Virus record (IMG/VR): IMGVR_UViG_3300004213_000019
Location: 1-32,314 of that record
Direction: 5' to 3' (one strand)
Length of the DNA stretch: 32,314 nt
From: a virus
Lineage: Duplodnaviria > Caudoviricetes
Shown here: positions 1 through 32,314 of the stretch, in pieces
How the letters are laid out: every line of letters starts with the position of its first letter
Position numbering within the stretch: position 1 is the first letter of the stretch
The notes under the pieces: generated by a model
The model's input: only the letters and a program-made list of their open reading frames with translations
Databases searched by the model: none
What the model was told of the DNA's origin: nothing
Position numbers and translations under genes: made by a program

Positions 1-383
1 ATGTAGGGAGCGGTCGGGTCGGTCGGGACGTTCCCGTAACCCTCGACGACGACGACGTTATCCAGCAACGCTCTCACCTTGCTCAGAGCGGCATCGGAGT
101 CAGGGGCGTCGATGTGGATCGGGACGGTCACCGTGTAGGCGTGCGTACGCGGCTCCAGATCGATGGACTCCAGGAAGTCGTTGACTTCATCGCACCAGTC
201 ACGGTCGATGGCTTCCTCGATCACGCGGTCGCGCACGAGCTTCTTGTAATCCTTGAGCTTCTCGTCGTCGGGACGCTGCGCATCCTGGAGTTCCATGCGC
301 AGCATCTGGACCGCCTCTACCTTGTCGGCCAGCAGCCGCTTGGTGTTGGTCAGTTCCAGCTCAAGATCTGCCTTAGTCGGCAT
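1..383 (-). CDS. hypothetical protein, 3' end runs off window (MPTKADLELELTNTKRLL...)
   Basis: ATG at 383, frame open to base 1, GC3-rich codons; missing from ORF track because it has no stop in the window. Confidence 0.8.
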   Translation of the reverse strand, partial: MPTKADLELELTNTKRLLADKVEAVQMLRMELQDAQRPDDEKLKDYKKLVRDRVIEEAIDRDWCDEVNDFLESIDLEPRTHAYTVTVPIHIDAPDSDAALSKVRALLDNVVVVEGYGNVPTDPTAPY

Positions 384-413
384 GTTCGTCTCTCATTCTG
401 TGTGTAGGTACGC

Positions 414-441
414 AAAAGGCCCCCTCCCGAAGGAGGGGGCC
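414..441 (-). terminator. intrinsic terminator-like hairpin
   Basis: Perfect 10-bp stem GGCCCCCTCC/GGAGGGGGCC with C(UUCG)G loop followed by UUUU on the minus strand. Confidence 0.85.
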
Positions 442-448
442 ACGATGG

Positions 449-553
449 TCAGAACCCGATGGTAAAGCGGGTGACGACCCTTCCTGCTGTGATGAGCTTG
501 CGCGAGCGTCTGCGGCCTCTCCACCACCGCTTGCACGCCAGCCAGCCGATCAT
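449..553 (-). CDS. small basic protein, 34 aa (MIGWLACKRWWRGRRRSRKLITAGRVVTRFTIGF)
   Basis: AGGAGG RBS just upstream of ATG; fills gap between upstream stop (563) and terminator. Confidence 0.55.
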   Translation of the reverse strand: MIGWLACKRWWRGRRRSRKLITAGRVVTRFTIGF

Positions 554-562
554 GTCGACCTC

Positions 563-958
563 CTATCGGTACTGGAAGCGCAGGTGCCGCAGCAGGCCCA
601 TGCGCTCCAGCTCGCTGGTGGACACCTCGTCTTCTGATCCGGTGGAGATCATGTCGATGAGGCGTTGAAGCTCCTCCGAGCCTCTGGTGACCTTGACGGG
701 TGCGGGCTTGGAGGAGAGCTGGCCCATGCTGTACTTGGCCTCGCTCCAGGTGCTAGCGACTTGGGTCCAGTCGTCAGCCGCGATGCCCTCTCGGAGGACG
801 GTGACAACTCGGATCATCTCCTTGCGGTTGCCGCCGATCTTGCTGCTCTCACGATCCCACTTCGTTGTGGCTTCCTGGAACGCCTGCTCTTCTTCGGCCT
901 TGAGGTTCTCCAGCTTGTTCTGGAGCACGGAGAGCACTGCGCTCTTGGTGTACTTCAT
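563..958 (-). CDS. hypothetical coiled-coil protein, 131 aa
   Basis: Start moved to MKYTK (958), preceded by AGGAG; helical, charged sequence. Confidence 0.75.
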   Translation of the reverse strand: MKYTKSAVLSVLQNKLENLKAEEEQAFQEATTKWDRESSKIGGNRKEMIRVVTVLREGIAADDWTQVASTWSEAKYSMGQLSSKPAPVKVTRGSEELQRLIDMISTGSEDEVSTSELERMGLLRHLRFQYR

Positions 959-965
959 TCGGCTC

Positions 966-1193
966 CTAGTAGGTAGTTGACTCGGGAGTGCGGTCGATGG
1001 TGAAGTCACCGAACCGGCCCCACTCTATGGTGCCTGCGTCTCCTTCCACGCTGACGGCGAACTCTCGCGACGAGAGCTTGGGCTTACAGAATCGGTAGAC
1101 CTGCTCTGCGATGTAGGACTCTGACGAGTCATCGGGGAGTTCGAGAACCGGTACCGAACGGTGACGCCCGATTCTCGAAAATCGAACCTTCAC
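966..1193 (-). CDS. hypothetical protein, 75 aa
   Basis: GTG start with CAGGAG RBS; packs into operon. Confidence 0.7.
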   Translation of the reverse strand: MKVRFSRIGRHRSVPVLELPDDSSESYIAEQVYRFCKPKLSSREFAVSVEGDAGTIEWGRFGDFTIDRTPESTTY

Positions 1194-1209
1194 ATAAACT
1201 CCTGCGGGG

Positions 1210-1515
1210 TCAGGCGGTCAGTTGACCGACGTAGGCGGTGAAGTGGGCTTCTCCTCCAGGGAGGAGCGCAACGTCTCGCTCGAAGCCGAGCGATCCATCG
1301 GGACTCCAGGGTGAGTGCCACTTGGCGTAACGAAAGCCCTTTGCGACCAACTTGTCGTACGTCGCTGCTGCGTCATCGAGGGCCTCCTGATCCGCAGCGA
1401 ACTTGGCCTCATGAGCAAGGTATTCCTCCCTGGACATCAGCCGACCGACGATGGGGACGGTCCGGAACGTGCTGTCCTGAAGATGCGTTGCGGTGACATA
1501 ATCCCCGGCGATCAT
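1210..1515 (-). CDS. hypothetical protein, 101 aa
   Basis: Operon packing, protein-like composition. Confidence 0.65.
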   Translation of the reverse strand: MIAGDYVTATHLQDSTFRTVPIVGRLMSREEYLAHEAKFAADQEALDDAAATYDKLVAKGFRYAKWHSPWSPDGSLGFERDVALLPGGEAHFTAYVGQLTA

Positions 1516-1521
1516 CCCGGA

Positions 1522-1881
1522 TCAGGCGTTGCTGTAGGAGGTGATGTTGGAGAACGTCCATGCGTCATAAGCGTTGAGCGTTACGCAGACGTTCGGGTCT
1601 CGCAACGGGATGACCGGCAGGCCACTGTTGCGCCGAACGTCCGAGTAGGCGTTCACCAGGTACGACTTGATGCCCGACTTGGTTTGGCCGGGCTGGAGGA
1701 TGTAGCGAGTTCCGGTCGGCTTACCACCCGAGCAAGCGCCTGTGTAGACGTTGATCGCGTAGTGCGAGTCGAAGGTGTTGCTCGCCTGGTTGTTCCCGCC
1801 CGCGTGAGCCGGGATCACTCCGGACATCGCCACGATGACGGCCAAAACGCAGGACAGCAGGATGGATTGCAGCTTCTTCAT
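1522..1881 (-). CDS. small secreted protein A (Sec signal peptide, two Cys in mature part)
   Basis: AGGAGG RBS; MKK + hydrophobic stretch + AHA cleavage motif. Confidence 0.8.
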   Translation of the reverse strand: MKKLQSILLSCVLAVIVAMSGVIPAHAGGNNQASNTFDSHYAINVYTGACSGGKPTGTRYILQPGQTKSGIKSYLVNAYSDVRRNSGLPVIPLRDPNVCVTLNAYDAWTFSNITSYSNA

Positions 1882-1890
1882 GTCGTCCTC

Positions 1891-2301
1891 CTAGACGGCA
1901 ACGCGGTTGAGCTGGGTTGAGGTGCCTGAGTAGGCGATGATGTGGTAGCACCCGCCCAGCGGGCCGTACGGGTTCTTTCCGTACCAGCCGTAGGGGTTGT
2001 CGGGTACCCAGTGAGTGCCGCTCGACGGCAGCTCCATTCGGAAGATGGCCTGGAGCTTGGTGGAGTGGTAGCCCCGTGGGCTGTAGCCGCCAGGCTTCAC
2101 GACGACCCGCCCCTTGGAGCAGTTGGCGTCGGTATAGAAGTTGCTGGCGTAGTCCGAGTCGGCACGGACGAAGAACCGGTGGGTGTCTGACGCAGCATGG
2201 GCGTCGGGGACGTTCACCGTGACGCCCGCTACTGCGAGCGGTAGAGCAACGGCTGCTGCTGCGAGCGAACCGGCGATCCTCTTGCGGGTGCTGATCTTCA
2301 C
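1891..2301 (-). CDS. small secreted protein B (signal peptide, two Cys in mature part)
   Basis: GTG at 2301 overlaps upstream stop (GTGA), AGGAG RBS; RKR + hydrophobic + AHA; FYTDANCSKGRVVVKPG resembles a beta/gamma-crystallin-type strand motif. Confidence 0.75.
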   Translation of the reverse strand: MKISTRKRIAGSLAAAAVALPLAVAGVTVNVPDAHAASDTHRFFVRADSDYASNFYTDANCSKGRVVVKPGGYSPRGYHSTKLQAIFRMELPSSGTHWVPDNPYGWYGKNPYGPLGGCYHIIAYSGTSTQLNRVAV

Positions 2302-2504
2302 TGTGTCTCCTGTGGATACTCGACGCTCCAGACTGGATGCGCCAGACGAATGAATGATGGGTCTTCGGTGAACCGGACCAACAGCGAAAAGCCGCGGGTC
2401 CCCGTGATCTTTGCCTCCTTCCCGGCGATTTTGATCAGCATCCCTCGTTTGGCTGGGACACCGTACCACTCGCGGATTCGCTGGATGACTCCCTTCTGAG
2501 CCAT
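2298..2504 (-). CDS. hypothetical protein, 68 aa
   Basis: Tight coupling to both neighbours; IREWYGVPAKRG...HP.W pattern recalled from small phage proteins. Confidence 0.7.
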   Translation of the reverse strand: MAQKGVIQRIREWYGVPAKRGMLIKIAGKEAKITGTRGFSLLVRFTEDPSFIRLAHPVWSVEYPQETQ

Positions 2505-2505
2505 G

Positions 2506-3087
2506 TCAGTCGTACATGCCGTAGTTGTAGCAGGTCTTGACGGTGTGGCCGTGCTGGTGCTTGTTGTGTACTTGGCAGCACCATTCGGAGTCGCACATGT
2601 CGCAGGCGGCTACGTACTCCAACTTGACCGGCTCGATCTTTGGCTGCTCAGCGACCTCTGCCTCGTTGATGGTGCGGAGCAGCGTCTCCTCCTCGGTCTC
2701 CTCCTTGTAGACCTCGACCATCCTCCCGTCTTCTTCGGCGTCACGGTAGTCGCAGCATTCCCACGCGCCATCCTCGTAGCCGTAGTAGATGTCGTCGACG
2801 AGGCACTTCCAGGCGTCCTGGACTCCGACGTACGACTCGTCGATCCAACCGCAGTTGGGGCATTGCGCCCTGGTGTCTTCTCCGGTGCACGCCCTGAACT
2901 GAGCGTTGAAGTCGAAGTCGACGGGGAAGGAGTCGTTCTCGCTGTACTCCTGGAGCGTCTCGACCAGGTTGTCGACCGGGTAGAAGTTCTTCTCCTGGTA
3001 GGTCTCGCCTTCGTAGTACTCCTCGCAGTTGGAGCAGTACAGCACGTTCTCGATGCGCTGTACGCGCTCCACAGAGACCAGAGTCAT
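2506..3087 (-). CDS. acidic Cys-rich putative zinc-binding protein, 193 aa
   Basis: CSNC, CPNC, CDMC, CC..H.KH.HGH...C motifs; ATGA overlap with upstream gene. Confidence 0.75.
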   Translation of the reverse strand: MTLVSVERVQRIENVLYCSNCEEYYEGETYQEKNFYPVDNLVETLQEYSENDSFPVDFDFNAQFRACTGEDTRAQCPNCGWIDESYVGVQDAWKCLVDDIYYGYEDGAWECCDYRDAEEDGRMVEVYKEETEEETLLRTINEAEVAEQPKIEPVKLEYVAACDMCDSEWCCQVHNKHQHGHTVKTCYNYGMYD

Positions 3088-3245
3088 GCTGGGCTCACTC
3101 TGGCCAGCACCGCTGCTGCAACGCTGCGCAGGGCGTGTTGTACGGCTCTCTCGACCTCGTTTCCGGCCTCCCCGAACAGGACACGGAGTGCGGAGACAGC
3201 GTACGGGCGGGCAGCCACAGCGGCCCGCGTGATCAGGTGCTTCAT
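3084..3245 (-). CDS. hypothetical protein, 53 aa (MKHLITRAAV...)
   Basis: GAGGA RBS before ATG 3245; stop overlaps next start. Confidence 0.6.
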   Translation of the reverse strand: MKHLITRAAVAARPYAVSALRVLFGEAGNEVERAVQHALRSVAAAVLARVSPA

Positions 3246-3276
3246 TGGGTTCCTCAGATCTTGTGTAGAACGGCAG

Positions 3277-3318
3277 AAAGGCCCAAAGGGGGCCACCCGA
3301 AGGTGACCCCCGATGGGC
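3277..3318 (-). terminator. intrinsic terminator-like hairpin
   Basis: GGGGGTCACC-TTCG-GGTGGCCCCC inner stem, GCCCA/TGGGC outer stem, then U-rich tail on minus strand. Confidence 0.8.
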
Positions 3319-3351
3319 TACTTGCTACATCTCCTCGGGGGAGGAAATGCC

Positions 3352-4950
3352 TCAGCGACCGGGACGGACCTGGAGCGGCCAGGTCGTGCCGCCACCGAAG
3401 TAGGACGACACGTCGATGTTCACGTCCTCCGACAGCGTGGCGACGACCGCCTTGCGGAACTCCGGACCCTGGAGCAGAGCCTTGACCAGCACGCTCTCCA
3501 CCGTGGGCTCGTCCTCCACCTTGGTGGCCGACATCGCCGTGTGCAGGTCGTTCTGCGCCTTCTTGCTCCGAGCCGCGCTCACCAGGTCGGACGTGCTGAG
3601 CTTGATGCCCGCCTGGTGGTTGCGGGTCAGGCTGACCTGACGCGCCTTCTCGAAGGTCGACCGGATGAAGGCCGGACCGTAGTCCTTGACCTCGGCCCAC
3701 ACCGCGTCGTAGTCGATGTCGGTGTCGAGCTGGTCACCGAGCACCTTCTGGAGCATCAGCTCGATGGCCGCACGGTCCAGGAAGCCGATCTCGATCTGGC
3801 TGGTGAGCCGCTGAGCACGCGTCATCGCCGGGTCGATCCGCTCGATGAAGTTGGTGGTCAGCACGAAGGAGACCTCGGACCGCTTGTCCGCGCCGTCGAA
3901 CAGGTTGGTCAGCGTGGACCGGCGAGCCGCCGTCATCTTCTCGTCGAAGAACTTGTCGAAGTCCTCGATGATGACGATGGACCGGCTGTACATCTTGGCC
4001 ACGTTGACCACGCGGATCAGCTCGTTCAGCGAGTCGGCCCCGGTGGGCTTGAACTCGATGGTGGTCACGCCGTACTGCTGCGCCAGCACCGAGGTGGCGA
4101 TGGTCGCCGCCGACTTGCCGGTGCCGAGCGGACCCCAGACCAGGGCCTTGAAGGTGGTGTCCATCCCGTTGGCCACCAGCAGGTCGTGGTCGGTGATCAG
4201 GCCGAACACATCGTCGGTGAGGCGCTCCTTGACCTCATCGGTGTAGACGATGGTCGGGTCGAGCTGACGGCTGACGTGCTTGAGGGTGAAGGACCCCCGG
4301 TTGTCGGCCTCGTAGGACAGCACCTTGCCCTTGTAGATGGAGTTGGTGCGCAGCTCGTCCTCCACCATCAGGAAGAGCCCGTCGATGGCTGCCTGGTTCT
4401 TCACCAGCGAGGTGATGTTGAGGACGAACAGCCCCGTCATCTCCGCGTTGGCCCAGACGCCGACCTCGATGGTCGCGTCGAGCGGCTCGAAGTCGAACTC
4501 CGTCATCAGCACGTTCTCGGTGATCTCGCGCCCGAACTGGTCCAGGCCGACCACGACCGGCGTCTTGACGGGCGGGTGCTCGCCACCGAACATGTCGAAC
4601 CGGGTGTTGCCGATGCCGGTGGAGCCGTAGACCCGGTTGAAGATGCGGGTCAGGGCCACAGCGCCGTCCTCCACACGAGCGTTGTACTGCTTCATGTAGA
4701 CGGTCTTCTTCTGCTGGTTGGCCTCGTACTCCATCAGCGTCTTGGCCCCCTTGGTGGGGGTCATCGAGCCCGGCAGCGAGATCTTGTTCGCCGGGTCCTG
4801 GTGGCGCAGGATCGGGGACTCGTTGTTGATCGTCTTGTCCGCGTACGCCGCGAGCTGGTCCAGGACCGACTCCTTGCGGGCGGTCTGGCGCTCGTGCTCG
4901 CGCAGGGCCTCGGCGGTAGCAGCGGCGTCGATGTTGGTGTTCTGAGCCAT
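3352..4950 (-). CDS. AAA+ family ATPase, 532 aa
   Basis: Walker A GPLGTGKS, Walker B IVIIEDFD, sensor/SRH LTTNFIERIDPAMTRAQRL; start MAQNTN with GAGGA RBS. Confidence 0.9.
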   Translation of the reverse strand: MAQNTNIDAAATAEALREHERQTARKESVLDQLAAYADKTINNESPILRHQDPANKISLPGSMTPTKGAKTLMEYEANQQKKTVYMKQYNARVEDGAVALTRIFNRVYGSTGIGNTRFDMFGGEHPPVKTPVVVGLDQFGREITENVLMTEFDFEPLDATIEVGVWANAEMTGLFVLNITSLVKNQAAIDGLFLMVEDELRTNSIYKGKVLSYEADNRGSFTLKHVSRQLDPTIVYTDEVKERLTDDVFGLITDHDLLVANGMDTTFKALVWGPLGTGKSAATIATSVLAQQYGVTTIEFKPTGADSLNELIRVVNVAKMYSRSIVIIEDFDKFFDEKMTAARRSTLTNLFDGADKRSEVSFVLTTNFIERIDPAMTRAQRLTSQIEIGFLDRAAIELMLQKVLGDQLDTDIDYDAVWAEVKDYGPAFIRSTFEKARQVSLTRNHQAGIKLSTSDLVSAARSKKAQNDLHTAMSATKVEDEPTVESVLVKALLQGPEFRKAVVATLSEDVNIDVSSYFGGGTTWPLQVRPGR

Positions 4951-5017
4951 GATGGTGGTTTCCTCTTCGTGTGTGTGTGGTTGGTTGGTCGTTCGGTCGT
5001 GCTGGTCTCGCATGGTC

Positions 5018-5509
5018 TTACTGGGTCCAGACTGCTGTCTGAACCATGGCAGTCTGCTCATCGGGAGCAGGCTGGTCCCAGTTCCACTGGTAGGAACCGG
5101 GGGTCATGATGCCCACCTGGAACTTCTCGGGGGTGAACCCGAAGAGGGCGTTGTACTCGAAGGAGTGGATCAGGTCGTCGGAGACGTAGACCTTTTCACA
5201 GGAGAAGGAGACCGCATCGATCTCCTTCACATCTGCTCCTGAACGGATGGTGCTGATCACCTGAGCGATCAGGGCGTTCCAGCCGCCCATCTCGTCGGCG
5301 TCGTCGTACCAGCGGATGCCCTTGAGGCGGCACCGGTACATCTCCTTGTAGCCGTCAGTGGAGACGTAGACGCTTGCGTCTGACTCCCCCAACTGCGGGC
5401 CACCAAGGACCACCAGCCCCGCCGCGTCCATGTGCGAGGCGAGGTCTTTCGGCTTGTGGTCGAATCGGTCCAGGATCAGCGAATGGACGATCATCCCTTC
5501 CAGTTTCAT
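5018..5509 (-). CDS. hypothetical protein, 163 aa
   Basis: ATGA overlap with upstream gene, GC3 bias. Confidence 0.75.
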   Translation of the reverse strand: MKLEGMIVHSLILDRFDHKPKDLASHMDAAGLVVLGGPQLGESDASVYVSTDGYKEMYRCRLKGIRWYDDADEMGGWNALIAQVISTIRSGADVKEIDAVSFSCEKVYVSDDLIHSFEYNALFGFTPEKFQVGIMTPGSYQWNWDQPAPDEQTAMVQTAVWTQ

Positions 5510-5757
5510 TGCAGCTCTCCGTCCTCACTGGTGAGGAAGAAAGGCTCCTCGGGTGTGTCTTGCCGGGGACGCACGGTCGCCGTGTGCGTCTGCTCTCCTT
5601 CGTCGTTGTAGATGCCGATCTGCACCGTCGCATCGAGCCCGTTGAAGGCCCGCTGAATGTTCTCGACGGCGTACCTGGTCTGTCGTTCCAGCGTCGCTGG
5701 ACTGGTGGTGGAGACCGCGACCCTCACGTAGAGGACCTCGGTCTCAAGTGCTGGCAT
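5506..5757 (-). CDS. hypothetical protein, 83 aa
   Basis: GGAAGG RBS, operon packing. Confidence 0.7.
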   Translation of the reverse strand: MPALETEVLYVRVAVSTTSPATLERQTRYAVENIQRAFNGLDATVQIGIYNDEGEQTHTATVRPRQDTPEEPFFLTSEDGELQ

Positions 5758-5761
5758 ACGC

Positions 5762-6730
5762 TTAACCTTCCTTGTTGGAGGCCATCTCAGTGGCCGTGGT
5801 CCAGCCCTTCAGGACCAGCGCCCAGTTGTCGTCCGAGACCTGGTGGGTCTGGGCGATCCAGGGACGCAGGGACTCCTTCAGGATGACTCCCGCCTCTTCG
5901 GCGGAAAACTCGTTCACCACGGCGCTGCGGAGCCACTCACCGCAACGCTCGGGGAAGCGCTCAACGTCGTACTCGCCGCTGTTGAGCTTGTCGTCCAGCA
6001 GACGCACGTACACCGCCGACACCGAGGAGGCGTCGACGGCGTTCTCGCGGGCCATCTTCTTCAGCGCGAGCACCTGCTCGTCGTAGTACTTGGCACCGGC
6101 CAGCCGGACGTTGGAGTCACGGAACCAGTGCAGCAGGCGGTGGTAGCGAGCCGCCGCCGTCTCGTACTTGTCGATGCGCTTCTCGTGCGCCCCGCAAAAC
6201 TCCCACTCGGGGTCGTTCTCGTAGGACTGCACATGCGCGGCGGCTTCCTCGGGGGTGTAGAGGATCGAGCCACCGGCATCGGGGTTGACCGCGTTCCCGG
6301 TGTGGATGCGGTCGTGGTCGGGGTGCTCAGCGGTGAAGGCGTCGAATTTCTTGGCCTGGACGTTGTAGCGCCAGTAGGACGCCGCCAGCGGAACCACGAC
6401 GAGGACCTTGCGGATCTGCTTGGCCTCGTACTCGGCAGCCCTCAGCGGGTAGGAGAGGTTCTTCAGGAGCCGCCGACGCAGGCCCCTGATGGGGGCTGAG
6501 GACTCCATGAAGCCCTTGGGGTCCCGATCCCTGTGCATCTGCTCCGCAGCCTCCTGGAAGGCGTTGTCCTTGGCCTGGAGGCGAACGGTGGAGAAGACCA
6601 CCCCGATGGCGATCTGCGTGCCGCCTACCCTAAGGAGGCTGCGCGTCACCGGGGAGGTGGCGATGGTCACGACTGCGGGGGCGACCCGAACGGCGGCGGT
6701 AACGACGTGGGTGAGTGCTGCTGCGAACAT
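5762..6730 (-). CDS. hypothetical protein with hydrophobic N-terminus, 322 aa
   Basis: Start MFAAAL with AGGA RBS; strong GC3 bias. Confidence 0.75.
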   Translation of the reverse strand: MFAAALTHVVTAAVRVAPAVVTIATSPVTRSLLRVGGTQIAIGVVFSTVRLQAKDNAFQEAAEQMHRDRDPKGFMESSAPIRGLRRRLLKNLSYPLRAAEYEAKQIRKVLVVVPLAASYWRYNVQAKKFDAFTAEHPDHDRIHTGNAVNPDAGGSILYTPEEAAAHVQSYENDPEWEFCGAHEKRIDKYETAAARYHRLLHWFRDSNVRLAGAKYYDEQVLALKKMARENAVDASSVSAVYVRLLDDKLNSGEYDVERFPERCGEWLRSAVVNEFSAEEAGVILKESLRPWIAQTHQVSDDNWALVLKGWTTATEMASNKEG

Positions 6731-6789
6731 GATTCCTGCTTTCGTCTGTTGGTTCGTGAGTGTGGGTACTGCGGGTCTTGCGGTTGGAA

Positions 6790-7479
6790 CTAGCGGCCGG
6801 AGGTGTTGCCGTGGTCGAAGGGGGTCTCCCACCACTCGTTGAAGTAGGTGTCGAGGAGGGTCTCGGTCACGTCGGCCACCCAGTAGAGCCAGTGGTTCAT
6901 CATCTCCTTGGTGATCGAGTCAACCTCGCCACCCGCGTCGTCGACGAACTTCACGAAGTCGTTGACGCCGGTCTCGTGGCTGGCGCGGATCACCAGAGCG
7001 CCGGTCTCGGGCTTGCTGTGACCCTCGGAGTTGGCGAAGGTGACGATCTCGTCGTACATCTGTCCCCGCGTCCGCAGGTACACCTCGCTCATCGCCAGCG
7101 AGCAGTACGCGAGCTTCTTGGCCGTCTCCTTGTCGGCCCCCTCCTCCTTGAGGTGCCAGATGAGGTGCCACAGCCCCGTGCCGACCGCGTTGCGCTCGAC
7201 GGCGAAGAGCTTCCTCAGCCGGGTGACGAAGGCCAGGTACTCGTCCTTGAGGGGCGACTGGACCTCCTCGGGGTTCTCCACCGCCCGGTTGAGCAACCCG
7301 GCGAGCGAGTCCTCCAGGTTGGCCGGTGCGCCTTCAGGGGCTCCCAGGCGGGAGACGTAGACCTGAGGGCCACCGGCACGCGGGTTGTTGATGTCGATGC
7401 CGAGGACTTCCTTGAGCATCTTGGCTACCTCGTCGGGTACTTCCGAACCCTCGGGGGTGTTGAATTCGTTGTCTGACAT
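6790..7479 (-). CDS. hypothetical helical protein, 229 aa
   Basis: GAAAGG RBS, GC3 bias. Confidence 0.8.
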   Translation of the reverse strand: MSDNEFNTPEGSEVPDEVAKMLKEVLGIDINNPRAGGPQVYVSRLGAPEGAPANLEDSLAGLLNRAVENPEEVQSPLKDEYLAFVTRLRKLFAVERNAVGTGLWHLIWHLKEEGADKETAKKLAYCSLAMSEVYLRTRGQMYDEIVTFANSEGHSKPETGALVIRASHETGVNDFVKFVDDAGGEVDSITKEMMNHWLYWVADVTETLLDTYFNEWWETPFDHGNTSGR

Positions 7480-7518
7480 GTCGTGCCTTTCGTTCGTTCG
7501 TGGGTGTGTGGGTACAGC

Positions 7519-7555
7519 AAACAGCCCCTGAGCCGGGGAAGCGACTCAGGGGCTG
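7519..7555 (-). terminator. intrinsic terminator-like hairpin
   Basis: 11-bp stem CAGCCCCTGAG/CTCAGGGGCTG followed by UUU, just after stop at 7562. Confidence 0.75.
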
Positions 7556-7561
7556 GTCTTG

Positions 7562-8320
7562 CTAGCTGTTGTAGCGGAAACCGCGCTTGTTGAGGTTGAG
7601 ACGGTCCATCCGCACACCGTCAGCCTCGGTGGCACCACAGGCGCAATTCGAGACGCCCGAATCGCAGAAGCCGCCGTCTCTCAGCTTGGCCTTGAACTCC
7701 TTGTCGGTCAGGCCGTCGATCTTCTCGCCGTCCTCGACCGGCTGTGCAGGCCGCGACTGCTCCGCTGCGGCGATCAGCTCGTCGAGGAGCGTGATCATCA
7801 TCGGGCCGTCGTTGGCCCCACCGAAGAGGTCGACCTCCCCATGGGTCGGAGACTTGACCAAGGACGACGGCAGCCCCAGGACCTTCAGGGCGACCTGGGA
7901 GATCGTCTGGACCTTGCCCTTGTAGTCCACCAGGTCCGAGGTGATCCGGACCGCGCCGCTGTTGATCGTGGTGAAACCAGCAGCGCAGTAGCTGGTCTTG
8001 CAGACGCCCTCGCGGGTGGCGAGAACCCGACGCCGCTCCTGATGCTCGGCCAAGGCGCGCTCCTCGTAGCGGGTCTCGTAGCCGTTGTCCTTGCCTTGCT
8101 TGATCGAGCGCTCCAGATCTTTGATCGACCTGTCGATCTTCTCGATCTCGATGTCGGGCGGCAGTTCGCGGGAGGACCAGACCCCCTGGTTCCAGCGCCT
8201 CAGCGCCGCGTCGTCGATCTTCATCTCGGTGTCGATGAAGTCCCGCAGACTCTTCAGCTTCTCGACGTTGAGCAGCTCGGGGTTGGCGACCCGAGCGGGA
8301 GTGATGGTGCGTGTGGACAT
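7562..8320 (-). CDS. hypothetical protein, 252 aa (WxQxxW ... CxTxxCxAG motif type)
   Basis: Start MSTRTI; WNQGVW and CKTSYCAAGF motifs, C-terminal C....CAC. Confidence 0.8.
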   Translation of the reverse strand: MSTRTITPARVANPELLNVEKLKSLRDFIDTEMKIDDAALRRWNQGVWSSRELPPDIEIEKIDRSIKDLERSIKQGKDNGYETRYEERALAEHQERRRVLATREGVCKTSYCAAGFTTINSGAVRITSDLVDYKGKVQTISQVALKVLGLPSSLVKSPTHGEVDLFGGANDGPMMITLLDELIAAAEQSRPAQPVEDGEKIDGLTDKEFKAKLRDGGFCDSGVSNCACGATEADGVRMDRLNLNKRGFRYNS

Positions 8321-8351
8321 GTGTTGCTTCTCTCTGTGAGTGTGGTGTGAA

Positions 8352-8515
8352 GGGACCCGAAGCAGGGGGCCACGCACTGTTGGCACAGCGACTGCCGTGG
8401 CTTTCGTCCGCTACAGGGTGAAAGGAGGGGGCAGTGACCGCCCGTGATAACCCCAGTCCGCCTTCGCTGGTTTTCCCTATGCCCGCGTCACTTTCCAGCG
8501 TTGACTTCAGGTCCC
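8352..8515 (-). ncRNA. candidate structured RNA, about 165 nt, family unknown
   Basis: 11-bp closing stem GGGACCUGAAG/CUUCGGGUCCC (G-U only on minus strand) enclosing several helices in an otherwise gene-free gap. Confidence 0.6.
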
Positions 8516-8548
8516 AAGTTCGTGTGGGAAATCCTCAGTCGGTGCGGG

Positions 8549-9058
8549 TCAGCTCAGGGCGTCGGCGTTGAGCAGAGCTGCGACCTTTTCGCAGTAGTCG
8601 CGGGAGCCGAAGACGATCTTGCCGCCGTCCGGAAGGGTTGTGGCGCTGTAGTCGCCGTTGTTCCTGCGGACGACCTCCCAGGGAACCAGGACCCCGGCGT
8701 CGCTGCTCCCGACGTAGCGGGACTCGTTGACGTTGATGAGGTCCTTCACCGTGTTGAAGCGGTTGCGGTCCTCGATGGGTCGGATCGGCTTGGCGACGTA
8801 GGGCGTTTTCTCCGCTTCCACCGCTTCGAACAGGCGCTTGATCTCGGCGTCGATGATCTCCTTGGACTTCTCGATCACGTTGGTGATCTTCGTCGCTGAG
8901 GTCCTCCCGAACATCGGGGTGAGGCGCTTGCCGTCGACCCCGAGTTGGTAGATGCGGGAGTAGAACCCGTCCTGGGCCTTGGCCAAGATGTCGACCTCCC
9001 AACCATCGGGGATCTGTGGGTAGCCCTGCATCTCGACGATCTTTACCTGACCGGCCAT
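8549..9058 (-). CDS. hypothetical protein, 169 aa
   Basis: Start MAGQVK with AGGAAGG RBS, GC3 bias. Confidence 0.8.
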   Translation of the reverse strand: MAGQVKIVEMQGYPQIPDGWEVDILAKAQDGFYSRIYQLGVDGKRLTPMFGRTSATKITNVIEKSKEIIDAEIKRLFEAVEAEKTPYVAKPIRPIEDRNRFNTVKDLINVNESRYVGSSDAGVLVPWEVVRRNNGDYSATTLPDGGKIVFGSRDYCEKVAALLNADALS

Positions 9059-9078
9059 GGGTAAATCCTTCCTGAAAC

Positions 9079-9111
9079 GAAAGAAGGCCCCCAGCGGAAT
9101 TGCTGGAGGCC
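9079..9111 (-). terminator. terminator-like hairpin in leader
   Basis: GGCCTCCAGC/GCTGGGGGCC stem followed by UUCUUUC. Confidence 0.7.
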
Positions 9112-9141
9112 ATTTGGGCATACGGAACTGCTTGTGACTCA

Positions 9142-9170
9142 ATTATCTCATTTTTGACGCTCAGAGTCAA
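9142..9170 (-). promoter_or_regulatory. SigA-type promoter P1 with overlapping inverted repeat
   Basis: TTGACT-N17-GATAAT; TTGAC-N7-GTCAA palindrome at 9154-9170. Confidence 0.75.
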
Positions 9171-9173
9171 TAA

Positions 9174-9860
9174 CTAGATGCTCTCACCCACCGTTCCGGT
9201 CTTGCCTCCGAGCTGCTCCTTGATCTCGTCTGCTGTGGGGTAGCCGTTGAGGGTAGCGACGAACCAGTTGTCGCCCAGCACGTAGTCCACTCCGTCCAGA
9301 CCCTGACCGCCGATCTCTTCGAGGAAGAGTTCGAAGAAGACCGGGTTCTCGGAGTAGGCGACGAAGAGGCCCTCGGTGGCACACTGCTTCGCCTCGTAGA
9401 TGTCGTCCCCACCCTGTGTGGCGTCCTCCCAGTCGCAGGACAGGTCGAACTCCTTGTCCAGCTTCTTGGTCACGTCCTTGGCGCTGTCAGGAGCGAACGC
9501 AGCGGGCTCCTGCGTCTCAGGAGCCTTCGTCGGCTCCTTGGTGGGCTCCTTGGTCGTAGGAGCAGGGGCAGGAGCCTCTGTGGTCGGTGCAGGAGCAGGG
9601 GTTGTAGGACCAGTTGTAACCGTAGGAGCAACAGCCCCGTTGCTCGGCACCGGAGGGCCAGGGGTTGGGTCCTGCGGACCACAGGTGGAGACGAGGATCA
9701 GCAGACCGATGATGACCAGTGCGGCTTTCCACCACCAGCTCTTGAACCCTCCGGTCTTCTTCGGAGGAGAAGGGGTGAGAGGAGGGTAGCCGTACCCGTA
9801 CTGCTGACCCTGAGGAACAGGGCCACCTGTGGGCTGAGGACCGTTGTAGGGAGTAGACAT
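9174..9860 (-). CDS. membrane-anchored surface protein with Pro/Thr linker, 228 aa
   Basis: Pro/Gly/Tyr N-terminus, single TM helix (WWWKAALVIIGLLILVSTC), PT-rich linker, acidic two-Cys domain. Confidence 0.8.
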   Translation of the reverse strand: MSTPYNGPQPTGGPVPQGQQYGYGYPPLTPSPPKKTGGFKSWWWKAALVIIGLLILVSTCGPQDPTPGPPVPSNGAVAPTVTTGPTTPAPAPTTEAPAPAPTTKEPTKEPTKAPETQEPAAFAPDSAKDVTKKLDKEFDLSCDWEDATQGGDDIYEAKQCATEGLFVAYSENPVFFELFLEEIGGQGLDGVDYVLGDNWFVATLNGYPTADEIKEQLGGKTGTVGESI

Positions 9861-9882
9861 CTCTGGGATTCCTTAGAACGTA

Positions 9883-9914
9883 GGAAGACCCCCAGACCGT
9901 GTTGCCTGGGGGTC
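9883..9914 (-). terminator. terminator-like hairpin
   Basis: GACCCCCAG/CTGGGGGTC stem followed by UUCCU. Confidence 0.6.
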
Positions 9915-9920
9915 AGAAAC

Positions 9921-10090
9921 TGATTTCAAAAATTCGATGGATACATAGGTACTACTAAGGTAGGAAGAAGAGGAGCGAAGCGACTTCTTCCGATACTTGG
10001 GGGAAGTGGTTCAGATCGAAGATCGTACGAACACGTTGCCCCCGGTAGCACTATGTACTTATAAGAGTTGGTCGATTTTTCAGAAAATCA
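9921..10090. repeat. nested imperfect inverted repeats in AT-richer intergenic region (possible origin or structured element)
   Basis: TGATTTC-AAAAATTCGA vs TCGATTTTTCAGAAAATCA; TACATAG vs CTATGTA; GGGGG vs CCCCC; internal GGAAGAAG/CTTCTTCC hairpin. Confidence 0.6.
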
Positions 10091-10132
10091 AATGGTTCCT
10101 CCAGATCGTTACGCACTTGTGACCTACGGACA

Positions 10133-10157
10133 GCCCGCCCCCACTAGGGAGGCGGGC
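10133..10157 (-). terminator. terminator-like hairpin after secreted protein C
   Basis: GCCCGCC/GGCGGGC stem just after stop at 10166. Confidence 0.65.
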
Positions 10158-10165
10158 CGCTTCAC

Positions 10166-10519
10166 TCAGTAGCGCCAGCGGGACAGGTCCCAGCGCAGGG
10201 CGTAGCCGATGCCCTTCCAGTACCCCGAGCCGGTGTTGTTGCACTCGGTCGGCGGGTTGAGGGCCAGGTCCTTGCGCAGCTTCACGCAGGAGTGCGGGTC
10301 GATCCACACCCGGCGACCGGAGGCGTTCAAGATGCGGGTCCATCCCGGCTGCACCCGCTCCTTCTCCTGGCTGCTGTCGTCGATGGTGATGGCCATCGAC
10401 CCTCTGACGTAGACCCAACTGTTGACCGCTTCGGCCTTGGTGGTGCCTGCCAGCAAGATGCCAGCGGATGCCAGCAGGATGCTGAACGCGAGAGCGATCT
10501 GCTTGAGCGTTGTCTTCAT
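10166..10519 (-). CDS. small secreted protein C (Sec signal peptide, two Cys)
   Basis: MKTTLK + hydrophobic + AEA cleavage motif. Confidence 0.8.
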   Translation of the reverse strand: MKTTLKQIALAFSILLASAGILLAGTTKAEAVNSWVYVRGSMAITIDDSSQEKERVQPGWTRILNASGRRVWIDPHSCVKLRKDLALNPPTECNNTGSGYWKGIGYALRWDLSRWRY

Positions 10520-10545
10520 GACGATCTCTTTTCTCTTGGGAACTG

Positions 10546-10573
10546 AAAAGCCCGCCCCCAGGTAGGGGCGGGC
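10546..10573 (-). terminator. intrinsic terminator-like hairpin
   Basis: GCCCGCCCC/GGGGCGGGC 9-bp stem followed by UUUU. Confidence 0.8.
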
Positions 10574-10582
10574 CTGTTTCGC

Positions 10583-10642
10583 TCAGAAGTTGCTGAGCAG
10601 TGCAAGGATCTGCACGACGAAGTTGCTGAAATCTGCAAACAT
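10583..10642 (-). CDS. 19-aa amphipathic peptide MFADFSNFVVQILALLSNF
   Basis: Strong GAAAGGAG RBS 6 nt before ATG; stop just before a terminator; below ORF-track cutoff. Confidence 0.6.
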   Translation of the reverse strand: MFADFSNFVVQILALLSNF

Positions 10643-10688
10643 CGGGTTCTCCTTTCTCCCCCGAGAATGGATTCAGCCTACGCCCTAT

Positions 10689-11399
10689 TTACCTCTTTTC
10701 TTGCTGTGCTTCGAGTTGGCGTCTCAGCTCCTTCTCGATCTTGCGGTACCTCTCCTCCGTGATCGAAGCGCGTTCGATCCGCGCCCGCTGTGCGTTGCTG
10801 TCCAGGAGACCAACGATGACCATCGCCTCCTGGCCGGTCACCTGGAGGGTGATCGGACGCTTCACCTTCCGCTTGATGCTGTACTCGAATCCGCTCTTGA
10901 GGTTGATCCTGACGACCGTATCTCCAGCTGTGGGGTGAACCACCCAGAAGACAGGAGACTGCGATGCGTGGTTACCCACCTCCTGGACCTTGCCGTTCGC
11001 CGCCAGGAGAATGAGTTCCGGCTCTCCTGTGGCGGTGACCGCCACCCTCACCTCGTCTCCTTGCTGCACCTGGGAGAAGGAGATTCCCTCCCACTCGTCT
11101 TCAGACGGCAGCGTTGGGACCTCAAGGCGAAGCCCCTGGACTCGATGAGCCAGCTCTTTGTCTCCGTAGAGCACCAGAGGAGGCTTGTTCACCTTGGTAG
11201 ACCAGAACTCGTACCGTATCGGGTAGACGGATGTTCCTGTTCGCCCCCGTTCTACCCTGTCGTAGCCACCGAGCGTCTTGATGTCCTCGATGGCCGCTTG
11301 ACGGTCGCGGTCGGTGCGAAATGGGCTGTCCACGGTGAGTGGCCTTTCGTAGGGCCGGATGGGGAGATCGAGGGGCGGCTGCCCGTATGGGTTCGGCAT
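10689..11399 (-). CDS. hypothetical protein, 236 aa
   Basis: Start MPNPYG immediately after upstream stop. Confidence 0.7.
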   Translation of the reverse strand: MPNPYGQPPLDLPIRPYERPLTVDSPFRTDRDRQAAIEDIKTLGGYDRVERGRTGTSVYPIRYEFWSTKVNKPPLVLYGDKELAHRVQGLRLEVPTLPSEDEWEGISFSQVQQGDEVRVAVTATGEPELILLAANGKVQEVGNHASQSPVFWVVHPTAGDTVVRINLKSGFEYSIKRKVKRPITLQVTGQEAMVIVGLLDSNAQRARIERASITEERYRKIEKELRRQLEAQQEKR

Positions 11400-11400
11400 G

Positions 11401-12177
11401 TCAGAACTCGAACCGCTGCTTGGCAGCCTCGGAGTAGTCGATCCACTGCTGGATCTGGTCGATGGCCAGGTTGTAGACCGGACCCTGACGCTCGAAGCCA
11501 TCGGCCACGTCGGTGTCACCACGGAACCGCAGCGGCGCGACCCAGGACATCATCGAGTCCCTGGCGTCCTCCAGCGCCCGCTTCACCCCGCGCAGCTCGT
11601 CGATCAGCTCGCTCCACTGAGCGCCGTCGCGAGCGTTGCCCGCGATGTGACCGATGGTGGCGAGCATGGCGAAGACCGCCGAGATGGTCACGTCCTGGCC
11701 CTTTTCGAGGCCCTCTCTGAGAAGCCTCACTCCGAACTCATCGATCCCCGACTGGGCACGAGCCCGATCATCCTCGTCGTCCTCGTTCCAGGGGGTGTAC
11801 TTGAAGCGGTCCACCACGTCGACGCCGAGGAGGTCCTCGTCGTGGGTGATGACCTGGTACATCAGGTTGAGCACCTTCATCATCTTCTTGATGATCGGCA
11901 TCCCGGTCGTGCGGGCGGTGAACTCGGCAGCGCCGCCCTGCTTGCACATCTCGATGAAGTGGTACTTCATCTTGAGGAGTTCGATCTCCTTCTCCTTGGT
12001 CGACGCCACGAAGGCGTCGTAGTTCCGTCTGAGTTGCGCTCTGCCCTCGTCACCGAGGGCTTCGAACTGCTCGACGGTGACCTGGAGGTGCTGGGAGACC
12101 AGGTTTTGGATGTCCTGGAAAGAGCTGTCGAGCGACTCCATCCTCTGTTCGCGGCTACGGTCCTTGTCGAATCCCAT
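11401..12177 (-). CDS. hypothetical helical protein, 258 aa
   Basis: GC3 bias, operon packing. Confidence 0.8.
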   Translation of the reverse strand: MGFDKDRSREQRMESLDSSFQDIQNLVSQHLQVTVEQFEALGDEGRAQLRRNYDAFVASTKEKEIELLKMKYHFIEMCKQGGAAEFTARTTGMPIIKKMMKVLNLMYQVITHDEDLLGVDVVDRFKYTPWNEDDEDDRARAQSGIDEFGVRLLREGLEKGQDVTISAVFAMLATIGHIAGNARDGAQWSELIDELRGVKRALEDARDSMMSWVAPLRFRGDTDVADGFERQGPVYNLAIDQIQQWIDYSEAAKQRFEF

Positions 12178-12178
12178 G

Positions 12179-12415
12179 TCAGTTCTCTTTCTTCAGTTCT
12201 TCGTTGATGAGTTGATCTACGCAGTTTGGGCAGATCTCTTCGTTCGTTGGTGCGAGCGTGGTCCGGACGAATTTGAACCACGGCTTCTCGTGGTGGTGCT
12301 CACCACAGAGGGGGCAGCGACGCTTGGGAGTTTTCTTTTCCCCGCGTATCACTGCCCCCGCAATGGCTCGATCCACTCGGTCGGGAAGGTCAGAGTTCCT
12401 CCTCGAAGATGGCAT
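12179..12415 (-). CDS. small zinc-finger-like protein (start uncertain)
   Basis: CPLC ... CPNC pair. Confidence 0.6.
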   Translation of the reverse strand: MPSSRRNSDLPDRVDRAIAGAVIRGEKKTPKRRCPLCGEHHHEKPWFKFVRTTLAPTNEEICPNCVDQLINEELKKEN

Positions 12416-12500
12416 CGACGATCTTCTTCTCCTTCTTCAGCGCCAGGGCCAACTTGTGGGCGGCGTACATGAGGCCAAGGGCCACGTACACGATCTCCAT
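12390..12500 (-). CDS. small membrane-associated protein, 36 aa (MEIVYVALGLMY...)
   Basis: GAGGAG RBS before ATG 12500. Confidence 0.6.
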   Translation of the reverse strand: MEIVYVALGLMYAAHKLALALKKEKKIVDAIFEEEL

Positions 12501-12510
12501 CGGGTTCTCC

Positions 12511-12840
12511 TCAGGGTCGACGACGACAGAGGCGGGTGCCATCCATCTTGCGGAAGTAGTCGTGGCCCATGAAGCCACAGACCGCGAAGTGCTTGATGTG
12601 ACGCCCTGCTCTGAACCAGGGCGGGTCGAACTGCCAGTCGTAGTACCACTGCTTCTTCAGGTGCTTCCAGAGCACCTTGACGGTCGGCCAGAGGAACCAG
12701 CCGATCACAGCAACCGCTGGCCAGATGAGCCACAGGAGGATCGCCGTCCAGGAGTTCTTGTTGAGGACGTAGGTCAGGCCGTACCCGATCCATATGGCTG
12801 CGGCGAACGCCTGGAAGAACGTTGCCATCCAACTCCTCAC
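12511..12840 (-). CDS. membrane protein with two TM helices
   Basis: Trp-rich hydrophobic segments, C-terminal C...GH ... C. Confidence 0.7.
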   Translation of the reverse strand: MRSWMATFFQAFAAAIWIGYGLTYVLNKNSWTAILLWLIWPAVAVIGWFLWPTVKVLWKHLKKQWYYDWQFDPPWFRAGRHIKHFAVCGFMGHDYFRKMDGTRLCRRRP

Positions 12841-13307
12841 AGCGCGCCGGTCTTGCGGGCTTCTACCTCGTCGAGGTCAGCCACGTCGTCGAAGGGACCC
12901 TCGGGTTCGCGGTCCTCCTCGGGCTCGGGCTCCACCAGGTCATGAACGACCGGCGTTGGGTCATCCGATGTGGCCGTGACCATCTTGCCGGGGTTCTCAG
13001 CGGCCTTGGTGAGCAGATCCTTGATCTGCTCGTCGGTCAACTGGTCCTGGTCCAGTTCGAGCGCGGACACGTCGAGTCCCTGGAGCCTCAGCGTGTCTCG
13101 GACCAGCCGGTTGAGCAGCGGAACCACTGCGTCGATCACGTCGAGGATGGCATCGACTTGCTCAGCGTCATCGGTGTCGCTGATGAGCAACTCGGTGATC
13201 ATGTCTCGGTGGTTGCGCAGCGTCTTGATGATGCCGACAATGCAAGCGCCGCCGATCAGCGTGACGCAGATCAGGGCGGCGATGAGGGATTGTTCGAGTG
13301 CGGACAT
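12837..13307 (-). CDS. membrane protein with N-terminal TM helix, 156 aa
   Basis: LIAALICVTLIGGACIVGII, acidic cytoplasmic tail. Confidence 0.75.
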   Translation of the reverse strand: MSALEQSLIAALICVTLIGGACIVGIIKTLRNHRDMITELLISDTDDAEQVDAILDVIDAVVPLLNRLVRDTLRLQGLDVSALELDQDQLTDEQIKDLLTKAAENPGKMVTATSDDPTPVVHDLVEPEPEEDREPEGPFDDVADLDEVEARKTGAL

Positions 13308-13308
13308 G

Positions 13309-13632
13309 TCAGACTCCGTTCGGGAGGAATGGACCCAGGTCACCGAGCATCAGGTTGACCAGGTTGGCGACTGGGGTCCAGTCGTCGAGGGAAAGCCCGG
13401 TGGCGTCGTGCACCTCCAGGAGAGCGATGGCCGCTTCGGAAGCGGCCTCCAGAAGAGCCCGGTACTTCGGGTTCATGATGAGGAACTCGTCTGGGTTGTA
13501 CCCAGAAGTCTCAAGGGCTGCTCGAAGCACTTCGTTGTCCTTCATCATCACGAGGGCTACGCGCATCGCGTTGATCTCGAAGGAATGGTCGGTGACCGTG
13601 GAGCCGGTCTCGGTCTGGCGGTACCCTGCCAT
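13309..13632 (-). CDS. hypothetical protein, 107 aa
   Basis: TGATG coupling with upstream gene. Confidence 0.75.
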   Translation of the reverse strand: MAGYRQTETGSTVTDHSFEINAMRVALVMMKDNEVLRAALETSGYNPDEFLIMNPKYRALLEAASEAAIALLEVHDATGLSLDDWTPVANLVNLMLGDLGPFLPNGV

Positions 13633-13913
13633 CAGGCGTCGGCCATCTCGTAGAGAGCAGCGCGGAACGCGTCGCTGATCCCCTCAGCGTGCTCCTTGCG
13701 CTCGTACTCCGTGATGGTGAACTCACCCTCGCGGTTGTACCGGGCGATGAGTTCTTCACCAGCTTCCTTGGTGAAGACTCCCACCTTCGGTTCATCGAAG
13801 TGCGGCGACTCGATCACCACAATCTTCTCTGGTGGAGGCCACTCCTCTTGGAGGTAGGGCTTCATGACCGGTCGGCCATCAGGCAGGTCGAGAAAGACGA
13901 AATCCATGGTCAC
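13632..13913 (-). CDS. hypothetical protein, 93 aa
   Basis: GTGA overlap, AAGGAG RBS. Confidence 0.75.
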   Translation of the reverse strand: MTMDFVFLDLPDGRPVMKPYLQEEWPPPEKIVVIESPHFDEPKVGVFTKEAGEELIARYNREGEFTITEYERKEHAEGISDAFRAALYEMADA

Positions 13914-14131
13914 TTCTCCTTCTTGCTGGGTTTGCGCATCACGACTCGGTTGCGCAGTTGGTCGTAGACCGCCTTGGTGGACAGCCCGTGCTTGACACCG
14001 ATCTCAGCGCAGGACATCCCGCTCTGGTAGTCGGACATCATGGTGCGAACCAGGTGCATGGGCACCGTCCGCTTCACCTCGTAGGTGAACGTCTCGTTGG
14101 GGCTCTTGGCGAGCGCGATGTTGAGGCTCAT
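13910..14131 (-). CDS. helix-turn-helix DNA-binding protein, 73 aa
   Basis: YQSGMSCAEIGVKHGLSTKAVYDQL fits HTH pattern. Confidence 0.75.
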   Translation of the reverse strand: MSLNIALAKSPNETFTYEVKRTVPMHLVRTMMSDYQSGMSCAEIGVKHGLSTKAVYDQLRNRVVMRKPSKKEK

Positions 14132-14238
14132 CAGTCCACCCAGGTGGTGGTCATCTCGGGCGGCAAGGTGGAGTAGTCCACCGTGTCGTCGTCGCGCTTG
14201 GTGAACAGCGCGATGATCTTGCTGATGAAGTTCTTCAC
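14131..14238 (-). CDS. small protein, 35 aa (MKNFISKIIALFTKRDDD...)
   Basis: GTG overlaps upstream stop, own stop overlaps next ATG, AAGGAG RBS. Confidence 0.65.
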   Translation of the reverse strand: MKNFISKIIALFTKRDDDTVDYSTLPPEMTTTWVD

Positions 14239-14441
14239 TTCATGTTCTCCTTCGTCTCGATGACCTCCAGGACCAGACCGGTGATGATCTGGATGGTGCG
14301 CAGCATCTGGAAGTCCCTGCGGTCCATGGTCAGGGCGTTGATGAAACCAGCCCAGCCCTCCGTCCTCTCAGCGGCGGCGCGGTTGCCGACCTTTGCGGTT
14401 GCCTTGATGGTCTTGCCGAACGTGCTGGTGAGCTTGGACAT
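14235..14441 (-). CDS. hypothetical protein, 68 aa, first gene of leftward arm
   Basis: AGGAGG RBS. Confidence 0.75.
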   Translation of the reverse strand: MSKLTSTFGKTIKATAKVGNRAAAERTEGWAGFINALTMDRRDFQMLRTIQIITGLVLEVIETKENMK

Positions 14442-14460
14442 GAAATCCTCCTAGAACGCA

Positions 14461-14489
14461 GAAAAGGCCCTGACCGAGTGGTCAGAGCC
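14461..14489 (-). terminator. intrinsic terminator-like hairpin
   Basis: GGCTCTGACC/GGTCAGGGCC stem followed by UUUUC. Confidence 0.75.
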
Positions 14490-14500
14490 TGGGTCGTACG

Positions 14501-14573
14501 CATCAGCAAGGTGGTGGGACTTGAACCCCGCTACCCCAATGGGTAGGTAACGCTTACACCTGTCGGGCTGATG
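14501..14573 (-). ncRNA. candidate tRNA-like small RNA (non-canonical, no anticodon loop)
   Basis: Closing stem CAUCAGC/GCUGAUG, AGGUG/CACCU, CUACCC/GGGUAG, GGG-UUCAAGU-CCC T-loop; begins at predicted TSS of P2. Confidence 0.5.
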
Positions 14574-14578
14574 TATCA

Positions 14579-14607
14579 ATTATGACACAGATGGTCATAA
14601 AAGGGAA
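14579..14607 (-). promoter_or_regulatory. promoter P2 with operator-like inverted repeat
   Basis: TTCCCT-N17-CATAAT with TG extension; TTATGAC-N7-GTCATAA at 14580-14600. Confidence 0.65.
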
Positions 14608-14622
14608 GAGATAGAGTTGGGA

Positions 14623-14660
14623 CCGCGTGGCCACCCACCGGCTGGAAAATGGCCACGCGG
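14623..14660. repeat. perfect 11-bp inverted repeat/hairpin
   Basis: CCGCGTGGCCA ... TGGCCACGCGG. Confidence 0.8.
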
Positions 14661-14715
14661 CTTGTCGGTAGCCACACCTGGGGAAGCTTTCCGGCATGGC
14701 GAACCCGATGTCTCA

Positions 14716-14744
14716 ATTATGCCAGTTTTTGTGACCGAATGCAA
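14716..14744 (-). promoter_or_regulatory. SigA-type promoter P3
   Basis: TTGCAT-N17-CATAAT, TG extension, shares ATAATTGA with P1/P2. Confidence 0.7.
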
Positions 14745-14762
14745 CACAAAAGAGGGTTCTCG

Positions 14763-15128
14763 ATGAAGGTTTTTCGCTCCCACTACGCCTCCAAGGTCCA
14801 CTTCGACCGGGAGTGTTCAGCGTGGTTGTCTTCCACCACCAGGAAGCGTCCGCTCGTCGAGGTGGACGTGGCTGACCTGAAGTCAGTGCAGTTCTGCAAG
14901 GTCTGCGCTCCTCCTGAGCTGAGCAGGCGGTGGAAGACTGAACACAGGCAGTGCACCATCTGCAACTGGTCGCGTCCGATGCCCTGTGAGCACAATGGTG
15001 GGGTGAAGGTCGTGAACATCGACCGGATGAACCACTACGGCAAGGAGGAGCGCAGGGTGAACACACGCTGGCGCTGGCCCGAGAACGTGCAGGGTGCGCC
15101 TCTTGCCGATTCCAATCTTTTCGTCTAA
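14763..15128 (+). CDS. Cys/His-rich putative metal-binding protein, about 121 aa
   Basis: H....C, CKVC, CTIC, CEH motifs; AGAGGG RBS before ATG 14763. Confidence 0.7.
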   Translation: MKVFRSHYASKVHFDRECSAWLSSTTRKRPLVEVDVADLKSVQFCKVCAPPELSRRWKTEHRQCTICNWSRPMPCEHNGGVKVVNIDRMNHYGKEERRVNTRWRWPENVQGAPLADSNLFV

Positions 15129-15164
15129 CGTTCCCTCTACATCTACTGACCTGGGGAGGTCTCA

Positions 15165-16415
15165 ATGGCACGAACGACGGCAGAATCGCTGCTGATCTCA
15201 GCCCTGCTGAACAACGAGGACCCGAACGGCGCACGCGGCTACGGTGTCCGACCCGAGTACTTCGCTGGCTACCGCGACGAGTACGAGTGGGTCCTGAACT
15301 ACTACAAGAAGTACAACGTCTGCCCCACCCCCGAGAAGTTGAAGATCGCCTTCCCCGGCTTTCCCCACGACGAGAACGAGATCGACCTGCGCTGGCCAGC
15401 CCAAGAGGTGGCAGAGGCAGCAGCGGGTCGGGAGATCCTCAAGGGAGTCATGCTCGCCAGTGAGGCGATGCGCTCGGGAGACGTGAAGAAGGCGTACTCG
15501 GTGATCGAGCCCCTGCACTACAAGGCGGTCTCAGAGAAGCCGGTGAACCTCCTGGAGGATCCTGCCTACTTCGAGGACTACGAGGACACCAGTGAGATCA
15601 GGGTCCCCATGCCCTGGGACTCTCTCCAGAGCGCCACGCACGGCATCGGGCCGGGGGAGTTGTGGTACTTCGCCGCACGCCCCCAGCAGGGTAAATCCAG
15701 CTTCCTGACCAACATCGCCGTCTCAGCGGCCTGCGCGGGCCAGCGGGTGCTGTTCTACAGCCTGGAGATGACCAAGCGCCAGGTACAGGTCCGTTCCCAC
15801 GCCATCATGGGCCACAGGCTCGGCTGGGGCAACGAGATCGACTCCGAGGCCATGCTGCACCGGACCTGGGACGCCAAGAAGTACCGCAAGCTGGTGGCCG
15901 AGATCAAGGAGTCGGTACCAGGAGAGATCAACGTCCACGACATGGCCATGGGCTCGGTGTCCCCGTCGACGATCATTCCGAGAGCCTCTGAGTACGACCT
16001 CATCATCATCGACTACGTGGGCCTGATGCGCCTCGACGGTGGAGCCCGCTCGGTGGAGGACTGGCGGCACGCTGCGGTCATCTCCAACGAGCTGAAGGAG
16101 ATCGTCCTGGCCAACAAGTCCCGTGTCCTGGCAGCGGCTCAGATCAACCGTGATGGAGACCAGTTCGGCTGGCGTCCACCCAAGCTGAAGCACATTTCCC
16201 AGTCCGACGCTCTCGGGCAGGACGGTGACGTGGTGCTCACCATGAAGCGCTACGGGCGGGGTGCCTCGGTGACCTCCATCGAGAAGAACCGCCACGGTCG
16301 CTCGGGCGATGTCTTCTTCAGCAACTACGACGCGAACCTGGGTGACTTCGACGAGATCACCCGCTCTCGCGCCGACGAGATCGCAGACAACGATGACACC
16401 GAGGAAGACGAATGA
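15165..16415 (+). CDS. dnaB: DnaB-like replicative helicase
   Basis: Walker A AARPQQGKS, YSLEM, IIIDYVG, AAQINR, QDGDVV, EKNRHG; GGGGAGG RBS. Confidence 0.93.
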   Translation: MARTTAESLLISALLNNEDPNGARGYGVRPEYFAGYRDEYEWVLNYYKKYNVCPTPEKLKIAFPGFPHDENEIDLRWPAQEVAEAAAGREILKGVMLASEAMRSGDVKKAYSVIEPLHYKAVSEKPVNLLEDPAYFEDYEDTSEIRVPMPWDSLQSATHGIGPGELWYFAARPQQGKSSFLTNIAVSAACAGQRVLFYSLEMTKRQVQVRSHAIMGHRLGWGNEIDSEAMLHRTWDAKKYRKLVAEIKESVPGEINVHDMAMGSVSPSTIIPRASEYDLIIIDYVGLMRLDGGARSVEDWRHAAVISNELKEIVLANKSRVLAAAQINRDGDQFGWRPPKLKHISQSDALGQDGDVVLTMKRYGRGASVTSIEKNRHGRSGDVFFSNYDANLGDFDEITRSRADEIADNDDTEEDE

Positions 16416-16633
16416 GCTTCAACGCTTTCGAGGCCCGCTACAAGTCCGGTGACTGCGCTGAGTGCGGTGTCTGGATCGAAGAGGGCGACATGATCGGCTA
16501 CAACGACGAGGGCGATCTCGTGCACGAGGAGTGCTACGAGGGTGGCGAGGATGATGAGGGACCCAAGCAGTTCGTCTTCGGCGCTGAGACCGATCACGAG
16601 GCCATCGCCGGTCCCAACGATCAGGTCTGCTGA
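16412..16633 (+). CDS. small zinc-binding protein, 73 aa
   Basis: ARY...CAEC...I..GD.I...HEEC; coupled to helicase and primase. Confidence 0.7.
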   Translation: MSFNAFEARYKSGDCAECGVWIEEGDMIGYNDEGDLVHEECYEGGEDDEGPKQFVFGAETDHEAIAGPNDQVC

Positions 16634-17490
16634 TGGAAGGCGTGTGGGCAACAGGGGGCTACGGCTCCCTGGAAGAAGCACTGACCATCGGTACGGGCTT
16701 GGAGCGGTCCTACGTCTGCCAGGCCCATGATGACCACACAGCCAGCGCCTCGGTGAACTCCGTGTCGGGGCTGTTCATCTGCTACACCTGTGGTCACAAG
16801 GGCAAGGTGGACCTCGACAAGATCGTGGTCACCGCAGAGGGTGTTCAGCAGTTCGTCAGCCGCATCCACAAGAAACTGAACCCCAACAGCGACCGCTACT
16901 CCGAGACCTGGCTGAACATGTTCGACAGCAACGGTCCTGGTGACTACTGGCTGTCGCGCTACACCCCAGAGGCGGCGAAGTTCTTCCGCCTCGGTCAGAC
17001 GCCCACCACGGCCACGTACCCGATGAGGGACAACCAGGGCGAGGTGATGGGTGTAGTCACCAGGGACCTGACCGGCACTGACAGGGCGAAGTACCGCTAC
17101 CCCTCCGACGTGCAGGTCGCTCAGTACCTGATCGACTACCACCGGGTGGAGACCGACGACATCGTGCTCGTGGAGGGCATGAGCGACGTGGTGGCAGCCT
17201 ACGAGACCGGACACCACGCAACCCTTGGGTGCTACAAGGCTGGGCTCTCCAGCGACCAGGTGAAGCTCCTGCGCAAGTACGCACCACGCACGGTTTATGT
17301 CGCTTTCGACATGGACACCGCTGGCAACGAGGGGGCCGAGAAGGTTCGACAGAAGCTGTCGTGGTTCACCAAGGTCAAGCGTCTGTGGTGGCAGGGCTAC
17401 AAGGACATCGCAGCCATCCCCCTGGAGAGCCGCAAGGCCATGTTCGATCAGATCCTCGATAACAATCGGGTCACGGCGCTTGCTCGGTAG
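16633..17490 (+). CDS. dnaG: DNA primase (CHC2 zinc finger + TOPRIM)
   Basis: CQAHDD...CYTC; LVEGMSD; FDMDTAG. Confidence 0.9.
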   Translation: MEGVWATGGYGSLEEALTIGTGLERSYVCQAHDDHTASASVNSVSGLFICYTCGHKGKVDLDKIVVTAEGVQQFVSRIHKKLNPNSDRYSETWLNMFDSNGPGDYWLSRYTPEAAKFFRLGQTPTTATYPMRDNQGEVMGVVTRDLTGTDRAKYRYPSDVQVAQYLIDYHRVETDDIVLVEGMSDVVAAYETGHHATLGCYKAGLSSDQVKLLRKYAPRTVYVAFDMDTAGNEGAEKVRQKLSWFTKVKRLWWQGYKDIAAIPLESRKAMFDQILDNNRVTALAR

Positions 17491-17514
17491 GGCAGCTTGG
17501 ATTAGATTGAGGAC
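17480..17514 (+). promoter_or_regulatory. promoter for a probably leaderless transcript
   Basis: TTGCTC-N17-TAGATT followed by 6 nt and the ATG at 17515. Confidence 0.55.
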
Positions 17515-17952
17515 ATGCCAATCAAGCTAGTTGACTCGCCGCCCACGGTAGAGGAACTCATCCACAATCTGCGCTACGCGGACCTCGCTCTGGAGGAGGC
17601 GAAGAAGGCCAAGGAGGCGGCTTCGAAGGCGCTCCAGGACCACCTGCTCGCCACCCAGTTCAAGAGCAAAACTGTCAGCGCCTCGTGGGACCCTTCGAAG
17701 AGTCTCAGAGCTGTCTACGTGGCCAACAACCGCATCACCATCAACGAGGAGGGACTCAGGAAAGCAATCGGAGCCGCAGCGTTCAAGAAGGTCAGCATCA
17801 CCAAGGTGGACCGATCACTGCTCGAAGACGCGATCAGTCAGAACGAGTTGGACCCGCAGATCGTGAAGCAGTTCATCAAGGTCGACTCCCACCCCTACAT
17901 CCGAGTCAGCGAGATCGTCACTCCCGAGGAGACAGATGAACCAACCTCGTAA
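17515..17952 (+). CDS. hypothetical protein, 145 aa
   Basis: N-terminal coiled coil, C-terminal KVD...L...I motif; GC3 bias. Confidence 0.75.
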   Translation: MPIKLVDSPPTVEELIHNLRYADLALEEAKKAKEAASKALQDHLLATQFKSKTVSASWDPSKSLRAVYVANNRITINEEGLRKAIGAAAFKKVSITKVDRSLLEDAISQNELDPQIVKQFIKVDSHPYIRVSEIVTPEETDEPTS

Positions 17953-18241
17953 GCGGTCCTCTGACCACCCCCGTCCTGCACCTCCGTCCCCCGCAGCGAT
18001 GATCGTCGCCAAGCTGGACGGCACCTACTACATGATGAGCGAAGCATCACAGATCACCGGCATCCCGGTGAGCACTCTCCGCAAGTGGACCCGTATGGAC
18101 AACCCACCAGTCAACGCCCCCAGCCAGGAAGTCATTAGCGGGCAGATGAAGATCTATCTCTTCACTCCCGACGACATTGAAGAGCTGAAGGCGTACCGCA
18201 AGGCAACCACCACTACCAGCAGGAAGAAGCACTCGAAATGA
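17936..18241 (+). CDS. MerR-like HTH DNA-binding protein
   Basis: YMMSEASQITGIPVSTLRKW ... YLFTPDDIEEL. Confidence 0.8.
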   Translation: MNQPRKRSSDHPRPAPPSPAAMIVAKLDGTYYMMSEASQITGIPVSTLRKWTRMDNPPVNAPSQEVISGQMKIYLFTPDDIEELKAYRKATTTTSRKKHSK

Positions 18242-19167
18242 CAGAGGCAGCAATCGAAACGATGACCTTCGGCGTCTCGGCAGACCAGGACACTGGCTCG
18301 TCGGGCGGCGGCGGGGACTACATCCGCTACATCAACAAGGAGGGCGAGTTCACCTTCCGGTTCCTCCAGGACTTCAACCAGTGGACCTCCTACTGGGAGC
18401 ACTACTCCAACGCCAAGCGGGCCTCATACCCCTGCACCGGCCAGAAGCGCTCCTGCCCCGGCTGCAACTCCGAGGACGAGAAGGAGGCCAAGGCCAGCAA
18501 GAAGCTTCTGGTCAACGCCATCCACATCGACCCCGAGAGCGACGGAGAGGGCTACGTCAACCTCTGGAAGATGCCTGGTGGCACGCTGGACGACTTCAAG
18601 CGCTACTCGCGTCTGGACGGCAACAGCCTGACCAAGCGGCCCTTCGTGGTCATCCGTACCAAGAAGGACGGTCGGGTCAGCTATTCCACCGACAAGATGG
18701 ACCGTGAGGAGTTCAACACCGCCAAGTACGCCGATCAGCTCCAGGACCACCAGAAGGCCCTGAACGAGGCGTACCGGCAGGCATGGGACCCCGAGGCTCT
18801 CGCTGAGCGTGAGGCCGACCGCAAGGCCGCAGCCAAGCGTAAGGAAGACCGGGAGAACGAGCAGGCAGCCGAGGAGGCTGTGGCAGAGACCCCCGAGGAG
18901 GCACCGCCGTTCGAGCTTCAGAGCAAGGAGGAGCGCGAGGCCGCTGCACCCAAGGCCAAGCTCTCCCTGGTCGCTCCTGAGCCCGAGCCGGAACCAGAGC
19001 CTGAGCCTGAGCCGGTCACGGAGGAAGAGGTCACCCTCACCACCGAGAGCGTGCGCAAGTCGACCATCCCGCAGTTGAAGAAGCTGTTCAAGATGGCTGG
19101 CCTGGAAGTTCCCGAGTACGAGGACCAGAAGGATCTGGCGAACCAGCTCATCAAGCTTCTGTCCTGA
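18238..19167 (+). CDS. ssb: single-stranded DNA-binding protein (gp32-like) with long C-terminal extension
   Basis: FTFRFL, YWEHY, CTG....CPGC zinc site, LVNA; located between primase and polymerase. Confidence 0.75.
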   Translation: MTEAAIETMTFGVSADQDTGSSGGGGDYIRYINKEGEFTFRFLQDFNQWTSYWEHYSNAKRASYPCTGQKRSCPGCNSEDEKEAKASKKLLVNAIHIDPESDGEGYVNLWKMPGGTLDDFKRYSRLDGNSLTKRPFVVIRTKKDGRVSYSTDKMDREEFNTAKYADQLQDHQKALNEAYRQAWDPEALAEREADRKAAAKRKEDRENEQAAEEAVAETPEEAPPFELQSKEEREAAAPKAKLSLVAPEPEPEPEPEPEPVTEEEVTLTTESVRKSTIPQLKKLFKMAGLEVPEYEDQKDLANQLIKLLS

Positions 19168-19174
19168 AAAACAA

Positions 19175-19207
19175 GAGAGGGACCCGTGTCGCAGCCGGGT
19201 CCCTCTC
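19175..19207. terminator. 12-bp hairpin between ssb and dnaE
   Basis: GAGAGGGACCCG/CGGGTCCCTCTC; A-tract on the 5' side (U-tract on minus strand). Confidence 0.7.
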
Positions 19208-19223
19208 CCACATCTAACTGGGG

Positions 19224-22085
19224 ATGACCAAAATTATGGCACGGATTCGAATCGCAGACAACAGCCCAAAAACCCCCAAGTACTTCTCAGTTCACACCCA
19301 CAGCCGCTACTCCGCGCAGGACGCCCTTCCGAGCGTCAAGGACATCGTGACCCGAGCCGCTGAACTCGGCTACCAGGGCCTGGGACTGACCGATCACGGC
19401 AACATGGCTGGGTCCATCGAGCTGTACATGGAGTGCCAGAAGGTGGGCATCAAGCCCTTCCCTGGCTCGGAGATGTACCTCGTGTTGGACCGCTCGGACA
19501 AGAAGGCCAAGCGCTACCACATGTGCCTGCTGGCTTATACCTCGCAGGGCTACCGCAACCTGGTCAAGATCAGCACCGACAGTCACAAGAACTTCCACAA
19601 CAAGCCGCTGGTTGACATGTCCGACCTGGCGCGCTACCACGACCTCGGCTGGTCTGAGGGCATCGCTCTCACCACCGGGTGCTTCTTCGGCCTGGTGATC
19701 ACTCGTCTGATCAACGACGGGTACGAGGCAGCCAAGCAGGTCGTGGCCTCCTACGCCTCCTGGTTCGACACCTACGTCGAGATCCAAGACCACTGCATCG
19801 AACACGACGAAATGGATGAAGATGAGATCGCTGAGAACCTTGCTCGGATTGCCGAAGAGCTTGATCTACCGGTCATTGTTACGCAGGACAGCCACTACGT
19901 CCACGCTGACGACAAGCCAGTCCATGAAACACTCAAGCGCCTTGTGTCTTTCGGAACAGACGCTGATGAAGCTGTCTTCCCGGGAGATGGCTTCCATCTG
20001 GTGGATGACGCGTGGATGGAACGTCATCACTCGGAGGCTATCTACAACCGAGGGCTTGCCGGTCTGGAACTTCTCCTTTCTCGGCATGACCTCCGCATCC
20101 CTGAGGCGGATGAGTACAACTATCGAGTCCCATCTATCAGTGACGACCCGATTGGAGATCTCCGAAAGCGTTGTACTGCGGCTCTACTCAGACGGGGGCT
20201 TCTTCAGGATAAATACCTCGACCGTCTGGCCGAAGAGATCGAAGTTGTCGAAGCCTCTCGGATGGGCAACTACCTTCTCCTCGTAGCTCAGGTCACCGAC
20301 TGGATGAGGGCCAACAATATCTTCTTCCAGACTCGTGGTTCGGCTGCGGGCTCGCTGATCTGCTGGATGCTGGGCATCTCCAACATCGATCCGATCAAGT
20401 GGGGTGCTCGCTTCGACCGCTTCCTGTCCAAGGACCGCACCAAGCCACCGGACATCGACCTGGACGTGGAGAACATCTACCGCCAGAAGGTCATGGAGAT
20501 GCTTGCAGAGCGCTACGCAGTCGGCCAGATGTGCACGTGGTCGGTCCTGGGGCTCAACGCAGACGAGCAGGGCAAGGGCTCGCTGAAGGTCAAGTACTTC
20601 GGCAAGATGCGCGCCTACGCCAAGGCCAAGGGCGTGGAGCTGCCTGCTCTCACCTGGGAGACTGTCCCTGCTGAGGACAAGAAGATGCTCTACACGCTGT
20701 CCGACCACGAGGCCCTGGCCAACGCCGGGGTCCACCCGTGCGGCATGGTGCTGGTGAACTCCAGGACCGAGCTGGAAGAGATGGTGCCCATGATGTGGGT
20801 GGCCTCCTCCAAGACGATGGTGACCCAGTACGACGGTCCGGTGATCGAGTCCATCGGCCTGATCAAGCTCGACCTGCTGGGGTCGAAGACCATGAGCGTG
20901 CTGAGAATCGCCTGTGAGAACATCGGCATCTCCACCGATGACCTGGACAAGATCCCGTTCAACTCCTCCAAGGCGTACCAGATGATCGCCAAGGGGGACA
21001 CGGACGGCTTCTTCCAGATGGAGGGCTACACGACCCAGCGCGGCTGTCGTGACATGAAGCCCAACAAGATCAGCGAGGTCATCGACGTGATGGCCCTGTT
21101 CCGCCCTGGTGTGATGAACTCCGGTGCCACCCAGTCCTACATCGACCGGAAGTTCGGTCGGCAACGGATACCGGAGCGTCACGAGATCATCGACAAGGGC
21201 ACCAAGAGCACCAGAGGCATCCTGCTGTACCAGGACCAGATCATCGCCATCCTGCGTGACCTGGGGCTGTCTCCGGACGATCTGACGGCGTTCCTCAAGG
21301 CCGTGAAGGCGTCCAACAAGAACGTCGAGAAGGCGAAGAAGGACATCGACCACTACATGCCCATCATCGAGGGCCTGTGCAAAGAGAGGGGGATGAGCGA
21401 TGAGGACTTCGCCTGGATGCAAGAGGCTTTTGTCGCGTTTGCTGAGTACTCGTTCAACATCGCCCACGCTACGGTTTACGGGATCACTGCGTACCGGTGC
21501 GCTTATCTGGCAATCCACTACGGGGTTCAGTTCCATGCAGCTCTTCTGGCGGTGGCGTCGGGCACCGATAAGGAAGCGCAGTACATCACTGCCACCCGCA
21601 AGCGTGGCTACCGGATCAAGCGACCGGACATCAACTCGTCAGGTCTGGTCTACACCGTCGACAAATCTGGAAAGTCGATTCGAAAGGGCCTACTCTCAGT
21701 GCCTGGCGTCGGACTGGGGATGGCACCCGACATCGTTGCCAGCCAGCCCTACAGCGACTGGGATGACTTCGCCACCAAGATGATCGGCACCAAGGTGACT
21801 GGCATCAAGCCGTTCAAGCCGGGAGAGACCTCAGAGGCCGAACTGGTGGGGGCGGTGGCCAAGCTCCATGCAGCGGGCGCGTTCGAGGACTCCATCGGTT
21901 CTCTGCCCCTGGGTAATGGCAAGGTCAAGAAAGTGATCAAGCTGTTACCTGATCCAGAGGAACATGAGGAGCCTGAAAGCGCTGACGACGACTACCTTGA
22001 AGAGGAACCAGTCGAAGAGTCAGGAGTGACCATCACGATCAACATCAACGGCAGGACCCACAGATTGGTTGAGGAGACCGCATGA
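19224..22085 (+). CDS. dnaE: DNA polymerase III alpha subunit (family C, PHP + palm), 953 aa
   Basis: HTHSRYS, TDHGN, QDSHY (PHP); RGSAAGSL, PDIDLD, KLDLLG, YQDQI, FNIAHA. Confidence 0.95.
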   Translation: MTKIMARIRIADNSPKTPKYFSVHTHSRYSAQDALPSVKDIVTRAAELGYQGLGLTDHGNMAGSIELYMECQKVGIKPFPGSEMYLVLDRSDKKAKRYHMCLLAYTSQGYRNLVKISTDSHKNFHNKPLVDMSDLARYHDLGWSEGIALTTGCFFGLVITRLINDGYEAAKQVVASYASWFDTYVEIQDHCIEHDEMDEDEIAENLARIAEELDLPVIVTQDSHYVHADDKPVHETLKRLVSFGTDADEAVFPGDGFHLVDDAWMERHHSEAIYNRGLAGLELLLSRHDLRIPEADEYNYRVPSISDDPIGDLRKRCTAALLRRGLLQDKYLDRLAEEIEVVEASRMGNYLLLVAQVTDWMRANNIFFQTRGSAAGSLICWMLGISNIDPIKWGARFDRFLSKDRTKPPDIDLDVENIYRQKVMEMLAERYAVGQMCTWSVLGLNADEQGKGSLKVKYFGKMRAYAKAKGVELPALTWETVPAEDKKMLYTLSDHEALANAGVHPCGMVLVNSRTELEEMVPMMWVASSKTMVTQYDGPVIESIGLIKLDLLGSKTMSVLRIACENIGISTDDLDKIPFNSSKAYQMIAKGDTDGFFQMEGYTTQRGCRDMKPNKISEVIDVMALFRPGVMNSGATQSYIDRKFGRQRIPERHEIIDKGTKSTRGILLYQDQIIAILRDLGLSPDDLTAFLKAVKASNKNVEKAKKDIDHYMPIIEGLCKERGMSDEDFAWMQEAFVAFAEYSFNIAHATVYGITAYRCAYLAIHYGVQFHAALLAVASGTDKEAQYITATRKRGYRIKRPDINSSGLVYTVDKSGKSIRKGLLSVPGVGLGMAPDIVASQPYSDWDDFATKMIGTKVTGIKPFKPGETSEAELVGAVAKLHAAGAFEDSIGSLPLGNGKVKKVIKLLPDPEEHEEPESADDDYLEEEPVEESGVTITININGRTHRLVEETA
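19816..20286 (+). CDS. putative overprinted +1-frame gene inside dnaE, 156 aa
   Basis: ORF limits match a sharp rise in A/T-ending dnaE codons. Confidence 0.5.
   Translation: MKMRSLRTLLGLPKSLIYRSLLRRTATTSTLTTSQSMKHSSALCLSEQTLMKLSSREMASIWWMTRGWNVITRRLSTTEGLPVWNFSFLGMTSASLRRMSTTIESHLSVTTRLEISESVVLRLYSDGGFFRINTSTVWPKRSKLSKPLGWATTFSS
21400..21783 (+). CDS. second putative overprinted +1-frame gene inside dnaE, 127 aa
   Basis: GAGAGGGGG upstream of ATG; local rise in A/T-ending dnaE codons. Confidence 0.35.
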   Translation: MRTSPGCKRLLSRLLSTRSTSPTLRFTGSLRTGALIWQSTTGFSSMQLFWRWRRAPIRKRSTSLPPASVATGSSDRTSTRQVWSTPSTNLESRFERAYSQCLASDWGWHPTSLPASPTATGMTSPPR

Positions 22086-22405
22086 GCCGATGGATTCAGT
22101 GCGACGTGTGTGAGACGCCGCAAGAGATCGACAATGAGCCGACCTTCATCGAGGTGAAGCTGCCAGGAAATCTTCTAGGCGAGCAGGACAATGAGCGGCT
22201 CCCTCTGGACGTGTGTTCGGTGGAGTGCCTGGTGGACATGGGCGTGAAGCTCTCCGGAGGCGTGGAGGAGCCCAAGGAGCCAGACGAGCAGCCAGCGGCG
22301 AAGCCACCCAAGGCTTCGTCTGGATCGTTCCTTCCGATGACCCCGGCCCCAGATGACCCAGACCTTCCTCCACCGATGGTCTTGGGTGAAGTCACCGTCA
22401 GATGA
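22082..22405 (+). CDS. hypothetical zinc-ribbon protein, 107 aa
   Basis: CDVC ... DVCSVEC; ATGA overlap with dnaE. Confidence 0.75.
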   Translation: MSRWIQCDVCETPQEIDNEPTFIEVKLPGNLLGEQDNERLPLDVCSVECLVDMGVKLSGGVEEPKEPDEQPAAKPPKASSGSFLPMTPAPDDPDLPPPMVLGEVTVR

Positions 22406-22444
22406 CACACTTGACCAAGCACACTCTTATCTGAAAGAGGACTG

Positions 22445-23101
22445 ATGACCAAGCCACTATGGAGTGAAGCAGAGAGGCTGGCGGCTGAAGCGCTGGCCAG
22501 GAAGAAGGAACTGGAAGCCAAGAAGAAGGCCGAAGCGGAGGCGAAAGCAGCCGCTGCTGCGCTGGACAGGCTGTTTGCGTTCAAGGAGACGGCACGGCAC
22601 TCGACCTACGGCGGCTACGGCTACGTCGGGGCTAGCAGGATGAACAAGGCCACTCACGACGCCATCGTGCAGGCGCACAACCTCGCTGGCCAGAAGGCGT
22701 CCTTCAGCCAGGGTGGGCTCAACGGAGGCGCTGTGTCTGCCTCTGCCTCGACCCACAACGGGCTGGGCGTGGCCGATACCCGTACGACATCGGTGGGCAT
22801 CTCTTTGGCCGAAGCCAAGAGGATCGTCTCCTACGGCTTCGAGTGCGGTGCCATTGGGATGATCCGAGGCATGGGCGGTCCGGACAACATGGTCCCGCAT
22901 ATCCACTGGGTGATGTATGACATGCGCTCCACCCAGCACTCCTCTACCGAGGATCAGCTCTATGCCAACTACTGGGGCGTCCTCGATGGTGGAGGCGGTC
23001 TGGGTGGTGCACGCAACGCACGCTGGTGGGGACCGGAGCGCAAGAAGCCGGTTCGCTGGTCTGACAGCAAGTACAACCCGAAGAACGGATGGAAGCCCTG
23101 A
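22445..23101 (+). CDS. putative peptidoglycan endopeptidase (M15/LAS-like lysin domain)
   Basis: QGG...SASTH.G.GVAD ... PHIHWV zinc motifs; adjacent to muramidase. Confidence 0.65.
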   Translation: MTKPLWSEAERLAAEALARKKELEAKKKAEAEAKAAAAALDRLFAFKETARHSTYGGYGYVGASRMNKATHDAIVQAHNLAGQKASFSQGGLNGGAVSASASTHNGLGVADTRTTSVGISLAEAKRIVSYGFECGAIGMIRGMGGPDNMVPHIHWVMYDMRSTQHSSTEDQLYANYWGVLDGGGGLGGARNARWWGPERKKPVRWSDSKYNPKNGWKP

Positions 23102-24171
23102 TGCCTCTCCAGCCATCAGTGATCAAGGCGTGGCCCCCGCACGTCAAGAAGTTCGAGGGACAGCTCACCTGGATGTACCTCGACACCAAGAACAAGGTCA
23201 CCACGGGTACCGGCAACCTGATCGACAGCGTGTCTGCCGCCCAGGCTCTGCCCTGGTACAAGGGTTCACGTCGAGCCACCAAGGAGGAGATCAAGGACGA
23301 GTGGAACTACGTCAAGAGTCGCAAGGACCTCTCGAAGCGTTCTGGGTGGGCCTATGACGACGTGACCAAGCTTCGTCTCCACCAGAGCGAAGTGGACCGC
23401 CTGCTCACTGAGACGACCAAGAAGTTCTGGTCGAACCTCTCCAACAGGTGGCCGATCCTCAACAACGCACCTGCCGACGCTCAGCTCGTGGCTCTGGACA
23501 TGGCCTGGCAGAATGGCCCAGGGTTCCTGGACCTGAAGAGCAACGGCAAGTGGGTCTGGCCCAACATGAGGGCTGCGTGGCAAGACGGTGACTGGTCCAA
23601 GGCTGCTGACTCAGTACCCGGTAGTGGCTCTCGTGCGGTGATCCGCAAGCGGCTGTTCAAGAACGCAGGAGCGGTGGTCAAGCTCAACCTCGACCGCTCG
23701 AAGCTGTGGAACATGACTACCCCGTTCGGTACCGCCCAAGAGGTGCCGGTCAAGGAAACCCCAACAGAATGGATGATCAACATGAAGGACGTGTACTCCG
23801 GTACCAGCAAGGACCAGGCTCTGAAGCCCGGTGAGCAGGACGTGAAGATCAACGACGACGGTGGAGTGAGCATCATCGGCGGCGCGAACAAGGGAGTCGA
23901 CCTCCTGGCGTCTGTGGCCTTCAACCGGGAGCCCCCGAAGGGCACTGAGCTGCTCTGGCGCATCGTCGACTACAAGTCGGGTGACAACAAGATCGCCCAC
24001 AACCGCCAGTCCGAGAGCGCGCTCCAGAAGTGCTCGATCAACTTCAAGGGCGCGATCCCCGCAGACTCGGGCAAGGACCGTGAGATGCGGTTGCGCGTGG
24101 TCTGCGTGGTGCCCGCTGGTGTCACCGATCTGGTGATCACCAACGTCCAGATCACCGGATGGAAGATGTAG
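23101..24171 (+). CDS. endolysin, lysozyme-like (GH24-type) catalytic domain + C-terminal domain
   Basis: FEG....MYLD....VTTGTGNL catalytic E/D/T pattern; ALDMAWQNG. Confidence 0.8.
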   Translation: MPLQPSVIKAWPPHVKKFEGQLTWMYLDTKNKVTTGTGNLIDSVSAAQALPWYKGSRRATKEEIKDEWNYVKSRKDLSKRSGWAYDDVTKLRLHQSEVDRLLTETTKKFWSNLSNRWPILNNAPADAQLVALDMAWQNGPGFLDLKSNGKWVWPNMRAAWQDGDWSKAADSVPGSGSRAVIRKRLFKNAGAVVKLNLDRSKLWNMTTPFGTAQEVPVKETPTEWMINMKDVYSGTSKDQALKPGEQDVKINDDGGVSIIGGANKGVDLLASVAFNREPPKGTELLWRIVDYKSGDNKIAHNRQSESALQKCSINFKGAIPADSGKDREMRLRVVCVVPAGVTDLVITNVQITGWKM

Positions 24172-24998
24172 TAGTGGCCGTCGCACACGGCTACAGCCTG
24201 CCCGTGGAGCAGTGGCCTTCGAACCACGCACTGCTCCAGGGCATGGCTTACGCCCAGGACCCCAGGACGAAGCAGGAGTACCTGTTCGTCGCCAAGGCTG
24301 AGTCTGCGAAGAAGGGCGAGATCGAGGACTCCTACTACCACCGTCATGTCCTTCGTGACGGCAAGTGGGTGTACCTCGACACCATGATCGGTCGTGGGTT
24401 CGGTCATCCGCAGAACTACCACGTCCGGATCTCCGCTGCCGGTAACACCTGGCTCTGGCCCTCGGTCGAGCAGTACAACAAGGACAACGAGCTGGTTCGG
24501 GTACTGCCTGGGCGAGTGCAGTGGAAGAAGGGGGAGGTGAAAGCAGGTGATGTGGAACTGATGGAGACACCAGACGGTTCCTGGTCGGTCATCAACACCA
24601 CCTTCGTCTCTCCCGCTCGCATTGTGCTGCGGCGTGGCCTGAGCACCACCGAGGTCTACACCGAGCATGACGAGCAGTCGCTCAAGGAGGGCAAGTGGCT
24701 CCCGCTGCGTCAGTTCACCCGCAAGAAGCTCAGCGGTACCTTCCAGACCGCAGGAGCCAACGCCAAGTCGGTCATGATCTTCCAGGGATCGACCTCCAGC
24801 AGGCACATGGTCTACCGTTACGACTGGTCCGAGAAGCTCGTGGCCCAGTTGGACGTGAAGAACATCAAGGCCCCCACAGGTCCCAACACCAGCAGTGAGC
24901 CCGAGGGCATGTCTTTCTTCCGAGGAAGCTGGTACTTCGGCAAGCGATACAACTCGTCTGCGCGTCGCCAGTACGAGCTATTCAAGTTCACCCTCTGA
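24159..24998 (+). CDS. putative beta-propeller protein (TagC / glycopolymer-binding-like); start may be GTG 24174
   Basis: LQGMAY, FGHPQ, FQ, EPEGMSF blade-like motifs. Confidence 0.55.
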   Translation: MEDVVVAVAHGYSLPVEQWPSNHALLQGMAYAQDPRTKQEYLFVAKAESAKKGEIEDSYYHRHVLRDGKWVYLDTMIGRGFGHPQNYHVRISAAGNTWLWPSVEQYNKDNELVRVLPGRVQWKKGEVKAGDVELMETPDGSWSVINTTFVSPARIVLRRGLSTTEVYTEHDEQSLKEGKWLPLRQFTRKKLSGTFQTAGANAKSVMIFQGSTSSRHMVYRYDWSEKLVAQLDVKNIKAPTGPNTSSEPEGMSFFRGSWYFGKRYNSSARRQYELFKFTL

Positions 24999-25007
24999 GG
25001 AGAAGAG

Positions 25008-25433
25008 ATGGCAGAAGAGAAGGCACCTGTCGAGAACAAGGTGTACGCAGCCAGCGATGGTGCTGGTGCAGGCGGGGTGCTGGTCACCCTGATCCTGTGG
25101 GTTGTGGGTGTGGTGTTCTACAGGGTGGCCCCCACGGCTGAGGCGGCACCGCTGGCTACAGCGGCAGTCGCGGGTCCGGTGGCCCTGGCCCTGTCGTTCT
25201 TCCTCCCCAAGGGTCTGGCGATGCTGATGGGCTACCTGGCCCCGCACACGCACCGTCCGGACCTGAAGACGCTGGACACGAAGCCCGCCGAGGTGGAGGA
25301 ATTCCCGACGTTCACCGCCAACAACCCGTCGATCCCGCCGTCGAACCCCGACGACCTCGACGGTGACGGGCGCGACGACAAGACCCAGCGGTTCGTCAAG
25401 CGCAGCAGCGCTCTGGAGGAGCCGACTGAATGA
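25008..25433 (+). CDS. holin
   Basis: Two hydrophobic segments, VENKV...A..GA and GYLAPHT.RP motifs typical of actinophage holins; in lysis cassette. Confidence 0.75.
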   Translation: MAEEKAPVENKVYAASDGAGAGGVLVTLILWVVGVVFYRVAPTAEAAPLATAAVAGPVALALSFFLPKGLAMLMGYLAPHTHRPDLKTLDTKPAEVEEFPTFTANNPSIPPSNPDDLDGDGRDDKTQRFVKRSSALEEPTE

Positions 25434-25828
25434 TGTCCTCGTATGACCTGGTGATCATGAGGTCCCACGGTAGGTGCGAAGCCCTGGTCAAGGTGGGTAA
25501 GGTCTATACCCGCTGCGGCAGGAAGTACCCCGAGGTGCATCACATGCTCACCAGGTCACGCGGTGGCGACGTTCTGGACACTGTTCTGGAGACTCGCCAC
25601 CTTGTCGCCCTGTGCAGTAGACACCACAAGTTCGTACACGATCACATCGAGCTGGGGATAGCCGGTGGTCTGTACCTCGAAGGACAAGCCTGGTTGGACA
25701 CAGGCAAGGTCATCTATCAAGGACCGGACGAGTACCTTCTCGCCCAATACGGAAAGACGGCGAATGACGCAATTCGGAGAGCTGGTCAAGATCGCAGACA
25801 ACGACAGGCGTCTGCTCAACCTCTATGA
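25430..25828 (+). CDS. HNH endonuclease-like protein
   Basis: RCE...C...EVHH...RSRGG...LVALCSRHH..VH. Confidence 0.75.
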   Translation: MMSSYDLVIMRSHGRCEALVKVGKVYTRCGRKYPEVHHMLTRSRGGDVLDTVLETRHLVALCSRHHKFVHDHIELGIAGGLYLEGQAWLDTGKVIYQGPDEYLLAQYGKTANDAIRRAGQDRRQRQASAQPL

Positions 25829-26534
25829 CTCCTACCTCGCAGGACCGAGGAGCCGCCACAAAGAGGCGGAAGTCCTGGCTCACATCCTCACCAAGAACGA
25901 GGAGAGCAACGCCACGGGAGAGCGTGACCGGACAGGTTCCTGGTCAGCCTCCGGTGCCAACCGCTGCCTGAGAGAGCGACAGTTCACCTACCTGGGGATG
26001 CCACAGCGTGTCCCTGACTCCAAGTCTCAGAACATCTTCAGCAACGGTGACTTCGTGCACCTGCGCTACCAGATGGTCGGCCTGATCCAGGGCTGGCTGG
26101 TGGACGTGGAGACGCCTGTGTTCGCTGAGGGCAAGGTGCGGGGCACCGTCGACGGCATCTCAGACCAGGACGAGATCGTCGAGATCAAGTCCATCAACGC
26201 CAATGGCTTCAGCAACGTCTCCACCTTCGGCCCCAAGGACGACCACAAGTACCAAACGACGGCCTACATGATGGCCTCTGGTCGCTCGCGCACCCGCTTC
26301 ATCTACGAGAACAAGAACACCAACGAAAACCTGGAGTTCGTCTTCGAGCTGGAGCAGCAGTACGTGGAGCGGGTTCAGGAAGAGTTCGAGAAGCTCAACG
26401 AGAACCAGGACAGCAAGGTGCTGGAACCGATGCTCCACGAGTGCATCAACAAGCGCTCCCCCTTCAAGTGGTGTGACTACCGAGACATCTGTGAGGGTGC
26501 CTCCTACCCGACTGCGAAACTGAGGCTGGTCTGA
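25764..26534 (+). CDS. Cas4/RecB-family exonuclease
   Basis: SAS....C, G..VH, GTVDG, EIKS, Q...YM, three C-terminal Cys (Fe-S). Confidence 0.85.
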   Translation: MTQFGELVKIADNDRRLLNLYDSYLAGPRSRHKEAEVLAHILTKNEESNATGERDRTGSWSASGANRCLRERQFTYLGMPQRVPDSKSQNIFSNGDFVHLRYQMVGLIQGWLVDVETPVFAEGKVRGTVDGISDQDEIVEIKSINANGFSNVSTFGPKDDHKYQTTAYMMASGRSRTRFIYENKNTNENLEFVFELEQQYVERVQEEFEKLNENQDSKVLEPMLHECINKRSPFKWCDYRDICEGASYPTAKLRLV

Positions 26535-26977
26535 TGCCCGTCATTCGTCTGCTGAACCCCGACGAGCCGCCCATCATCCACCAGAGCCAGGTCCAGTTCG
26601 GCCAGCGCCTGATGGATGTCGATCTGCCTGAGGGGTTGCCTGAGTACGACGAGATCATCGAGGAGTTGCACGGCTACGTGGACGTGTTCCTCGGTCGTGC
26701 TGAGTCTCCTCTGGCCTCTCCGTACCTGGCGATGGCTGAGGTGGCCACTGCTTTCCTGTCTCGGGCCTACGAGTTGGAGATGCTCATCTATGAGGGTGAG
26801 CAGAACGAGTCCATCGACGGTGGGCGTAGCAGCAAGGACCCGTACCACAAGCTCCGCACTGGCGCTCTGGCGTCGTTCATCAGTATGGCCAAGCGCCTCG
26901 CTGATCTCGGCAGCCGCAGGCTCACTCAAGAGCAACTGCTCAGCGATCAGCGTCGGGACTCAGGAGAAGCTCTGTGA
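26534..26977 (+). CDS. hypothetical protein, 147 aa
   Basis: TGATG coupling, GC3 bias. Confidence 0.75.
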   Translation: MPVIRLLNPDEPPIIHQSQVQFGQRLMDVDLPEGLPEYDEIIEELHGYVDVFLGRAESPLASPYLAMAEVATAFLSRAYELEMLIYEGEQNESIDGGRSSKDPYHKLRTGALASFISMAKRLADLGSRRLTQEQLLSDQRRDSGEAL

Positions 26978-27459
26978 TCACCGTGGGGATCGACTCGGGC
27001 AAGAACCGGGTGGATGCGGTGGCTCTCCTGAGTGGTCACATCGTTCGGCACTACACCATCGACTTGGAGAAGCAGAAAAACAAGGGACGGGGATGGGTAC
27101 TGACCACCATGGACGAGGGTGTCTTCGACTTCCTCCTCGACCTGGAGGCTCAGTACAAGATGCCCATCGAGGTATGGGTTGAAGAGGCCATTATGGTGCG
27201 TTCCATCCGCGTAGCCATAGAGTTGGCTGAAACTGTGGGTATGATCCTCTCATTGCCGTATAGCGTTCACAAGGTCACCATCGACCAGTGGAAGATGGTG
27301 GCCATCGGCAAAGGTGGGGTGTCGAAGGACGAAGTTCGCAGAGTCATCGCCCTGAGACATCCCGAAACAGAGGAACTATTCGGGAAGCGACAGGACCTAT
27401 TCGATGCAGCGGGCGTCTCGATCTACGGCGAAGTGGTTGGCAGCAGACCAACGTCTTGA
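26974..27459 (+). CDS. ruvC: RuvC-like Holliday junction resolvase
   Basis: VGIDSG, WVEE, WK...G.GG.SK, D..DAA. Confidence 0.85.
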   Translation: MITVGIDSGKNRVDAVALLSGHIVRHYTIDLEKQKNKGRGWVLTTMDEGVFDFLLDLEAQYKMPIEVWVEEAIMVRSIRVAIELAETVGMILSLPYSVHKVTIDQWKMVAIGKGGVSKDEVRRVIALRHPETEELFGKRQDLFDAAGVSIYGEVVGSRPTS

Positions 27460-27790
27460 GCAGGACAACGAACCAATAGAGGCAGAGCCCAGGATCTATG
27501 CGCCGATCCGAGAGGTTCCGTGGCACAAGGATGCAGCTTGTTACCGTCAAGGTGATGAGCTGTTTTTCCATGATGGGAGAGCTGGAGCCAAACCAGCCGA
27601 AGACGCAGCCAAGCAGGTGTGCAACGATCCCTGCCCGGTGAAGGCTGAGTGCATGAGAGCCTCGCTGGAGAAGCGTGAGCGCTACGGCGTCTGGGGTGGG
27701 TTGACCCCCAGGGAGCGCAAGAACATCTTCAAGCAGATCGACCTCGGGAACACGACGGTCGACGAGGTAGTCGGGCTTCTCTGTGACTGA
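27404..27790 (+). CDS. whiB: WhiB family transcription factor (start uncertain)
   Basis: W...AAC...FF...AK.VC..CPV..EC...GVWGGLT..ER. Confidence 0.92.
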   Translation: MQRASRSTAKWLAADQRLEQDNEPIEAEPRIYAPIREVPWHKDAACYRQGDELFFHDGRAGAKPAEDAAKQVCNDPCPVKAECMRASLEKRERYGVWGGLTPRERKNIFKQIDLGNTTVDEVVGLLCD

Positions 27791-28331
27791 CGGGTACACA
27801 GACGACGCCGACCTCGGCAGGAAGATCTACTACTATCGCCTCGCGGGTGAGTTGATGGCTGACATCGCTGACCGACTGGACATCAACGTCTTGGAGGCCA
27901 CCAAGCTGCACCGTGAGTACGTGATCGAGCTGGCGACAGCGCCCAAGCTCTCACGCGACGAAGTGATCGCCATGGAGTCCGACCGTCTGGACCAGTTGAT
28001 GCACGCTCACTGGCACGCAGCCACCCAGGAGCACAAGGTACCGATGAAGGTGAAGATCTCCAGAGAGGAAGAGGAGATCGAGCTGGTGGACATGCCTCCG
28101 GACATCAACGAGGCCAAGCTCGTACTGGAGGTGATGAAGCAGCGCTCCAAGCTTCACGGCCTGGAGGTGATCGATCCCAAGGACCAGACCACAGTGCAGC
28201 AGATCCTCATCGTGGGAGCCTCTCAGGCTTCTTTCTTGGCTGACCTGCAAGCAGGACAACAGAGCCTGCCCAGCGGGGACCAGGATAATGTAATAGAGGG
28301 CGAACTCGATGATGGGCTGGAGGGCCAATGA
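27783..28331 (+). CDS. terS: terminase small subunit (HTH)
   Basis: RLAG...ADIADRL HTH, E.DRLD, R.KL.GL motif. Confidence 0.65.
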   Translation: MTDGYTDDADLGRKIYYYRLAGELMADIADRLDINVLEATKLHREYVIELATAPKLSRDEVIAMESDRLDQLMHAHWHAATQEHKVPMKVKISREEEEIELVDMPPDINEAKLVLEVMKQRSKLHGLEVIDPKDQTTVQQILIVGASQASFLADLQAGQQSLPSGDQDNVIEGELDDGLEGQ

Positions 28332-28723
28332 GTGATGTAGCACGGGTAGACATCAACATCTACCAAGGTGCTGACTGGGCTGTCCAGATCTACTGGACTT
28401 CAGGGGATATGCGTCCCTACTCGGTCCAGGCACCCATGCGGATGGAGATCAGGGACCAGCTCGGACAGGTTCCCGTGGTGCTCCAGACGAACCAGACCTC
28501 TGAGGACCTGGAGACCAATCCGGACAACCAGCAGATCCTCTTCAACCCCGAGTCGGGGCTCATCCAGCTTCACCTCACCGGAGACGAGACGAGCGTGCTC
28601 GCCCCTGGGATGTACGACTACGACCTCTGGGTCCACTACAAGTCGACTGTCGGGGTAGTGGCCAAGCGCGCCATCCTCGTCGGTCGCGTCATCGTTCAAG
28701 GGAGGATCACCCAGAATGTCTAA
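28328..28723 (+). CDS. virion structural protein (baseplate upper/Ig-like)
   Basis: I.IYQGAD, RMEIR, G.I.L.L...ET, Y.YDL, ILVGRV. Confidence 0.65.
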   Translation: MSDVARVDINIYQGADWAVQIYWTSGDMRPYSVQAPMRMEIRDQLGQVPVVLQTNQTSEDLETNPDNQQILFNPESGLIQLHLTGDETSVLAPGMYDYDLWVHYKSTVGVVAKRAILVGRVIVQGRITQNV

Positions 28724-29411
28724 CATCGTGCGGATGAACACCGGAGATGTCATCCAGATCAGGGAGGGCGTCCTTCAAGGCATCGGCCCCCAGGGTCAGA
28801 TGGGTCCTCAGGGCCCTCAGGGCATTCCTGGTCCTCAGGGAGCGCAGGGACTGCCTGGTCCCATGGGTCAGATCGATGACTTCTACACCAAGGTCACCAG
28901 CGAGGGAAACTCTCAGTCGGTGGCTTCCAACACCCTCACGCTGCACTCGTTCGCCAGTGTGATCCACGACGATGCTTCCATCGTCGCCTCGGTGACCAAC
29001 TTCATCGTCCCGGTGGGCGTGTGGGACGTGTCGTGTGGTCTCCAGTTCGACAAGCCGTCCACTCAGAACGCCGCTGGTGCTCGTCGCATCGTCATCCGTT
29101 ACGACACGGTGGACATCGAGTCCGCGACCATCCCAGCTCTCACCGCGCTGGACACCCGCTTCCAGGTCAACACCCTGATCGATGCCACGTCTTCGTCCAA
29201 GGTGCTCTCGGTGCTCGTCTTCCACACCGACACTGTGGCCATCGCAGTACATGGCAACCTGGTGATCAGTCGCAAGGGTCCTGGTTCTCGTGGCCCCTCT
29301 GGTCCTCAGGGTGTCGCTGGTCCTCCTGGACAGCAGGGTCCGACCGGTCCTCAGGGTCCTGCTGGTTCCCTGGTTACTTCTGAGACCACCTTCGCTCAGA
29401 TCGGTGGTTAG
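28716..29411 (+). CDS. collagen-repeat minor tail/fiber protein
   Basis: Two (Gly-X-Y)n blocks flanking a beta-rich domain. Confidence 0.75.
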   Translation: MSNIVRMNTGDVIQIREGVLQGIGPQGQMGPQGPQGIPGPQGAQGLPGPMGQIDDFYTKVTSEGNSQSVASNTLTLHSFASVIHDDASIVASVTNFIVPVGVWDVSCGLQFDKPSTQNAAGARRIVIRYDTVDIESATIPALTALDTRFQVNTLIDATSSSKVLSVLVFHTDTVAIAVHGNLVISRKGPGSRGPSGPQGVAGPPGQQGPTGPQGPAGSLVTSETTFAQIGG

Positions 29412-29413
29412 CG

Positions 29414-29773
29414 GTGGCGTTGCGCCTGGGCCAGAGCCCAGTGGACACGTTCAAGCCTCAGCCTGTCGAGGTCAGCGTCTATCGTGGCGACACCATGGTG
29501 ATGGACTCACCTATTCGCCCTGTTGTCACCGTGGGCTCAGTTACCCTGATCGCCTGGGACTTTGTGCTTCCGACAGTCATGTCGGTGGACACGGGTGTCT
29601 ATCGATTCGTCACTGACCATTTCGTGGGAGTGCAGGACCAGGGAATAGGCTGGGCGTACGGAGTTGATGATGTCTCGACCGTCTACCTCAAGGACGGCGT
29701 GCTCATCGTTGCCGATGCTTTCGGCGTGAATGATTCGATCTCGATCAGAGGAATGGTGAACCAATGGGTCTGA
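29414..29773 (+). CDS. hypothetical virion-associated protein, 119 aa
   Basis: Beta-rich, lies between tail-type genes. Confidence 0.6.
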   Translation: MALRLGQSPVDTFKPQPVEVSVYRGDTMVMDSPIRPVVTVGSVTLIAWDFVLPTVMSVDTGVYRFVTDHFVGVQDQGIGWAYGVDDVSTVYLKDGVLIVADAFGVNDSISIRGMVNQWV

Positions 29774-30099
29774 GCGCCTCGCCCGTCCAGGGTGTGCAAC
29801 TGATGGACCACGATGAGATGCTCAAGTTCATCTGGGACCGCATCAACGACATCGCGCTGTTCTACGAGACCCGTGGGGTCATGCGCTTCCAGAACATCAG
29901 CTCGCTCAACGCGAAGCTGATCGGTGATGCCTCCCCTGTGGCTGGCATGACCGCGTGGATCGTGGAGTCCAAGCAGCTCATCACCTACGACGGCACGAGC
30001 TGGCAGCGCGTTTTTCCTGCCTCTCCTCAGATCTACACCGGTACCACGACCCCTGCGGCATCGCTCGGTGCCGTGGGCGACGTGTACTTCCAGGTCTGA
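29764..30099 (+). CDS. minor tail protein-like, 111 aa
   Basis: P.AGM.AW, YDGTSW, G...P....G.VGDVYFQ motifs. Confidence 0.65.
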   Translation: MGLSASPVQGVQLMDHDEMLKFIWDRINDIALFYETRGVMRFQNISSLNAKLIGDASPVAGMTAWIVESKQLITYDGTSWQRVFPASPQIYTGTTTPAASLGAVGDVYFQV

Positions 30100-30102
30100 C
30101 TC

Positions 30103-31158
30103 ATGGGCGACATGCTCGTCAAGACCACTGAAGAGCAGTGGACCAAGGGACAGCCATTCGTCCGTACCGCCACTGGTCAGTCTCGCGCTCGCTTCGCCTA
30201 CCGCAAGATCATCGACGAGGCGGGCGACCCGGCGTGGGTTGAGTTCTGGCGTGCAGACAGCACCGCCCCTGGTGTCCCCACCAACCTCAAGCTGGAGGTC
30301 AGCGGCTTCGGTGGCTTCAACATCACCGTGACCGCGCCCTACGACACCGACGTGATGAGCCTGCGGGTCAAGGTGGGCAAGATCGTCCCGTCGAACAACA
30401 CCTTGGACTCTGCCTACTTGTCCACCATGGACGGCTCTGACCCGGCGTGGAGCGAGTGGATGGTGGCCCCTGGTCAGACCAGGACCAAGAAGTACCCGCC
30501 CTCGGGCAGCCTGGTCAGCGGCACCACCTACTACGTCAGCGTCTGGGCTCAAGACACCTCTCGCAACTTCTCTGCTCCTGCTACCAAATCCATCGTCTAC
30601 AAGTCGCTCTCGCCCACCACCACGGTTACACGCTCTACCTACATCACCACTGTGGACTCCACGACGTTCTCCAAAGAGAAGAACATCTACAACCGGACCG
30701 ACAAGCTGGTGCGTACCGGTCACCCGAACAACAACCACGGCATCTGGTACTACGGCGACAAGATCTCTGCTCTGCTCCAGGGTGCGAGCAGGATCAACGA
30801 CGTGAAGATCGAGATCCAGCGTTTGGCCTCGTCTCCAAGCGGTATCGACCAGTCCATCAGCACAGCGACGCGCTTCAAGTTCTTCGGTCATAACATGACT
30901 ACCTGGTCCAACATCGACATCCATGACCCGAGTCGCATCGTCTTCGCAGGCGAACTCTGGGGTACCTATGGCGGTCTGGAGCGAGGTCAGTCGAAGGTCT
31001 ACACGGTGCCTTCTGCCATCTGGCCCATGCTGCTCAGTGGCAAGCTCAAGGGATTCGGTGTCTACACCAACGTCTCAGCGTCTCCGAGCGTGGACATGGG
31101 TACCTACTACGGCTTCGGCACGAACAGTGGTCGCCTCTTCATTTCTTACACGTCGTAG
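30103..31158 (+). CDS. minor tail protein with fibronectin-III-like domain
   Basis: D.TAPGVPTNL ... GTTYYVSVWAQD.S.N.S; GIWYYG. Confidence 0.7.
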   Translation: MGDMLVKTTEEQWTKGQPFVRTATGQSRARFAYRKIIDEAGDPAWVEFWRADSTAPGVPTNLKLEVSGFGGFNITVTAPYDTDVMSLRVKVGKIVPSNNTLDSAYLSTMDGSDPAWSEWMVAPGQTRTKKYPPSGSLVSGTTYYVSVWAQDTSRNFSAPATKSIVYKSLSPTTTVTRSTYITTVDSTTFSKEKNIYNRTDKLVRTGHPNNNHGIWYYGDKISALLQGASRINDVKIEIQRLASSPSGIDQSISTATRFKFFGHNMTTWSNIDIHDPSRIVFAGELWGTYGGLERGQSKVYTVPSAIWPMLLSGKLKGFGVYTNVSASPSVDMGTYYGFGTNSGRLFISYTS

Positions 31159-31179
31159 CACGAGAAGTAGAATCGGGCT

Positions 31180-32314
31180 ATGACTCGACTGCATCTAGCT
31201 CGCCCTCCGAGGAATGACGACGAGCTGTACCACTTGGTGCAGAAGATGTGGGGTGTCACCATCCCTCGGAACAAGGTGTGCCATGACCACCAGGCACCCT
31301 TCGACGCGTTCAGCACAGCGTTCTTCGCTCGTGAGCCCATGCTGCTCATCCACGGGTCTCGTGGTCTCGCGGGCAAGAGCGCGCTGATGTCCGTCCTGGG
31401 GCTCACCCAGGCGGCTGTGTGGGGCTCTGACTGCAACATCGTCGGTGGGTCGCTCTCGCAGTCCAACAACGTCCTGGAGGCCATGCAGCGGGCGTGGGAG
31501 TACAAGGACGCACCTCGCTACATGCTCGTCGACGACACCAAGACCGAGCAGCGCCTGACCAACAACGCCAAGGTGCGCCCCCTCACCGCGTCACAGAAGA
31601 CGGTGCGTGGTCCTCACCCTGCTCGTCTGCTGCTGGACGAGATCGACGAGATGGACCAGTCGATCATTGATGCGGCCCTCGGTCAGCCGATGCCTCAGAA
31701 GAATTGGCTGGGCGTGACCATCCCAGCGCAGACCACCATGGCCTCGACGTGGCAGTACCCCGACAAGGGGATGGCGAACATGATGGCCAGGTTCAAGGAG
31801 GAAGACCTCCCGATCATGACCTGGTGCTTCAAGGACACCTCCAACCCCATCGATGGTTGGCTGTCGCCTGAGTTCATCGAGGAGAAGCGCCGCTCGATCT
31901 CCAAGGAGATGTGGCGAGTTGAGTACGAACTCGGTGAGCCCTCCATCGGCTCTCGTGCCATCGACACCGATGCGGTCGAGCGCATGTTTGATGCCGGTGC
32001 ACCCAAGCCCACGCGCTTCGACAAGGAGCACCAGGAGTACCACATCCTCAAGTACGCCATCGACCGTGACTACGTGGTGGCTGCTGACTGGGCCAAGGAG
32101 AAGGACTGGACGGTCATCACCGTCTGGGACGTGACTGAGCTGCCCATGCGTCTGGCCTACTACATCCGGCTGAAGCGTCGTCCCTACCCCTTCATGGTGG
32201 GCCTGTTCAACGCGATGCAGAAGCGCTACCACGCTGATGCGATCCACGATGCGACCGGACTGGGTGGGGTGGTGGCTGACCTGATCGAAGGCAAGGCCAG
32301 GAACTTCATGATGA
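31180..32314 (+). CDS. terL: terminase large subunit, truncated at window end
   Basis: IHGSRGLAGKS Walker A, RGPHPARLLLDEID Walker B, AADWAK..DWT nuclease motif; frame open to the end. Confidence 0.92.
   Translation, partial: MTRLHLARPPRNDDELYHLVQKMWGVTIPRNKVCHDHQAPFDAFSTAFFAREPMLLIHGSRGLAGKSALMSVLGLTQAAVWGSDCNIVGGSLSQSNNVLEAMQRAWEYKDAPRYMLVDDTKTEQRLTNNAKVRPLTASQKTVRGPHPARLLLDEIDEMDQSIIDAALGQPMPQKNWLGVTIPAQTTMASTWQYPDKGMANMMARFKEEDLPIMTWCFKDTSNPIDGWLSPEFIEEKRRSISKEMWRVEYELGEPSIGSRAIDTDAVERMFDAGAPKPTRFDKEHQEYHILKYAIDRDYVVAADWAKEKDWTVITVWDVTELPMRLAYYIRLKRRPYPFMVGLFNAMQKRYHADAIHDATGLGGVVADLIEGKARNFMM

Follow-up and report, generated by a model that had tools for sequence, protein, structure and literature searches.

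A probable overprinted gene in the +1 frame of the PHP region of a phage dnaE

The DNA considered here, called the window in the following, is the record of an uncultured virus, apparently of soil-bacterium type, with 32,314 bases (completeness about 40%), whose gene content includes a helicase, a primase, dnaE, and Cas4-like, RuvC-like and HNH genes; an SSB-like protein is encoded as a neighbour. The phage dnaE gene occupies positions 19224..22085 of the plus strand and encodes, in the ancestral frame, a protein of 953 aa with PHP, polymerase, finger and HhH domains (Pfam matches PF02811, PF07733, PF17657 and PF14579); the ATG at 19236 may instead be its start. Two open reading frames are nested in the +1 frame of this gene, ORF1 at 19816..20286 (plus strand, 156 aa, TAG stop) and ORF2 at 21400..21783 (plus strand, 127 aa). 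ORF1 is co-terminal with an island of A/T-ending dnaE codons at 19785..20291 of the same strand, and ORF2 lies in a weaker island. A Logan contig of run X1, possibly from the same sample, corresponds to 19224-20742 with zero differences.

In an alignment with Mtb DnaE1, the phage DnaE is collinear over the island region. The motif D222-x-H224 (19887..19895, plus strand; numbering by hand count), which lies downstream of the +1 ATG, is aligned with D226/H228 of Mtb DnaE1, where according to an excerpt of PMC5636811 the exchange D226N abolished the exonuclease activity. H24, H26, D33, H58, E83, H99, C153, D222 and H224 are invariant among 11 close DnaE homologues. With its PHP, polymerase and finger domains and the PHP metal ligands, the protein appears to fit the PHP-exonuclease type. 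The closest match to it in a cultured phage is found in Gordonia phage GMA6 (35.6%), and from this match and the GC content we infer an actinobacterial host. Two peculiarities of the DnaE proteins were observed alongside: the phage protein ends in an acidic extension of about 45-55 residues (window 21930-22085) with raised A/T at third codon positions (A/T3), which its closest homologues lack, and the homologous proteins P0055, P0081, P0088 and P0091 carry an extra domain, PF14890, which we take to be associated with intein splicing.

The ORF1 product is basic (net +15) and rich in S, L, T and R; read from a second ATG at 19822, it comprises 154 aa. No transmembrane segment was found in it (maximum 19-residue hydropathy 0.57). 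The frame itself is stop-free from 19711, corresponding to DnaE codon 163, upstream of the ATG.

The preliminary description had reported an excess of A/T-ending dnaE codons over ORF1 together with a change in leucine codon use, and the recount is in good agreement with both. At 19812-20261, 69 of 150 codons end in A/T, whereas the count on either side (19620-19800 and 20400-20580) is 7 of 61; counted to 20286, there are 72 in 159 (48 T, 24 A). Leucine shifts from CTG to CTT and CTC, with CTT 9, CTC 8, CTG 3 and CTA 2 inside the island, and CTG accounting for 10 of 16 leucine codons upstream and 32 of 45 downstream. The optimal two-rate segment is 19800-20288 (log-likelihood ratio 29). An amino-acid-aware model places the end of the island at DnaE codon 356 (quartiles 354-359), with the +1 TAG at codon 354, and its start at codon 188 (95% 177-196), with the ATG at codon 198; a simpler model gives a looser end (median codon 374, 95% 345-396). 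The claim that island and ORF1 start and stop together thus holds for the end, at the +1 stop, and has to be amended for the start, which precedes the ATG by a few to ten codons. Among 23 long ORFs of the window, this is the strongest internal A/T3 segment (27.9), and the next ones in that scan (18.8 and 16.9) are gene 5' ends. The first 30-50 codons are A/T-rich at third positions in the genes at 3352-5061, 5762-6835, 6790-7479 and 8549-9142 (minus strand), likely an initiation-region effect. A short A/T3-rich segment (0.67) was also seen at 29304-29370, within 28716-29411, near the end of a tail-fibre-like gene (coordinates approximate).

The chance of a stop-free +1 frame over this stretch is 0.016 under background codon use, 0.064 with codons permuted in place and 0.17 under the codon use of the island. 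Taken alone, the openness of the frame in this one sequence is only suggestive, and homologues were needed because the single-genome chance varies between 0.016 and 0.17 with the null chosen.

We gathered 185 loci, of which, after removal of duplicates, 84 at 43% identity or more spanned the region. 29 of these were set aside for A/T-rich flanks or an intermediate p, and the remaining 55 GC-rich loci were classified by third-position contrast alone into 37 island-positive loci, this phage among them, and 18 island-negative loci. Codons 201-289 are without a +1 stop in 31 of the 37 island-positive loci (the other six contain +1 stops) versus none of the 18 island-negative ones, and after thinning to less than 70% identity the stop-free frame is found in 12 of 15 loci with an island and in 0 of 15 without. 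The expectation that the +1 frame stays open over the same interval in related dnaE genes is therefore borne out by the alignment for the island-bearing relatives. Homologues combining +1 stops with normal GC3, named beforehand as a finding that would speak against a hidden gene, do exist, e.g., the 63%-identical L004 and L082, but not among the island-bearing relatives; such loci, with neither island nor open frame, would fit a loss or absence of the gene.

As A/T3 enrichment alone removes some TGA stops, the null was built by permuting synonymous codons in place within the island. Against this null, 11 +1 stops were observed in the island where 44.8 are expected. The other frames show no depletion (observed/expected: +2, 142/146.9; -1, 110/91.8; -2, 156/127.1), nor do the island-negative representatives (36 +1 stops versus 40.7). 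Of two control regions, one has 74 +1 stops versus 69.6 expected and the other 72 versus 81.3, a mild depletion (p 0.03). Leucine and valine codons seldom end in TG when the next base is A (6 of 82), an avoidance not seen with other following bases (182 of 552). At dnaE first positions, which serve the +1 frame as wobble positions, the GC excess amounts to 0.19 versus 0.09, with DnaE itself affected, and this phage and L004 differ little in first-position GC (0.74 versus 0.71). Even in ORF-free relatives this DnaE stretch is poor in A-starting codons (0.18 versus 0.25-0.27), and judged by its codons the site is permissive for a +1 frame. The five closest proteins (67-70%), available at the protein level, impose no stop on the +1 frame, are compatible with the ATG and share the residue bias of ORF-bearing loci.

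On the tree, the island state changes at least seven times, and only four contrasts are both well supported and independent; none of the four runs in the opposite direction, and they are too few to reach significance. The 18 island-negative loci and more distant homologues lack ORF1, which gives it a narrower distribution than dnaE. Profile searches with ORF1-type products returned only a few similar short unnamed proteins. L048, nested in an ORF1-bearing clade, has three +1 stops (codons 200-305) and near-normal GC3 while keeping ORF2, an apparent loss of ORF1.

The ends of the nested frame show a pattern of their own. A +1 ATG at DnaE codons 197-201, the top window for +1 ATGs in the gene, is present in 29 of the 37 island-positive loci, versus 13.6 expected from island codon use, and in 2 of the 18 island-negative ones; it is built recurrently from GAT or AAT, at shifting positions. 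The stops differ by lineage, at codons 290, 295, 305/306, 326-335 and 345-354, and the nested ORF measures 105-156 aa over the family. In the main clade, the largest one, the stop falls at 304-307 in 20 of 22 loci (3.1 expected), made at one or the other of two positions by the rare codons GTA or ATA. The position used by this phage is common only approximately, with a stop at codons 345-354 in three loci. A separate clade (L014, L016, L017, L010, L022 and L112) has a single TAG at codon 295, made by the rare codons CTA or TTA, in all six loci. The island follows these ends: at codons 308-325, A/T3 amounts to 0.13-0.14 in loci whose frame has already stopped, to 0.34 in those with a stop at 326-335 and to 0.55 in those with a stop at 345-354. 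In 27 of 31 loci, the signal drops once the stop of that locus is passed.

The two +1 ATGs lie in an initiation region (19786..19841, plus strand) that is predicted to be weakly structured and has a weak or absent Shine-Dalgarno (SD) signal. The 50-nt window at the first ATG folds with -4.2 kcal/mol, within the weakest 1.5% of the gene, and that at the second with -3.1 kcal/mol, within the weakest 0.8%; across the survey the start region is less structured in ORF-bearing loci (-9.5 versus -12.9 kcal/mol, p 2e-4). Duplex energies, calculated with an assumed anti-SD motif, are 0.0 and -3.1 kcal/mol at the two ATGs, and several of the window's ordinary genes are similarly weak in this respect. 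Upstream of the ATG, relatives have SD-like purine runs (-5.5 kcal/mol, against -2.3 kcal/mol at the remaining +1 ATGs), without any excess over the expectation from DnaE residues (-5.5 versus -5.5). No sense promoter, no Rfam match and, on both strands, no conserved RNA structure (consensus/mean energy at most 0.16 in island windows) were found at the island, and no shared slippery motif was seen by eye in the codon alignments. Of the two routes to the frame proposed originally, independent initiation is favoured by the recurrent ATG and the unstructured start. One database protein, P0129, switches from DnaE to the +1 frame near codon 229, the form that a frameshift would give; this switch is probably a sequencing indel.

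Signs of selection on the nested protein come from the main clade. Synonymous divergence at codons 270-299 is there 0.38 and 0.26 of saturation, versus 0.83 outside. At codon 272 all 23 of 23 loci have I, V or L in the +1 frame, yet R, H, D or A in DnaE, and similarly at codons 274, 278, 283, 295 and 297 DnaE varies and the +1 residue stays I/V/L or W. The constrained +1 domain (corresponding to 19986..20141, plus strand, DnaE codons ~255-306) follows a disordered N-terminal half and is predicted as beta-beta-alpha-beta-beta (AlphaFold pLDDT about 76-83); searches gave no fold or family match for it. The synonymous-site constraint foreseen for a dual-coding segment is thus present in the main clade and missing in two smaller clades (0.83 versus 0.75; 0.83 versus 0.80). 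No signal of purifying selection on the +1 frame emerged when 12 pairs were compared in a dN/dS-type test (NN/NS 1.01 inside versus 0.80-0.84 outside). For the window's own product, database searches returned no homologue or family match, and modelled alone, without an alignment, it folds poorly (pLDDT 45.9). Against the main-clade profile it scores no higher (z 1.5 and 0.9) than control regions do (1.4 and 2.0), and its hhalign match to the main clade (25% identity) is largely forced by the common DnaE frame. At the level of the family, these sequence comparisons make a strong case for a protein-coding +1 frame; for this phage, the case would rest on position, boundaries and start signature, and its frame may either be a diverged form of that gene or have arisen separately at a permissive site.

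ORF2 repeats the family signature of ORF1, and its occurrence is independent of it. In the window it is preceded by a strong SD-like GAGAGGGGG at 21384-21392, and its openness in this genome alone is uninformative (P 0.35-0.73). At codons 726-800, an island is present in 24 of 64 GC-rich loci and absent from 34, with 6 intermediate. The region is without a +1 stop in 21 of the 24 island loci versus 10 of the 34 island-free loci, and the ATG is present in 17 versus 4 of them. Under permutation, 5 +1 stops compare with 19.8 expected and 17 ATGs with 6.6.

Several other processes could produce an open frame with shifted third positions. The +1 frame may be translated with selection on the act of translation, through dnaE output or mRNA stability, and a largely junk product. 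A start that is conserved while sequence and stop differ by lineage would agree with this, as would the lack of a dN/dS-type signal and the two small clades free of synonymous constraint. Selection of this kind would not require third positions to change along 150 codons, yet the change reaches each stop, and residue-level constraint and a predicted fold are present in the main clade; we regard this reading as improbable. The preliminary description had also offered a +1 ribosomal shift near DnaE codon 198, which would yield a truncated PHP fusion. Given a frame open from codon 163, upstream of the ATG, and a weak SD, such a shift is conceivable, but it has no use for an enriched, recurrent ATG, no common slippery motif is visible by eye in the codon alignment, and the cut would precede D222/H224 of the PHP metal site, which together leave it hardly credible.

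A non-coding cause, e.g., a rare-codon pause at the PHP boundary, an RNA structure or a DNA site, might raise A/T3 with the open frame as a by-product. The chance openness of 0.17 under island codon use and the scarcity of A-starting codons even in ORF-free relatives would allow for it. It is nevertheless very improbable, as the depletion persists under permutation of the island codons and in +1 only, the island tracks the +1 stop and not a DnaE boundary, and the island shows no conserved RNA structure on either strand, no Rfam match and no sense promoter. There is equally scant reason to suppose that the segment was patched in by recombination with a lower-GC donor, or that it is a decaying relic without present function. 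L004 and L082, without an island at 63% identity, and the at least seven changes of island state would suit such an origin, but many separate lineages carry the island at the same start, a broken frame goes with normal GC3 (L048), and the identity to relatives is not anomalous in the island (0.60-0.61 versus 0.55-0.63 downstream). The donor patch, raised originally as a way in which a hidden gene might be mimicked, is unlikely because the protein tree of the segment joins this phage with L002, L004 and L082, the same neighbours as for the rest of DnaE.

Implementing all facts, ORF1 is probably a real, internally initiated, overprinted accessory gene whose translation is predicted. The original proposal, which ascribes the shift at third positions to a second protein encoded in the +1 frame, gains support from the homologues, as island-bearing relatives keep the frame open. 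Ribosomes would load on the dnaE mRNA at the weakly structured ATG at DnaE codon 198/200. The nested protein would need hydrophobic and charged residues, and T- and A-ending codons would replace G- and C-ending ones in dnaE because dnaE position 3 is position 2 of the +1 frame. Upon gene loss, stops and normal GC3 would return. The product would be a small basic protein with a non-enzymatic, accessory and dispensable role while the phage replicates; the repeated losses and the rapid change suggest an accessory protein that the phage can do without and that is produced together with its replication genes. Should it be translated, a role in host interaction or counter-defence is our guess, held tentatively, and a replisome partner is rather unlikely. 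Gene callers drop nested genes; the nested protein was likely missed by annotation here, and many relatives keep the frame open too. In a wider and still speculative reading, somewhat short of an even chance, the phage DnaE family may serve as a nursery for new genes, in which two +1 frames (PHP; finger/HhH) are switched on, extended and lost, one clade folded a new domain, polymerase residues were reshaped, and the products would be accessory proteins of new fold with targets in the host or the replisome.

Loci that carry the nested frame can be matched with loci that lack it, and together with the varied ends and the one constrained clade they would make the birth, extension and loss of overprinted genes testable. 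An internal GC3 dip in GC-rich phages may offer a cheap screen for further nested genes, and dnaE marker phylogenies and synonymous rates would be distorted in island segments.

Nested +1 phage genes are already known as a kind, and to our knowledge few long genes lying wholly within another gene have been described in dsDNA phages apart from those of lysis cassettes. In phiX174 the lysis gene E is nested out of frame in D, and in T7 the genes 4.1/4.2 overlap the primase-helicase gene, a replication gene. Like ORF1, these are out-of-frame phage genes inside other genes. ORF1 has no sequence link to them, and differs in its spread over a broad dnaE family, its lineage-specific ends and repeated loss, and in a host gene that holds a second nested frame. 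An alternative product of a replisome gene is also made from dnaX (tau/gamma) by programmed frameshift, whereas the evidence for ORF1 points to a separate ATG and not to a slippery site. Among the papers listed by our literature searches, we saw no account of a nested gene in a phage dnaE (PMC7017920, PMC8788219 and PMC9936078 provide context), and according to an excerpt of PMC8903798 most of the overlaps annotated in DNA viruses are very short. The embedded o-spanin gene Rz1 of lambda, described in an excerpt of PMC6139136 as lying entirely in the +1 frame of Rz, resembles ORF1 as a +1-frame gene inside another phage gene. Rz1 belongs to a lysis cassette and encodes a lipoprotein that pairs with its host gene's product, whereas ORF1 sits in a DNA polymerase gene and shows neither signal peptide nor lipobox, unlike the o-spanin type. 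Overprinted viral frames are characterised in an excerpt of PMC8227390 as tending to be accessory, disorder-prone, fast-evolving and restricted in distribution. ORF1 resembles the de novo overprinted viral proteins in its restricted distribution, disorder-prone composition and fast evolution. The examples given there are mostly from eukaryotic RNA viruses, whereas ORF1 would be a case in the polymerase gene of a dsDNA phage, with a predicted fold in one clade of its family.
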